The notes: generated from the letters alone by a model not told the origin. A DNA stretch of 62,903 nt, filler included, from Deltaproteobacteria bacterium (GCA_030698575.1; 10 parts of 10 records of this genome joined end to end with filler, not necessarily neighbours in it), one strand, 5' to 3'. Counted from the first letter of the whole stretch, positions 1 through 62,903 are shown. Numbers and translations: made by a program.

Positions 1-13
1 CCCTTGATAGATT

Positions 14-31
14 ACTGAATGACCATTCAGT
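14..31. promoter_or_regulatory. Palindromic operator ACTGAATG-AC-CATTCAGT upstream of thiolase (TetR-type candidate)
   Basis: Perfect 8-bp inverted repeat with 2-nt spacer, just after a TTGATA -35-like hexamer (4-9) and about 130 bp upstream of the thiolase start. Confidence 0.6.
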
Positions 32-158
32 CGCATCCGGGCGGCTGGCGTGTATCTTCTAATAACGCCGACGCGTAGAGCACCCAACCCCCAAGCCGGG
101 GCGCGCCGTGCACCCTCCATCGGGGGGCGCGAGCGGCCCTGAACAAGAGGTGAGGAAA

Positions 159-1307
159 ATGGCAGACGCCTACATCATAGACTCGGTACGAACCGCCCGC
201 GGAAAGAGAAAGGGATCATTCGCGCTGATGCATCCAGTCGATGTCGCCGCTGCGCCGCTGCAGGCGCTCGGCGAGCGCAATCCGAAGATCGACGTCCGGG
301 AGATCGAGGATGTGGTCTATGGCTGCGTGACCCAGATAGGCGAGCAGGGCACCGACATCGCCCGCGCGGCGGTTCTGACCGCCGGCTGGCCGATTGACGT
401 CTCGGGTGTGAGCCTCAATCGCTTCTGCGGTTCGGGGCAGCAGGCGTGCAATTTCGCCGCGCAGGCCATCATGAGCGGCACCTTCGATCTGGTCGTCGGC
501 GGCGGCGTCGAGCACATGACGCGAGTCCCCATGGGCGCCGACATGGGTCCCCTCTCGGAGAAGCTCACCGAGTTGTACCCGGATCTCATTCCGCAGGGTC
601 TCTCGGCCGAGATGATCGCCGAGAAGTGGGACATGAGCCGCGAGGAACTCGACCGGTTCGCCTTCGAAAGCCAGATGAAGGCAAAGACCGCCTGGGACGA
701 GAATCGCTTCAAGAAGTCGATCATTCCAGTCAAGGTCCCGACTGAGGGCGGTGGCAACAAGATCTTCGACCGTGACGAGCACATGCGGCCGACCAGCACC
801 CTCGAGGGGCTCGGCAAGCTCCAGCCGAGCTTCAAGCCCGACGGGAGGATGACGGCCGGCAACTCGAGTGGCATCGTGGATGGCGCGGCGGCCGTGCTGA
901 TCGCGAGCGAGAGCTACGTGAAGGAACACGGACTGAAGCCGCGGGCGCGATTCGTTTCGATGTCAGTGGTCGGGACGGATCCCGTCATCATGCTCACCGG
1001 CCCTATCCCTTCCACCCAAAAGGCCCTCAAGAAGGCCGGCCTCAAGCCGGGCGATATCGATCTCTACGAGATCAACGAGGCCTTCGCGCCGGTTCCGCTG
1101 ATCACGATCCGCGAGGTGGGCATCGACCCGTCCCGCGTCAACGTGAACGGCGGCGCCATCGCGCTGGGGCATCCGCTCGGCGCGACGGGGGCGATGCTTC
1201 TCGGCACGCTCGTCGATGAGCTGGAGCGCACCGACAAGCGGTACGGCCTGGCGACGATGTGCATCGGCTTCGGCAGGGGAATCGCGACTATCATCGAGCG
1301 CGTCTGA
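159..1307 (+). CDS. Thiolase (acetyl-CoA C-acyltransferase)
   Basis: NRFCGSG catalytic Cys, [12 protein letters not shown] and C-terminal CIGxG motifs; ATG 159 follows GAGG. Confidence 0.95.
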
Positions 1308-1333
1308 TCGCCATGCAGCAACGGTAGATGACA

Positions 1334-1372
1334 GCCGCCGGGCGGGACGCTACCCGTCCGGCGGCGTTCTTT
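1334..1372 (+). terminator. Intrinsic terminator after thiolase
   Basis: GCCGCCGGGCGGG/CCCGTCCGGCGGC stem followed by GTTCTTT. Confidence 0.6.
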
Positions 1373-1476
1373 CGGGCGTAGACAACCGAATGGCGCGTCC
1401 GGTACCAGGGTGATAGCCTGAGCAACGGGCGGCGCTCTCCGGCCGTCGCCGCGACCCGCGATTGCCGAGCCGCCCC

Positions 1477-2412
1477 ATGCCGCGCCATGCCGCCATCGAT
1501 ATCGGGACCAACACCGTATTGCTGTGCGTTGCCGACTGGGACGGGCGGCGGCTGGAGCCCCTTCTCGATCGATCGGTCATCGCCCGCCTGGGCGAGGGGC
1601 TCGAGGCCTCGGGGGTCCTTCGAGAGGAAGCCATGGTCCGCGCGCTGGAGGCGCTGGACGCGCACCTGAAGGCGGCCCGGGCCGAAGGTTGCGAAGTGGT
1701 GGCCGCCATCGGGACCGCGGCGCTTCGCGACGCCGGTAACGCCGATCAATTCGTTGCCGAGGCGAAGCAGCGTTTCGGGCTTGAAATCGAAGTTATATCG
1801 GGCGAGGAAGAAGCCCGCCTCGCCTTCATGGCCGTCGCCCGGGGCCGCGAAGAAGAAGGCGTGCCGGCCGCGGGACGGCGACTGGTGATGGACATCGGGG
1901 GCGGCAGCACGGAGTTCATCCAGGGCGAGGGGCAGAGCGTTCGAGCCCTCCGTAGTCTGCCGCTTGGTTCGGTGCGTCTCACCGAGCGATTCCTCCGGGG
2001 CGATCCGGTCAAGCCCGGCGAACTCGCTGCGTTGCGAGAAGCCGTGCGCGAGGGCCTCGCGGTCCTTCCGGCCGGCGAGGGCGGGGGCGCTGAGATGGTG
2101 GGCGTCGCCGGGACGAACACGACGCTTGCCGCGATGAAGCGCCGCCTCCCGCGCTACGACGCCGCTGCCATCCGGAAAACCCGGCTCACGCGAGTTGATC
2201 TGGATGCGCTCATCGGAATCCTGGCAGAGCGCACCGTGGCCGAGCGCAGGCAACTGCCGGGCCTCGAGCCGGGACGAGCAGACGTGATTCTCGCTGGGGC
2301 CGTGATCGCCCGTGAGGCGATGGGGCATCTGGGTTTCGAGGAAATGGGAGTTTCGGACAGAGGCGTGCGCCACGGCGCGATCTACCGACTTCTGGAGAGG
2401 CTGCAAGCGTGA
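1477..2412 (+). CDS. ppx: Ppx/GppA family exopolyphosphatase (short form)
   Basis: [31 protein letters not shown] and RADVI motifs. Confidence 0.9.
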
Positions 2413-2495
2413 GGCACGGCCGGCGGCCGCCGGCGGACCATAACGGGCGATGCGGGAGGCGGGCGGCTGCACCCGGCGCTGGGAGAGGAGATGTC

Positions 2496-3662
2496 ATGAA
2501 CTTTGCGATTCCCGAAGAGATGAAGATGGTGCTCGACGCGCACCGGAAGTACGTCGAGCAGGAACTGCTCCCGCTCGAGCGCCAGCACGGGATCGAGAAG
2601 CGTGATCCGGACGAGGAGCTTCCTCGCGAGCTGGTCGAGCCCGTCATCCGCCGGTCGGGCGAGCTGGGCTTCTACGGAATTCACATGCCCGAGGACGTCG
2701 GCGGCGGAGGCATGGACAACGTCGGCGTCACGCTTCTCCGGGAGCAGGCCTTCTCCTTCGGCTCGGCGCTTGCGGCGGCCAGCGTGGCCGGTCCGGAGGG
2801 CCCGAGTCTCATCCTCGTGGACGCCAACGAGGAGCAGAAGAAGAAGTTCGTGGAGCCTCTGGTCCGGGGAGAGATCACGACGGCCTTCGCGCTGACGGAG
2901 CCGGGGGCGGGATCCGACGCGCAGTCGATCCGCACGCGGGCGGTGCGCGACGGCGATCACTACGTGCTGAACGGCCAGAAGGTCTTCATCACCAACGGTG
3001 CCCACGCCGCCTTCGCCATCGTCTTCGCGGTCACGAATCCGGAGCTGAAGGGGCGCGGGGGGATCTCGGTCTTCCTGGTCGAGAAAGGCACGCCCGGCTT
3101 CCGCGTGGGACGCAAGAATGTCGGGATGATCGGCGGCACGTCGCAGGTGGAGCTAATTTTCGAGGATTGCCGGGTGCCGGCCGCGAACCTCCTGGGGCAG
3201 GAAGGCTTCGCATTTGTGACCGCCATGCGCTTTCTCGGCGCCGGCCGGCTCTCCATCTCTGCGATGTGCCTTGGCATCGCGCAGCATCTCATCAATCGCA
3301 GTCTGGACTACGCCAAGCAGCGTGAGACCTTCGGCCGTCCCATCGCCGAACGGCAGGCCATCCAGTGGATGCTGGCCGAGATGGCGACCGAGCTGTACGC
3401 CGCCAAGAACATGACCTACCACGCCGCCTGGAAGTGCGATCAGGGCGATCCAATCGTCCGCGAGTCATCGATGTGCAAGCTCTACACCACCGAGATGGTG
3501 AACCGCGTGGCCGATCATGCCGTCCAGATACACGGCGGCATGGGATGGATGCGGGAGCTGGACATCGAGCGGTACTACCGGCTGGTGCGTATGCTCAGGA
3601 TTGTCGAGGGCACCTCGGAGATCCAGAAGATGATCATCGCGCGGTCGCTCCTGGCGGAGTAG
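2496..3662 (+). CDS. Acyl-CoA dehydrogenase
   Basis: FALTEPGAGSD, LNGQKVFITNG, QIHGGMG and EGTSEIQ motifs; ATG 2496 after GGAGAGGAG. Confidence 0.95.
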   Translation: MNFAIPEEMKMVLDAHRKYVEQELLPLERQHGIEKRDPDEELPRELVEPVIRRSGELGFYGIHMPEDVGGGGMDNVGVTLLREQAFSFGSALAAASVAGPEGPSLILVDANEEQKKKFVEPLVRGEITTAFALTEPGAGSDAQSIRTRAVRDGDHYVLNGQKVFITNGAHAAFAIVFAVTNPELKGRGGISVFLVEKGTPGFRVGRKNVGMIGGTSQVELIFEDCRVPAANLLGQEGFAFVTAMRFLGAGRLSISAMCLGIAQHLINRSLDYAKQRETFGRPIAERQAIQWMLAEMATELYAAKNMTYHAAWKCDQGDPIVRESSMCKLYTTEMVNRVADHAVQIHGGMGWMRELDIERYYRLVRMLRIVEGTSEIQKMIIARSLLAE

Positions 3663-3725
3663 CTCCCGGGCCCGGCGCCTTCTCGCGGAGCGAAGGCCGG
3701 GCCAACATGGTATGGCGCCGACGAG

Positions 3726-5558
3726 ATGCTGAAAGGCCCCGTCCCCTACGTCCTGCTCGCTTTCCTGACGGTAGGCGCCTATCTCCCCGCGCTCTCCGCC
3801 GGCTACACGAACTGGGACGATCCACCCGCCGTCATCGACAACCCGCTCGTCGCCTCGCTCACCCCCGCGAACGTCGCGGGAATGTTCTACGGGCCCCACG
3901 CGATCGTCGTGGGTCTCTACGCTCCGCTCACACAACTGAGCTTCGCTCTCGACAGGGCCATCCTGGGACCGGGCCCCGCCGGACACCATGTGGTGAACGT
4001 CCTGTTGCACGCCGGGGCGGGACTGCTGCTGTTCGCCTTCATGCGGCGCTACCTGCGGGACTCAGCGGCGGCGCTGCTCGGGGCAGCGGTGTTTCTCGTC
4101 CACCCGGCCCAGGTGGAGAGCGTGGCCTGGATCGCCGAGCGGAAATCGGTCCTCTCGGGGCTCTTCATTTTCGCCGCGCTCCTGGCCTACATTCGCCGGA
4201 CCCGGCCCGGCCCGCGCTCCTTCGCGCTCCGCGAGGAGTGGCCCTCACTCGCCTTCACCCTGCTCGCGCTGCTTTCGAAGCCTGTCGCGGTCGTGCTGCC
4301 GCCGATCCTGGCTGCGCTCGATCTCACGCGTTCCCCTGAGGAGGGCCGCGTCGAGAGGGACTGGCTGTTCGGCCGCACGGTCATGCGCGCGCTACTGTCG
4401 AAGTGGCCCTACTTTCTCCTCGCCGGCGCCGCGTCGGTCGCCACGCTCTGGGGGCATGCGCACCAGGGCGGGTTCAATGCACCGTCGCGGGCATTCGTGC
4501 CCACCCTGGCCACGGCCCTCTCGGTCGTCCCCGAGTATGCGCGGATTGCGCTCTGGCCCACAAACCTTTCCGCGCACCGGGTTGTCGCCGAGCAGGCGAG
4601 CGTGTTCGACCCGGCGGCGCTGTTCGGCCTCCTCGTGTTGCTGGGTGCGGGAGTGCTCGCGTACCGGCTGGCCCGATCCTCGCGCGTGGCACCGTTCTTC
4701 ACCGTCTGGGTCGCCGCGGCCTTCCTTCCCGTGTCGAATATCATTCCGCTCGATGTGTACATCGCCGAGCGATACCTGTACCTGCCACTCGCGGCGCTGG
4801 GTGCGGGCGCGGCCTCATGGCTCGTCCCCTGGGCGCAGCGCCGGGGCGCAGCGCGCCGGCAGGCTGCGACGGCCGCCGCCTGCGCCGTCATCGTCCTCCT
4901 CACGGGGCTGGCTTTCGATCGCGCCAGGGTATGGCGCGACAGCAGGACGCTCTGGACGGACACGCTCGCCAAGTCACCCACCTCGGCGAAAGCTCACGTC
5001 AATCTCGGGCTGGTAGTCATGGAGGGGGGCGATCCGGAAGGCGCGGCGGCGCATTTCAGCGAAGCCGTCAGGCTGGAGGGACTCGCGGACGCCTGGCTCA
5101 ATCTCGGGATCGCGCTGTCGCGGCAGGAGCGACCCGAAGAGGCCCTGCGCGCCTTCGAGGCTGCCAGGGGCGTATCGCGGGATCTGCCGGACGTTGATTA
5201 CTGGCGCGGGCGAATGCTGAGGTCGCTCGGAAACGGCGTGGCCGCCGAGGCGGCCTATCTCGAGGAGATAGCCCGGCGTCCGGCGTTCACGCCGGCGTGG
5301 ATCGACCTGTCGCTGGTCCAGGCGGGGCAGGGCAGGGTCCAGGACGCCCTCGTTTCGATCGAGCGCGCGGTGGCGATCGATCCGGGCAACCCGGAGGCGC
5401 TGTTCAACCTCGGGTTGCTGCGCCTGCATGTGGCGGGGGACCGGGCCGGCGCCCGGGAGGCGTTCACGCGTTGCATCGAGAGAGCGGGCGCGTCGGATCT
5501 GGGAAGGAAGGCAAAGGGGTTCTTGCAGAACATGGATGCATCGGAGGGCGCGCGCTAG
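3726..5558 (+). CDS. TMTC-like membrane GT-C glycosyltransferase with C-terminal TPR repeats
   Basis: Early WDD motif, HPxxVESVAWIAERK, AERYLYLP, multiple TM segments, then TPR repeats. Confidence 0.8.
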   Translation: MLKGPVPYVLLAFLTVGAYLPALSAGYTNWDDPPAVIDNPLVASLTPANVAGMFYGPHAIVVGLYAPLTQLSFALDRAILGPGPAGHHVVNVLLHAGAGLLLFAFMRRYLRDSAAALLGAAVFLVHPAQVESVAWIAERKSVLSGLFIFAALLAYIRRTRPGPRSFALREEWPSLAFTLLALLSKPVAVVLPPILAALDLTRSPEEGRVERDWLFGRTVMRALLSKWPYFLLAGAASVATLWGHAHQGGFNAPSRAFVPTLATALSVVPEYARIALWPTNLSAHRVVAEQASVFDPAALFGLLVLLGAGVLAYRLARSSRVAPFFTVWVAAAFLPVSNIIPLDVYIAERYLYLPLAALGAGAASWLVPWAQRRGAARRQAATAAACAVIVLLTGLAFDRARVWRDSRTLWTDTLAKSPTSAKAHVNLGLVVMEGGDPEGAAAHFSEAVRLEGLADAWLNLGIALSRQERPEEALRAFEAARGVSRDLPDVDYWRGRMLRSLGNGVAAEAAYLEEIARRPAFTPAWIDLSLVQAGQGRVQDALVSIERAVAIDPGNPEALFNLGLLRLHVAGDRAGAREAFTRCIERAGASDLGRKAKGFLQNMDASEGAR

Positions 5559-5591
5559 ACGGCGTGCCGGTCCGCCAGGGCGGCGGATCCG

Positions 5592-6053
5592 TCAGGCGCC
5601 GAGCCCATCCAGCACGCTCAGCAGCTCAGCGTCGTTCGGCCGCATGATCGAGAGGGGTTCGACGTCCTTGTGCCGGACGGCGCCCTCCTTGTCGATGATG
5701 AAAGTGGCGCGGCGGCTGTGAAGGCCGAGGGGGCCCATGACGCCGTAGGCCCGGGCAACCTCCTTCTTGTCGTCGGCGAGGATGGGAAAGTTCAGGCCGA
5801 GCTTGGTCGAGAACTTCTGCTTCGAAGCCTGCGGTTGCACGCTCACTCCGAGCACCTGCGCGTTCTTCGACTGAAACTTCGACAGATCGTCGCGAAAGGA
5901 ACAGAGCTCTTTGGTGCAAACGGGCGTGAAATCGGCCGGGTAGAAGGCCAGGACCACGTTCTTCTTCCCCCTGTAATCCGAAAGCCTGACCTTTTTCCCG
6001 TCCTGATCGGCCAGTTCGAAATCGGGCGCCTTCTGACCCACCTCGACGCTCAT
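5592..6053 (-). CDS. Peroxiredoxin (BCP/AhpE-like)
   Basis: [24 protein letters not shown] and [10 protein letters not shown] motifs. Confidence 0.9.
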
Positions 6054-6080
6054 ACGCGTGCCTCCAGTCTGCCTGCTGAG

Positions 6081-6383
6081 TTAGTCGTCGTCCTCGAGGT
6101 CATCGTTGTCGTCTTCGTCGTCGAAATCATCATCGTCGTCGAAGTCGTCATCGTCGAAGTCTTCGAAATCATCGTCGTCCCCGTCTGACGCGGACTCGTC
6201 TGACGCGTCGCTCTCCTCGTCGTCATCCTCGGCCTCGTCGTCGTCCTCGGGCTCGTCGGGGTCATTTCCCTCGTCGATGTCGGGGTCAATTTCCTCGCTC
6301 GAGCAGAAGGGACAGCTCGCGATATCGCTCTCCCGCTCGTCCATGTAGAAACGTTTGTGGCAGTCGCCGCAGTAGTAATTCAT
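6081..6383 (-). CDS. Small zinc-ribbon protein with extreme acidic tail
   Basis: CGDC-x15-CPFC followed by a 71-aa tail of about 70% D/E; co-oriented upstream of the peroxiredoxin. Confidence 0.75.
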   Translation of the reverse strand: MNYYCGDCHKRFYMDERESDIASCPFCSSEEIDPDIDEGNDPDEPEDDDEAEDDDEESDASDESASDGDDDDFEDFDDDDFDDDDDFDDEDDNDDLEDDD

Positions 6384-6643
6384 GATGCGCCTGTCGGACG
6401 AACCGCTCTCGGAGCTTCGAGGTTCGGATGGGAGTCTTTACGCCCCCGGTCGCGAAACCATACTAGGGCGGCGATCCGGCGGGTGTCAACGGACGAATGC
6501 CCCGCGCCGTGCGAACAACCGCTCTCTCTTGACACTTCGGCCGGTGCTGGCCATCATCCCTGCCTCGCATGAACGGGCGGTTTCCGAGGGGGGAGGGCCA
6601 GGCCCGGAGGCGCGGATGAATCCTCTCCCTGGAGACGGGCGGC

Positions 6644-7236
6644 ATGTCGGATTTCTACATTGCGACCGCTATCTTCATCGCGGTCTACGTCTTCATCGTC
6701 ATCGAGAAGTGGCACAAGACAGTGATCGCCCTCGCAGGGGCGAGCCTGGTCCTGTTCTTCAAGATCGTCTCGCAGCACGAGGCGTTCCAGACGGTGGAGT
6801 TCGGTGTCGACTGGAACGTGATCATCCTGCTCGTCAGCATGATGATCATCATCAGTATCATGCGGGAGACCGGGGCATTTCAGTGGACCGCCATCAAGAG
6901 CGCCAAGCTGGCCAAGGCCCGTCCCTTCCGGATCATGATAATCCTGTGCGCCGTGACCGCGGTGCTGAGCGCCCTCCTCGATAACGTCACGACGGTTCTT
7001 CTTCTGGCGCCGGTGACCATCCTCCTTGCGACGCAGCTAGAGATCGATCCCGTCCCCTTCCTGATCGCCGAGGCGCTCTCGTCGAACATCGGCGGCACGG
7101 CCACTCTCATCGGCGATCCTCCCAACATCATGATCGCCAGCCGCGCGCAGCTGACTTTCAACCAGTTCCTGTTCAATCTTGGACCCATCATCGTCGTGAT
7201 CCTCATCGTTTTCATGCTTACGCTTCGCCTGATCTG
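6644..7236 (+). CDS. ArsB/NhaD (CitMHS/P-protein) family transporter, 3' truncated by contig end
   Basis: VDWNVIILL, SALLDNVTTVLL and SNIGGTATLIGDPPNIMI motifs. Confidence 0.88.
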
Positions 7237-7336
7237 NNNNNNNNNNNNNNNNNNNNNNNNNNNNNNNNNNNNNNNNNNNNTTAATTAATTAANNNNNNNN
7301 NNNNNNNNNNNNNNNNNNNNNNNNNNNNNNNNNNNN
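7237..7336. other. Artificial contig spacer (first of nine identical spacers)
   Basis: N44-TTAATTAATTAA-N44, stop codons in all six frames; recurs at 15750, 26594, 37321, 42411, 50501, 53310, 56065 and 59842. Confidence 0.99.
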
Positions 7337-7338
7337 GG

Positions 7339-8772
7339 CGCTACCGGACGCAGCGGCTGGGCGCGAACCTCGAGATACGAATCGGCAATCCGGACGCCTA
7401 TGTCACCGGGCTGCATGTCTACCGGATCGTCTACCGGGTGAAGCGCGCCGTCCTCTACTTCGAGGATCACGACGAGATCTACTGGAACGCCACGGGAAGC
7501 GAGTGGCCGGTGGGAATCGCCTCCGCCTCGGCCCGAGTCGTGCTTCCGGCCGGCGCGAGCGGTGAGAACGCCAACCCCGCCTGCTACACGGGGCCCCAGG
7601 GCGATACCGCGACGGATTGCAGCGCGGTCGCCGAGGGCGGATCGGTTCTCTTCCGGAGCACGCGGCCGCTGGGCCCGCAGGAGGGAATGACGGTCGCCGT
7701 CGGGATTGCGAAGGGCATCCTGATGCAGCCCACGAAACTCTCGCGCTTCCTCGACCGCGTGGGAGACGCGGTGAGCGCCTGGATTCTCATCCCCTTCGCG
7801 GTACTGACCGGCATGATCCATTTCTGGCGGACCCGCGGGCGCGATCCGGCCGGGGGTGAGGCCCTTCCTGTCCGGTACGAGCCGCCCGACGATCTCCGTC
7901 CGGCGGAAGTCGGCACGATCCTGGACGAGCGGGCGAATCTTGAAGATCTCACGGCGACGATCCTGGATCTCGCCGTGCGGGATCGCCTCGAGATCGAAGA
8001 AATAGCGGAGACGAAGTTCCTTTTCTTCTCCTCGAAGGACTACCGGCTGCACAAGCGCGGCACGGACGACGCGGATCTGCGCCCCTTCGAGCGGAAGATG
8101 ATCACCGCCCTGTTCGGCGGCAAGAAGAGTGTTCTCGTCTCGTCGCTCCGGAACGAGTTCTACAAGGACCTTCCCGAGATCAAGAAGGCTCTCTACAGCG
8201 GGCTCTCGGGCCGGGGGAAGTACTTTCCCGCGTCTCCGGACAGCGTGCGCCTCCGCTACTTCATCATCGGCGTCGTCGTCGCGGCCGTGGGCTTCATCCT
8301 GATCGGCCCCGCCGGGATCGGCTTCGCGCCGGGAGTGAGCGTTTTCCTCGCGGGGGTGGTCATCGCCGCCTTCGCGCCCTTCATGCCCCGGCGGACCGCG
8401 CTCGGTCGCCGGGCGGAGGAGGAGATCAGGGGCTTCAAGGAGTTCGTCGAGCGGGTGGACGCGGAGCGGCTCGATCGGATGGGCGGCCGCACCGCGGAGC
8501 GGTTCGAGCGGATTCTTCCCTACGCGATCGTGCTGGGCATGGCGGACGCCTGGGCCGGCGCGTTCGCGGACATCTACAGGGAGCCTCCCCGCTGGTATCG
8601 AGGTTACGGCGCGCAGTCCTTCCACCCAGGCACCTTCGTGAGTGACGTCGGCCAGTCGATGAAGACCATCGGATCGACGATGGCGTCGTCTCCCCGCGGC
8701 TCCGGCGGCGGCTCGGGCGGGGGCGGCTCGAGCGGTGGCGGGTTCGGCGGCGGCGGCGGCGGGAGCTGGTAG
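7339..8772 (+). CDS. DUF2207 family membrane protein, 5' truncated
   Basis: Frame open from contig start; EIYWNATGSEW, LRPAEVG, ATILDLAVR, FERILPYAIVLG and terminal GGGFGGGGGGSW. Confidence 0.88.
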   Translation, partial: RYRTQRLGANLEIRIGNPDAYVTGLHVYRIVYRVKRAVLYFEDHDEIYWNATGSEWPVGIASASARVVLPAGASGENANPACYTGPQGDTATDCSAVAEGGSVLFRSTRPLGPQEGMTVAVGIAKGILMQPTKLSRFLDRVGDAVSAWILIPFAVLTGMIHFWRTRGRDPAGGEALPVRYEPPDDLRPAEVGTILDERANLEDLTATILDLAVRDRLEIEEIAETKFLFFSSKDYRLHKRGTDDADLRPFERKMITALFGGKKSVLVSSLRNEFYKDLPEIKKALYSGLSGRGKYFPASPDSVRLRYFIIGVVVAAVGFILIGPAGIGFAPGVSVFLAGVVIAAFAPFMPRRTALGRRAEEEIRGFKEFVERVDAERLDRMGGRTAERFERILPYAIVLGMADAWAGAFADIYREPPRWYRGYGAQSFHPGTFVSDVGQSMKTIGSTMASSPRGSGGGSGGGGSSGGGFGGGGGGSW

Positions 8773-8851
8773 CCGGCTGTGCTATCCTGACCTCGCATGA
8801 TATCGCTCACGCGAATCGGCCGCGCACCCACCCCGAGACGCCGGAATACCC

Positions 8852-9808
8852 ATGCCCGACTCTGAGATACGGCCCCTGCGCCGATCCCTTCTCTTCGTGC
8901 CAGGGGGCGAGCCGCGCAAGCTCGACAAGGCCTGCCAGACCGGCGCGGACGCCCTGATTCTCGATCTCGAAGACGCAGTAGCCCCCGAGGCGAAGGATCG
9001 CGCGCGGGAGCTCATCGCAGCCGCGTTGAAGGGCGGGAGCTTCGGCAGGATGGAGATCGTCCTTCGCGTCAACGCGCCCGGGACGCCCTGGTTCGCGGCC
9101 GACGTCGAAGCGGCCGTCACCGCCGGGGCCCGGACGATCATGCTACCCAAGGTCGAGGGTGTGACGGTGATCGAGAGCGTTTCGGCGACGCTCGACAGGC
9201 TCGAGCAACGGGACGGTGCCGGCGGAAACGCCCTGGTCGCCCCCCCTCTGTCATTGATCGCGCTGGTGGAATCCCCCGCCGGAATCGTCTGCGCCTCTTC
9301 GCTCGGCGATGCGTCGCCCCGCCTCGATGCCCTCTGCTTCGGCCACGTGGACTTCTCGCGGGAGATGGGGATCGAGACGGCGGATGCCGCGAAAGGGATC
9401 GCCTATCATGCGCGCTGCACGCTGGCGATCGCCGCGCGGGCATCGGGCCTGACACCCATCGACACGGTTTTCCTTGACGTTCGTGATGAGAAAGGTTTTC
9501 GGGAGGACGCCGCGATGGGCGTCGGCCTGGGCTTCGAGGGAAAGCTCTGCATTCATCCCGCCCAGGTGAAGATCGTGAACGAACTGATGACCCCCACGCC
9601 GGAGCAGGTTTCCCGGGCGCGCCGCGTGCTTGCGGCCTGGGAGACGGCGCGCGCGGAGGGGCGAGGCGTGTTCGCTCTCGACGGGAGGATGATCGACGCG
9701 CCGGTGATCTCGCAGCACTCACGCATCCTCGATCGTGCCCGCCGCGCGGGCCTGCTGGAGGATCAGGGTGCCGCGGAAGAAGGCCGAAGGAAAGACGATG
9801 CCCGCTGA
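8852..9808 (+). CDS. CitE/HpcH-family CoA-ester lyase
   Basis: RRSLLFVPG, LDLEDAVAP, GFEGKLCIHPAQV and DGRMIDAP motifs. Confidence 0.9.
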   Translation: MPDSEIRPLRRSLLFVPGGEPRKLDKACQTGADALILDLEDAVAPEAKDRARELIAAALKGGSFGRMEIVLRVNAPGTPWFAADVEAAVTAGARTIMLPKVEGVTVIESVSATLDRLEQRDGAGGNALVAPPLSLIALVESPAGIVCASSLGDASPRLDALCFGHVDFSREMGIETADAAKGIAYHARCTLAIAARASGLTPIDTVFLDVRDEKGFREDAAMGVGLGFEGKLCIHPAQVKIVNELMTPTPEQVSRARRVLAAWETARAEGRGVFALDGRMIDAPVISQHSRILDRARRAGLLEDQGAAEEGRRKDDAR

Positions 9809-10826
9809 TCGAATCGAGGTGCGAAGCCCCTGGTTCGAGGAGCTGAAGATCGGCCAGGTCTTCGACGACGCCCCGGCCGTCACGCTCTCTTCCGGCCACG
9901 CCGTGCTGCACGAGGCCGTGTTCGGCGACCGCCTGCGGCTTCCGCTGGACGCCGGCCTGTCGCGAGCCGTGACCGGCAGGGAAGAATCCCTCGCGAACCC
10001 CAATCTCGTCTGCAACCTGGCGATCGGCCAGACCACGGGTCCCTCGCAGCGCGTGATGGGGAATCTCTTTTACCGCGGGCTCGTGCTGCTCCGTCCCGTT
10101 TTCATCGGAGACACCCTGCGCACGACGACGAAGATCGCCGCGCTCCGGCAGAACCGCCCGAGGGAGGGGCGCGCCGCTTCGGGCATGGCCGTGTTCGAGG
10201 TTCATGTGGAGAACGCAAGCGGCGAGACGGTCATGCACTTCTGGCGCTGCCCGATGATTCCCTGCCGCGAGCCGCAGGCCGACACCGGCCACGCCGACGA
10301 TCTCGACGCCATCTCGCCCGATCTCGACATGGGGCGCGTCGAAGCGGCGGCGCCGGTGGACTGGCGTCTCGATCGGTTTCGCGAGCAGCTCCCTGGCGCA
10401 CACTTCACCGATATCCGCGAGGGAGCGACCTATGCGATCGAGGGGCGTGACACCGTGACCTGCGCTCCCGAGATCGCCCGCATGACGCTCAACCTCGCCG
10501 CCGCGCATACCGATGCCGCCGCAAGTCCCTACGGCCGCCGCCTCGTCTATGGGGGCCACACGATCTCCCTCGCCGCCGCGCAGATCACTCGAGCGCTTCC
10601 GAACCTCGTGACGCTCATCGCCTGGCGGAGCTGCGACCACACCGCGCCCGTGTTCGAGGATGACGCGCTGCGCACGGAGGTGACTGTCGACGCGAAGCAT
10701 CCGATGGGGCAGGGCGGCCTCGTCGATCTCCGGGCGAAGGTCTACGCGAGGCGTGGCAGCCAGGCCCCGGAGCCGGAGGACGATGTTCAGGTGCTGGACT
10801 GGCGGGTGATCGGGCTCATGGCCTGA
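9798..10826 (+). CDS. Double hot-dog MaoC-family acyl-CoA (de)hydratase
   Basis: Two MaoC-like halves (PWFEEL...PVFIGDTL; AHTD...VYGGHTI...HTAPVF); overlaps the citE-like stop. Confidence 0.8.
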   Translation: MPADRIEVRSPWFEELKIGQVFDDAPAVTLSSGHAVLHEAVFGDRLRLPLDAGLSRAVTGREESLANPNLVCNLAIGQTTGPSQRVMGNLFYRGLVLLRPVFIGDTLRTTTKIAALRQNRPREGRAASGMAVFEVHVENASGETVMHFWRCPMIPCREPQADTGHADDLDAISPDLDMGRVEAAAPVDWRLDRFREQLPGAHFTDIREGATYAIEGRDTVTCAPEIARMTLNLAAAHTDAAASPYGRRLVYGGHTISLAAAQITRALPNLVTLIAWRSCDHTAPVFEDDALRTEVTVDAKHPMGQGGLVDLRAKVYARRGSQAPEPEDDVQVLDWRVIGLMA

Positions 10827-10859
10827 GTGTGCGGAAAGCATCGAGGACGGATCGAATCG

Positions 10860-10888
10860 AAAAGGCGACGCAGTGGCGTCGCCTTTCT
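10860..10888. terminator. Bidirectional terminator between the MaoC gene and rpmB
   Basis: AAAGGCGACGC-AGTG-GCGTCGCCTTT perfect hairpin between convergent genes. Confidence 0.7.
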
Positions 10889-10921
10889 CCTATGCGCTCT
10901 CCGCTGCCCGCGGAGGCTTGC

Positions 10922-11143
10922 TCAGTTCGTCTTCAGGATGGCCGTTCGCTGAGGCGCCTTGGTCACGTGCCCCGAGCGCAGGCATCGGGTGCAGGCGCGG
11001 ATCCGCTTGACGGTTCCGTTCCGGATGGCCTTCACGCGCTGCACGTTCGCATCCCAGCGCCGGCGGGTGCGGTTGTTCGAATGGCTCACGTTGTTGCCGA
11101 AGGACGGCCCCTTGCCGCAGATTTCGCAAACCCTGCCTGCCAT
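10922..11143 (-). CDS. rpmB: 50S ribosomal protein L28
   Basis: [25 protein letters not shown]...CTRCLRS. Confidence 0.97.
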
Positions 11144-11250
11144 CGAACACGCTCCTGAAGGGTCGAGGGGGACGGCCTCCGCGCGGAGGCTCTGGAATGA
11201 GGCGGCAATGTAGCAGAGGAGAGGGGGCCCTTCAACCCCTCGCCCCCGCC

Positions 11251-11314
11251 GTCATTGCGAGGAGCGAATCGACGAAGCAATCCCCTGGGCGCTGGCCGGG
11301 GGATTGCTTCGTCG
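11251..11314. repeat. GTCATTGCGAG-type palindromic REP-like element, locus 1
   Basis: GTCATTGCGAGGAGCGAATCGACGAAGCAATCCCC...GGGGATTGCTTCGTCG; homologous to 38119, 39429 and 58314. Confidence 0.85.
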
Positions 11315-11339
11315 GGCGTTTTCGAGGTAAACGTCCCGG

Positions 11340-12827
11340 TCAGACGCTGATCCGGTCGAGAATGCGGTTCGCGGCGGCGCGGGCGAGCTGGATTTCGCCG
11401 AGCAGCCCGAGGGCGGGATAGACGGCGCGCCCGACGACTTCGAGATTCGAGAAGGGCGGAAGCGCCCAGCCGAGAGGCGCTAGCGATCGTGTCGAGGCGG
11501 GCGCGTAGCGAAAGACGTCCTCTGCGAGCGGGTTCTGCAGCTCTTCGGGGGTGGGGCGCATCTCGATCAGCTCGTAGCGCCCCCCGGAGAAGTGCATGAA
11601 GCCGGCGATGTGGCGGCGAACAGCTTCGAGCAGCGACTCGGCGTAACCCTTCTCGGTCCGCAATCGGCCCAGATCGGCCGAGAGCGAGACCGCCATCGCG
11701 CGGTAGCCGTCCGGCGCCGAGCCCGGCTCCTTCTCGGGGCTCAGGTGAAAGCGCAGCAGGTTGTCCTCTTCGAGAGGCCGCGCCGGGTCGCCGACGAACA
11801 CCGCCTGGTCGGCCATTCCCACGGGAACGGCCTCGGCCTCGATCCCGAAGTGAAAGCTCAGATCAATCCGCGCGGGCAGGCACCCTTCGATCCTTGAAAC
11901 AAAACGCTTCGCCCTGAAAGAGTCTCCCATCCAGCGCGCCAATCGCTCCGGAGGCAGGGCGGCAATATAGGCCTTGCCGCGCACGGATTCGGCGCCGCCA
12001 CCGAGCACCACCTCTTCGATGCGGCGTCCCCGCGTTACCAGACGGCCGCTTGCGCCCTCCGTCTTCGCCGGGTCGATTTCGTAGAACGCGCCACGGAGCG
12101 CCGAGATCCGGTCGCGGAGAATTCGCAGGATCCCCCTGTCCCCGCCCGGGCAGGTGAAACCGCCACCCCGGAAGGCGGAGAGCGCCGTCGCGCCCTCCCA
12201 GGCCGACACCGCGTCGCCGTCCTGGTGCCCGAGCGCGAGGATCTGGCTCCTTAGAAAGGTCCTCACCGAGTCGTCGAAGTCGTAGCCGCCCGCCAGCTCG
12301 GAGATTCCCCGGTTGCGGTAGAAGGCAATCTCGGCGTGGTGCCGCCGTATGGCGCGGTCGAGCATCCAGCGCTGCCGCAGGCCGCGCGGGGGGATGCCGG
12401 GCTCGGTGGCCAGCAGATGCCGGACGGCGCGATCGATCCTTTCGATCTCCTCATAGAAGCTGACGAGCGAGAGCAGGTGCTGCGGGAACTCGCGCGCCAG
12501 CTCCTCCTTCAGGAGGTCGGGATCCGAATGCAGATCGACCCGCGCCCGCGGGAGGATAACCTGATAGGCGAACGGGAGAGGGCGAATCGATTTCTTGGCG
12601 ATGAGCGGAACGCCGATGTCGGTGAAGACGGCATCGACCGCCTGATGAGTGCTGAAGCCGAAGAGATGCGGCAGCCGTCGGAAGAAGGCGTAGGGGCCCG
12701 GCGAGTGGTCGCGCCCCTCCTCGTCGATGACGAGCACCCGCACGCGCCGCCGCGCCAGCAGCGCCGCCGCGACGAGACCCGCCGGGTTTGCCCCGAGCAC
12801 CACGACGTCGTAGTTGCCGTCAGCCAT
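11340..12827 (-). CDS. Phytoene-desaturase-like FAD-dependent oxidoreductase
   Basis: N-terminal YDVVVLGANPAGLVAAALLA Rossmann-like start; C-terminal FSNLEVVGRAVYPALG. Confidence 0.65.
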   Translation of the reverse strand: MADGNYDVVVLGANPAGLVAAALLARRRVRVLVIDEEGRDHSPGPYAFFRRLPHLFGFSTHQAVDAVFTDIGVPLIAKKSIRPLPFAYQVILPRARVDLHSDPDLLKEELAREFPQHLLSLVSFYEEIERIDRAVRHLLATEPGIPPRGLRQRWMLDRAIRRHHAEIAFYRNRGISELAGGYDFDDSVRTFLRSQILALGHQDGDAVSAWEGATALSAFRGGGFTCPGGDRGILRILRDRISALRGAFYEIDPAKTEGASGRLVTRGRRIEEVVLGGGAESVRGKAYIAALPPERLARWMGDSFRAKRFVSRIEGCLPARIDLSFHFGIEAEAVPVGMADQAVFVGDPARPLEEDNLLRFHLSPEKEPGSAPDGYRAMAVSLSADLGRLRTEKGYAESLLEAVRRHIAGFMHFSGGRYELIEMRPTPEELQNPLAEDVFRYAPASTRSLAPLGWALPPFSNLEVVGRAVYPALGLLGEIQLARAAANRILDRISV

Positions 12828-12882
12828 CGCTCTCTCCGACGCCCCTCCGGCACCCTCTCGAGCGCGGACCGGGGTTGCCAGG

Positions 12883-13575
12883 TCAGTTCTTCCCGCTTCG
12901 ATCGTCCGGCGGGGGGTTCACCAGCGCGGTCTCGATGATACCGGCGTCCCGCACGCTCACCCGCCGACCCTCGATCTCAATTCGGCCCTCCGCGAAAAGC
13001 TGGATCGCGGCAGGGTACATCCGGTGCTCCTGATCAAGAATGCGCGCCGCGAGCGAGGCCGGCGTGTCATCCGGGGCCAAGGGCACCACGGCCTGGATCA
13101 CGATCGGGCCGGTGTCGCATCCCTCATCCACCACGTGAACAGTGCAGCCCGAGAAACGCACGCCGTGCTCCAGCGCCTTTCGCTGAACGTCGAGCCCGGG
13201 GAACGCCGGCAGCAGCGACGGATGGATGTTCAGCATCCGCTGCGGAAAGGCGTTGATTACGACCGGCGTCAGGATGCGCATGAAGCCGGCCAGACACACC
13301 AGCTCAACCTCGTGCTCCCTCAGGATCTCCACCAATCTTACGTCGAACTTCTCGCGTGAGGCGAAGTTCTTCTTCTCGATTACCACGGCCGGCACGCCGG
13401 CGCGCCGGGCCCGCGCGAGCGCGAAGGCCTCGGGCTTGTCCGAGATCACGACAACCACCCGGGCGTCGATCCCCCCGCTCGCGGAGGCGTCGAGAATCGC
13501 CTGGAGGTTCGAGCCGTTTCCGGACGCGAGGACGCCGACCCGGAGCGGCGACTCGCGGCGCGCGGCTCCGCTCAC
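12883..13575 (-). CDS. purN: Phosphoribosylglycinamide formyltransferase
   Basis: [27 protein letters not shown] and GCTVH motifs. Confidence 0.97.
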
Positions 13576-14630
13576 AGCGCGCGCCCTCCCTCGAGAAGCG
13601 TTACCGAAGGCGGTCCCTCGCCGGCTTCCACCTCGCCGATGATCGAGACCTGCTCGCCCGCCTCCTCGAGAACGGCCGCCGCCTCACGGGCGCGATCCGC
13701 CGATACGATGACGGTCATGCCTATCCCGCAGTTGAATACCCGGTACATCTCATGCGCCTCGATGGCGCCCTCACGCTGCAACAGATCGAAGACCGGCGGC
13801 CGGGCCCAGCTCTCGGTGTGAAGGACCGCGCGCGTTCGATCGGGCATCGCTCTCGGTACATTGCCCGGAAGCCCGCCGCCGGTGATGTGCGCCAGCCCCT
13901 TGACGGGGACCCGGGCCAGCAGGGCGCCGAGGGAACGGGCGTAGATGCGCGTGGGGGTGAGCAACACCTCCCCGAGCGGCGCGTGAAGCCCCGGCGGTGG
14001 CGCGTCCAGCGGAAGCCGGGCGCGTTCGAGAAGCGCCTGTCGAGCCAGCGAGAACCCGTTCGAATGAAGTCCGCTCGAAGCGATGCCGAGGATGGCGTCC
14101 CCCGGCGCCACGGTCTCTCCCGTGACAATTTTTTCGCGCTCGACAACACCGACCGCGAATCCGGCCAGATCGTATTCGCCGGACGGATAGAAGCCCGGCA
14201 TCTCCGCCGTCTCGCCGCCGATGAGCGCGCACCCCGCCTGGCGGCATCCCGCGGCTATTCCCTCGATGACCGAAGCGGCTGCTTCCTCGTCGAGCTTGCC
14301 GGTTGCGAAGTAATCGAGGAAGAAGAGCGGTTCGGCGCCATGAACAGCGATGTCGTTCACGCACATGGCCACGAGATCGATGCCGATGGTGTCGTGGCGG
14401 CCCGTGAGAAAGGCGATCTTGAGCTTCGTCCCCACGCCGTCGGTTCCGGACACCAGGACGGGCTCACGGTACTTACCGGGGGGAAGCGCGAAGAGCCCGC
14501 CAAATCCCCCCAGATCGCCCACTACCTCCGGACGGAAGGTGCCCCGGACAGCCGTCCGCACGCGCCGGATAAGCCGGTCCGCTGCGTCGATATCCACGCC
14601 TGCGGCCTTGTAATCAAGGGGTTTCTTCAA
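13572..14630 (-). CDS. purM: Phosphoribosylformylglycinamidine cyclo-ligase
   Basis: [25 protein letters not shown] and SSGLHSNG motifs; TTG start. Confidence 0.97.
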
Positions 14631-14944
14631 CGAAGCGCTCCCGTGCCGGGATCCTGGCGCAGGGCGAACCCCGCCGATGGAGGTCCGCCGGGTGGTGCAC
14701 CGGGCAGTTCCAGGCTAAGCAGGTGGCAGCGGGGAGGCGGGTTTCTCCCGGGCGCATGCGCCGCCCGGGAGGGTCGGCACGCCCGAACCTACCGCGGAGG
14801 CGCTGCGAAATCAAGCGGGAAGGCGCCTGCCGGGGGGCGCCGCAAGCGCTTCCCGCGGAGGAAACCTTTCACGCCGGGGCTCATCCAAACCCCCGGCCCC
14901 GCTGACCGCTCGACAATCGAACTTGCCACGGCTGGAGAAGAACA

Positions 14945-15749
14945 TTGCGCGCGCGTGTATCCTTGTTTTCTAAAGTGTTTTCTAAAGTGTTTTCTTTTGT
15001 GACCTCTCTCGTGCTGGCGACCCTCATCGGTGTTCTCGGCTGCCCGGGCCCGAAAGAGGCCGCAATCGCCGAGGCGCCCCCGGAGCCCGTTGTGGCCCCT
15101 TCCGATCAGGCCGTGCCCAGCGGGGCGTGGTTCGACGACACCCGCTACGCAGAGCTTCTCGATCGCCACACGCGCGTCGGCGCCATCGGGGGCGTGGAGG
15201 TCACGGCCGTTGACTACGCGGCCTTGAGCGCCCAGGCCGGCGATCCGGATTCGCTCTACCGGAAGGTGCTCGCCGACTTCAGCGCCGTCAATCCAGCGGC
15301 GCTTCCCGATGACGAAGCCCGGAAGGCCTTCTGGATGAATGCCTACAACATCGGCGCCATCAAGATGCTCGTGGATCACTGGCCCGTCGAAAGCATCACG
15401 AGCCGTAAGATCAACATTCTGGGCAGCCCCTGGAAGAAGGAGATCATCGAGATCGGCGGCGAGCTCCGCTCGCTGGACGAGATCGAGCATGGAATTCTTC
15501 TGGGCGAGATGCGGGAGCTGCGCACCCACTGGGCCATCGTCTGCGCGTCGGTGAGCTGCCCCAGCCTTCGCCGGGAACCCTTCAGGGCGGGGACCCTCGA
15601 CGCCCAGCTCGCCGCGCAGGCCCGCGGCTTCTTCAACGAGCCGCGGAAGGGCGCCCGCGTTGATCGTAAGGAAAACAAACTTTGGGTCACGAAGATCTAC
15701 AAATTCGATCAGAAGAACTTCGACACCCTGGGCGGGGGGATCGGCAAGG
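14945..15749 (+). CDS. DUF547 domain lipoprotein, 3' truncated, start uncertain
   Basis: Lipobox-like VLGC, VDYAAL, AFWMNAYN, SLDEIEHGIL and HWAIVCASVSCPSL motifs. Confidence 0.85.
14964..14995 (+). repeat. 12-bp tandem repeat (TGTTTTCTAAAG) x2.7
   Basis: Exact AT-rich direct repeats at 14964, 14976 and 14988 (partial). Confidence 0.9.
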
Positions 15750-15850
15750 NNNNNNNNNNNNNNNNNNNNNNNNNNNNNNNNNNNNNNNNNNNNTTAATTA
15801 ATTAANNNNNNNNNNNNNNNNNNNNNNNNNNNNNNNNNNNNNNNNNNNNG

Positions 15851-16471
15851 GCGGCCGATGCAGCCCGTGCGGCCGGTGCGCAGGTTGCTCTCGTCGTTCG
15901 CGCCGAGGTCATTCGCGCCCCTGCCGCGCCGCCGTCGGGGCTCGACAGCACCGATGCCTTGATCCGGGCTGAAGCCTATCGCTCGCCTGACGGTGCGCGC
16001 CTCGCGACGGCGACGACGCGCGTGACGGGCGCGGGGCGGAGCCCGGCGGAGTCCGACGCAGAGGCCCTGGCCCACGGGGCGGAGCCGCTCGCCCGCGCGC
16101 TCGAGGGCCCGCTCCGCAGTGGCGTTGTGCGGCCCGTCCAGGAGCCGCGCCCGATGCCGATCGTTCTCGAGGGGCGGCTCGACTGGCGCGGCTACCAGCA
16201 GGCCGTCGCGATCATTCGCGAAACGCTCCCCGAGATCGACGCGCTGGAAGAGAGGCGGTTCGCAGCCGGCAGATTCACCCTGCAGGCTGTCTGCGGGTGC
16301 GAGCCGGAAGAGGCGGCGCGCCGCCTTGACGGGACGGCGCGAGGCGGCCTTCGCCTGACTGCTTCGAGTGAAGGCGGCACGCTGCGCGTGCGCGCGGCGC
16401 CCTCTGCATCTCCGGACGCAGCCTCCGGGTCGGCGGCCCCGGGTGTCGCGGGACGGGACACGCTGCCATGA
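15851..16471 (+). CDS. Hypothetical protein, 5' truncated
   Basis: Frame open from contig start; stop overlaps the next ATG (ATGA). Confidence 0.6.
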   Translation, partial: AADAARAAGAQVALVVRAEVIRAPAAPPSGLDSTDALIRAEAYRSPDGARLATATTRVTGAGRSPAESDAEALAHGAEPLARALEGPLRSGVVRPVQEPRPMPIVLEGRLDWRGYQQAVAIIRETLPEIDALEERRFAAGRFTLQAVCGCEPEEAARRLDGTARGGLRLTASSEGGTLRVRAAPSASPDAASGSAAPGVAGRDTLP

Positions 16472-17007
16472 CCATCCCGAACGCAATTACTATTTTACGC
16501 ATTCTGCTCGTACCTCCCTTCGTGATCTATCTCCTGCGGGGGCAGTACGCGGGCGCGCTGATCATCTTTGCCGTCGCGGGCATCTCTGATCTCATCGACG
16601 GCTACATAGCCAGGCGTTTCAGGCAGCAGTCCAAGATCGGGGCCTTCATCGATCCGCTGGCCGACAAGCTCCTAGCGGGGACGGCCTTCGTTCTGCTCGC
16701 GACCGAGAAGATCATTCCCGACTGGCTCGCGGTGATCGTGATAAGCCGGGAGGTGGTGATCGTGGGGGGGCTTTACCTGCTCTCGCTCCTGGGCGCGCAG
16801 ATCACCATCGCGCCGAGCCAGACGGGAAAACTCAACACCGCGGTCCAGCTGAGCACCGTCTGCCTCTGCCTGCTCGCGAGTGTCGAATCGCTCGGCATCC
16901 CGGCGGGCTTCGATCGTTTCCTCGAGGTGCTTTTTCTCGTGACGGCCGTGACAACGGTGATTTCGGGTTTCCAGTACCTTCGGCGGGGCCTGCGCATGGT
17001 GCCGTGA
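16468..17007 (+). CDS. CDP-alcohol phosphatidyltransferase (PgsA-like)
   Basis: IPNAITILR, SDLIDGYIAR and GAFIDPLADKLL signature. Confidence 0.92.
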   Translation: MTIPNAITILRILLVPPFVIYLLRGQYAGALIIFAVAGISDLIDGYIARRFRQQSKIGAFIDPLADKLLAGTAFVLLATEKIIPDWLAVIVISREVVIVGGLYLLSLLGAQITIAPSQTGKLNTAVQLSTVCLCLLASVESLGIPAGFDRFLEVLFLVTAVTTVISGFQYLRRGLRMVP

Positions 17008-17031
17008 GAGGTTCTGTCGGCAAATTACGGC

Positions 17032-17062
17032 TTGACAGGGATCGGGCGAATAAGTATAGATT
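17032..17062 (+). promoter_or_regulatory. Sigma70-type promoter for tRNA-Val/thrS
   Basis: TTGACA at 17032, 17-bp spacer, TATAGA(TT). Confidence 0.65.
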
Positions 17063-17114
17063 ACGGGTATTTAAGACGTTCTGAGGCGCCCCTCGGGGGC
17101 GCCCAGGTATTCCC

Positions 17115-17189
<75 letters not shown>

Positions 17190-17310
17190 TTTTTGCTTCT
17201 CGCGGCCCATTTTTCCACGAGATCTTCGCACCTTAGCGAACGGTCGCCTGCGGCCTGCCGCGCGCGTTCCAGTGAGGGGAACCCATGCTCCGGCCGGAGC
17301 CCAGACGTTC

Positions 17311-19224
17311 ATGCCTGACATCCGTGTAACCTTTCCCGACGGTGCCGTCAGGACCTTCACGAAGGGGGTGACGCTCCAGGCCATCGCCGAAGCGGTGGGC
17401 CCGCGACTGGCGAAGGACGCGGTGGCCGGGAAGATCGACGATGAGATCGTGGATCTCAGCCAGACGCTGGATCGCGATGCCCGGGTGACCATCCTGACGC
17501 CCCGCGACCCGGAAGGGCTCGAGGTCTACCGGCACTCATCGAGCCATCTGATGGCCTACGCGGTGAAGGAGCTCTTCGAGGACGTCAAAGTCGCCATCGG
17601 GCCGGTGATCGAGAACGGGTTCTACTACGACTTCGACACCTCCCACGTTCTCACGCCGGAGGATTTCCCGGCGATCGAGAGCAAGATGAAGGAACTGATC
17701 GCGCGCGATCTTCCCTTCGAGCGCGAGGTTGTCCCGCAGGCTGACGCCCTCAGGTTTTTCGAGGAGCGCGGCGAAACCTACAAGAAGGAGATCGTCGAGG
17801 GTCTCGACGAGCAGATCACGACCTACAGGGTGGGGGACTTCGTGGATCTCTGCCGCGGCCCCCACGTCCCCTCGTCGGGAAAGATCAAGGCTTACAAGCT
17901 CACCGGGGTGGCGGGAGCGTACTGGCGTGGCTCCGAGATGAACCCCATGCTCCAGCGCCTGTACGCGACGAGCTGGCCCACCAAGAAGGAGCTGGACGAG
18001 CACCTCGAGCGGCTCGAGGAGGCCAAGCGCCGCGATCACCGGCGCCTCGGGCGCGAGCTGGAACTGTTCAGCATCTCGGAGGAGCTGGGTCCGGGACTCA
18101 TCCTCTGGCATCCGAAGGGCGCGCGCGTCCGGAACATCATCGAGGACCACTGGCGAAAGGAGCACTACCGCCACGGCTACGATCTGGTCGCATCGCCGCA
18201 CGTCGCCAAGCTCCAGCTCTGGGAGACGAGCGGGCACACCGCCTTCTACCGTGAGAACATGTACTCTCCGATGGAGGTGGACGAGACGAAGTATCTCGTC
18301 AAGCCGATGAACTGTCCCTTCCACGTTCAGATCTTCGGCACCAAGACACGGAGTTATCGCGATCTCCCCTTCCGCTGGGCGGAGCTGGGGACGGTCTACC
18401 GCTACGAGCGGTCAGGGGTTCTGCACGGGCTCATGCGGGTGCGGGGTTTCACGCAGGACGACGCGCACATCTTCTGCCGGCCCGACCAGCTCGAGGATGA
18501 GATCGGCACGGTCCTTCAGTTCGTCTTCTCGATGCTCCGGACTTTCGGCTTCGAGGAGTACGAGATCTTCCTTTCGACACGGCCCGAGAAGTACGTCGGC
18601 TCGCTCGACGACTGGGAACATGCCACGGGCGCCCTCGAGGCCGCCCTGAAGGGCCTCCGGGTCGAGTTCGCGGTGGATCCGGGCGAGGGGGTCTTCTACG
18701 GGCCGAAGATCGACATAAAGATCAAGGACTGTCTCGGGCGCTCATGGCAGTGCTCGACTGTGCAGGTCGATTTTAACAACCCCGAGCGGTTCAACCTGGG
18801 CTACGTTGGCAGCGATGGCGAGCAGCACCGCCCCATCATGGTGCACCGCGCGCTGCTGGGCTCGATCGAGCGGTTCTTTGGAATCCTGATCGAGCACTAC
18901 GGCGGCGCCTTCCCGCTCTGGCTGGCGCCGACGCAGGTGCGCGTGCTTCCCGTGTCGGAGAAATTCGAGGAGTATGCGCGGAAGGTCCACAAGCAGCTCA
19001 TCGAGGCGGACGTTCGCTCGGAACTCGACGACCGGAACGAGAAGCTTGGCTTCCGCATCCGGGAGGGGGAGCTTCAGAAGGTCCCCCTCATGCTCATTCT
19101 GGGAGAGCGGGAGCAAGAGGCGGAAAACGTAACTTACAGGGAGCGCGGCCGGGGAAAGCAGGCGACCACGGGGCTCGAGGAGCTGGTTACTCTCGTCAAG
19201 GAGCGCGAACAGCAGCGCCAGTGA
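17311..19224 (+). CDS. thrS: Threonine--tRNA ligase
   Basis: TGS domain, RHSSSH, DLCRGPH, KPMNCP, RVRGFTQDDAH and FYGPKID motifs. Confidence 0.98.
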   Translation: MPDIRVTFPDGAVRTFTKGVTLQAIAEAVGPRLAKDAVAGKIDDEIVDLSQTLDRDARVTILTPRDPEGLEVYRHSSSHLMAYAVKELFEDVKVAIGPVIENGFYYDFDTSHVLTPEDFPAIESKMKELIARDLPFEREVVPQADALRFFEERGETYKKEIVEGLDEQITTYRVGDFVDLCRGPHVPSSGKIKAYKLTGVAGAYWRGSEMNPMLQRLYATSWPTKKELDEHLERLEEAKRRDHRRLGRELELFSISEELGPGLILWHPKGARVRNIIEDHWRKEHYRHGYDLVASPHVAKLQLWETSGHTAFYRENMYSPMEVDETKYLVKPMNCPFHVQIFGTKTRSYRDLPFRWAELGTVYRYERSGVLHGLMRVRGFTQDDAHIFCRPDQLEDEIGTVLQFVFSMLRTFGFEEYEIFLSTRPEKYVGSLDDWEHATGALEAALKGLRVEFAVDPGEGVFYGPKIDIKIKDCLGRSWQCSTVQVDFNNPERFNLGYVGSDGEQHRPIMVHRALLGSIERFFGILIEHYGGAFPLWLAPTQVRVLPVSEKFEEYARKVHKQLIEADVRSELDDRNEKLGFRIREGELQKVPLMLILGEREQEAENVTYRERGRGKQATTGLEELVTLVKEREQQRQ

Positions 19225-19323
19225 CGAGGGAACCTATCCACGATGACGGGCGTCGAGGACACGAGGGAGCTTGCATGCGGAGCGCGACCACTGGCCTAAG
19301 CCCGTAGCCAATAGGAGGAGGTC

Positions 19324-19839
19324 ATAGCAAAAGAAGTTCGAGTCAATCGAAAGATCCGCTCGCGCGAGGTTCGCGTAATCAATCACGACGGAACGCAGCT
19401 GGGAATCATGCAGATCGACGATGCTTTGGAGACCGCCGATCGCGAGAGCCTCGACCTCGTCGAGGTTTCGCCGAACGCTGCCCCGCCCGTTTGCCGGATC
19501 ATGGACTACGGAAAGTACAAGTACGAGCAGAAGAAGAAGGCGAGCGATGCCCGGAAGAGCCAGCACGTCACCCATTTGAAAGAGGTGAAGTTCAGGCCCG
19601 GCACGAGCATGCACGACTTCGACTTCAAGCTCAACAACGTCAGGCGGTTTCTGAAGGAAGGGCACAAGGCCAAGATCACCATTACCTTCCGAGGGCGGCA
19701 GATCGCCTATCCGGATCTGGGCCGCAAGCTCCTCGGGCGCGTTGCCGAAGCCACGAAGGAGGAAGCCGTCGTCGAACAGTATCCGCGGTTCGAGGGGCGG
19801 AACATGACGATGATCCTGGCGCCGCCATCCCAGAACTAA
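19324..19839 (+). CDS. infC: Translation initiation factor IF-3 with non-canonical ATA start
   Basis: AGGAGGAGG then in-frame ATA at 19324, restoring the conserved RVNRKIRSREVRVI N-terminus; PPVCRIMDYGKYKYE. Confidence 0.95.
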   Translation: MAKEVRVNRKIRSREVRVINHDGTQLGIMQIDDALETADRESLDLVEVSPNAAPPVCRIMDYGKYKYEQKKKASDARKSQHVTHLKEVKFRPGTSMHDFDFKLNNVRRFLKEGHKAKITITFRGRQIAYPDLGRKLLGRVAEATKEEAVVEQYPRFEGRNMTMILAPPSQN

Positions 19840-19865
19840 CGTCTCAGCCCTGATAAGGAAAGCAC

Positions 19866-20063
19866 ATGCCGAAGATCAAGACGAACCGTGGGGCCGCGAA
19901 GCGTTTCAGGAAGAGCGCCAGCGGCAAGCTGAAGCGCAAGCGCGCTTTCCAGAGGCATATTCTCACTTCGAAGTCGTCCAAGCGGAAGCGGGCAATGCGC
20001 AGGCCCCAGTACGTGGCGGCTGCCGACGAGAGGAACATCAAGAAGCTGCTCCCGTATCTCTGA
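19866..20063 (+). CDS. rpmI: 50S ribosomal protein L35
   Basis: [14 protein letters not shown]; position after infC. Confidence 0.98.
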
Positions 20064-20114
20064 GGGGGCCGCGCCGGGGCGACGCTCCGGCCGCCAGGAA
20101 GGGGAGTCAGGACC

Positions 20115-20480
20115 ATGCCCAGGGTAAAACGCGGCACGAAAGCCCGTGCCCGAAGAAAAAAGGTGCTGAAGGAGGCGAAGGGTTACCGGGGAGCGCGTTC
20201 CCGGCTCTACCGGACCGCCACCGAGGCCGTGGACAAGGCGGGGGTCTATGCCTACCGCGATCGGCGCGTGCGAAAGCGCAACTTCCGCGCGCTCTGGATC
20301 ACGCGCATCGGCGCCGCGGCGAAACAGTGTGAGACCAACTACCGCGACCTGATCCACGGTCTGGCGCTCGCAAGCGTCCAGCTCGATCGCAAAGTCCTCG
20401 CAGACCTTGCCGTGAAGGATCCGGACACTTTCCGCGCGCTCGTAGAGGTCGCCATTCACGCGAATCGATCGGCGGCCTGA
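20115..20480 (+). CDS. rplT: 50S ribosomal protein L20
   Basis: MPRVKRG...AKGYRG...YAYRDRR...LWITRI. Confidence 0.98.
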
Positions 20481-20507
20481 GCCCATCCGCTCCGGCGGGA
20501 CACGGTC

Positions 20508-21533
20508 ATGATCGAAGCGCTGAATGCCATTCGTGATGAGGCGCTCCGCCGTCTGGCGGAGCTGGGCGCCGATGCGCCCGAAGCCGAGATCAGGGACCTG
20601 CGCGCCCGCTACCTGGGGCGGGAAGGCTCCCTTTCGGTCGCAATGCGGGGGATGGGCAAACTGCCGGCCTCCGAGCGCCCTGAGATCGGCCGCCTTGCGA
20701 ACGAGGTAAAGGGCGCCATCGAGGAGGCGTTTGAGACGGCCCAGGGCGCGCTCGCTGCGCGTGAGCGGGCCCAAAGCCTGGCAAGCGAGCGGGTGGACGT
20801 CACGCTGCCCGGACGCACGCCGGCTATCGGCCGCGTCCATCCCCTTACGCAGACAGCCGAGCGGGCCACCGAGATCTTCGTGGGCCTCGGATTCTCGGTG
20901 GCCGAGGGCCCCGACGTCGAAACCGACTACAACAACTTCGAGGCCCTCAACATTCCCCGGGATCACCCGGCTCGTGAACTGCAGGACACCTTCTACGTCG
21001 CCGACGACATCGTCCTGCGCACCCACACCTCGCCCGTCCAGATCCGGACCATGAAGCAGCGGAAACCTCCTCTGCGTGTCATCGCCCCCGGGACCGTCTA
21101 CCGGCGCGACGACGACGTGACCCACAGCCCCATGTTTCTCCAGATCGAGGGGTTCATGGTCGACGAGAAAGTCACTTTCGGCGATCTGAAAGGCGTTCTC
21201 ACGGCCTTTCTCCAGGAGATGTTCGACAAAGGCACGCGGCTTCGCTTCCGCCCCAGCTACTTCCCCTTCGTGGAGCCCGGCGCGGAGGTCGACATCGAGT
21301 GCTTCCTTTGCAGGGCGAAGGGCTGCCGGGTGTGCAAGGGGACGGCCTGGATCGAGATCCTGGGGGCGGGGATGATTCATCCGGAGGTCTTCCGCGCGGT
21401 GGGCTATGACCCCGCGGCCTGCTCGGGCTTCGCCTTCGGGATGGGAATCGAACGGATCGCCATGCTCCGCTACGGTGTGAATGACATCCGCCATTTTTAC
21501 GAGAACGACCAGAATTTCCTGGAGCAGTTCTAG
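20508..21533 (+). CDS. pheS: Phenylalanine--tRNA ligase alpha subunit
   Basis: HPARELQDTF, LRTHTSPVQ, RPSYFPFVEP and GFAFGMG motifs. Confidence 0.98.
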   Translation: MIEALNAIRDEALRRLAELGADAPEAEIRDLRARYLGREGSLSVAMRGMGKLPASERPEIGRLANEVKGAIEEAFETAQGALAARERAQSLASERVDVTLPGRTPAIGRVHPLTQTAERATEIFVGLGFSVAEGPDVETDYNNFEALNIPRDHPARELQDTFYVADDIVLRTHTSPVQIRTMKQRKPPLRVIAPGTVYRRDDDVTHSPMFLQIEGFMVDEKVTFGDLKGVLTAFLQEMFDKGTRLRFRPSYFPFVEPGAEVDIECFLCRAKGCRVCKGTAWIEILGAGMIHPEVFRAVGYDPAACSGFAFGMGIERIAMLRYGVNDIRHFYENDQNFLEQF

Positions 21534-21535
21534 CC

Positions 21536-23953
21536 ATGCGTGTGAGCCTCGAATGGCTGCGGGAGTACGTTCCGATCAACCAGCCGACGCCGGCGCTGGC
21601 CGAAGCCCTGATCAACGCGGGCCTCGAAGTGGGAGCGATCGAGGATCTGGGCGCGGGCATGGAAAGTGTCGTGGTGGCCGAGCTGCTGTCGGTCGCCCCC
21701 CATCCCAGCGCCGATCGCCTTTCGCTCTGCGAGGTGCAGGCCGGCGGCGAGACACGCCGGGTGGTGTGCGGTGCGAGGAACATGAAGGCAGGCGATCGCG
21801 TGGCGCTTGCCGTGCCGGGTGCGCGGCTTCCCAATGGATTGGAGATCCGCAAGAGCAAGATCCGGGGCGAGACATCCGAGGGAATGCTGTGCTCGGAGCA
21901 GGAGCTGAAGCTCGCCGAGAAATCGGCCGGCATTCTGATCCTCCCGCCCGATGCGCCGGTGGGATCGCCGCTGGCCGGCTACCTCGGCCGCGACGACGTG
22001 ATCTTCGATATCGAGCTGACACCCAACCGCGCCGACTGCCTCTCGCATCTGGGTGTGGCCCGCGAGGTCGCGGCGCTCACGGGCGCTGCGCTGACCGTGC
22101 AGGATCGGACCGTGCCCGAGGCGGGAGAAGCCGTCGGCGCGATGACATCCGTCACCATCGAGGACGCCGGGCGCTGTCCCCGCTACGCGGCGCGAGTGAT
22201 TCGCGGGGTGAAGGTGGGCCCCTCTCCCCGGTGGCTCGCCTCGCGTCTGGAGAAGGTGGGCGTCAGGCCGATCAACAACGTGGTCGATGTCACGAACTAC
22301 GTCCTCTTCGAGCTGGGCCAGCCTCTCCATGCCTTCGATCTCGCCGCGCTCGCGGAAGGGCGTATCGTCGTGCGGTGCGCGCGGGAAGGTGAAAGCCTTG
22401 TAACCCTCGACGGTGTCGAGCGGAAGCTCACGGCGGACGATCTGGTCATCGCAGACGCAAACCGACCCGTGGCGCTGGCCGGGGTCATGGGGGGCGAGGC
22501 GACCGAGGTGACGGCCGGAACGGCCGACATTCTCCTCGAGAGCGCCTATTTCGCCCCCCTGGGCATTCGCCGGACCGCCAAGAGGCAGGGCCTCAAGAGC
22601 GAGGCCTCTCATCGCTTCGAGCGGGGGTGTGACCCGGAGATGGTCGTCCGTGCTTCGGATCGGGCCGCGGGCCTGCTTGCAGAACTGGCCGCGGGACAGG
22701 TAGCATCCGGCGTCCTGGACGTTTATCCATCGCCGGTCCGGCGCCCGGAGATCCGCCTCCGGCCCGAACGCGCGAACGCGCTTCTGGGGATCGATCTCCC
22801 CGGCGACGCGATGGCCGAAATCCTCCGCCGCCTCGGCATAGCGGTGGAGATACAGGGCGCCGAGATAGTCGCCCGGGTGCCCTCGTGGCGCCCCGATCTC
22901 GCGATCGAGGCGGACCTTGTCGAGGAGATAGCGCGCCTTCACGGCTACGATCGCATACCGACGACGCTCCCCAGGGCGCCGATCCAGAGCCCCGAGGCGC
23001 CGCCGGAGCGGCGTCTCGAGCAGACCGCGCGGGAGCTTTTCACGGGGTTCGGTTTTCACGAGGCAATTACCTACCGCTTCGTTTCGCCCGGCTGGGCCGA
23101 TCGGCTGGGGCTCACGGTCGATGATCCGCGGCGGCGCAATGTCCGGTTGCGCAATCCGATGCGTGAAGATCAAGCGGCCATGCGCACTTCGCTCATCCCG
23201 GGGCTTCTGACTGCCGCGCTCGCGAATCTCCGGCGCGACCAGACGGACGTCCGGCTCTTCGAGGCGGGGAAGGTTTTCTTCGACAGCGGCGAGGGAAACC
23301 TCCCGGAGGAGCGCGTGGCGCTGGGCGCGGTGCTTGCCGGCGAGGGAAGGCCGGGGTTCTGGGGAAAGGGGAGGGCGGCGGACTTCTACGACGCCAAGGG
23401 GCCCGTGGAGGCCCTTCTCGACCGCCTGGCGATCCGGGGGGCGCGCTTCCAGACCGAGGGGCTCTCTCCCTATCTGCACCCGGGCCTGTCGGCCAGCCTC
23501 CGCTGGGAGAAGGAGCGTCTGGGGGAACTCGGGATGCTACACCCCGAAGTGGCCGCCGCCCTGGAGTTGCCAGACACCCTGTTTTTGGTGGATCTTGATG
23601 CCCCGGCCCTGTTGCGGGCCGCCGCGGCGGGATTTCCGGCTTTCATTCCCCCGCCGCGCTTCCCGGCCGCGCGCCGCGATCTGGCGGTGGTGGTCGACGA
23701 GAGCATCGAGTCCGGTGAGTTGCTGGAACAAATTGGGTTGATTTCCGAGAAGGAATTTCGGGAGGCCCTCCGGCAGATCGAAGTCTTTGACGTTTACCGC
23801 GGCGAGGGAATTCCCGCGGGAAAGAAGAGCGTCGCCCTGCGACTTTCCTATCGATCTGACGAGCGAACATTGACCGATGCGGAGGTAAACGTTTTTCAGG
23901 AGCGGGTACTCACCCGACTTGCAAAGGAGCTGGGCGCTGCGCTACGTACCTGA
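21536..23953 (+). CDS. pheT: Phenylalanine--tRNA ligase beta subunit
   Basis: SEGMLCS, TPNRADCLS, NNVVDVTNY, RFERG and C-terminal FDVYRG motifs. Confidence 0.98.
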   Translation: MRVSLEWLREYVPINQPTPALAEALINAGLEVGAIEDLGAGMESVVVAELLSVAPHPSADRLSLCEVQAGGETRRVVCGARNMKAGDRVALAVPGARLPNGLEIRKSKIRGETSEGMLCSEQELKLAEKSAGILILPPDAPVGSPLAGYLGRDDVIFDIELTPNRADCLSHLGVAREVAALTGAALTVQDRTVPEAGEAVGAMTSVTIEDAGRCPRYAARVIRGVKVGPSPRWLASRLEKVGVRPINNVVDVTNYVLFELGQPLHAFDLAALAEGRIVVRCAREGESLVTLDGVERKLTADDLVIADANRPVALAGVMGGEATEVTAGTADILLESAYFAPLGIRRTAKRQGLKSEASHRFERGCDPEMVVRASDRAAGLLAELAAGQVASGVLDVYPSPVRRPEIRLRPERANALLGIDLPGDAMAEILRRLGIAVEIQGAEIVARVPSWRPDLAIEADLVEEIARLHGYDRIPTTLPRAPIQSPEAPPERRLEQTARELFTGFGFHEAITYRFVSPGWADRLGLTVDDPRRRNVRLRNPMREDQAAMRTSLIPGLLTAALANLRRDQTDVRLFEAGKVFFDSGEGNLPEERVALGAVLAGEGRPGFWGKGRAADFYDAKGPVEALLDRLAIRGARFQTEGLSPYLHPGLSASLRWEKERLGELGMLHPEVAAALELPDTLFLVDLDAPALLRAAAAGFPAFIPPPRFPAARRDLAVVVDESIESGELLEQIGLISEKEFREALRQIEVFDVYRGEGIPAGKKSVALRLSYRSDERTLTDAEVNVFQERVLTRLAKELGAALRT

Positions 23954-24016
23954 GGGTATGAGCCCCGAGACGGCGTTCAAACAACATCCTGCGTTGACGT
24001 TCCACAGGAGGGCATC

Positions 24017-24292
24017 ATGACCAAGGCAGACATCGTGGAAAGCATCTACCAGAAGGTAGGCTTTTCCAAGAAGGAGTCTGCGGAGATTGTCGAGCTTGTC
24101 TTCGACCTCATCAAGACGACGCTCGAGAATGGCGAGAAGGTGAAGATCTCCGGTTTCGGAAATTTCGTCGTCCGGGCCAAGAACAGCCGGAAGGGCCGCA
24201 ATCCTCAGACCGGAGACGAGATCAAGCTGGGGGCCCGCAAGGTGCTGACCTTCAAGGCCAGCCAGGTTTTGAAGAATTACCTTAACTCATAG
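24017..24292 (+). CDS. ihfA: Integration host factor alpha
   Basis: MTKADIVE, VKISGFGNF and GRNPQTG; position after pheT. Confidence 0.95.
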   Translation: MTKADIVESIYQKVGFSKKESAEIVELVFDLIKTTLENGEKVKISGFGNFVVRAKNSRKGRNPQTGDEIKLGARKVLTFKASQVLKNYLNS

Positions 24293-24370
24293 AGGCGGCG
24301 GCCTATAAGACGACGGCATGGAAGGCGGCGGCAATAGACCGTCACGGTCTTTGAATCGGGGCTGATCAGC

Positions 24371-24736
24371 ATGGCGACGAAGGAACCGGTGATACCGGAC
24401 AAGCTCTATTTCAAGATCGGCGAGGTGAGCAAAATTACGGGCGTTAAGCCCTACGTTCTCCGTTACTGGGAATCTGAGTTCAAGCTGCTCTCACCGTCGA
24501 AGTCGAAGTCGAGGCAACGGCTATACCGGAAGCGCGACGTCGAGAGCGTCCTGCAGATCAAAAAGCTGCTCTACGAGGAGCGGTTCACGATTGCCGGTGC
24601 GAAGAAAATCCTGCGGGCCGATCCGATGAAGGAAGCCGTGCAGCAGCTCGAGCTGGGAAACGATTCCAGCGCCTACCACGGAGCACTTCGGAAGATCCGG
24701 AACGAGCTTCAGGATCTTCGCGAGGTGTTGAAATAG
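24371..24736 (+). CDS. MerR-family regulator
   Basis: [13 protein letters not shown]...VLRYWESEF...RLYRKRD; usual neighbour of ihfA. Confidence 0.93.
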
Positions 24737-24737
24737 C

Positions 24738-25145
24738 ATGCGAGAGAGGAGGGCTGGAGTCTTGGCGAGAAGGATCCTGGCAGTCGCCCTGATCAGCCTC
24801 GGGGCGTTCGTCCTCGGCTGTCAGGAGGGCGAGAAAAAGGCGCCGGCGCAGGTCTACGAGCCGCCGAAGCTACGGAGCGAGGCGGAGCGTGGCACCCAGC
24901 AGGTAAAAAAGGTGCGGACGGATGTGCGCATCACGCTGCGCATGACCAAGGAGCAGGTCGAGGAAGTGCAGGGCAAGCCGGAACGGGTCGACGTTATCTC
25001 GTACCCCGGCACCCGGGAGGTCGTCGAGGACTGGCGATATCCGACGATCGAGAACGGCTGCCGCAAGGTGCTGTTCACTGACGGCCGTGTGACCCTTCTC
25101 CGCGAATGCGTGGGCCAGGCGAACACCAACCCCGCGAGCACCTGA
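24738..25145 (+). CDS. Hypothetical lipoprotein (SmpA/BamE-like motif)
   Basis: Signal peptide with VLGC lipobox; MTKEQVEEVQGKP...W.Y...F.DGRV pattern. Confidence 0.7.
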   Translation: MRERRAGVLARRILAVALISLGAFVLGCQEGEKKAPAQVYEPPKLRSEAERGTQQVKKVRTDVRITLRMTKEQVEEVQGKPERVDVISYPGTREVVEDWRYPTIENGCRKVLFTDGRVTLLRECVGQANTNPAST

Positions 25146-25238
25146 ACTTCTTCGCGAGCACGCCGGCTCGGCGGCGGAACCCGCTTCGTGTTGACACCAC
25201 CGAAGGCGGGTGTTACCTCCTGCCTGATTTCGATTTAT

Positions 25239-25315
25239 CGGGGCGTAGCGCAGCCTGGTAGCGCACCTGAATGGGGTTCAGGTGGTCGCTGGTTCAAATC
25301 CAGTCGCCCCGACCA
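25239..25315 (+). tRNA. tRNA-Pro(GGG)
   Basis: CGGGGCG/CGCCCCG acceptor stem, CCTGA-ATGGGGT-TCAGG anticodon arm, CCA end; TTGACA at 25191 upstream. Confidence 0.97.
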
Positions 25316-25414
25316 TTAGCAAGCAAGGCCCGCCGCCCCGGCCAGCCCCCCAGCCAGCGGCTCCGCGAGGCTCGCGGCTGGCGTGCCGGCCGCGTGGTCA
25401 GAAGCCGGGGCACG

Positions 25415-26059
25415 ATGTCCTTCGAGAAGCAACGCCTGCGGATGGTCGAAAGCCAGATCGTCGCCCGCGGCATCAAGGATCCGCGCGTCATCGATGCGAT
25501 GAAGCGCGTCCCCCGGCACCTCTTCACCGACGAGGCGCTCCGCACTCGCGCATACGACGACTCCCCCCTGCCGATCGGCGAGAAGCAGACCATCTCGCAG
25601 CCTTACATGGTCGCGGTGATGAGCGAAGCTCTGGAACTCACGGGCACCGAGGCAGTGCTCGAGGTAGGCACCGGCTCGGCGTACCAGACCGCGGTCCTGT
25701 CCTGTCTCGCGCGGCAGGTGTTCTCGATCGAGCGTCTCGGAATTTTCGTCGATCGGGCCCGCAAGATCCTCGAGTCGCTCGATATCAAGAACGTGACGCT
25801 CAAGACCGGCGACGGCTCGCGCGGGTGGCGCACCAAGGCTCCCTTTGACGCCATCCTCGTGACTGCCGGATCACCCAGGGTCCCTCAGCCGCTGGTAGAA
25901 CAGCTGGTGCCCGGCGGACGCCTGGTCATTCCGGTGGGCGACCGTGCCAATCAAGCCCTCCTTCGGCTCCGCAAGTCCGCCGATGGCGGGACGACGACGG
26001 AGGAACTGGTCGGCTGCCGCTTCGTCGATCTCCAGGGCGCCTTCGGCTGGCCCGACTGA
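25415..26059 (+). CDS. pcm: Protein-L-isoaspartate O-methyltransferase
   Basis: VPRHLF, QTISQPYMVA, VLEVGTGS and APFDAILVTA motifs. Confidence 0.95.
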   Translation: MSFEKQRLRMVESQIVARGIKDPRVIDAMKRVPRHLFTDEALRTRAYDDSPLPIGEKQTISQPYMVAVMSEALELTGTEAVLEVGTGSAYQTAVLSCLARQVFSIERLGIFVDRARKILESLDIKNVTLKTGDGSRGWRTKAPFDAILVTAGSPRVPQPLVEQLVPGGRLVIPVGDRANQALLRLRKSADGGTTTEELVGCRFVDLQGAFGWPD

Positions 26060-26184
26060 ATTTTTAACGCCTTCGCGCTTCCCCTTTGTATTCTCGTCGG
26101 CGATTCAACAGGTCGGCGTCCAAACATCCCCCCGCGCTGTTCCCCCCGATAAGCCCGCTTGCAAGGGGCTGTCAGGTCTTCACC

Positions 26185-26593
26185 ATGACCACCCACGAAG
26201 ATGTCAGAGGTACGCTCGTCCCGGCTCGTGAACAGGCCACGAAGACGCAGGAAGTGCTGAGGGGCGCAGTCACGCTCTGCGTCGCGCTTCTGTTTCTCTT
26301 TCAGGGGTGTGCTCGCGACGGGCTCACGACTTCCCGGATGGTGAGACTCGAGCCGAACCAATCGCTGTGGCAGGTGGCGAAGTCGAACGGTGTCTCGCTT
26401 GACGATCTGATGCGGGCCAACCCGGGCATCGATCCATCCCGGTTGGGTCCCGGAAGCACACTGCGTGTTCCGGCGCGGAGTGGCGGATCGCCTGGGGGAG
26501 GAATCTTTCAATCATGATTTGGCCGCCGCGACACCGACGCATTCATGTGGCCGGTTCCGGGCGCGGCTATCAACTCTTATTTCGGTTCTCCTC
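26185..26593 (+). pseudogene. NlpD-like LysM/M23 lipoprotein interrupted by an in-frame TGA (26515-26517); 3' truncated
   Basis: Lipobox FQGC and LysM domain; after the stop the same frame continues FGRRDTDAFMWPVPGAAINSYFG, the typical M23 domain entry; follows pcm. Confidence 0.7.
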
Positions 26594-26693
26594 NNNNNNN
26601 NNNNNNNNNNNNNNNNNNNNNNNNNNNNNNNNNNNNNTTAATTAATTAANNNNNNNNNNNNNNNNNNNNNNNNNNNNNNNNNNNNNNNNNNNN

Positions 26694-27508
26694 ACCGAGT
26701 CGGCGACGCGGCGGATGAGCGTGTCGTCGCCCTTCATGGCGGCCATGGCATCCTTGAGGATCGGATCGTCCGGCGTGATGCTCGTGGCGAGATGGCCGAA
26801 GCCGAATTCGTCGAGCACCTTCACCTCGGCGAAACCCGCCGCCGTGATCGCGTCGATATATTCCTCGCGGAGCGCCGCCCCCGCCACGCAGGCCGCGTAG
26901 AGCCCCATGTGCGCGACGAGCACCTCGGGGAGCCGCTCCGTCAGCACGATGTCCGAGACCAGAAGCCGCCCGCCGGGCTTCAGCACGCGATACGCCTCGG
27001 CGAACACTTTGGGCTTCTCGGGCGAGAGGTTGATGACGCAGTTGGAGATGATCGCGTCGACCGAATTGTCATCCAGCGGGAGCTCCTCGATCCGCCCCTT
27101 CCGGAACTCAACGTTCTTGAAGCCCCCCTTCTCGGCGTTCTTCCGCGCGAGGGCGAGCATGTCGTCGGTCATGTCCACGCCGATCACACGCCCGCTTTCT
27201 CCCACTTCAGGCGCGGCGAGGAACGCGTCGAAGCCCGCGCCTGAGCCGAGATCCAGCACCGTCTCGCCCGGCTGAAGCTTCGCGTACGCCAGCGGATTGC
27301 CGCAGCCGAGCCCCAGGTTCGCGCCCTCCGGCGCCGCGCCGAGCTGTTCGTCGCTGTAGCCGGCGGCCCGCGCCATCATCTCGGGCGAGCTGGTCACGCA
27401 GCAGCCTTCCTGGCGCTCGCGCGCAAGCGCGCCGTAGTGGCTCTCGACCTCCTTGCGAATGGCCTCGGGGTCGATGGGTCCTTTGGTTTCGCGATTGGTA
27501 CCTGGCAT
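26694..27508 (-). CDS. arsM: Arsenite methyltransferase, 3' truncated
   Basis: N-terminal [33 protein letters not shown] and ACVAGA motifs. Confidence 0.92.
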
Positions 27509-27559
27509 TTTCTTCTCCTTTTCTTCCGCCCTTTGAAGGTGATTCCCGTCCGCGTTCCC

Positions 27560-28015
27560 TTACCCGCAGCAGACGCTCGCGGGAAGGTTGTTGATGATTC
27601 CGGCGAGCCGCTCCACCGTGGCCACGGCCTGTCCGCGCTCCGATGCCGGCAGCGCCTCGAGAATGAGCGCGCAGAACCCCGCACCCGCGGCGCCGATCTT
27701 CTCCGCCAGACGTTCCCCCTCGGCCGTGAGCGCCACACGCACGCCCCGCGCGTCGCTGGCGTCACGCTGACGATCGACGAGCCCCTGGCGCTCGGCCGCG
27801 TCGACCAGCCGCGTGGCCGTCGAGATCTTTACGCCGAGGAAGGCCGCCATCGCCCCGAGGCGCTGCGGGCCTTCTTCATGCAGCGTCTCGAGGAGCGTGC
27901 ACTGGGCCAGCGTGACCCCCTCGCAGCACTTGGCCGACCGCTCCAGCAGGCGGAAACCGCGCACCAAGTGCAGGAAGGCGCGGGAGAGGGCTTCGGGATT
28001 GACGTTCCGGGGCAT
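27560..28015 (-). CDS. Cys-rich MarR-family regulator (probably arsenic-responsive)
   Basis: wHTH STATRLVD and DARGVRVALT; KCCEGVTLAQC and C-terminal VCCG; ATG 28015 after GGAGG; directly upstream of arsM. Confidence 0.88.
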   Translation of the reverse strand: MPRNVNPEALSRAFLHLVRGFRLLERSAKCCEGVTLAQCTLLETLHEEGPQRLGAMAAFLGVKISTATRLVDAAERQGLVDRQRDASDARGVRVALTAEGERLAEKIGAAGAGFCALILEALPASERGQAVATVERLAGIINNLPASVCCG

Positions 28016-28037
28016 CGAAAGGGCCTCCATTAAGAAC

Positions 28038-28077
28038 TTGTATAATACAACTAATCTATTCGACCCCCGCCTGTCAA
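28038..28077 (-). promoter_or_regulatory. marR-arsM promoter with palindromic operator TTGTAT-A-ATACAA
   Basis: Minus-strand TTGACA at 28077-28072; AT-rich palindrome at 28038-28050 between promoter and RBS. Confidence 0.65.
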
Positions 28078-28186
28078 TAGGCTTCTTTCTCCAGCCCGCC
28101 GGGCGTCGCCCGGGCGTGCCGACGGCCTTTGACGCCCCAATCAACGTGGTCTAGGATGACCGAAAAACAGTGCTGAGGAGGCCGTC

Positions 28187-29563
28187 ATGGGGACTCGAAA
28201 GACCGTTCGCATCGGCGCGGGGCAGGGTTTCTACGGAGACACCTTCTTCCCGGCGCTCGAGATCGCCCAGAAGGGCGACGTCCAGTACATCTCCTTCGAC
28301 GCGCTCGCCGAGCTGACGCTTGCCATCCTCCAGAAGGACCGCCAGAAAGACTCCTCGCTCGGCTACACCCGCGACCTCCCCATCTTCATGCGTTACCTGC
28401 TTCCCGTGTGCCGCGAGAAGGGCATCAAGCTCGTCACGAACTCGGGCGGCATCAACCCGGAGGGCGCCATGGAGAAGGTGCTCTCGGTCGCCAAGCAGAT
28501 GGGGATGACCGGCCTCAAGGTCGGCATGGTGAACGGCGACGACATCCACCCGCGCCTCGATGAGCTTCGCACCAGGGGCGTGACCTTCGAGAACGTCGAC
28601 ACCGGCGAGCCCATCGACAAGATCAAGGATCGCGTGCTCTTCGCCTGTGCCTACATCGGCGCCCAGCCGATCGTCGACGCGCTCCGGCAGGGCGCCGATG
28701 TGGTGGTCACCGGCCGCGTGAACGACGCGGCGGTCTTCCTCGCGCCGATGATTTACGAGTTCGGCTGGAAGATGGACGACTACGACCGCCTGGCCGCCGG
28801 CACGCTGTTGGGCCACTTGCTAGAGTGCAGCGCGCAGGCAACCGGCGGAAACTGGAGCGGCGACTGGTGGAACATCCCGATGATGGAGCGCATGGGCTAC
28901 CCGATCGCCGAGGTGAGCGAGGACGGCAGCGCCATCATCACCAAGGCGCCCGAGACGGGCGGGCGCGTGAGCTTCGACACGGTGAAGGAGCAGCTCCTCT
29001 ATGAGGTGCACGACCCGCGGCGCTACCTCTCGCCCGACGTCATCGCCGACTTCACGACGGCCACATTCAAGGATGTGGGCAAGGACCGCGTGAGCGTGAC
29101 CGGCGTGCGGGGCACGGCGCCTCCAAAAACCCTCAAGTCGATCATCGGCTACCAGAACGGCTGGATGGGGCAGGGGATCATGGGCTACACCTGGCCCGAC
29201 GCGCTTCTCAAGGCCCGCAAGGCGGATCAGATCATCCGCAAGCAGCTCGCGATGGTCGGCGTTCAGGCCGAGGAGATTTACACCGAGTACGTCGGCTGGA
29301 ACTCGATCCACGGGCCGACGGTGCCCGATCCCGGCCCCGACGCTCCGGAGCTGTTCATGCGCATTGCCATCCGCACCGCCACGCGCGAGGAGGCCGAGCG
29401 GCTCTGGCGCTTCATCCCCTATCTCGGCCTGAACGGCCCGCCCTTCATCGGCGGGACGGGCGGTTCGGCGCGGGCGCGCGAGTTGATGGGCACCTGGCCC
29501 ACGGCGGTGCCGCGCGAAGAGGTGCTGCCGCACGTGCGCGTGCAGGTGAAGGAGGTCATCTGA
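28187..29563 (+). CDS. AtuA (DUF1446) family protein
   Basis: RIGAGQGFYGD, LAELT, AYIGA, VVTGRV, GHLLEC and EQLLYEVHDP motifs. Confidence 0.9.
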   Translation: MGTRKTVRIGAGQGFYGDTFFPALEIAQKGDVQYISFDALAELTLAILQKDRQKDSSLGYTRDLPIFMRYLLPVCREKGIKLVTNSGGINPEGAMEKVLSVAKQMGMTGLKVGMVNGDDIHPRLDELRTRGVTFENVDTGEPIDKIKDRVLFACAYIGAQPIVDALRQGADVVVTGRVNDAAVFLAPMIYEFGWKMDDYDRLAAGTLLGHLLECSAQATGGNWSGDWWNIPMMERMGYPIAEVSEDGSAIITKAPETGGRVSFDTVKEQLLYEVHDPRRYLSPDVIADFTTATFKDVGKDRVSVTGVRGTAPPKTLKSIIGYQNGWMGQGIMGYTWPDALLKARKADQIIRKQLAMVGVQAEEIYTEYVGWNSIHGPTVPDPGPDAPELFMRIAIRTATREEAERLWRFIPYLGLNGPPFIGGTGGSARARELMGTWPTAVPREEVLPHVRVQVKEVI

Positions 29564-30219
29564 TGGCCTGGTGGAATCCGCTGTCGCGATCAGACGATAA
29601 GGCCGGGGGCAAGCCCGCCGCCAGGAAGAAGGCCGCGCCGAAGCGCAAGCCGAAGGCCGCCGCGAAGGCTGCCGTCGCGAAGAAGGCCGCCCCCGCACGC
29701 AGCATGAAGGCAGCGTCCCCCCCCAAGAGGGCGACGGCGGCGAAGAAGGCGCCTGCGACCGGGAAGAAGCATGCCGCCGCGAAGAATGAGGCCACGCCGC
29801 GCGCGACAGAGACGACGGCGGCGAAAAAGGTGGCCGGCAAGGCGAGCGAGCGGGTGCAGCTCCGGTGGATCGCCCAGGCGCGCAGCGGCGACAAGGGCGA
29901 CATCGCCAACATCGCGCTTTTCGCTCCCACCGAGGAGATGTACGCCCACTTCTGCCGGGAAGTCACGGTGGCGCGCGTGAAGAAGCACTTCGGGGAGTTC
30001 GTGAAGGGGAAGATCGAACGCTACGAGGTGCCCAACGTCCGCGCCCTGAATTTCGTGGCCCGCGCGGCGCTCGGCGGCGGCGCCGCCAGCGCGCTGCGCA
30101 GCGATCCGCTGGGCAAGTCCTACGGCTCGAACCTGCTCCGCATGGAGATCGATGTCCCCGCCGATCTGCTCGCCCGCACGCCGAAGTGGCAGCCGCCCAA
30201 TACGCTGCCGGATGTCTGA
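29563..30219 (+). CDS. AtuA-related small domain protein with histone H1-like K/A/P-rich N-terminal extension
   Basis: ARSGDKGD, ERYEVPN, ALGGG and LRSDPLGKS motifs after about 85 low-complexity basic residues. Confidence 0.85.
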   Translation: MAWWNPLSRSDDKAGGKPAARKKAAPKRKPKAAAKAAVAKKAAPARSMKAASPPKRATAAKKAPATGKKHAAAKNEATPRATETTAAKKVAGKASERVQLRWIAQARSGDKGDIANIALFAPTEEMYAHFCREVTVARVKKHFGEFVKGKIERYEVPNVRALNFVARAALGGGAASALRSDPLGKSYGSNLLRMEIDVPADLLARTPKWQPPNTLPDV

Positions 30220-30222
30220 GCC

Positions 30223-31521
30223 CTACCTGACGTAGCCCAGCGCCTTCAAGCGCTCCCGCTCCATCTCCGTGAAGCCGCCCTCACCCGCGACGGGTGTGGC
30301 GAGCGACATCGCCAGCTCAGCCGTGCGCTGCTCGTGCGCGGCGAGCACTTCGGGATGTTCGTCGGCCACGTTCCTCGTCCCGCCCGGATCGCTCTCGAGG
30401 TTGATCAGGATCTTTTCGTTCGTGAGGCGGCTCTGGAAACTCTTCCAGGACCCCTCGCTGTAAGTCCTGTATTCTGACTCGCTCACGTACAGCTCGCCGG
30501 GACGCAGATCGGTCTTCCCCTCGTCGGGTATGCCGGCAATCTCCTTCAGCATGCGAAACACGTCGTCGCCCCGGACGAGCCGCTCGGTATCGTCGAAGCG
30601 CGCCGGCCAGACGACGAGCGGCACCTGCAGGAGCTGCTCGAAGGAGGGATTGCCGTAGTGGCTCGGAGTGCCGGGTACCACCTGCCGCTCACCGAGCCGC
30701 TCGCCGTGATCGGCGGTCATCACGACCACGGCGTTCTTCAGGAGCCCCTGTTCCCCGAGGTTCGCGAGCATCTGTCCGAGGTAGAAGTCGGCGTCGGCGA
30801 CCCCCTTCTCGTAGGGGACCTCGTTGCCCAGGTAATCGTGCGCGTCCATGTAGTGCACGTAGAGGAACAAACGCTCCTTCGGCCGCCGCCCGAGTGCGTC
30901 CGTCACGGCCGCGTTGATCGCGGCGCCGTTCCTCTCCGGGGCCTGCCCGGGCAGCGTGTACTTCCCGAACTCGGCCGGCTTGCCGGGACCCACCCACTTC
31001 CCCTCGATCTCCACCCAGTCGTCGAAGCCGTGGTCGTAGCCGCGCGGGCGGTAGAGCAGCGCGTTCGAGGTAACGCCGATCGTCCAGTAGCCCGCCTCGC
31101 GCATGAGCGCCGGAAGCGTGGAGATCGAAGCGGGGAAGCAGGGCTCATCCTCGCCCTTCGCGGCGAAGCGGTACATCCCGCAGGCCGTCCTGCCGTTCCA
31201 CTCGATCGCGGCGCCGTCCTTGCCGCTCTCGAGGCTCGGCGTGCGGCCCGTGAACAGCGAGGCCATCGATACGGTCGTTTGATGGAAGGAGGAATAGGCG
31301 TTGCTGAACTTTTGCCCCTTTGCGGCGAGGGAATCGATCTCGCGGGTCAGGGTCTTTGCGCCGTAGCATGAGACGTGATCGCGCCGGAGCGTGTCGACCA
31401 CGATGAGGACGATGCGTTCGGGGGGCGCATCGGTTCCGGAGGAGCAGCCCGGCTGGGCGAGCAGGAGCGCCAGGGCGAGCAGGCGCGCGAGACAGCGCCA
31501 GGCGGCAGGCATTGTCGGCAT
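30223..31521 (-). CDS. Sulfatase-like (alkaline phosphatase superfamily) lipoprotein, copy A
   Basis: VVDTLRRDH, QTTVSMASLFTG, HYMDAH, TADHGE and RLKALGY motifs; signal peptide ending in Cys. Confidence 0.85.
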   Translation of the reverse strand: MPTMPAAWRCLARLLALALLLAQPGCSSGTDAPPERIVLIVVDTLRRDHVSCYGAKTLTREIDSLAAKGQKFSNAYSSFHQTTVSMASLFTGRTPSLESGKDGAAIEWNGRTACGMYRFAAKGEDEPCFPASISTLPALMREAGYWTIGVTSNALLYRPRGYDHGFDDWVEIEGKWVGPGKPAEFGKYTLPGQAPERNGAAINAAVTDALGRRPKERLFLYVHYMDAHDYLGNEVPYEKGVADADFYLGQMLANLGEQGLLKNAVVVMTADHGERLGERQVVPGTPSHYGNPSFEQLLQVPLVVWPARFDDTERLVRGDDVFRMLKEIAGIPDEGKTDLRPGELYVSESEYRTYSEGSWKSFQSRLTNEKILINLESDPGGTRNVADEHPEVLAAHEQRTAELAMSLATPVAGEGGFTEMERERLKALGYVR

Positions 31522-31550
31522 TCTTTCCAGCCCCGTGAAACTTCCGTGCG

Positions 31551-32855
31551 CTACTGGAGGTAGCCGAGCGCCTTCAGGCGCTCCCGGTCCTGCGGCGACA
31601 TGCCGACCTTCGACACATTCTTCGCCGCGAAGGAGGCGGCAAGCTCATCCGTCCGCTTGCGGTGGGCCTCCAGGACGTCCGGGTGCCGGTCCGCGAGGTC
31701 GGTTATTTCGCCCGGATCCGATTCGAGATCAACGAGGATCGCCTTGGGCTGCTGCCGGCTCTGGAAGCTCTTCCATCGCCCTTTCCGATAGGTCCGGAAG
31801 GTCCACTCGCTCACGTAAAGCTCCCCCGGCGCGAGGTCGCTTTTTCTGGGAGGCGGCGCGCCGGCCATCTCGATCAGCATGCGGAATACGTCATCGGTTC
31901 GAAGGATTTTCGATTCGTCGGCGAAGCGGGCCGGCGAGACGATCAGCGGAACCTGGAGAAGTTCCTCGAAGGAGGGATTTCCCCCGTGGTTTGGCATGCC
32001 CGGGACAACGTGCGTTTCGCCCAGCTTCTCGCCGTGGTCCGCCGTCACGATCACCACCGAGCCCTCCAGCAGCCCCAGCTCCTCCAGCCGCTTCATGAGA
32101 TCGCCAACCGCGGCGTCCGCTTTCGCGACGCCCTCCGCGTAGGGAATCCCAGCGAGCATGTAATCGTGCGTGTCCATGAAGTGCACATAGAGGAAGAAAC
32201 GATCGCCCGGCCGGCTCCCCAGGACGTCCGACACTTCCTCATTGACGCGTTCGCCTGTTCGCAGCGTCCAGTCCGGCGCGTCCTCGGCCAGCTCTCCTTT
32301 ACCTGAGCCCCAGTGCCCGCCGACCTCGCGCCACGCATCGAAGCCGCGCGCATACCCGGCGGGCTTGAAGAGAAGGAGGTTCGAGGTGACCCCCGCCGTC
32401 CAGTAGCCGGCGTCCCGCATCGTGCCGGCCAGCGTCGGGAGCGAACGGGGGAGACAGCGTTCACCGGGATCGGGCTTGAAGAAGCGGGCGAGCCCGCACC
32501 AGGTGTCCCGATTCCAGAGGATGGCCTTCATCCCGTCGGTGCTATCGAGGCTGGGCGTGTGGCCGGTGAAGAGGGCGGACATGGAAGGCGTGGTCCAGTG
32601 GAAGGCCGAGTAAGCGTTGCTGAAGATCTGCCCGCGGCCGGCCAGGGCGTCGAGGTTCGGCGTCGGCGCCTTCCCGCCGTAGCAGGAGAGGTGGTCGCGG
32701 CGCAGGGTGTCGATCAGGATCAGGATGATCCGTTCGGGCGGTGCCGCGCTTTCGGACGAGCAGGCGGGGAGGATCAGCATGAGCGCGGCGACGAACGCCG
32801 CGACGAATCCCGCCGTGCCCCCCCACAACGCCAAGCCTCTCCGATGGTTTTGCAT
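31551..32855 (-). CDS. Sulfatase-like lipoprotein, copy B (tandem paralog)
   Basis: IDTLRRDH, WTTPSMSALFTG, HFMDTH, TADHGE and RLKALGY motifs. Confidence 0.85.
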   Translation of the reverse strand: MQNHRRGLALWGGTAGFVAAFVAALMLILPACSSESAAPPERIILILIDTLRRDHLSCYGGKAPTPNLDALAGRGQIFSNAYSAFHWTTPSMSALFTGHTPSLDSTDGMKAILWNRDTWCGLARFFKPDPGERCLPRSLPTLAGTMRDAGYWTAGVTSNLLLFKPAGYARGFDAWREVGGHWGSGKGELAEDAPDWTLRTGERVNEEVSDVLGSRPGDRFFLYVHFMDTHDYMLAGIPYAEGVAKADAAVGDLMKRLEELGLLEGSVVIVTADHGEKLGETHVVPGMPNHGGNPSFEELLQVPLIVSPARFADESKILRTDDVFRMLIEMAGAPPPRKSDLAPGELYVSEWTFRTYRKGRWKSFQSRQQPKAILVDLESDPGEITDLADRHPDVLEAHRKRTDELAASFAAKNVSKVGMSPQDRERLKALGYLQ

Positions 32856-33092
32856 CCTGTCTATCCCTCCGCCGGACCGTTCAGGCGCGCCTTGTGCGGG
32901 CGCTGCCCGAGATCAGCCGCCGCCGCCGCGCATGGGCGAACCAAGCTACACGAGGTTCTCCGTGAAAGTCCAGACGCGCCGATTGACGGCCGCGCGATGC
33001 ACGGGCTAACTTTCCATTCGCGCGTTTCAGTCTTCGGGCCCCGGCCTCCGCTGGAGGGCGCCGGGACCCCGCTTCGACGATTGTGAGATCCC

Positions 33093-34178
33093 ATGTCCGG
33101 ACACGATCAGCAGATGGACGAGCGCGAGTACTTTCTCCGGAAGGGACTCGAGACGGCGCTGTTCTACCTGACCGAGATGGAGCTGTCGCAGGAGCACATC
33201 TCACCCGAGTCGTTCTCCTTCATCCGCGACAGGTTCGATCGCGAGCACAGCGAGGCCATCGAGGGGCGGCTCAGGGATCTCGGGCGCGCGGGGCCGCTGC
33301 CCGGCGCTGAGGATCTCCACGCAGTCACGGTCGAGGTGCTGAAGCTGCTCGAGGCGTCCTGCGAGGCCTTCTGCGGCTCTCCCGGCCGCCCGAACCCGGG
33401 GCTCATTCTCGAGAGTTTTCGCTGCGCCAACGAGGCGCTGAATCATCTTTACCCGCTGCGAAAGCGCCTGCCCGGCGTCGCATATTTCTTCATCGCGCCC
33501 GAGAAGCACCCGCAGCGGCTGGCGCTCGATCCGGATCTTTCCGATGGGCAGGAAGGCGTCACGCGAGGGGTCATCCACGAGGAGGCCGCGGCGGCGCGCG
33601 GCGCGCGCACGCTCTACGTGCCGGAGTACTACGACAGCTCGCGGGAATGGCCGCTCATCGTGGCCCTTCACGGCGGAAGCGGGAGCGGGCGGCACTTCGT
33701 CTGGACCTGGCTCCGGGAAGCGAAGAGCCGGGGCTATCTGCTGGCGGCGCCCTCGTCGATCGGCGGCACCTGGTCGCCCGACGACGACGCAGGAGTGACG
33801 GGTCTCGTCGCGGAGATGGCGTCGCGATACAAGGTCGACCGCCGGCGTGTGCTGCTCACCGGGATGAGCGACGGCGCGACCTTCAGCTTCATCTTCGGCC
33901 TGGCCCACCCCGAGGTTTTCACGGCCCTGGTGCCGCTCTGTGGCGTGCTCCACCCTGCGGTGCTGACGCAGGGCTACCTCGAGCACGGCAAGAACCTCCC
34001 CATCTACCTCGCGCACGGCGTGAAGGACTGGCTCTTCCCGATCGATACGGCGCGCATGGCGGCGAAGGTGCTCGAGGAACGCAAGATCGATCACGTCTGG
34101 CGCGAACTGCCCGATCTGAGCCACGCCTATCCGCGCAGCGAGAACGACCGCATCCTCGACTGGCTCGAGTCGAAATAA
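33093..34178 (+). CDS. Alpha/beta hydrolase (phospholipase/carboxylesterase-like) with N-terminal helical extension
   Basis: PLIVALHGG, GMSDG nucleophile elbow, HGVKDWLF and LSHAY motifs. Confidence 0.85.
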   Translation: MSGHDQQMDEREYFLRKGLETALFYLTEMELSQEHISPESFSFIRDRFDREHSEAIEGRLRDLGRAGPLPGAEDLHAVTVEVLKLLEASCEAFCGSPGRPNPGLILESFRCANEALNHLYPLRKRLPGVAYFFIAPEKHPQRLALDPDLSDGQEGVTRGVIHEEAAAARGARTLYVPEYYDSSREWPLIVALHGGSGSGRHFVWTWLREAKSRGYLLAAPSSIGGTWSPDDDAGVTGLVAEMASRYKVDRRRVLLTGMSDGATFSFIFGLAHPEVFTALVPLCGVLHPAVLTQGYLEHGKNLPIYLAHGVKDWLFPIDTARMAAKVLEERKIDHVWRELPDLSHAYPRSENDRILDWLESK

Positions 34179-34304
34179 GTGGGACAGTCCCTCTTATAAG
34201 AGGGACTGTCCCACTTATTTCTTACCGGGACAGTCCCCCTTTTCCCCTTTGGAAATCACCTGTTCGATTGCGGAGAAAAGGGGAGAAAAGGGGGACAGTC
34301 CCGG
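34172..34304. repeat. GGGACAGTCCC-type palindromic repeat cluster, locus 1
   Basis: Perfect 50-bp palindrome at 34172-34221 plus a second inverted pair at 34225-34244/34285-34304. Confidence 0.9.
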
Positions 34305-35387
34305 TTACCAGGCGATGCGCTGGCCGGGGTCGAGGATGCGGAAGCGGTCGTGGGGGATGTTGCGCTTCTTCATGGCGAGGTGGAGCGCGAAGGGCGGCTC
34401 CTTGGCAGGCTCGTCGGTGAGTCTGAAAGTATTCCAGTGCATGCCGATCGACAGCCGTGACTGCACATCCTCGTGTATCCGGACCGCCTCCTCCGGATTC
34501 ACGTGCATGTTCCGCATGAACCAGCGGGGGTTGTATGCGCCGATGGGGATGAGCGCCAGGTCCATCGCGCCCAGTTGGCGCGACGTCTCGCGGAAATCGT
34601 GCTTGTTGTATCCCGTGTCGCCCGCGAAGTAGAATTGCCGCTCGCCGATCCGCACCACCCAGCCTGTCCACAACGTGACGTTGCGGTCGAAGGGCGTGCG
34701 CCCCGAGAAGTGCTGCACCGGGACGGAGGTGAACCGCAGCGGAGGCCCGTCCGTGCTCGCGACGTCGCGCGCTGCCCACCAGTCAAGCTCGACGAGGTTC
34801 GTGATCCCCTGCTCGTTGAACCATTCAGCCAGCCCGAGCGGCACCCACCAGGTGGGGCCGTTGCCGATCGCCGCAACCGTGTCGCGGTCGAGGTGGTCGT
34901 AGTGGCTGTGGCTGATCACCACGTGATCGATGCGGGGGAGATCCTCGAAGCGCACGCCCGGCGGGTGGCGCCGGCGCGGCCCGGCCCACTGGATGGGGCT
35001 GCAGCGCTCGCTCCAGATCGGATCAGTGAGAACGTTCACCCCATCGGCGCTCACGATGAACGTCGAGTGGTTCACCCAGGCGACGGTGGGACCGGGGTTG
35101 TGCGCCATCTCTCCGGCGTTCGGAAAGGCGAAGCCTCGCGGGATGGACAGGATCGGATCCTTCTCCCCCAGGCCGAACTGCCACTTGAAGAACCGGCTGG
35201 CCCTGTCGCGGGTGGTCAGGTGAGGATTGTGAAAGCGCCCGTCGCCCCCGTGGTGGGGTTTCTCGGGGTCCCGGGGCCGCGACGAGCGGCTCTCGGAAGC
35301 GAGACCCAGAAGACCGAGCATACCGAACACGATCACTCCTGCGATGAAGCGGCGCCAACAAGGGCCTTGCATTAAGTTAACGCCCAA
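34305..35387 (-). CDS. MBL-fold metallo-hydrolase (NAPE-PLD/RomA-like)
   Basis: LTDPIWSERCSP, SHSHYDHLD, QHFSGR, FAGDTGY and PIGAY motifs. Confidence 0.9.
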   Translation of the reverse strand: MGVNLMQGPCWRRFIAGVIVFGMLGLLGLASESRSSRPRDPEKPHHGGDGRFHNPHLTTRDRASRFFKWQFGLGEKDPILSIPRGFAFPNAGEMAHNPGPTVAWVNHSTFIVSADGVNVLTDPIWSERCSPIQWAGPRRRHPPGVRFEDLPRIDHVVISHSHYDHLDRDTVAAIGNGPTWWVPLGLAEWFNEQGITNLVELDWWAARDVASTDGPPLRFTSVPVQHFSGRTPFDRNVTLWTGWVVRIGERQFYFAGDTGYNKHDFRETSRQLGAMDLALIPIGAYNPRWFMRNMHVNPEEAVRIHEDVQSRLSIGMHWNTFRLTDEPAKEPPFALHLAMKKRNIPHDRFRILDPGQRIAW

Positions 35388-35443
35388 AGTACGACACTCG
35401 AAGTACGCGGCTCGAGATACGACCGCGAAGGGAGAATCAGCGA

Positions 35444-36712
35444 ATGAGGGATCATAGCCCGGTCCGGCTGGCCGTCAATGCGGCCCTGCTTCTGGCGCTG
35501 GCGGCGTTTCCAGCCTGCGCGCGGAGCGTGCGCCCCGCGCCCTGGGTGCTCCAGTCCTCCGGCTGGTCGCTCCCGGAGTCGCTCCGCACCTACGATCCGC
35601 CCTGCAGCGCCGACGGCTTCACCCCGCGCTGGGAGCTCCTCGCGGCGGGCGAGCGCTACGGGAACGGCGACTTTGCGTTCCTCGGAACCGGCGACGGAAC
35701 GCTAGATCTCGCGCCACGCGGTTTTCATCCACGCGCCTCCATCTACGGGGTCGGCGCCATGCCGGGCGGGCAGCGCCTCACCGGCGTGACGACACCGCTC
35801 GGCGCGGAGGCCGCCGCGGGAGGTGAATCGATCACCTTCGTCCGCCTGTACATCCGCGGGGGCGGCACCATCGATGCGCAGTGGGTGCTTCGCGACGGGA
35901 CGGAGGCGGCTGGAATCGATCTGCTCGGAAAGCCCTTCCGCGTGCCCGACGACACCATCCCCCTGGCCCAGGGACGGCAGGCCGTCGCCGGCGTGGGGGC
36001 CGGCCGCGTGGGCCTTCATCTGGAGGACAAGCTCGGCGCGTCGCGCATCGATTACGGGCTCAACGCGCGCGTGAAAAGCGACAAGAAGGCGGCTGAGGCG
36101 TTGCTCGAACACGGAGTCCTGCGAATTCCGGTGGAGGATCTCCGCACGGTGGACCTTCGAGGCCGCCCGCTGTTCGGCATCCCGACGATGTTCGGCCGGT
36201 TGCTTCACGGCGCGCCAATCAAACATGCCTTCACCATGCCTGCCGCACTCCTCGTCTCGCTGAGGGCCATCCTGCTCGCTCCCGTTTCGCGGCCCATCGC
36301 CGGCGCGCGCGCCGTGGGCGGCGGCGACTACGGCGCACCCGTCATCGGCGAGTCGGGCTACGACGACGGGATACTCTCGGTCATGCTGCGGCCCCCGGTA
36401 CGGAGCGAAGTGCTTCACGTGCTGCCGGCCGGCAGTGTCCGGCTCGAGTGGTTCGGCGACGGGCACGATAGGGTCGCGGAGAGCGTCGCCGGGAACGGCA
36501 CGCCGCTCACGGGCCCGTCGCTCCTCGACCCCGGCGAGGGGGGGCGTTTCTACTTTAAAAACAGTGACCTCCCGTCGAGCTTCCGGCTCGTCATCGATGA
36601 GCTGCGGACTCTCGACGGAACAGCGGGCGGACCCTGGGTGTATAACATGGAGCGGCGGAAGCGAATTCGCTGGAACCCCGTCTCGGTTTGGCGGGGATGG
36701 CGGTGTGACTAG
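35444..36712 (+). CDS. Hypothetical lipoprotein
   Basis: 422-aa ORF with RBS (GGGAG) and signal peptide ending FPAC; no recognised motif. Confidence 0.65.
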   Translation: MRDHSPVRLAVNAALLLALAAFPACARSVRPAPWVLQSSGWSLPESLRTYDPPCSADGFTPRWELLAAGERYGNGDFAFLGTGDGTLDLAPRGFHPRASIYGVGAMPGGQRLTGVTTPLGAEAAAGGESITFVRLYIRGGGTIDAQWVLRDGTEAAGIDLLGKPFRVPDDTIPLAQGRQAVAGVGAGRVGLHLEDKLGASRIDYGLNARVKSDKKAAEALLEHGVLRIPVEDLRTVDLRGRPLFGIPTMFGRLLHGAPIKHAFTMPAALLVSLRAILLAPVSRPIAGARAVGGGDYGAPVIGESGYDDGILSVMLRPPVRSEVLHVLPAGSVRLEWFGDGHDRVAESVAGNGTPLTGPSLLDPGEGGRFYFKNSDLPSSFRLVIDELRTLDGTAGGPWVYNMERRKRIRWNPVSVWRGWRCD

Positions 36713-36726
36713 GGGAGGAGATCAGA

Positions 36727-37191
36727 ATGGGCGGTAAGCGCGATCAGATCCGCATGACCGACGAGGAGATCCGGGACTTCCTCGAGCAGTCCAAGACCAT
36801 GATCATTATCTCGAACGGCAAGGACGGCTACCCCCACGCCATGCCGATGTGGTTTGTCATGCGCGACGGGTGCGCGTTGCTTTCGACTTTTGCCAAGTCG
36901 CAGAAAGTCCTGAACGTCCGCCGTGATCCGCGGGTGACTGCGCTGGCGGAATCGGGCGTCGAGTACGACAAGCTCAAGGGGATCATGATCCGGGGCAAGG
37001 CCGAGATCGTCGAGGACCGATCGTTCGTCGAGGACGTGCAGCTTGCCTTCGCCCACAAGTACGTCGGCGGCCCCTTTCCCGGCGGGGCGGAGGAAATTAT
37101 CCGGGCCCGCGCGAACAAGCGCGTTGTCGTCCGGATCATTCCCGAGAAGGTAATCAGCTGGGATCACTCACGGCTCGGCGGCGGTTACTAG
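36727..37191 (+). CDS. Pyridoxamine 5'-phosphate oxidase-fold protein (PPOX class, possibly F420-dependent)
   Basis: DGYPHAMPMWF, SQKVLNVRRDPRVT and ISWDH motifs. Confidence 0.85.
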   Translation: MGGKRDQIRMTDEEIRDFLEQSKTMIIISNGKDGYPHAMPMWFVMRDGCALLSTFAKSQKVLNVRRDPRVTALAESGVEYDKLKGIMIRGKAEIVEDRSFVEDVQLAFAHKYVGGPFPGGAEEIIRARANKRVVVRIIPEKVISWDHSRLGGGY

Positions 37192-37421
37192 AGCCCATCT
37201 CACAAACCCTCCACTCGCCATGCGCGCGTCCTCGGCCCTCGGGCTGCGTTCCGCTCCTTGCGGCGTAACTAGAGATACGCCTCAGTCGCGCGCCTTGCCC
37301 GAGCACCGAATCCGCACACCNNNNNNNNNNNNNNNNNNNNNNNNNNNNNNNNNNNNNNNNNNNNTTAATTAATTAANNNNNNNNNNNNNNNNNNNNNNNN
37401 NNNNNNNNNNNNNNNNNNNNG

Positions 37422-38102
37422 GCGCTGACGGCCGTTTCGCCAAGCCTCCCCGAAGCCGACCGCCTGCGCGCCGAGCAGCTCGCCCGGGCGATGGGGGTGC
37501 GCCAGATAGTCGTTGAAAGCCGCGAACTGGACGATCCGAGCTACGCCGCCAACCCCACCAACCGCTGCTACTTCTGCAAGAACGAGCTCTACCGGCTCTG
37601 CCAGGCGCAGGCCGAGGCCCTCGGCGTGCCTGCGATCCTCGACGGCACCAACGTCGATGACCTCGCCGATCACCGCCCCGGGCGTCAGGCGGCGGCCGAG
37701 CGGGGTGTGCGGAGCCCGCTCGTCGAGGCGGGGCTCACGAAGGCCGACATCCGCGCGCTCTCCCGCGACATGGGGCTCGAGACCTGGGACCAGCCCAGCT
37801 CGCCGTGCCTCTCCTCGCGCATCGCCTACGGCACGCCCGTGACCCCCGCGGCGCTCGCGCGCATCGAGGCCTGCGAGAAGATTTTGCGGGAGAAGGGGTT
37901 CCGCGAAGTGCGGGTGAGGCACCACGACACGCTTGCGAGAATCGAAGTGGGGCGCGGCGAGATCGAGCGGCTGCTCGACGCCCAGCTCCGCGACGAGATC
38001 GTCCGGCGCTTCAAGGAGGCGGGCTACGTCTACGTGACGATCGATCTGGCCGGGTTCAGAAGCGGCAGCGGGAACGAAACCCTGGGGCCAGGCGGGATGT
38101 AG
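37422..38102 (+). CDS. larE: ATP-dependent sulfur transferase LarE family, 5' truncated
   Basis: NRCYFCK, DGTNVDD, HRPG, PSSPCLSSRI and RVRHH motifs. Confidence 0.92.
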   Translation, partial: ALTAVSPSLPEADRLRAEQLARAMGVRQIVVESRELDDPSYAANPTNRCYFCKNELYRLCQAQAEALGVPAILDGTNVDDLADHRPGRQAAAERGVRSPLVEAGLTKADIRALSRDMGLETWDQPSSPCLSSRIAYGTPVTPAALARIEACEKILREKGFREVRVRHHDTLARIEVGRGEIERLLDAQLRDEIVRRFKEAGYVYVTIDLAGFRSGSGNETLGPGGM

Positions 38103-38118
38103 TGGGCGTTGCCCCGCA

Positions 38119-38280
38119 TGTCATTGCGAGGAGCGCAGCGACGAAGCAATCTCCCGGCGAGCGCATGGGGGATTGCGTCGTCAGGCCTGCGGCCCTCCTC
38201 GCAATGACATGCGCATTGTGTCATTGCGAGAAGCGAAGCGACGAAGCAATCTCCCGGCAAGCGCGGAGGGGATTGCCGCG
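38119..38280. repeat. GTCATTGCGAG-type REP-like cluster, locus 2
   Basis: Inverted pair at 38119-38209, a further arm at 38219-38252 and a partial arm; lies between convergent genes. Confidence 0.88.
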
Positions 38281-38283
38281 GTG

Positions 38284-38946
38284 CTAGAGAGCCCGGGCGG
38301 CGTCGACGCAGCGCTGGGGGAGGGGGTCGTAGGAGTAGGTGCCGAAGGGGATGATCACGAAACCGGTCACGAGGCCGGGCCCCGGGCCGAACTTGATGTA
38401 AACGTCGTCCTTGTCGATGTAAGTGCCGAGCCGCATCCGGATTTCCTTCGTCTTCCCCTCGTCGGATACGAGAAACATCTGCTCGTCGCCCGGGCGCAGA
38501 AGGTGGGGCAGCGCCAGCGGGTAAGCCTTCCCTTCCTGGCAAACTACCGCGCGCACCGGAATCCCCTTGTGGGCAAAGGTGCGGACCCAAACCTCCAGCG
38601 CGGAGTCGTTGTGCACCTTCACCATGTGCACGCCCTCGCGCGACTCGGCCGTCACGACGGGGCCGTAGACGAAGGTCTTCGTGGCGCTACGGGAGATCGG
38701 GGGAGTGATCCAGTACGGCACGCGCCCCTTCACCATCGAGCGGCTGTCCTCCGGCACTCCCTCAATCCAGGCCTGGCTGGGCCCGGAGCGCATCATGGGG
38801 AGCGCGATGCAGCCTGTCACGAGGGCGAGGGAGATAATAGCTAGGCCCTGAAATAGAATGGGGATGTGGAGTAAAGCTGAACGGCGGATCGATGATCCGT
38901 TCTTCTGGCGCTGTCGATGATTAGTAAACGAAGTGGATGCGATCAC
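38284..38946 (-). CDS. Hypothetical lipoprotein (start uncertain)
   Basis: Hydrophobic stretch ending LVTGC followed by a globular-looking region; fills the gap downstream of the thioesterase. Confidence 0.55.
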   Translation of the reverse strand: MIASTSFTNHRQRQKNGSSIRRSALLHIPILFQGLAIISLALVTGCIALPMMRSGPSQAWIEGVPEDSRSMVKGRVPYWITPPISRSATKTFVYGPVVTAESREGVHMVKVHNDSALEVWVRTFAHKGIPVRAVVCQEGKAYPLALPHLLRPGDEQMFLVSDEGKTKEIRMRLGTYIDKDDVYIKFGPGPGLVTGFVIIPFGTYSYDPLPQRCVDAARAL

Positions 38947-39388
38947 AGTCTTCGTATTCGAGATAGGATTCAACGAGCTTCGCCTGATCCGGGGGGAGCG
39001 GCATGAACTTTCCGGTGCCGCGCACGAGCACTTCACCGGTGCTTGTCAGTATTTCGCCCGAGGCCTCGATGATTCGTCGCCGGTCCCGCTCCATGCGGGC
39101 GACGACTTCGACCTTCTCGCCCGCCCGCGTGGGCCGGACGAAGCGGATGGTCAGCTCGGCCGCGTGGCACATGCGCCGGGTGGTGTAGGCCGCCGCCCAG
39201 CCCATCGCCTCGTCGAGAACGGCGGTCAGGATTCCGCCGTGCACGATGTCCTTGAAGCCGCAGAACTCCTCGTTGAACGGCACCTCGCTGCGAATCTCCG
39301 AGCCGTCCACGCGAAAGCGGATGTTCAGGCCGCGGTGGTTTTCGCTGCCGCAGACGATGCACTTCAGGTAGGTCGGCAGGTTTGGCAC
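38921..39388 (-). CDS. PaaI-family thioesterase
   Basis: CIVCGSEN and GFKDIVHGGILTAVLDEAMG motifs. Confidence 0.9.
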   Translation of the reverse strand: MPNLPTYLKCIVCGSENHRGLNIRFRVDGSEIRSEVPFNEEFCGFKDIVHGGILTAVLDEAMGWAAAYTTRRMCHAAELTIRFVRPTRAGEKVEVVARMERDRRRIIEASGEILTSTGEVLVRGTGKFMPLPPDQAKLVESYLEYEDCDRIHFVY

Positions 39389-39428
39389 GAACGATGCCCC
39401 CTCCGGTTTTGGCTCCGTCGACGGCCCG

Positions 39429-39616
39429 CCCGCGTGTCATTGCGAGGAGGGCCGCCCCGCATGTCATTGCGATGAGGACCGCCCCGCATGTCATTGCGAG
39501 GAGCGGAGCGACGAAGCAATCCCCCCCGCGCTTGGCACCCTCCCCGGCGGCAGAGCGGCCGATTGCCTGGGGATTGCTTCGTCGGGCCTTCGGCCCTCCT
39601 CGCAATGACACGCGGG
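39429..39616. repeat. GTCATTGCGAG-type REP-like cluster, locus 3
   Basis: 26-bp perfect terminal inverted repeats (39429-39454/39591-39616), two tandem 27-bp truncated units and one full arm. Confidence 0.9.
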
Positions 39617-39788
39617 GGCGCCGCGACGGCATGCCCGGGGCCCCGCGGTGATATGCGAGAAGCCCGCCATCCCGCTCCGTCGGCGGCGAAGGATAGCACA
39701 GCCGGAACCGCCGGGGTAAGATGAAAATCCCCGCTGGCCCGGGACGCGCAGCAGCCTCTGACCCGTAACCACCGCTACGGAGATCGCC

Positions 39789-40907
39789 ATGCGCATCGGC
39801 GTGCCGAAAGAGATGAAGGTGCACGAGTACCGCGTGGCGCTGGTGCCAGCGGGCGCCCGGTCGCTCATCGAGGCCAAGCACGAAGTCATGGTGCAGGCGG
39901 GCGCGGGGCAGGGGAGCGGGCTCAAGGACGCGGAATACGAGGCCGCCGGCGCCAGCGTCGTGCCGGAAGCGCGGACGCTCTTCGACGCCTGCGACCTGAT
40001 CCTGAAGGTGAAAGATCCGACCGCCGACGAGGCCGCGATGCTGCGCCCCGGGCAGATTCTCTTCTGCTACCTGCATCTCGCCGCTGCGCCGGAGGTCACG
40101 CGGACGCTCCTCGAGCGCGAGGTCACGGCTGTCGCCTACGAGACCGTGCAACTGCCCGACGGCTCCCTCCCGCTGCTCGCGCCCATGAGTGAGGTGGCGG
40201 GGAGGCTCGCCGTTCAGGTGGGGCTTCACTTCCTGCAGCGCGAGCACGGGGGGCGTGGAATCCTGCTGGGCGGCGTTCCCGGCGTGCCGCGGGGCAAGGT
40301 GACGGTGATTGGCGCCGGCACGGTCGGCATCAACGCCGTGCGCGTCGCGCACGCGCTGGGCGCCGAAGTCGACGTGCTCGACATCTCGCTTCCGCGGCTC
40401 ACCTACCTCTATGACATCTTCTCCGGAAATCTCGGTACGCTGGTCTCGAACTCGGCCAATGTCGAGCGGTCGGTGCTCGACGCCGATCTCGTCATCGGCG
40501 CGGTCCTCATTCCCGGCGGACGGGCGCCGCGCCTGGTCACGCGCAATCTGGTGAAGCGCATGAAGCCCGGCACGGTCATGGTGGACGTGAGCGTGGATCA
40601 GGGGGGATGCATCGAGACCATCCACCCGACGACCCACGCCGATCCGGTGTACACGGTCGACGGGGTCATCCACTACGGCGTAACCAACATGCCCGGGGCC
40701 GTGCCGCGCACGAGCACCTTTGCCCTCACGAACACCACGCTTCCCTACGTCCAGAAGCTTGCTGCCGCGCCGATAGCGGAGGTGGCGGCCGAAGACCCGT
40801 CGCTCCGCCGGGGGATCAATCTCCACGCCGGCCGGGTGACGCACCCCGGTGTCGCCGAGGCCCAGGGGCTGCCGCTGGTGGAGCCCCCGGGAGGCGAAAC
40901 AGCTTGA
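39789..40907 (+). CDS. ald: Alanine dehydrogenase
   Basis: [33 protein letters not shown] and [11 protein letters not shown] motifs. Confidence 0.96.
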
Positions 40908-40918
40908 AAGGCCTTGCC

Positions 40919-42034
40919 ATGCTTCGAGCGAGCCTGCTGTCGATCACGCTGGCCGCCGCACTGCTGGGCGGTTGCGGAACGACGGTCACGCTGAAATCGA
41001 AGCAACCGGCCGATGCTCCGGTGCCTTCGGCAGAGGGCGCGGCGAGCGACTCTCCTGCCGCGGAGGCACCGCCGGCCGCCGAAGGCGCAGCCACGTCTGA
41101 ACGTGCCCCGGCGCCCGAAGTGACCGCCGCGGCTACCAGTGCGCCGCGATCGAGCGCTCCTTCTTTCCCGGACCGCTTCAAATCGGGCCTGCACAGCGGC
41201 ACCGTCGGCGCCGCCTTCGGGGGCCTGGGCGGGCCCATCGGCATGGCAGCCGGGGGCGGCGCGGGTTTCGTCGCAGGCTTCGTGGCGGGCCGGCCGATCT
41301 TCGGCCGAGGCGGGTCTGCGCCGGGCGCGGGGGGCGGGTGGGAAGATCAGGTGGAGGATCAGGAGGCCTGGGAGGCCCAGGTGGCGGCCCGGGTCGACCA
41401 GCTCGACAGCGGCGTGCAACCCGCGGCGGGGGGGATAGGTTCCGAGGCACTGGACGCCACTGCCTATCCGGCGGCCGCGGGGGCGCCGCGCGCCCTGCAG
41501 GCCCTTCCTGACCCGCTCGAGGACTATGAGGCCTGGGCCGAACAGGTGATGAACCACGCCGAGCCCACGGCCGAGGGCGCCAAGGTTGCGACGGCCGGCA
41601 AAGCCGGGGTCGAGGCGGCCGCGCCCCCCGCCGAGACGCCCCCGGCAGCGGAGAACGCTGCGGCGGACGCCGATCTCCTGGCGTTGCTCTCGGAAGAGGA
41701 GGCCGGAGACGGGTGGCGGCTCCGCGCGCTCGACGCCGATGACGACGGCCGCGCCGACGCCTGGTTCGGCTACGACGGCGAAGTGCTGAGGCGCCACGCC
41801 ATGGACCGGAACAGCGACGGGCGCCCCGACCGGCTGGACGTCTACGAGGGCGACCAGGTGGCCGAGCGGCGCTTCGACGAAGATGGCGACGGCCGGTTCG
41901 AGCGCCGGGAGACGATCGAGGAGGGGCGCGTGACCTCGCGCCTGATCGATCAGAACGGCGACGGCCGGTTCGAGACCCTCACGCTGCCCGTGCAAGAAGG
42001 GGCGCCGGCTGCCGCCGCGGTGAAGGCGCCTTGA
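40919..42034 (+). CDS. Hypothetical lipoprotein with glycine zipper and DxD/NxDG repeats
   Basis: LLGGC lipobox, GAAFGGLGGPIGMAAGGGAG, then DADDDGRAD, DRNSDGRPD, DEDGDGRFE and DQNGDGRFE. Confidence 0.75.
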   Translation: MLRASLLSITLAAALLGGCGTTVTLKSKQPADAPVPSAEGAASDSPAAEAPPAAEGAATSERAPAPEVTAAATSAPRSSAPSFPDRFKSGLHSGTVGAAFGGLGGPIGMAAGGGAGFVAGFVAGRPIFGRGGSAPGAGGGWEDQVEDQEAWEAQVAARVDQLDSGVQPAAGGIGSEALDATAYPAAAGAPRALQALPDPLEDYEAWAEQVMNHAEPTAEGAKVATAGKAGVEAAAPPAETPPAAENAAADADLLALLSEEEAGDGWRLRALDADDDGRADAWFGYDGEVLRRHAMDRNSDGRPDRLDVYEGDQVAERRFDEDGDGRFERRETIEEGRVTSRLIDQNGDGRFETLTLPVQEGAPAAAAVKAP

Positions 42035-42410
42035 TGAGCCCCCGCGGCGCCGCTTTCACGCACGTCCTGCCGGCGATCTGTCTCGGGCTTGCCGCGTCGA
42101 TCTTCCACGCCCAGGCGCAGGCGGAGGATCCTCCCGCAACCGTACCCGGTGTTCCCCATCCACTCCAGTCCGAGCGGTCCCCCGGCGCCCCGCTCGACGT
42201 GGTGCTTCTCATCGACGCCTCGGAAGAATCGGCCACCTCGTCGGGCGCCGACGTGAACGGCGACGGGAAGATCGATGCCGGAAAAGGGCTGCACCTCGGG
42301 AAGGGCGGGGTCCCCCGGCTGGGCTTCCGCACGGGCGGCGATTCGATTCTCTCGGCGGAACTCTACGCGGCGCGGCGCCTTCTGGTCCATCTCGGTAATC
42401 CGACGACACG
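42034..42410 (+). CDS. Secreted vWA-like protein, 3' truncated
   Basis: Signal peptide then LDVVLLIDAS (MIDAS-like) and GADVNGDG. Confidence 0.55.
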
Positions 42411-42512
42411 NNNNNNNNNNNNNNNNNNNNNNNNNNNNNNNNNNNNNNNNNNNNTTAATTAATTAANNNNNNNNNNNNNNNNNNNNNNNNNNNNNNNNNN
42501 NNNNNNNNNNGC

Positions 42513-42746
42513 TTGATCCCCGGCCGTCCGGGAAACCTGGGGCGCGTGGCCGCGGCGGCGCTGTCAGTCGTCACGCTCGGCTTCGCGCTCGCCGTCGGGC
42601 ACTCCGGCGGTGAGCTGGTCTACCGGCACGGCGCCGCAGCGGCCTACGTGCAGGACGCTGCGCCCGGAGCGGCGCGCCTCGAAGGGTACTTCGACGCACG
42701 CCTCAAATCCGGGCGGTCGGATGACGACGACGATGACGACGACTGA
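42513..42746 (+). CDS. DUF2231-like membrane protein C-terminus, 5' truncated
   Basis: TM helix followed by GHSGGELVYRHG. Confidence 0.7.
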   Translation: MIPGRPGNLGRVAAAALSVVTLGFALAVGHSGGELVYRHGAAAAYVQDAAPGAARLEGYFDARLKSGRSDDDDDDDD

Positions 42747-42802
42747 TGCCGGGCGCGGGCGCTTCGACGACCGAGTCCTTACGATTCGATGGAGGAAAGG
42801 CA

Positions 42803-43228
42803 ATGAAAGCATCGCACCTCATGTTGGTTGGTGCCCTCACCTTCGCTGTGCTGGCGAGCACGCCAGCCTTCGCTGAGCCGAGGCGGGATGCCATCCTCGC
42901 CGAGCTCCTGGCGCAGGCCCGGCGGGACGAGCCCGGCTTCGGTCAATTCTCCGCCGAGCGCGGCGCCGCCCTCTACCGAGCGGACCACACGGGCGGCAAG
43001 CCGGGCACGGCTTCCTGCACGGCCTGTCACGGCAATACGCCGCTGGAGACAGGACAGACACGAGCTGGCAAGGCCATCGACCCCATGGCGCTCTCCAAGA
43101 GTCCCGGGCGCTACACCGACAAGGCCAAGGTGGAAAAGTGGTTCACCCGCAATGGCACGCAGGTATTGGGGCGTGCCTGCACGGCCAAGGAGAAGGGCGA
43201 TTTCCTCACTTATGTGACAGCACAGTAG
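42803..43228 (+). CDS. SHP-like monoheme cytochrome c (DUF1924)
   Basis: Signal peptide, FSAERG, SCTACH, R.TD.AKVEKWF.RN and EKGD motifs. Confidence 0.88.
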   Translation: MKASHLMLVGALTFAVLASTPAFAEPRRDAILAELLAQARRDEPGFGQFSAERGAALYRADHTGGKPGTASCTACHGNTPLETGQTRAGKAIDPMALSKSPGRYTDKAKVEKWFTRNGTQVLGRACTAKEKGDFLTYVTAQ

Positions 43229-43259
43229 TGAACCGCCCTTGCAGATAGGAGAGATGGAA

Positions 43260-43754
43260 ATGCCCAAGAGCATCGCGCTGTTGTTGCTGCTATCGACGGT
43301 CGTCACCCCTTCTCCCGCAGCGGGAGACGAGCGGGTGCCGCCGGTCACGGACCCGGTGGTCAACCAGGAATGCGGGAGTTGTCACATGGCGTTCCAGCCG
43401 CAGTTTCTCCCGCAGCGCTCCTGGCAGAAGCTTGTCGACACGTTGGCTGACCACTTTGGTGAAGATGCGAGCCTCGGGGAGACCGAGCGCGCGGCGGTGC
43501 TCGACTATCACCTCAGCAACGCCGCTGACGGCCCGAAGGGTGGTCGTGCGGCCCGGAAGTATGGCCGGAGAATCGCTGTAGGGCAGGCACCGCTCCGAAT
43601 CACCGAGACGCCATGGTGGGTGAAGGAGCACCAGGAAGTGCGGGCCGACAAATGGCGGAGCCGCGAAGTCAAGTCAAAGGCGAACTGCCTCGCGTGTCAC
43701 AAGAGGGCCGAAGAGGGTATCTACGAGGACGAGGAGCACGAGGACGACGACTGA
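43260..43754 (+). CDS. Diheme cytochrome c (DHC)
   Basis: ECGSCHMAFQP, HFGEDAS, RITET and NCLACH motifs. Confidence 0.9.
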   Translation: MPKSIALLLLLSTVVTPSPAAGDERVPPVTDPVVNQECGSCHMAFQPQFLPQRSWQKLVDTLADHFGEDASLGETERAAVLDYHLSNAADGPKGGRAARKYGRRIAVGQAPLRITETPWWVKEHQEVRADKWRSREVKSKANCLACHKRAEEGIYEDEEHEDDD

Positions 43755-43866
43755 CGGCGCGAGCGGGCGCGCCGCGTGATCGGGGGACGCTCACGCGATA
43801 CTCGGGGCCGGCTTTTACCGGCCCGGCGGTTCCCGAGCCGGTGAGCGTCCCCTTCCCGCCATCCCG

Positions 43867-44274
43867 CTAGGCCGACGGCGTCGCGCCCCCGCCGGGATCC
43901 GTGGCGTAAAGCACGGATCGCTCGAGGCTCTCGTCGCGGAGATGCTGGATGGCCCGGTAGGTTTCCGAGAGCACCATGTCGAGGAATGCCTGCCGCGTCG
44001 GATACTCGACGAGGAGCACGGAGTCCCACTCCGTGCTTCCGATGAGGCGCTCCGTCCCTTCGCCCGCATAGACGATCCGCCCGCCGGCCTTCTGAAGAAG
44101 CGGCATCACGGCGGCGCCGTAGCGCGCGTACATCTCGCGGCCCCCATCCGGCTTGAACTTGAGCAGGTTCAGCATGACCACTGGCCCCTCGGTGGCCCGG
44201 GCGGCGAAGGCCTGCAGGGCTTCGGGGTTGGGAGTTTCCAGCGGGCGCGCGCTCTTTCCATCGGGCGTTCCCAT
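43867..44274 (-). CDS. DUF1330 domain protein
   Basis: GPVVMLNLLKF, Y.RYG, GGRIV and WD.V.LVEYPTR.AF motifs. Confidence 0.85.
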   Translation of the reverse strand: MGTPDGKSARPLETPNPEALQAFAARATEGPVVMLNLLKFKPDGGREMYARYGAAVMPLLQKAGGRIVYAGEGTERLIGSTEWDSVLLVEYPTRQAFLDMVLSETYRAIQHLRDESLERSVLYATDPGGGATPSA

Positions 44275-44299
44275 TTGTTCCTCCTTATAGTGGCATCAG

Positions 44300-44851
44300 C
44301 TAGTTTTCTTTTCCAAAACGCGCGAGTCGGTCGAGCAGGCGCTCGGGCGAATCGTCGACCAGAACCATTGCGCGGTTCTTTTCCTTGAGGAACTCCTCGG
44401 CAACGGCCTGGTCGAGAAACTCGATGAGGCGGTCGTAGTAGCCCTCGACATTCAGGATTCCGCAGGGCTTGTCGTGCAGCCCGAGGGTCGCCCAGCTCCA
44501 GATCTCGAAGAACTCCTCCCAGGTCCCCACGCCGCCGGGCAGCACGATGAAGGCGTCGGCCAGCTCCGCCATCATCCCCTTCCGCGCGGGCATCGAGGAG
44601 ACGGTGCGGAGATCCCGGACCCGCGGATGGCCGAGCCCCTGCTCGGCGAGGATCTCCGGGATAATCCCTATGACTTCTCCGCCGCCGTCGAGCACGGCAT
44701 CGGCGACCTCGCCCATCAGCCCCGCCCGCATGCCGCCGTAGACGAGGCCGATTCCCTTTCCGGCGAGCAGTTCACCGAGGCGCCTCGCCATCGCGCTGTA
44801 GGCGGGGCGCGCCCCTTCCCGGGAACCGCAGTAAACGCATACGCGCTTCAT
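44300..44851 (-). CDS. LOG family nucleotide phosphoribohydrolase
   Basis: VCVYCGS, LVYGG..GLMG and LPGGVGTWEE motifs. Confidence 0.92.
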   Translation of the reverse strand: MKRVCVYCGSREGARPAYSAMARRLGELLAGKGIGLVYGGMRAGLMGEVADAVLDGGGEVIGIIPEILAEQGLGHPRVRDLRTVSSMPARKGMMAELADAFIVLPGGVGTWEEFFEIWSWATLGLHDKPCGILNVEGYYDRLIEFLDQAVAEEFLKEKNRAMVLVDDSPERLLDRLARFGKEN

Positions 44852-44878
44852 TCGTCGCCTCTCTCGTCACAGGTCCAT

Positions 44879-45751
44879 TCAGGTTCTCGGGCGGCTCACC
44901 TTGATCGATTCGTAGAGCGCCGCGCCGAGGATGATCGCACCGCCGCCCAGCGTGCGGAGTGAGGGGTACTCCCCGAGCAGCAACGCCGCAAGGGCGATGC
45001 CGTAGGCCGGCTGAAGGCTCTGCACGATGCCGAGGGTCTTCGCCTTCAGGTGGCGCAGGCTGTCAAGCAGCAACGAATGCGGGAAGGCGGTGAACAGCAG
45101 TCCGAGAGCGACGAGCTGGAGCGCCCACGGCGCCGCCTGCCCGCCAAAGCCCCTCGGCATGACAGGCAGGAGCAGCAGCGCAGCCACCGTGACCTGAAAG
45201 AAAAGCGTCACGGCGCTGTCAGACCCGCTCAGGTACTTCTTCTGAAAGATATTGCGAAGCGAGTAGAGCAGGGCGGAGCAGACGCCAAGGGCCACCCCGT
45301 GTGTTGCGCTGCTCTCGAGAGAGAGCCCCGGCACCATCAGGAGAACTCCCGCCAGCACCGCCAGCGCGGTCACGACGTCGGCCGGATCAATACGCGCGCG
45401 GTTGAAGGCGGGCTCGAGCAGGACCGTGATCACGGGGAAGGTGAAGAGCGAGACGATCCCGATGGCCACGTTCGAGATCTGCACGGCGTGGAAATAAAGA
45501 ATCCAGTGGGCGCCGAGCAGCGCTCCGAGGAGCACGACCATCAGGTAGGCGCGCCGGTTCTCGAGTCGGAACGAGCGGCGGCGGGCGAGCAGCATCACGA
45601 CGAGGGCGAGGGCCGCCACCGCCGATCGCCAGAAGATGATCTGTTGGGGGGGCAGGTTGACGAGCTTCGGAAACAGCGCGGTGAACCCCAGAAGGAGCGT
45701 CGCCCCGTTGATCTCCAGGAGCCCTTTCGCGGCGCGCTGCATGCCCGGCAA
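44879..45751 (-). CDS. EamA/DMT family transporter
   Basis: About 10 hydrophobic helices in two repeats; TTG 45751 or ATG 45742 start. Confidence 0.88.
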   Translation of the reverse strand: MPGMQRAAKGLLEINGATLLLGFTALFPKLVNLPPQQIIFWRSAVAALALVVMLLARRRSFRLENRRAYLMVVLLGALLGAHWILYFHAVQISNVAIGIVSLFTFPVITVLLEPAFNRARIDPADVVTALAVLAGVLLMVPGLSLESSATHGVALGVCSALLYSLRNIFQKKYLSGSDSAVTLFFQVTVAALLLLPVMPRGFGGQAAPWALQLVALGLLFTAFPHSLLLDSLRHLKAKTLGIVQSLQPAYGIALAALLLGEYPSLRTLGGGAIILGAALYESIKVSRPRT

Positions 45752-45947
45752 TTCCCCTTCCTGCCCCGCCCGGCCGCCCTCGGAGGACGTTAGCGGGAAC
45801 CTGACAGCCTGAAAATACCGCCCCCGCCGAAACCTTCCTCCGTTTCGCGGTCCGGAAGCCGAGGAGGGGGCCCGACTTCCACACCGTGTGTTGCATCCCC
45901 CCTAACATTTCCCGGAACGGGGATTTCGGACGGTCTTCGCGGGCCTC

Positions 45948-45975
45948 AAAAAAACAGTACTAAATCAGATACTTA
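45948..45975 (+). promoter_or_regulatory. IHF binding site
   Basis: AATCAG-ATAC-TTA (45963-45975) matches WATCAR-N4-TTR, with an A7 tract at 45948-45954. Confidence 0.7.
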
Positions 45976-46013
45976 GAGCTTTTTACGCGTTCTTTCACGC
46001 CATCCCGGCGCAC

Positions 46014-46029
46014 TGGCACGCCCCTTGCT
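46014..46029 (+). promoter_or_regulatory. Sigma54 (RpoN) -24/-12 promoter
   Basis: TGGCACG-CCCC-TTGCT, an exact consensus match; predicted TSS about 46040. Confidence 0.85.
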
Positions 46030-46039
46030 TTATCCATCG

Positions 46040-46456
46040 GTGTGGAGCGCTTGGACCCGCCGGCCCTGCCGGGCCCCGGCGTACGGGACACCGGATCCCG
46101 TCAAGTCGCGAGGCGGGCGCCCGCACAGACCTCGATAATGCCTCCGGTGGGAACGTCGGAGTGAGGCAGAGGCGAGGTCGGGCGTTCAGGGGGCGTGCAA
46201 AACGCGGTGAGCATGCCCTCCGGGTCCTGCCTCTTCGAACGAATTGATGAAACCCTGTGTTTGCAAAGGTCAAATCGGCGCCGAGGAGCGGCACCGGAAA
46301 ATTTGCCGACGGCCCAACCCCCCCCCCAAAGACCCCTCGGGTCCGACGGCACTGCCGGTTCTCTCGATAGAGAGATACCGGAATCGAGAGCCAGAGGAAC
46401 GGCGGCCTCTGACCTCGAAGGCAAGCGGGGCTCTCACGAGCCCCGCTTGTATTTTA
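46040..46456 (+). ncRNA. Candidate sigma54-dependent structured ncRNA (about 415 nt) or attenuated leader
   Basis: Bounded by the sigma54 promoter and a terminator; many helices; no credible ORF inside. Confidence 0.55.
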
Positions 46457-46457
46457 T
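46422..46457 (+). terminator. Intrinsic terminator
   Basis: CAAGCGGGGCTC-TCAC-GAGCCCCGCTTG perfect 12-bp stem followed by TATTTTAT. Confidence 0.85.
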
Positions 46458-46468
46458 ACTAAGTAACC

Positions 46469-47689
46469 ATGCAGAGGACCGCCGTGCTCGAACGCCAGAA
46501 CCACCTCGACATCTTTGTCGCGATCTCGATCGCGCTGCACGCGCTGCTCTTCTGGGCGTACCTCTCGCCGTTCCTGTCTTCGCTGGAGCTGCCGTCAATC
46601 CGTCCGACCATCGAAATCGTCGAAGTGCCCCGCTCCTACCGGCGCCCCACGCCGGCCACGCCCGCTCCTCCGCCCCCTGCTCCCGACGAAGCGCCGCCCG
46701 CGCCCGAAACTGAAGCGCAACCCGCGCCACAGCCCGTCCCGGAGCCTCCGTCGCGCGCCTTCGACGTCGTGGACACCCCCAAACCCGCGGTCGAGGAGAT
46801 CCCGCGCGATGCGCGCGTTCTCTCCAGGTACAACCAGCGTGTCGAGCGCCAGGCGCGCGCGCGTGATCTCCCCATCGACAACCGGGGCGAGATCAGCAAG
46901 CGCAAGACCGCGGATCCCCTCGCCAAGCCGTCGGCCGTCGAGAGCGAGCAGCGCGCAGCCGAAGCACGCGAGGCGAAGCAGGCCGATGCGGCGCAGGCGC
47001 GTGCAGTCGCCGGCGGCGGCGATGGCGGGGCGGCCGCCAGGAAGGCTCTCCGGCCGGGGACGCCGGCGCCGGCTGAGCCGCCCGAGCGCGTGAGCGCCGA
47101 TGCGATCTTCAGGAGGAAGGGCGCTGGAGAAGAGGGCGGCGCGAAGGGCGGCAAGGCCAGTCCCGGGGAGGGCATCAAGGATCTGCTTCCCACCGAAGAG
47201 CGCCTCGCGCAGCTCGCGGCCGACGCCAAGGGCGGACGAAGCAATCCCTACAATCCGGATCTTGTGCCAGTGGACGCGGAGATGTCCATGGCCACGCTCG
47301 AGAGCGAGCACGTCGGTTACTATCTGGCCATCAAGAAACGCATCGTGATCAACTGGGATCCCGCGCGGCTCGTGCGCTCGGCCAGCGACACCTACCAGCA
47401 GACGCTGCAGAACTTCGGCGGCGGGAGCATGCTCTCGCACAGCGCGGGCAGCTCGTTGGCGGAAGCCGCGGCGCGGACCGGCCGGGGCGCCACGGTGGTC
47501 CGGTTCGTGATTGCCAAGAACGGCCGCCTCGAGGGCGAGCCAGCACTCCTGCAGTCGTCGGGCAGCGCCTTTCTCGACGAGGAAGCGCTCCGCGCCGTGC
47601 GTTACGCCGAACCCTTCCCACCCGTCCCCGACCGTATCGCCAAGAACAGTCTGACGATCACGGGCGAATTCATCTACGGCCGCCGCTAA
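46469..47689 (+). CDS. TonB/TolA-family energy transducer-like protein
   Basis: SIALH TM anchor, Pro-rich linker, C-terminal QSSGSAFLDEEALRAVRYAEPFPPVP. Confidence 0.85.
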   Translation: MQRTAVLERQNHLDIFVAISIALHALLFWAYLSPFLSSLELPSIRPTIEIVEVPRSYRRPTPATPAPPPPAPDEAPPAPETEAQPAPQPVPEPPSRAFDVVDTPKPAVEEIPRDARVLSRYNQRVERQARARDLPIDNRGEISKRKTADPLAKPSAVESEQRAAEAREAKQADAAQARAVAGGGDGGAAARKALRPGTPAPAEPPERVSADAIFRRKGAGEEGGAKGGKASPGEGIKDLLPTEERLAQLAADAKGGRSNPYNPDLVPVDAEMSMATLESEHVGYYLAIKKRIVINWDPARLVRSASDTYQQTLQNFGGGSMLSHSAGSSLAEAAARTGRGATVVRFVIAKNGRLEGEPALLQSSGSAFLDEEALRAVRYAEPFPPVPDRIAKNSLTITGEFIYGRR

Positions 47690-47731
47690 AATTCCCGGGG
47701 TCAGGTCTGAAATTTTAGCGCCGGCTTCCGC

Positions 47732-49204
47732 CTACTCGGGAAGCCAGCGAAGGATGGGCTTGCGCGCGGCCGTGACTTCGTCGAGGCGCGCCACGGGCGT
47801 GGTGAAGGGCGCCCCGGTGACCAGCTCGGGCCAGTCCGCAGCCTCGGCGGCGATGGCGCGCATGCTGTCGGCGAAGGCGTCGAGCGTCTCGAGGCTCTCG
47901 CTCTCGGTCGGCTCGATCATGAGGGCCCCCGGCACGACGAGGGGGAAGTAGATGGTGGGCGGGTGGTAGCCGTAGTCCATGAGGCGTTTTGCGATATCGA
48001 GCGTTTTCACTCCGTGGGCGTTCTGCTTCCGGTCCGTCAGGATGCACTCGTGCATGACAGGGCCGGGATAGGGTGCGTGGTAAACGTCGCGGAGCTTTGC
48101 GAGCAGGTAGTTGGCGTTCAGCACCGCGTGCCGGCTCGAATCCGCGAGCCCCTCACCGCCGAGCGCCAGCGCAAAGGCGTAAGCGCGGATGTGCATTCCC
48201 ACGTGGCCATTGAAGCTCTTCACCTTGCCGATCGACTCGGGAAGCTCCTCGATCACGTAGGCGCCCTCGCGGTGATTTACGATGGGCGTGGGGAGATACC
48301 GGACGAGCGGCTCGGCGACGCCGACCGGCCCGGAGCCCGGGCCGCCGCCGCCGTGCGGGGTGGAGAAGGTCTTGTGCAGGTTGAAGTGCATCACGTCCAC
48401 GCCCCTGTGGCCCGGCTTGGCCACTCCCATGAGCGCGTTCAGATTGGCGCCGTCGAAATAAACCAGCCCACCCTTCGCGTGCACGATCTCCGCGATCTCG
48501 ACGATGTGCTTCTCGAAGAGCCCGCAGGTGTTCGGGTTCGTGAGCATCAGCGCGGCGACTTCCTCGTCCATGTGCGCCGCCACCTCGCGCGGTTCGAGCA
48601 GCCCCGTCGGGCCCGTCTTCATGCTCACGACCTCGTAGTCGCATAGCGTGCAGGAAGCCGGGTTGGTCCCGTGGGCCGTGTCGGGGATGAGCACCTTCTT
48701 GCGCGGATTGCCCTTCGCTTTCTGGTAAGCGCGCACCATGAGCATGCCCGTCAGCTCGCCCTGCGCGCCGGCCGCCGGCTGGAGCGTCACCCGCGCCATG
48801 CCGCTCACCTCGCAGAGGATCTGCTCGAGACGGTACATGAGCTCGAGCAGCCCCTGCGAGATCTCCACGGGCTGCAACGGGTGCGAACGCGCGAACTCCG
48901 GCAGGCGGGCGGCCCACTCGTTCAGCTTCGGGTTGTATTTCATCGTGCAGGAGCCGAGCGGGTACATGCCGACGTCGACGCCGTAGTTCTGGCGCGACAG
49001 GCGCGTGTAGTGCCGGACGACATCGATCTCCGAGATCTCGGGGAACCCCTCGACGGCCTCGCGCGTGCTTTCCTTGCCGTAGAGCGCGGCCGCGTCGGCC
49101 GCCGGCACGTCGGCAGGCGGAAGCGAGTAACCCCGCCGCCCCGGCGAGCCCTTCTCGAAAAGGAGCGGCTCGAGGGTCTGCTTTGCCCGTGGGTCGCGGT
49201 TCAT
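47732..49204 (-). CDS. gcvPB: Glycine dehydrogenase (decarboxylating) subunit 2
   Basis: YPLGSCTMKYNP, QPAAGAQGE, HGTNPAS and NLHKTFSTPHGGGGPG motifs. Confidence 0.97.
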   Translation of the reverse strand: MNRDPRAKQTLEPLLFEKGSPGRRGYSLPPADVPAADAAALYGKESTREAVEGFPEISEIDVVRHYTRLSRQNYGVDVGMYPLGSCTMKYNPKLNEWAARLPEFARSHPLQPVEISQGLLELMYRLEQILCEVSGMARVTLQPAAGAQGELTGMLMVRAYQKAKGNPRKKVLIPDTAHGTNPASCTLCDYEVVSMKTGPTGLLEPREVAAHMDEEVAALMLTNPNTCGLFEKHIVEIAEIVHAKGGLVYFDGANLNALMGVAKPGHRGVDVMHFNLHKTFSTPHGGGGPGSGPVGVAEPLVRYLPTPIVNHREGAYVIEELPESIGKVKSFNGHVGMHIRAYAFALALGGEGLADSSRHAVLNANYLLAKLRDVYHAPYPGPVMHECILTDRKQNAHGVKTLDIAKRLMDYGYHPPTIYFPLVVPGALMIEPTESESLETLDAFADSMRAIAAEAADWPELVTGAPFTTPVARLDEVTAARKPILRWLPE

Positions 49205-50499
49205 GCCTTGAGCCCCCTGGCCAGCTGATCGATCATCGATTTCGGGTTCATCTCGGTCACGCAGACGAGGATGGCGTTCTCGAGTTCCGGATACCAGCGC
49301 CCGAGGGCGAGGCCGCCAAGCACGCCGTCATCGCGCAGCCGGGCCAGCACGCGCTCCGGATCACTCTTCACCTCCACCACAAATTCGTTGAAGGTCGGCG
49401 CCGCGAAGGGGAGCCCCACGCCGGCCGCCTCCCGGATGGTGTTCTTCGCATACTCGGCCTTTGCGAGGTTCAGACGCCCCAGCTCCGCCAGGCCCTGCTT
49501 CCCGAGGGTGGCCAGGAAGGCCGCGCCGGCCAGCGCGCACAGCGACTGGTTGGTGCAGATGTTCGAGGTCGCCTTGTCGCGGCGGATATGCTGCTCGCGG
49601 GTGGAGAGCGTGAGCACGAAGCCCCGGCGCCCGTTTGTGTCGTGCGTCTGGCCGACGAGACGGCCCGGAATCTGCCGCAGGTGCGCCTGGTTGGTGGCGA
49701 AGTATCCGAACCACGGGCCGCCGTAACTCGGCGGCAGGCCGAAGCTCTGGCCGTCTCCCACCGCCACGTCGGCGCCGAAGGCTCCGGGCCCGCGGAGCAC
49801 GCCGTAACTCACCGGCTCACTGCAGGCGACGACGAACAGGGCCCCCGCGCCGTGAACCAGCCGGGCGACCTCGGCGAGGTTTTCGACGCAGCCGAGGAAA
49901 TTCGGGCTCTGCACCGCCACGGCAGACACGCCGTCGTTCAGCGCCGCCTCGAGCGCCGGGAGATCAATTGCGCCCGAAGCGCCGTAAGGGATCTCCTCGA
50001 TCTCGGCGTCGCTGCCGGAGAGGTACGTTCTCGCCACGGCGCGGTAGTCGGGATGCATCGTGCGAGCGAGGAGAAACCGCTTTCGGCGGTTCACTCGCCG
50101 GGCGAGCAGCAGCGCCTCGGCCAGGCCCGAAGCGCCGTCGTAGAGGCTCGCGTTCGAAACCTCCATCTCCGTGAGCTGGCAGATGAGCGACTGGTACTCA
50201 AAAATCGCCTGAAGGGTGCCCTGGCTGATTTCGGGCTGGTAGGGCGTGTAGCTGGTGTAGAACTCGGAACGCGAGATGACGAAGTCGACCACGCCCGGCT
50301 GGAAGTGGTTGTATGCGCCGCCGCCGAGGAACATCCCCTCCGCAGGCGGGACCTGCTGCCGGGCGGCCAGTTCGAGCAGGTGGGCCTTCAGACTGTGCTC
50401 GTCGAGCCCCGCAGGCAGGTCGAGCACCGCTCTCTTCCGGAGCGGCGCCGGGACCGGTTCGAAGAGCGCGTCGATGTCCGGCGCGCCGATGACCTCGAG
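49201..50499 (-). CDS. gcvPA: Glycine dehydrogenase subunit 1, 5' truncated
   Basis: EFYTSYTPYQPEISQG, NASLYDG and REQHIRRDKATSNICTN motifs. Confidence 0.97.
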   Translation of the reverse strand, partial: LEVIGAPDIDALFEPVPAPLRKRAVLDLPAGLDEHSLKAHLLELAARQQVPPAEGMFLGGGAYNHFQPGVVDFVISRSEFYTSYTPYQPEISQGTLQAIFEYQSLICQLTEMEVSNASLYDGASGLAEALLLARRVNRRKRFLLARTMHPDYRAVARTYLSGSDAEIEEIPYGASGAIDLPALEAALNDGVSAVAVQSPNFLGCVENLAEVARLVHGAGALFVVACSEPVSYGVLRGPGAFGADVAVGDGQSFGLPPSYGGPWFGYFATNQAHLRQIPGRLVGQTHDTNGRRGFVLTLSTREQHIRRDKATSNICTNQSLCALAGAAFLATLGKQGLAELGRLNLAKAEYAKNTIREAAGVGLPFAAPTFNEFVVEVKSDPERVLARLRDDGVLGGLALGRWYPELENAILVCVTEMNPKSMIDQLARGLKA

Positions 50500-50601
50500 C
50501 NNNNNNNNNNNNNNNNNNNNNNNNNNNNNNNNNNNNNNNNNNNNTTAATTAATTAANNNNNNNNNNNNNNNNNNNNNNNNNNNNNNNNNNNNNNNNNNNN
50601 G

Positions 50602-51975
50602 GTGTCGGAGCCCGCCCGGCGCCTCGCCGGGAACATCGTCAGACCCATCGAACGCTTCCTTTCCATCGAGGCCGCCAGCGGCATCGTGCTTCTCGTAGCG
50701 GCCGTCGGGGCGCTCGTCTGGGCGAACTCGCCCTGGGGCCATCTCTACGAGCGCCTGTGGCAGGCGCCCGTGACGATCGGCGTGGGAAGCTTCACCCTTA
50801 CGCACCCGCTCCACTTCTTGATCAACGACGGACTGATGGTCGTCTTCTTCTTCGTCGTCGGCCTGGAGATCCGGCGCGAGATGCATGAGGGCGAGCTGGC
50901 CGAGCCGAGGCGCGCGGCTCTGCCCGTTGCCGCGGCCCTCGGGGGCATGCTGATGCCCGCGCTGATCTATCTCCTCCTGAACCCGGAGCGGCCTGCACGC
51001 GACGGCTGGGGCGTGCCAATGGCCACGGACATCGCCTTCGCCGTCGGCGTCCTCGCCCTGCTGGGTCACCGGGTCCCGGCCTCGTTCCGCGTCCTACTCC
51101 TGGCGGTGGCAATCATCGACGACATCGGGGCGATCGTGGTCATCGCCCTCTTCTACTCCACGGGTGTCGTGTGGGCGGGGCTCGCACTGGCCGGCGGCGG
51201 GGTCGCCCTCGTCGTCGTGCTCCAGCGGACTGGCGTGCGTCTCCCCCTCGCCTACGTTCCTCCGGGCGCGATCATCTGGGCCGGCATGTTGTGGGGAGGC
51301 ATCCACCCGACGATCGCGGGGGTTGTCCTCGGTCTGCTCACGCCTGTTCGCCCGTGGTTCGGAGCTCATGGCTTCCTGTCCGCCGCCCAGGAGGCGATCG
51401 AGCGTGTCCGCCGACAGGTCGATCGCGAACACGATGCGCGCGAGCTGATCGCGCCCCTTGCCGATCTGGGCGAGGCGCGACGGGAAGCGCTGTCGCCCGT
51501 CGTCCGGATCGAGGCGGCCCTCCACGCCTGGGTCGCGTTCGGGGTGATGCCCCTCTTCGCCCTGGCGAACGCCGGGGTGAACGTCCGCGACGTGAACCTG
51601 AATGCGGCCGACTCCACTCCGCTCCTGCTTGGCATCATCGCAGGCCTCGTCATCGGCAAGCCGGTCGGCATCCTCCTCGCGAGCGTCGCCGCAACCCGCC
51701 TCGGCATCGCGACGGTCCCTGCGGGGGTGACGTGGATGGGGATCGTCCTCGTCGGCTGTGTGGCGGGGATCGGCTTCACTATGGCGATCTTCGTCGCGGG
51801 TCTCGCGTTTCCCGATGCCGGGCACCTCGGCGTCGCGACGCTGGGCGTGCTGGTCGCGTCCGCGGTCGCGGCCGTCGTGGGCCTGCTGGTCGGCCGTCTG
51901 CTCCTCCGCTCTAACTGCCTCGAGGGGGGAACTGCCGCGACCGCGAGCGAGGCAGAGGCGCACACGGATCGCTGA
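50602..51975 (+). CDS. nhaA: Na+/H+ antiporter NhaA (possibly 5' truncated)
   Basis: [31 protein letters not shown] and GIGFTM motifs. Confidence 0.95.
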
Positions 51976-52076
51976 CGCCACAGCCCCGGCGCCGCTCGCG
52001 CGAGACATGACCGCGCCAGAGGCGGACTGGACCCTGGACGCCATTCATCCGCTGTCGAGGACCCGGCGCACTCGGT

Positions 52077-53252
52077 CTAGTGTCCGGCCGGCAGTTCTGG
52101 ACGGTGGTGGGTCTCCTGGGACTTCATCGCCGTCGGGGCCAGGTGTTGCTCCAGCCGCAAAAGCCGCGCCTGGAGTCTCCTCCGGCCGATCAAGAGTGGA
52201 ACAGCTGCGAAGAGTACTCCGGCAGCCAGGGATCCCAGGAGCACGCCGCCGAGCGGCAAGCCCTCGAGCACCCATGCCAGGAAGTGAATCGTGATGGGCG
52301 AGCCGTTCTGGATTGCGAGCGTGGCCGCCGCTGCACCGAGCAGGCTTACGAGGACGTAGGGCGCGAGCCGAAGCCGCTGCGGCGGCACGAATGTCGGCGC
52401 GACGCTCTCGGCGCTCGGTTCAGTCACTCCGACGCTCCGTTCCGTCAGCATCGCGGCGATCTCCGCCCCGACCACGAAAATGGTGGCGGAAAAATAAATC
52501 CATACGAGGGTTGCCACCACCATCCCGAAGGAGCCGTAGAGCTTGCCGTACACTCCGGACATCGCGAGGTAGGTGCTGAACCCCCAGCGTGCCGCCTCCC
52601 AGAGTACTGCCACGACGACGGTGGCCGTCGCGGCCGCGCGGGTGCGCACCGCGGTGTTCGGGAAGGTGCGGTACACGAAGAAGAGCAGGCCCGCCAGGGA
52701 CAAGTATAGGAGGGGCAGTGCGATCAGCTTCGCCCATCGGGCTGAAGCCAGCGTCGAGGGCGGGAGGACGTAGAGCCCGACGTTTCCGAGCGCCACGACC
52801 GTCAGGATCGCCCCCGACAGCACCACCGCGAGCAGCCCGCAGACGCCGAGCGCGAAGAGATCGAAGGCGAATCCATGGACCAGACCGCGCCGCTGCTGCA
52901 CCCGGAAAGCCACGTTCGTCACGGTGCGGGTGAGCGAGAAGAGCTGGGTGGCGAAGACCGCCAGGCCGAGCCCGCCGAGCAGACCGGTCACCTTGCGCTC
53001 CTGCGTCAGGAGGGTCAGCGCCGCGAGCACTTCCGAGCTGTACCCGGGCAGTAGCGAGGTGGCGGTCTCCATGACGGACGCGGCCGCCTCGTCGGACTGC
53101 AGGAGAAACCCCACGCCGGAAACGAGGAGCAGCGCCAGAGGAGCCAGGCAGAGGAGAGACGAGAACGCCAGGGCGCCGGCCAGGAGGAATCCATCGTGGC
53201 CGAAGAAGCGGCGGATGACGAGCCCGAGATCGGCGAGTGCCCGACGGATCAT
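52077..53252 (-). CDS. YihY/BrkB family membrane protein with C-terminal LapA (DUF1049)-like domain
   Basis: AGALAFSSLL, VYR..PN, LYGSFG and W.Y.SA.I...GAE; tail AIQN...IHFLAW....PLG.V. Confidence 0.82.
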   Translation of the reverse strand: MIRRALADLGLVIRRFFGHDGFLLAGALAFSSLLCLAPLALLLVSGVGFLLQSDEAAASVMETATSLLPGYSSEVLAALTLLTQERKVTGLLGGLGLAVFATQLFSLTRTVTNVAFRVQQRRGLVHGFAFDLFALGVCGLLAVVLSGAILTVVALGNVGLYVLPPSTLASARWAKLIALPLLYLSLAGLLFFVYRTFPNTAVRTRAAATATVVVAVLWEAARWGFSTYLAMSGVYGKLYGSFGMVVATLVWIYFSATIFVVGAEIAAMLTERSVGVTEPSAESVAPTFVPPQRLRLAPYVLVSLLGAAAATLAIQNGSPITIHFLAWVLEGLPLGGVLLGSLAAGVLFAAVPLLIGRRRLQARLLRLEQHLAPTAMKSQETHHRPELPAGH

Positions 53253-53461
53253 GGATTTTTCGCTGAGAGCCTATCACGCGGCGACCCCGCGGGCGCGGAC
53301 TGTTCTGTCNNNNNNNNNNNNNNNNNNNNNNNNNNNNNNNNNNNNNNNNNNNNTTAATTAATTAANNNNNNNNNNNNNNNNNNNNNNNNNNNNNNNNNNN
53401 NNNNNNNNNTCCACATCCCCGCCATCTCTATCCTCGTGCGTTCCCATTCGGAGAGTGCTAC

Positions 53462-54445
53462 GTGAATCGGAACACACCAAACACCAGGCAAGCCATGGAC
53501 GACAGGACCGCACGACCCCAAGCCCCAGCGATCCCGGCCTCCGCATCAAGGCGCCTCCTGGCCGCCTTCCTGGCCGGCCGGAACCCGCGCACCCTGGCTG
53601 CCTACCGCGCTGACGTTCAGCACTTCGCCGCGTTCCTGGGCGCCGCTACGGTGGAGGACGCGGCCCGTGCGCTACTTGCCGGGGGACAGGGCCGCGCGAA
53701 CGAAACGGCGCTCCGCTACCGCGCGCACCTGCAAGAGCGGGGGCTTTCCCCGGCCACAGTCAACCGGCGCCTCGCGGCCGTGCGCTCACTGGTGAAGGTC
53801 GCCCGCGTGATCGGGCTGGTCCCCTGGAAGCTCGACGTGGAACCTCTCAAGGCCGAGCCCTACCGCGACACCCGAGGACCCGGGCGCGAGGGCTTCCGGC
53901 GGATGCTGATGCTTCTCGAAGGGCGCGACGACGCCCGGGCGCGCCGGGCGCGGGCACTCCTGAGCCTGGGCTACGACCTGGCGCTCCGGCGCGGAGAGGT
54001 GGGAGCGCTTAACGTGGCGGACGTGGACCTGGAGGCCGGAACCGTTGCCGTGCTGGGCAAGGGACGCGCCACCAAGCAGCGCATGACGCTTCCCGAGCCC
54101 ACGCGCGCCACGCTGGCGGACTGGCTGGAGGCGCGAGGCGCCGAGCCCGGCCCCCTGTTCCTGAATTTCGACCGGGCGGGGAAGGGAGGGCGCCTGACGC
54201 CCGCCAGCATTAACCGCATTGTGCACGCCCTCGGGCGTGCCGCCGGGCTCCGCGTCACTTACCACGGGCTCCGGCACGCGAGCATCACGCGCGCCCTCGA
54301 CCTCTCCGGGGGGAACGTCCGCGCCGTGCAGCGCCACTCCCGCCATCAGGACGTGCGGACCGTCGGGCGCTATGATGACGAGCGCCGGGACCTGGCCGGA
54401 GAGATCGCTCGGAAGGTCGCTGAGGATGCCCGGGAAGATATGTGA
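53462..54445 (+). CDS. Tyrosine recombinase (XerC/D-like resolvase)
   Basis: SPATVNRRLAAVRS, LRRGE, GKG, HGLRH, RHQ and RYD, a complete R-K-H-R-H-Y set; GTG 53462 or ATG 53495 start. Confidence 0.93.
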   Translation: MNRNTPNTRQAMDDRTARPQAPAIPASASRRLLAAFLAGRNPRTLAAYRADVQHFAAFLGAATVEDAARALLAGGQGRANETALRYRAHLQERGLSPATVNRRLAAVRSLVKVARVIGLVPWKLDVEPLKAEPYRDTRGPGREGFRRMLMLLEGRDDARARRARALLSLGYDLALRRGEVGALNVADVDLEAGTVAVLGKGRATKQRMTLPEPTRATLADWLEARGAEPGPLFLNFDRAGKGGRLTPASINRIVHALGRAAGLRVTYHGLRHASITRALDLSGGNVRAVQRHSRHQDVRTVGRYDDERRDLAGEIARKVAEDAREDM

Positions 54446-54471
54446 TCGGAAACGCGCATTATCGATCACAT
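54440..54471. other. Candidate tyrosine recombinase crossover site (13-6-13)
   Basis: ATGTGATCGGAAA-CGCGCA-TTATCGATCACAT; arms 11/13 inverted, 6-bp spacer, overlapping the recombinase stop codon. Confidence 0.6.
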
Positions 54472-54576
54472 GCAGAAGCCATCTTCATGCTGCGAGCAGC
54501 ACCACTCGCAGCCGTCAGGTAGGCCCCACCAGGGTGCGCCGGTGCGGCCCCTTGTTCCCGACGCGAGAGGGAGACT

Positions 54577-54888
54577 ATGCGGAAGCGCCGGATACGGGAG
54601 AAGAGGCAGCCCCAGGCGAGCAAGCAGCCCAAGCGGACGCGGGTGTCCGGCAGGGGGGCGCGTTCGGCCGGTCCGGGCGCCACGAAGAAGATCCCCGAGG
54701 GGTGGGTTCGCCAAGGGCTTTACATGCACCCGTGGCTGTCCCACGCCTTGAACGTGAAAGCGGCTGGGGCTGGCGTTCCCCCGAGCATCGCGCTTGCCCG
54801 CATCCTTCGGGACGCGCTGCTCCCAGAGACCAAGAAGATCCCCCGCCACCCAAGAGGGATTGAACGGCCCAAGAAGTCCGATTTCTGA
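54577..54888 (+). CDS. Small basic protein with ribbon-helix-helix-like core
   Basis: GAGGGAG RBS; QGLYMHPWLSHALNVKAAGAGVPPSIALARILRDAL strand-helix-helix pattern. Confidence 0.55.
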   Translation: MRKRRIREKRQPQASKQPKRTRVSGRGARSAGPGATKKIPEGWVRQGLYMHPWLSHALNVKAAGAGVPPSIALARILRDALLPETKKIPRHPRGIERPKKSDF

Positions 54889-54912
54889 CAGTGCAAAGGG
54901 AGGTCGAGGGCG

Positions 54913-55563
54913 ATGGACAAACCGAAAAGAAGGGGGCGCCCCCCCATCTTGGGGATTTCCGAAAAGGGCGTGCACAGGGAACAGGGTCTCCTTCGCTTTC
55001 TGGTCACATCGGAGGATCGTCAGTCCGCCGAGAGGCAAGAATTTGCCTATACGGAGTTCGAAATACAAGCGCGACGTATCGCCTTGGATCGGCTGAACAG
55101 AGTGCTAAAGAAACACGGTCTGCGCCAAGGTCGACTGAGGCTCCGTGAAGTCAAACCTAGCTATCTAGGCGAGGACGAGATTGTCAAGAAACTACCCGGA
55201 ACGATAGTCCCTTCCGATCAATTGCCGGGGGGCAGACAGCCAAGGTTCGTGCGCGTAGATTTCGGGTCGGATCACAACTGGCGGTATTTCACTCTCTTTG
55301 TTGTCCGAGTTCTTTTGAACCCAGACGAAATGAAAGATCTGAGGGAGTGGGAGCGAGTCCTGAGCAACTTTAACCTAGAGACGGCGCAGGCACAGATTGC
55401 TCAATTGCACTCACACTTTGAGAAAGAGCTAACGAAAGAAGTAGTAAGAATTGATTTGCAGAAGTTAGTCGATAAGGCGCCGCGACCAGGAAGCCTGGAG
55501 TATACCCTGCAAGAGAACCGCTATCGTCGACCAGCGCGGAAGAAGGAGCGGAAGGATGGCTAG
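54913..55563 (+). CDS. Hypothetical protein with N-terminal RRGRPP motif
   Basis: GAGG RBS, 216-aa ORF, overlaps the next start. Confidence 0.65.
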   Translation: MDKPKRRGRPPILGISEKGVHREQGLLRFLVTSEDRQSAERQEFAYTEFEIQARRIALDRLNRVLKKHGLRQGRLRLREVKPSYLGEDEIVKKLPGTIVPSDQLPGGRQPRFVRVDFGSDHNWRYFTLFVVRVLLNPDEMKDLREWERVLSNFNLETAQAQIAQLHSHFEKELTKEVVRIDLQKLVDKAPRPGSLEYTLQENRYRRPARKKERKDG

Positions 55564-56064
55564 ACGGAAGAAGGGGATCTTTCTACACCGGGACGTCTAC
55601 TACATGAAGATCAAGGCGCCTGACGGCCAGTGGCGTATGCGCAGCCTAGGGACGAAAGACTACATGGAGGCGTCCCGGCGTTTTGATGAGTACAAGGCGG
55701 GGCAGATAGTCGCCATTCCCAACCGTGCCCCACGATTCCGGGACTTTGCGGAAAAGTACGTGGAGGGGCTCATTGCGAGGGGTCGAAGGCCAAGGACGAT
55801 TGAGAGCGTTCGCGACGATCTACGGAAGCTTGATCCTTTCATCGGCATAAAGCGGATCGACACGATCACGGCCCAGGACGTTGAGGACTATCAAAGCATG
55901 AGGCGCAAGAGGGGTATGGCACCCGCGACGGTAAACGGGGAATTGCGAATCCTGCGAGCGGTCCTCCGGCGAGCGGTTGAGCACAAGGTTATCCGCGAGA
56001 TGCCCTGCAAAATTATCTTCCTGCGCGTCGAGCGAAAGGCGGAGCGGCCGACGTTCACGAAGGA
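55556..56064 (+). CDS. Phage-type integrase N-terminal part (arm-binding and core-binding), 3' truncated
   Basis: YYMKIK...RSLGTKD, FRDFAEKY, ITAQDVEDY and APATVNGELRILRAV motifs. Confidence 0.82.
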
Positions 56065-56165
56065 NNNNNNNNNNNNNNNNNNNNNNNNNNNNNNNNNNNN
56101 NNNNNNNNTTAATTAATTAANNNNNNNNNNNNNNNNNNNNNNNNNNNNNNNNNNNNNNNNNNNNG

Positions 56166-57197
56166 ATCCGCGAGGCAGTGGCCTGCCTGCGTGAGGTCGT
56201 TCCGGGCGCGGCGTACGAAGAGGCGCCGGTGGGAGGGGCGAGTTATGATGCCCACGGCGCCCCGCTGACCGCCGCCACGCTGGATCTGGCGCGCCGGGCC
56301 GACGCCGTCCTGCTCGGGGCCGTGGGCGGGCCGAAGTGGGAGCCGCTGGATTTCTCGGTCCGGCCGGAGCGGGCGCTACTGGGCCTGCGCGAAGCCCTCG
56401 GGCTCTACGCGAACCTCCGGCCGGCGATCTGCCAGCCGGCGCTGGTCTCCGCGTCGTCCCTCCGGCCCGAGGTGGTCTCGGGCATCGACATCATGGTGGT
56501 GCGCGAACTGACCGGGGGGATCTACTTCGGCAAGCCCCGGGGCGTGTCGAAAATAGACGGCGAGCGCGTGGGTGTGAACACCCTCCGCTACAGCGAGAGC
56601 GAGATCCGGCGCGTGGCCATCTGCGCCTTTGAGATCGCTCGCCGCCGCCGCAAGTCGCTCGTGAGCGTCGACAAGGCCAACGTGCTCGAGGCAACGGAGC
56701 TCTGGCGCGAGGTCGTGACCGAGGTGGGCCGCGACTACGCCGACGTGGCGCTCTCGCACATGTACGTGGACAACTGCGCGATGCAGCTTGTCCGCAACCC
56801 GAAACAGTTCGACGTCATTGTCACGACGAATCTCTTTGGCGATATTCTCTCGGACGAGGCCGCGATGCTGACCGGATCAATCGGGCTCCTCCCTTCCGCA
56901 AGCCTGGCCGGACTGGGCGGGCGGGGCGGGCTCTACGAGCCCGTGCACGGAAGCGCGCCGGACATCGCGGGGCAGGGGAAGGCGAATCCGCTGGCCGCCA
57001 TTCTCTCGGCCGCCATGCTCCTTCGCTACTCGCTCAATATGGTATCGGAAGCCGGCCGGATCGAGGAAGCAGTGGCCCGCGTGCTCGGCGCGGGCCTCCG
57101 GACGCCCGACATCGCGGGTGAAGGCGGTGCGGGCACCACGCTCGTCGGAACGCAGGAGATGGGCGAGCGGGTCCGCAAGGAAATCAAGAACCTCTGA
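56166..57197 (+). CDS. leuB: 3-isopropylmalate dehydrogenase, 5' truncated
   Basis: [35 protein letters not shown] and [12 protein letters not shown] motifs. Confidence 0.97.
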
Positions 57198-57212
57198 TCG
57201 GAGAGCGCAGTC

Positions 57213-58241
57213 ATGCCGGGTCGGAAGAAGGCCTACAACGTTGCAATCGCCGGTGCAACCGGCGCCGTGGGTGAAGTGTTCCTCGATATACTCGCGAAGC
57301 GAAACTTTCCCGTTGCCTTGCTGAGGCCGCTGGCGAGCGCGCGGTCTGTTGGAAAGCGGGTGAGCTTCAGGGGAACGCCCGTGGCCGTCGAGGAGCTCGG
57401 GGAGAACAGCTTCGAGGGGATCGACATCGCGTTCTTCTCTGCCGGCGCCACCCGTTCGCGTGAGTTCGGTCCCGCGGCCGCCAGGGCGGGCGCGGTGGTG
57501 ATCGACAACTCGAGCGCGTTTCGCATGGATCCCGAGGTTCCCCTCGTGGTGCCCGAAATCAACGAGCCGCGGATCGCCGACTGGCGCAAGAAGGGGATCA
57601 TCGCCAACCCCAACTGCACCACCATCGTCATGCTCATGGCGCTTGCACCGCTTCATCGGGCTTTCCGTGCCAAGCGGGTGGTTGCGTCGAGCTACCAGGC
57701 GGTCTCGGGCGCAGGGGCATCGGCGGTGCGCGAGCTGGAGGATCAGGTGCGCGCCTGGGCGGCCGGCAAGCCGCTGGAGGCGAAGGTCTTTCCGTACCAG
57801 ATTGCCTTCAACCTCATTCCGCACATCGACGACTTCGAGGAAGACGGTTTCACGAAGGAAGAGATGAAGCTCGTGAACGAATCGCGGAAGATTCTCGACG
57901 ACTACGCGCTGCGCGTCTGCCCGACGACCGTGCGGGTTCCCGTGCTCGCGGCGCATGCCGTGTCGGTCACCGTCGAGACGGCCGAACCCGTCACCGTGGA
58001 GAGCGCGCGGGAGGTCTTCGAGAAAGCCCCGGGACTCCAGGTGATGGACGATCCGGGCGCGAACAAGTACCCCATGCCCCTCTATGCGACCGGCGAGGAT
58101 GACTGTTTCGTGGGACGCATCCGGCGCGACCCGACGGTGGAGAACGGACTCACATTCTGGGTGGTGGGCGATCAGCTCCGCAAGGGCGCAGCGCTGAACG
58201 CCGTGCAGATCGCCGAGAAGCTCGTCGAGAAGTATCTCTGA
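57213..58241 (+). CDS. asd: Aspartate-semialdehyde dehydrogenase
   Basis: GATGAVG, DNSSAFR, IANPNCTT, YQAVSGAG, RVPV...H and QLRKGAALN motifs. Confidence 0.97.
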   Translation: MPGRKKAYNVAIAGATGAVGEVFLDILAKRNFPVALLRPLASARSVGKRVSFRGTPVAVEELGENSFEGIDIAFFSAGATRSREFGPAAARAGAVVIDNSSAFRMDPEVPLVVPEINEPRIADWRKKGIIANPNCTTIVMLMALAPLHRAFRAKRVVASSYQAVSGAGASAVRELEDQVRAWAAGKPLEAKVFPYQIAFNLIPHIDDFEEDGFTKEEMKLVNESRKILDDYALRVCPTTVRVPVLAAHAVSVTVETAEPVTVESAREVFEKAPGLQVMDDPGANKYPMPLYATGEDDCFVGRIRRDPTVENGLTFWVVGDQLRKGAALNAVQIAEKLVEKYL

Positions 58242-58259
58242 TCAGTCGCTGATCCACTC

Positions 58260-58292
58260 CGGCAAGCCACCTCGTCGGGGTGGCTTGTCGCG
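58260..58292 (+). terminator. Hairpin after asd (possible terminator)
   Basis: CGGCAAGCCACC/GGTGGCTTGTCG stem with a weak U-tract. Confidence 0.45.
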
Positions 58293-58313
58293 TTTGGAGC
58301 CGTTGCAGTACCG

Positions 58314-58349
58314 TGTCATTGCGAGGAGCGAAGCGACGAAGCAATCCCC
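58314..58349 (+). repeat. GTCATTGCGAG-type REP-like element, locus 4 (single arm)
   Basis: TGTCATTGCGAGGAGCGAAGCGACGAAGCAATCCCC. Confidence 0.85.
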
Positions 58350-58386
58350 TGCGCGCTTGGGACGGCTGACATCTGTGGGAGGCAAC

Positions 58387-59409
58387 TTGAAGAAAATCGA
58401 CATGGCCATCATCGGCGCTCGCGAGGCGGGGGGCGCCGAACTCGTTGAGAAGCTGGAGGACATCGACTTTCCGGTCGGTGAGCTCCGGCTTCTTACGACG
58501 ACCGAGGCGCTCACGGGCGAGGAAACGGAGCTCAGAGGGCGAACTCACAGGGAATCATTCCTGGGGGAGGGGGCGTTCGCCGGCCTCTCCGTGGCCATCT
58601 TCGCCGCCGGCATGGCCCATGCCCGCCGCTATGCACCCGCGGCGCGGGCGGCCGGCTGCTGGGTGATCGACGCGACCGGGGCTCTCGCGGGCAACGCCCC
58701 GCTCGTGGTGCCCGAGATCAACCCCGACGCGCTGCCTGGGGCGCCGGCCAGCATCCTTTCGCCGCTCCCCGCGGCCGTCATCCTGGCGCTGGCTCTCGCG
58801 CCGCTCCACCGGGCGGCCGGCGTCCGTAGGGCGGTTGTATCGACCTACCATGGGGCGTCCGGAAGCGGGCGGTTGGGGATGGAGGAGCTCGAGGAGCAGA
58901 CGCGGGGCGTTCTCTCGGGCAGCGAACCCGACCCCGACCGATTCCCGCACCGGCTGGCCTTCAATGTCATTCCCCAGACCGACGCTTTCGAGACCGAGGG
59001 GGACGACGCGGGCTGGACGCGCGAGGAACTGCGGCTTCGTCGGGAGGTTCCCGCCCTGCTGGGGACGCCCGATCTCGCCATCGCGGCGACAGCGGTCCGG
59101 GTACCCGTATTCACGGGCGTGGCGATGTCGGTCACTGTGGAACTTGGGGGCGCGCTCCCCGTCGAGAAGGCGCGCGAGGCGCTCACCGGCGCGCCGCGCG
59201 TGCACTTGCTGGATGAGCCCGCCTTCCACCTCTACCCGCTGCTCGGCGAGATCGCCGGCCGCGATGACGTGTACGTGGGACGGCTACGTAACGATCCGAG
59301 CAGCCCGAACGGCCTCTGCCTCTGGATCGCCGCCGATGATCTGCGCTGCGGCGTTGCGCAGAACGTGGTCGGCATCCTCGAGCTGCTCCGGCAGCGCGCC
59401 CTCCTTTGA
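58387..59409 (+). CDS. Asd-like paralog (Usg-type) lacking the catalytic Cys
   Basis: PLVVPEIN, AFNVIP, RVPVF and VGRLRND retained; TTG start after GGGAGG; ILSPLPAA replaces IANPNCTT. Confidence 0.85.
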   Translation: MKKIDMAIIGAREAGGAELVEKLEDIDFPVGELRLLTTTEALTGEETELRGRTHRESFLGEGAFAGLSVAIFAAGMAHARRYAPAARAAGCWVIDATGALAGNAPLVVPEINPDALPGAPASILSPLPAAVILALALAPLHRAAGVRRAVVSTYHGASGSGRLGMEELEEQTRGVLSGSEPDPDRFPHRLAFNVIPQTDAFETEGDDAGWTREELRLRREVPALLGTPDLAIAATAVRVPVFTGVAMSVTVELGGALPVEKAREALTGAPRVHLLDEPAFHLYPLLGEIAGRDDVYVGRLRNDPSSPNGLCLWIAADDLRCGVAQNVVGILELLRQRALL

Positions 59410-59457
59410 ATTAAGTGGGACAGTCCCTCTTATTAAGAGGGACTGTCCCACTTAATT
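59409..59457. repeat. GGGACAGTCCC-type palindrome, locus 2
   Basis: 24-bp perfect arms with 1-nt centre, nearly identical to 34172-34221. Confidence 0.9.
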
Positions 59458-59470
59458 GTCCGGGTGACGC

Positions 59471-59841
59471 GTGCGGAACGTGAAGCTCATCATCGAGTAT
59501 GAGGGAACGGCCTACGCCGGCTGGCAGATCCAACCGGGCGTCAGAACGATCCAGGAGGTCCTCGAGGAGAAGCTCGCCGTCATCCTTCGCCATCCCGCCC
59601 GCGCCGCCGCCGCCGGTCGGACCGACGCCGGCGTCCATGCTCGGGGGCAAGTGGTCTCGTTCGCGACCTCCAGCTCGCTTGCGCCGGAGCGGATCCGGAG
59701 CGCGTTGACGAGCATGCTCGGACCTGAGGTCGTGGCGGTTGATGCGCTGGTCGCTGCGGCCGGGTTCGATGCTCGGTTCTCCGCTTCGGCTCGGGTCTAT
59801 CGGTACGTGGTCGACACGGCGGAAGTGCCGGATCCTTTCAC
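59471..59841 (+). CDS. truA: tRNA pseudouridine(38-40) synthase, 3' truncated
   Basis: IEYEGT.YAGWQ, AGRTDAGVHA and FDARFSA motifs. Confidence 0.95.
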
Positions 59842-59941
59842 NNNNNNNNNNNNNNNNNNNNNNNNNNNNNNNNNNNNNNNNNNNNTTAATTAATTAANNN
59901 NNNNNNNNNNNNNNNNNNNNNNNNNNNNNNNNNNNNNNNNN

Positions 59942-60363
59942 CCCTTCGCCTGATCGGTGACCAGGCTCAGCACGATCGGGAACTTCTGCCCCACGAGCCC
60001 CTTGCCCAGCCCGTCGGCGCCATGGCAGGGGGTGCAGAAGGTGGTGAAAAGCTTCTTTCCGCGCGCCGCCGAGGCCGCTTGGCCGGGGAGCGGATTCCGG
60101 ATGAACTTGTCCGCGTCGAGAAGCGTGACGGGAAAATCTCCGCCGTCGATCGGCACGGTTCCCGCGACCGGCGAGCGCATGGACGGCAGTTTCGGGCCCG
60201 GCGCGTCGTAATTGTCGGTATCGAAAGAGAAGCCGTCCCGCGCCTGCTGGTACTTCATCATCGGGAACCAGGGGCAGCCAGGAAGCGAAAGCCCCGCAAC
60301 GAAGACGAAGGCCAGCGTCACCACGGCCAATCTTGCGAGCTTGGAACCTTTAGGCATACTCAA
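59942..60363 (-). CDS. actE: Monoheme cytochrome c lipoprotein (ActE-like), 3' truncated
   Basis: Signal peptide ending LPGC, MRSPVAGTVP and FCTPCHG; operon position. Confidence 0.75.
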
Positions 60364-60871
60364 CTCGCACCTCCTCCGCGCCGATGGCGCGGAGCGTTCC
60401 CTCGACCGAAGACATTTTCTCCCGCGTGCAGTTCACGAACACGCCCACGCTGTCTTCCGAGAACCGCGGGTCGTAGGCCGGATGGAGCGCCGTCGGGCCC
60501 AGTTTCGTGTTCAGGAAGAGTCCCGTCAGCGTGGCCAGGGCGCCGAAAAGGATCGTCAGCTCGAAAGCGATAACGACGTACGGGGGAATGGCGGCAGGCA
60601 TCTTCCCGCCGACCATCAGGTCCCAGGTGAGCGCGAGCCCGATGCACAGGACGAATCCCGCGACGCAGCCCGTGAGCCCGCCAATGAGCGTGAACAAGCG
60701 CACCGAGCTCTTGTAGACGTCGAACTCCTCGAGCATTCCGTGGGGCGGCACCGCGGCAAAGATATGGATCTGGCCTGCATACCCCTCTTCCTTCAGCTTG
60801 CGCACGGCCTCGACGGACTTGTGGCCATCCGTGAAAACGCCGAGCACTCCCTCGTTCTTCCTGGCTGTCAT
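60350..60871 (-). CDS. actD: DUF3341 protein (ACIII subunit D)
   Basis: VGGK.P, FELTILF and YDPRFSED; ATG 60871 overlaps the actC stop. Confidence 0.85.
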   Translation of the reverse strand: MTARKNEGVLGVFTDGHKSVEAVRKLKEEGYAGQIHIFAAVPPHGMLEEFDVYKSSVRLFTLIGGLTGCVAGFVLCIGLALTWDLMVGGKMPAAIPPYVVIAFELTILFGALATLTGLFLNTKLGPTALHPAYDPRFSEDSVGVFVNCTREKMSSVEGTLRAIGAEEVRVEYA

Positions 60872-62214
60872 GCGTGGGCCTCCTCGGCCTCTCGCGCCAT
60901 CAGCTCCTTGTACTCGGCGATCGAAACCACCGGGAGCATCTTGATGAACATGAGGAAGTACATCGCCCACCAACCGAAGCTGCCGATGAGGATCGACCAC
61001 TCGACCCAGCTCGGGGTGTAGTAGCGCCACATCGACGGCATGTACTCGTGGGCCAGCGAGGTGACGATGATAACGAAGCGCTCGAACCACATTCCGATGT
61101 TGACGAAGATCGAGATGATGAAGAGCACCATCAGATTGCGCCGCATCTTCTTGAACCAGAGGAGCAAGGGGATGATGCCGTTGCATATGAGCATCGTCCA
61201 GGTCGCCCACCAGTAATCGCCAAAGAGCCGCCACCAGGTGCTCGCCTTCTCAACCGCCTCGCCCGAGTACCACGCGGTGAAGTATTCGACCAGGTAGGCG
61301 TAGAGCACGATGGTCGACGTAACGAGCACCAGCTTCGCCATGTCCTCGAAATGATCGACCGTGATGTACTTCTCGAGGTTGAACAGCTTCCGTAGCGGCA
61401 CGAGAATGGTGATGACCATCCCGAGGCCGGAGAAGATGGCGCCCGCGACGAAGTAAGGGGCGAAGATCGTCGTGTGCCAGCCGGGCACGATCGAGACGGC
61501 GAAGTCCCAGGACACCACCGAGTGCACCGAAAGGACCAGCGGGGTCGCCAGGGCGGCCATGAAGAGATAGGCGCGGTTGTAATGCCGCCACTGCTCATCG
61601 GTCCCCTGCCAGCCAAGCGACAGCACGGTGTAGAACGGCTTCCGCCAGTCCTTGCACCGGTCGCGGGCGGAGGCCACGTCGGGGATAAGACCGACGAAAA
61701 GGAAGAGCGAAGAAACCGTGAGGTAGGTGCTCACCGCGAACACGTCCCAGATCAGCGGCGACTTGAAGTTCGGCCAGACCGTGAGGCGGTTCGGGTAGTA
61801 GGGGAACAGGTAGTAGAACTTCCACACGCGCCCGAGGTGGATCATCGGGAAGAGGCCGGCCGTCATGACGGCGAAGACGGTCATCGCCTCGGCGGAGCGG
61901 TTGACGCTCGTGCGCCACTTGGCACGGAACAGATAAAGAATGGCGGAGATGAGCGTCCCGGAGTGCGCGATACCGACCCAGAAGACGAAGTTGGTGATGT
62001 AGACGCCCCACATCACCGGCGGCGCGTAGCCGGCCACACCCAGGCCCCAGTAGGTCTGGTAGGTGAAGGCGAATGCGCCCAGGCCGACGAGCGACACCAC
62101 GAACGCCAGAAGCAGGTAGTATCCCGGCCCCGGCGCGTCGAGCGTCGCAAGGATGTCCCGGTTGATGTCCCGGAAGACGTCCGCCAGTCGTTTCGGAGCC
62201 GCTGTGACCGCCAT
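60868..62214 (-). CDS. actC: NrfD-family quinol-binding membrane subunit (ACIII subunit C)
   Basis: WGVYITNFVFWVGIAHSGTLISAIL, RSAEAMT, HLGR, SVHSVVSWDFA and MWFERF motifs. Confidence 0.92.
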   Translation of the reverse strand: MAVTAAPKRLADVFRDINRDILATLDAPGPGYYLLLAFVVSLVGLGAFAFTYQTYWGLGVAGYAPPVMWGVYITNFVFWVGIAHSGTLISAILYLFRAKWRTSVNRSAEAMTVFAVMTAGLFPMIHLGRVWKFYYLFPYYPNRLTVWPNFKSPLIWDVFAVSTYLTVSSLFLFVGLIPDVASARDRCKDWRKPFYTVLSLGWQGTDEQWRHYNRAYLFMAALATPLVLSVHSVVSWDFAVSIVPGWHTTIFAPYFVAGAIFSGLGMVITILVPLRKLFNLEKYITVDHFEDMAKLVLVTSTIVLYAYLVEYFTAWYSGEAVEKASTWWRLFGDYWWATWTMLICNGIIPLLLWFKKMRRNLMVLFIISIFVNIGMWFERFVIIVTSLAHEYMPSMWRYYTPSWVEWSILIGSFGWWAMYFLMFIKMLPVVSIAEYKELMAREAEEAHA

Positions 62215-62272
62215 GAGCAATTCCCTCTGATGATTCGCCCGCCTGGGCGTCCTACCCCCGGGCGTCTTGCCT

Positions 62273-62903
62273 CTAGACCTCGTACCCCTCGGCGCGCACG
62301 CGCTTCAGGTACGCGACGGCGGGGCGGACGTTGAGCGCCCCGAGCACATAGTAATGTCGCGGGTCCCGGTGCAGCCGGCTGACCGCGCTCTCGCCGTCCT
62401 TCAGGTTGCCGAAAGTCAACGCGCTTGCCGGGCAGGTTTGCACGCAGGCGGGGGTGACCTCGCCTTCCTGGATCTTTCGCTCCTCGCCCTTGGCCTTCTG
62501 ACGGGCCTCCTGAATGCGCTGCACGCAGAAGGTGCACTTCTCCATGACGCCCTTCGATCGAACGGTGACATCCGGGTTGAGCTGCAGGTGGAGCGGTTCT
62601 GCCCACACATAATGGAAGTAGTTGGACCGGCGCACCTTGTAGGGACAGTTGTTGGAGCAGTAGCGGGTGCCCACGCAGCGGTTGTAGACCTGCCCGTTCA
62701 AGCCCTCGTCGTCGTGGTAGGCGGCGAAGACCGGGCATACGGGCTCGCAGGGCGCAGCGCCGCACTGCTGGCACATCATCGGCAGACTCTGCGCGCGGAA
62801 TCCGCCGTGCTCGTCCTTCTCCACGTAACGCTCGATGCGGATCCAGTTCATGATCCGCCCCTGCGCGAAGTTCTTGAGCCCGCCCAACGTGCCGCCAGAG
62901 GCC
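62273..62903 (-). CDS. actB: Iron-sulfur subunit C-terminus (ACIII subunit B), cut by window end
   Basis: CQQCGAAPCEPVCP, CVGTRYCSNNCPY, EKCTFCVQR and ACVQTCP motifs. Confidence 0.9.
   Translation of the reverse strand, partial: ASGGTLGGLKNFAQGRIMNWIRIERYVEKDEHGGFRAQSLPMMCQQCGAAPCEPVCPVFAAYHDDEGLNGQVYNRCVGTRYCSNNCPYKVRRSNYFHYVWAEPLHLQLNPDVTVRSKGVMEKCTFCVQRIQEARQKAKGEERKIQEGEVTPACVQTCPASALTFGNLKDGESAVSRLHRDPRHYYVLGALNVRPAVAYLKRVRAEGYEV

Follow-up and report, generated by a model that had tools for sequence, protein, structure and literature searches.

A candidate sigma-54-dependent structured RNA upstream of a TonB/TolA-like gene in a small uncultured bacterial lineage

The stretch of DNA analysed here (the window, 62,903 bases at its full length) links several contigs from a single metagenome-assembled genome with runs of N, and the candidate RNA unit lies on the contig at window positions 42511-50500 (G000:C80). 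The unit fills a 717-bp intergenic gap that extends from the gene for an EamA-family transporter to a gene for a TonB/TolA-like protein (Table 1). The latter protein matches the Pfam families TonB_C (1.3e-08) and TonB_2 (2.7e-07), and an in-frame TAA at 46460 excludes an earlier start for its gene, beyond which the convergent gcvPB/gcvPA genes come next. Neither the 8-kb contig nor the 10.3-kb stretch examined of the homologous G001 contig carries an activator gene.

Table 1. Genes and sequence features at the locus, in window coordinates
Feature	Position	Strand	Description
EamA-family transporter gene	44879-45751	-	divergent, upstream neighbour of the unit
Candidate enhancer (UAS)	45880-45907	+	CACAC-C-GTGTG overlapping TGTT-N11-AACA; ~107-134 bp upstream of the -24 element
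A7 tract and IHF-like site	45948-45975	+	IHF-like site AATCAGATACTTA at 45963-45975; between UAS and promoter
Sigma-54 (RpoN) -24/-12 promoter	46014-46029	+	TGGCACG-N4-TTGCT, TGGCACGCCCCTTGCT; exact match
5' domain	46039-46240	+	closing helix 46051-46059/46221-46229 around three sub-helices
5'-domain hairpin	46189-46220	+	conserved loop AAAACGCGGUGA; one of the three sub-helices
Variable linker	46241-46304	+	aligns poorly; length differs among four sequences
Hairpin H1	46305-46350	+	G+C-rich stem, C-run loop (C10 at 46318-46327)
Hairpin H2	46355-46381	+	CCGG...CCGG outer stem, pyrimidine/purine inner stem, variable loop
Hairpin H3	46385-46417	+	invariant 8-nt loop AACGGCGG (46398-46405)
Intrinsic terminator	46421-46457	+	13-bp stem (46421-46450), 4-nt loop, U-rich tail ATTTTATACT
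TonB/TolA-like gene	46469-47689	+	406 aa; N-terminal membrane anchor, C-terminal TonB_C/TonB_2 domain
Elements of the proposed structured family			closing helix, AAAACGCGG hairpin, H1-H3

Among 61 genomes searched at the DNA level, three contain the region, namely its own genome and two relatives of the same family (G001 and G002), and a pattern scan of 185,579 species genomes yielded no relatives beyond these two. The GTDB phylum comprises three species genomes, all of which carry the unit, and a scan of metagenomes added a fourth copy on a single contig. A covariance model of the 3' domain, searched against 151 genomes, recovered the three family members and found nothing credible in the other 148; seven weak matches (22-27 bits) were rejected as plain terminator hairpins that have neither an upstream sigma-54 site nor AACGGCGG. 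By these sequence searches, the unit is known so far from a single small uncultured lineage. The same model finds the unit as a single copy in its own genome. Small word shares for the locus were obtained in sediment, estuary, and aquatic runs, and a habitat is not named from them.

The sequence-only reading of this DNA had described a complete sigma-54 transcription unit, running from activator sites and an IHF site through a perfect promoter to a terminator, and the promoter was confirmed as exact. TGGCAC-N5-TTGC at 46014-46028 is the sole zero-mismatch match in the whole window, where matches at one mismatch or fewer lie near expectation (4 vs 2.99 expected), so that only the exact site stands out. 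Across the homologues, CTGGCACG-N4-CTTGCT is invariant in 4/4 loci and its flanks diverge. The genome encodes RpoN, with one Sigma54_DBD match of 212 bits, and contains 24 matches to Sigma54_activat above the cut-off. Sigma-54 promoters have an upstream activator site, often with an IHF site in between, and candidates for both elements lie where they had been proposed, as read directly in the sequence: CACAC-C-GTGTG at 45880-45890, TGTT-N11-AACA at 45889-45907, the A7 tract at 45948-45954, and the IHF-like site, which fits the IHF consensus WATCARNNNNTTR. The window, G002, and the metagenome contig all retain the upstream block ...CCTAACAYTTCC with its preceding TGT, of which G001 has only a part (GTAACA); IHF-like sites occur in 3/4 loci, the window, G002 (with one mismatch), and the metagenome contig, with none evident in G001. 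A scripted scan counted 24 strict and 48 relaxed sigma-54-like sites genome-wide, and the TGT...CTAACA motif lies upstream at only one of the 48, which is the unit's own site, suggesting that the unit may be served by a dedicated activator. Given the usual spacing from -12 to +1 at sigma-54 promoters, with a start about 12 nt beyond the -12 GC, the RNA would start near 46040.

At the other end of the unit, a terminator hairpin with a T-rich tail had been reported at 46422-46457 and was found, with a stem one pair longer than the 12 bp described. It has 9 G-C pairs among its 13 and is the only such site in the scan; however, shuffled sequences give a mean of 1.7 such sites over the scanned 2.5 kb, and since the count is not above chance it is conservation that counts. 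Hairpin energy lies between -26.0 and -27.4 kcal/mol in all four sequences and 12 of the 13 pairs are invariant, with variation confined to the loop and to the closing pair, which is G-U in three sequences and A-U in the metagenome contig. On the minus strand, the hairpin is not followed by a T run. The U-tails are interrupted (AUUUUA, GCUUUC, ACUUUA), so termination may be leaky. Along the unit, conservation is highest in the terminator and 3' hairpins and lowest in the 5' domain. The palindrome is unique in the genome, and the invariance of its stem points to sequence-specific recognition, which could take place on the RNA or on the DNA as an operator.

The absence of a protein from the unit, also claimed previously, is borne out by comparison of the homologues. 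Substitutions in the RNA region are flat over codon positions in all six sequence pairs (53/56/59 for the window against G001) and indels measure 1, 2, 7, 10, 22, and 115 nt, unlike the adjacent TonB/TolA-like gene, where third positions carry about twice the changes (99/94/203) and nearly all indels are multiples of three. That a short ORF inside the unit encodes a functional small protein is therefore hardly credible. The high G+C content leaves many open frames in the window, among them one of 152 codons without a stop on the minus strand and others of 40-118 codons on the plus strand, and several frames gave weak tblastn matches on both strands, the strongest (E = 3e-15 to 3e-11) in overlapping frames at 46165-46518 (+) and 45998-46458 (-), in searches made without composition correction against a tiny database. 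Against a coding role, no frame is open across the four homologues, there is no third-position excess, and the indels break every frame. The 152-codon minus-strand ORF (tblastn E about 1e-11 to 1e-15) was rejected because it contains a stop in all three homologues and shows no codon periodicity, and a minus-strand frame would oppose the orientation of both promoter and terminator.

The predicted plus-strand transcript folds with an energy of -201.4 kcal/mol (z = -3.28, with 0/100 shuffles as good), but the minus strand folds equally well (z = -3.62), and so folding energy neither proves function nor picks the strand. Structure was compared across the four sequences, which represent one family-level clade and have predicted RNA lengths of 418, 294, 435, and 420 nt. 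The first ~35 nt of the RNA are conserved among the loci, as is the closing helix of the 5' domain, UUGGACCCG/CGGGUCC, and the loop of the hairpin at 46189-46220 reads AAAACG(G)CGGNGA across homologues. A consensus fold of the 5' domain from three sequences contains 54 pairs, 12 of which are kept through changes on both sides, and 86.3% of its cells are paired compared with 26-46% when the partners are slid. The arms of a hairpin at 46081-46101 differ in sequence among loci and its form is kept, and in one related environmental contig, neighbouring G-U pairs of a local hairpin at 46142-46161 become G-C through the changes 46148 T>C and 46156 T>C. G002 is without 115 nt of the 5' domain.

The 3' domain is shared by all four sequences, and in its consensus of 44 pairs, 92.0% of cells are paired compared with 35-48% when slid, six pairs are changed on both sides, and the covariation score is reached by 0/500 shuffles. 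H1 contributes 12 pairs in this model, three of them with changes on both sides, and carries a run of C5-C10 in its loop in 4/4 sequences, with a mean unpaired probability of 0.96 in the window, 1.0 in the metagenome contig, 0.5 in G002, and 0.28 in G001; the length of the run also varies in related environmental contigs, where two bases are missing at 46319. The inner stem of H2 is UCUCUC/GAGAGA, UCCCC/GGGGA, UUUUCUUCC/GGAGGGAGA, or CUCCCUC/GAGGGAG in the four sequences, and its outer stem changes from CCGG/CCGG to CCGA/UCGG in the metagenome contig; its pairs are undercounted in the 3' model because part of the hairpin is misregistered by MAFFT and the model. H3 has 11 pairs, of which five are invariant, three show one-side changes, and two show both-side changes, with 95.5% of cells paired, and its loop AACGGCGG is invariant in 4/4 sequences with an unpaired probability of 0.92-1.0. 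Because pairs were counted on the very sequences, few and related, from which the consensus structures had been derived, the covariation figures for both domains are soft, supportive rather than conclusive. G-U cells outnumber A-C cells by 26 to 8, which favours the plus strand. The H3 loop could also form a pseudoknot with CCGNCG at 46057-46062, the match being perfect in one sequence, made with wobble pairs in two, and mismatched in one.

The helices are thus conserved in relatives, their pairing being kept through double changes, and the dense pairing proposed earlier holds in part. Its hairpins at 46189-46220, 46355-46381, and 46392-46411 are present in both the minimum free energy (MFE) and consensus folds, whereas the two long-range pairings, 46143-46149 with 46292-46298 and 46163-46169 with 46227-46233, are complementary yet appear in neither; the consensus instead pairs 46221-46233 with the 5' end at 46044-46059. 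A further hairpin at 46331-46343 does form, inside the loop of a larger conserved hairpin, but is seen only in the window and G002.

These data bear on whether the locus is only a DNA-level control region, in which the conserved blocks serve as DNA sites for proteins (at the enhancer, the IHF site, and the promoter), the palindrome is an operator of the downstream gene, and the predicted RNA helices have no function of their own. The palindrome would suit such a role, as its sequence is invariant in 4/4 loci while its 4-nt centre varies, as that of an operator would, and it occurs nowhere else in the genome; the equal folding of the two strands also speaks for it. The helices outside the palindrome, however, stay paired through both-side changes (6 pairs of the 3' domain and 12 of the 5' domain), the arms of H2 and of the 46081-46101 hairpin differ in sequence but not in form, and the ratio of G-U to A-C cells points to the plus strand as RNA. 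Furthermore, a sigma-54 promoter that lies 430 nt from the start codon and is separated from it by a strong terminator calls for an explanation at the RNA level. We regard a purely DNA-level role as decidedly improbable.

To identify known RNA families, the window was searched with the 4227 models of Rfam 15 at the gathering threshold, at which only two tRNAs pass, both located elsewhere. Four sub-threshold matches were obtained in 45700-46600 at E<=10, with bit scores against cut-offs of 20.5/70, 19.6/37, 17.3/44, and 16.7/50, the best of which covers the terminator hairpin only, and the homologous loci L002, L003, and L008 gave 0 matches at E<=1. No family therefore reaches its threshold in the window or its homologues. 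The RNA had been described as lacking RNase P and tmRNA signatures, and it is neither: RNase P lies on contig C559 (242 bits) and tmRNA on C498, and two 6S genes are likewise elsewhere, on C338 and C171, with none of these on C80. Motifs typical of protein-sequestering RNAs were also sought. AAnAAnAA (CrcZ-type) has 0 occurrences in 4/4 sequences, A.GGA (CsrB/RsmZ-type) has 0 in the window and G002 RNAs, and triple ARN repeats are absent in the window and do not hold conserved positions in the other sequences. Neither an Hfq gene nor a CsrA gene was matched in the genome, which is 91.6% complete, so that absence of Hfq is not proven, and with neither found no chaperone or partner can be named. 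A full-text literature search returned no account of an RNA of this kind preceding tonB-like genes, which is weak evidence of its absence from print.

The elements left exposed by folding are the C-run loop of H1, the AAAACG(G)CGG loop, and the GAACGGCGG loop, with unpaired probabilities mostly of 0.6-1.0. In the four RNAs together, AACG occurs 14 times (6.3 expected) and AACGG nine times (2.1 expected), an enrichment that is no more than suggestive given the homology, and hence the non-independence, of the sequences. The H3 loop can pair with CCGCCGU in the TonB/TolA-like gene (codons 4-6) in the window, more weakly in G002, and not in G001 or the metagenome contig; in a genome of 65% G+C this was dismissed as chance.

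The position of the unit raises the question of its relationship to the TonB/TolA-like gene. The sigma-54 promoter may drive this gene, with the 417 nt as its 5' untranslated leader and a terminator that most transcripts would not pass without a signal for read-through, such as a protein, a ligand, or a modification of RNA polymerase; in that case, the short RNA would be a by-product or serve a second role. An orthologue of the gene lies directly 3' of the RNA in 4/4 loci, while the upstream neighbour changes (EamA in two loci and transketolase in two), and the start codon lies only 18 nt after the hairpin in the window and as much as ~45 nt after it elsewhere. No sigma-70-type promoter for the gene was detected in 45000-47500 (0 sites), the start codon in the window is without an evident Shine-Dalgarno sequence, and the interrupted U-tails may allow read-through. 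Riboswitch and attenuator leaders likewise consist of a structured RNA with an intrinsic terminator shortly ahead of a start codon and keep a conserved linkage to the downstream gene.

Several observations nevertheless argue against such a leader. With the 3' arm of the terminator withheld, its 5' arm pairs with differing, non-homologous segments in each of the four sequences, and the terminator form is favoured over the alternative by 15.8-24.9 kcal/mol; there is thus no conserved anti-terminator, nor is there a conserved core resembling a ligand pocket or a riboswitch or leader family match in Rfam. The supposed 5' sensor domain is less conserved than any other part and mostly absent from G002, in which it is dispensable, whereas the terminator is the most conserved; known riboswitches show the reverse profile, with the sensor domain conserved over the terminator, and a sigma-54 promoter is unusual for riboswitch or attenuator leaders. 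Downstream synteny with gcvPB is kept among the loci too, and so the linkage may reflect close kinship only. A -10-like hexamer lies 3' of the terminator in all four loci (TATACT, TATACT, TATAAT, TCTAAT) and could give the gene a start of its own.

Expression was assessed from assembled Logan contigs of public runs, which are blind to transcript ends, strand, and level. In X4, the one RNA library that contains near-identical sequence, two contigs only were found at a depth of ~2.5-3.3, one covering 45761-45914, upstream of the promoter, and the other covering 46346-46533, which crosses the terminator into the TonB/TolA-like gene; 46040-46345 is uncovered. The second contig is what a leader would produce, but the low depth and the presence of one contig over DNA upstream of the promoter suggest DNA carry-over. 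The contigs fit carry-over or read-through rather than an abundant discrete RNA and are not read either way. Overall, we judge a cis-acting leader or attenuator, the main rival reading, to be possible but on the unlikely side; it and a stand-alone RNA are not exclusive.

The reading that we prefer, which in our estimate stands at about an even chance, is that the locus contains a gene for a stand-alone structured regulatory RNA of ~417 nt (~46040-46456, plus strand) that would depend on an activator and RpoN and would represent a new family. Its independence of the downstream gene is argued for by the strength of the terminator (-26 to -27 kcal/mol) and its place as the best-conserved part of a unit whose 5' domain is least conserved, by the lack of a conserved anti-terminator, and by the -10-like hexamer beyond the terminator in four loci. 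Best conservation in the terminator and 3' hairpins and least at the 5' end is the pattern of trans-acting small RNAs, not of riboswitch leaders. On the points open to computation, no known family matches, no coding signal is conserved, and the promoter and helices are kept in relatives, which supports the earlier proposal of an activator-controlled large RNA of unrecognised family; that the unit is transcribed and complete, with an RNA ending at the terminator and independent of the next gene, is inferred.

A stand-alone RNA of this kind would be expressed and act as follows. A dedicated enhancer-binding protein would bind the inverted repeat near 45880-45907, IHF-type bending would bring it to the RpoN-holoenzyme at 46014-46029, and ATP-dependent opening would lead to transcription from near 46040, with most transcripts presumably stopping at the strong conserved terminator. 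The RNA would then regulate through its conserved single-stranded loops. In H1 the C-run loop would base-pair with targets rich in G, and H3 and the 5' hairpin would use their related AACG(G)CGG loops to bind target RNAs or an RNA-binding protein.

Regulatory RNAs controlled by an activator and RpoN are a known kind that includes Qrr, GlmY, CrcZ, and Pxr, of which Qrr, GlmY, and Pxr (from Myxococcus) are small sigma-54-dependent RNAs of ~100-200 nt. To our knowledge, few of them are large structured RNAs longer than 400 nt, and this lineage has no described example. As sigma-54-dependent non-coding RNAs are already established, the candidate would be a new family of a known kind, unusual for that kind in that it is large, has a branched 5' domain, and is confined to a very small uncultured lineage. 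Unlike Qrr, GlmY, and Pxr, it is ~417 nt long with a multi-branched 5' domain and matches no Rfam family. The sigma-54 regulome of Desulfovibrio vulgaris includes four non-coding RNAs (PMC4641369). As described, these RNAs share with Pxr, Qrr, GlmY, and the candidate an enhancer (putative in the candidate) and a -24/-12 promoter with no ORF behind, and D. vulgaris shares with the present organism a free-living anaerobe-type genome rich in enhancer-binding proteins (24 matches here).

The closest comparison in size is with CrcZ/CrcY of Pseudomonas, which are CbrB- and RpoN-dependent protein-sequestering RNAs whose A-rich motifs are sites for Hfq (PMC4063720; PMC5113210), CrcZ being 407 nt long and RpoN-dependent (PMC4063720). 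They and the candidate have in common an RpoN promoter fired by a dedicated activator (putatively so in the candidate), a length of ~400 nt, repeated exposed motifs, an intrinsic terminator, and no ORF. The candidate differs in having neither AAnAAnAA nor another A-rich motif, no Rfam match to CrcZ, no Hfq found in its genome, and no adjacent activator gene on the contigs described above, and its repeated motif is AACG(G)CGG, with only two well-exposed copies. By analogy with the A-rich motifs of CrcZ, the exposed loops could be protein sites, or they could seed targets that are G-rich or contain CCGCCG. It is conceivable, though we think it rather improbable, that the RNA is a lineage-specific decoy of CrcZ size, the sole target of a dedicated enhancer-binding protein in a candidate phylum apparently devoid of Hfq and CsrA, and that it would titrate an RNA-binding protein or G-rich or CCGCCG-containing mRNAs via its exposed AACG(G)CGG loops, the C-run loop, and the sequence-invariant terminator hairpin.

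Were the decoy interpretation true, it would reveal a new RNA-protein regulatory axis, beyond another base-pairing small RNA. A stand-alone regulatory RNA would, if true, give a handle on signal-dependent post-transcriptional control in an organism in which neither Hfq nor CsrA was found and would add one more family to Rfam, its significance being limited by a narrow distribution in a lineage of three species genomes in GTDB. Since the enhancer, IHF site, promoter, RNA, and terminator all lie within ~580 bp, a direct test in a heterologous host is feasible.

A -10-like hexamer lies directly 3' of the terminator in all four loci (window positions 46455-46460 and the homologous loci L002, L003 and L008), with the versions TATACT, TATACT, TATAAT and TCTAAT across the four. 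In the window and in the relative G002 the hexamer sits 8-9 nt before the ATG of the TonB/TolA-like gene, and so an mRNA beginning from such a start would be leaderless. A -35 element to accompany the hexamer is not evident. In the relative G001, the TonB/TolA-like gene encodes 417 amino acids, and its end overlaps another TonB_C-domain gene, of 298 amino acids, immediately downstream; this second gene is absent between the TonB/TolA-like gene and gcvPB in the window.

The C10 run presented in the loop of hairpin H1 (window 46318-46327) differs in length among near-identical environmental contigs. Sequencing runs X3 and X6 carry a C>A change and leave out two bases at 46318-46320, and the G002 counterpart of the run is C8.

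The window comprises about 10 contigs from a 653-contig MAG, separated by N spacers, and is not a single molecule. Between positions 7237 and 59941 there are 18 N-runs of 44, which form nine pairs with 12 non-N bases inside each. Gene adjacency across the spacers is without meaning, because separate contigs have been joined; the contig of the candidate RNA unit itself spans 42511-50500.

Additional features in the window, its genome (G000) and the relative G001
Feature	Location	Strand	Remark
DUF1924 protein and dihaem cytochrome c (DHC)	window 42746-43754		adjacent, same orientation; contig of RNA unit
LOG-family (lysine-decarboxylase-like) gene	window 44300-44851		contig of RNA unit
Sigma-54-like site TGGCACGAACGATGC	window 39383-39397	+	one mismatch; different contig from RNA unit
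Sigma-54-like site TGGCGCGTCCCTTGC	window 54057-54071	-	one mismatch; different contig from RNA unit
6S RNA match	G000:C338:6688-6869		Rfam, above threshold
6S RNA match	G000:C171:11475-11656		Rfam, above threshold
Two TonB_C-domain genes, G001	L026 (G001:C25) 4984-7123	-	

Strict TGGCAC-N5-TTGC sites number 24 genome-wide, against roughly 8 expected on an estimate from length alone. The genome's two 6S RNA matches, on C338 and C171, score 64 and 62 bits.
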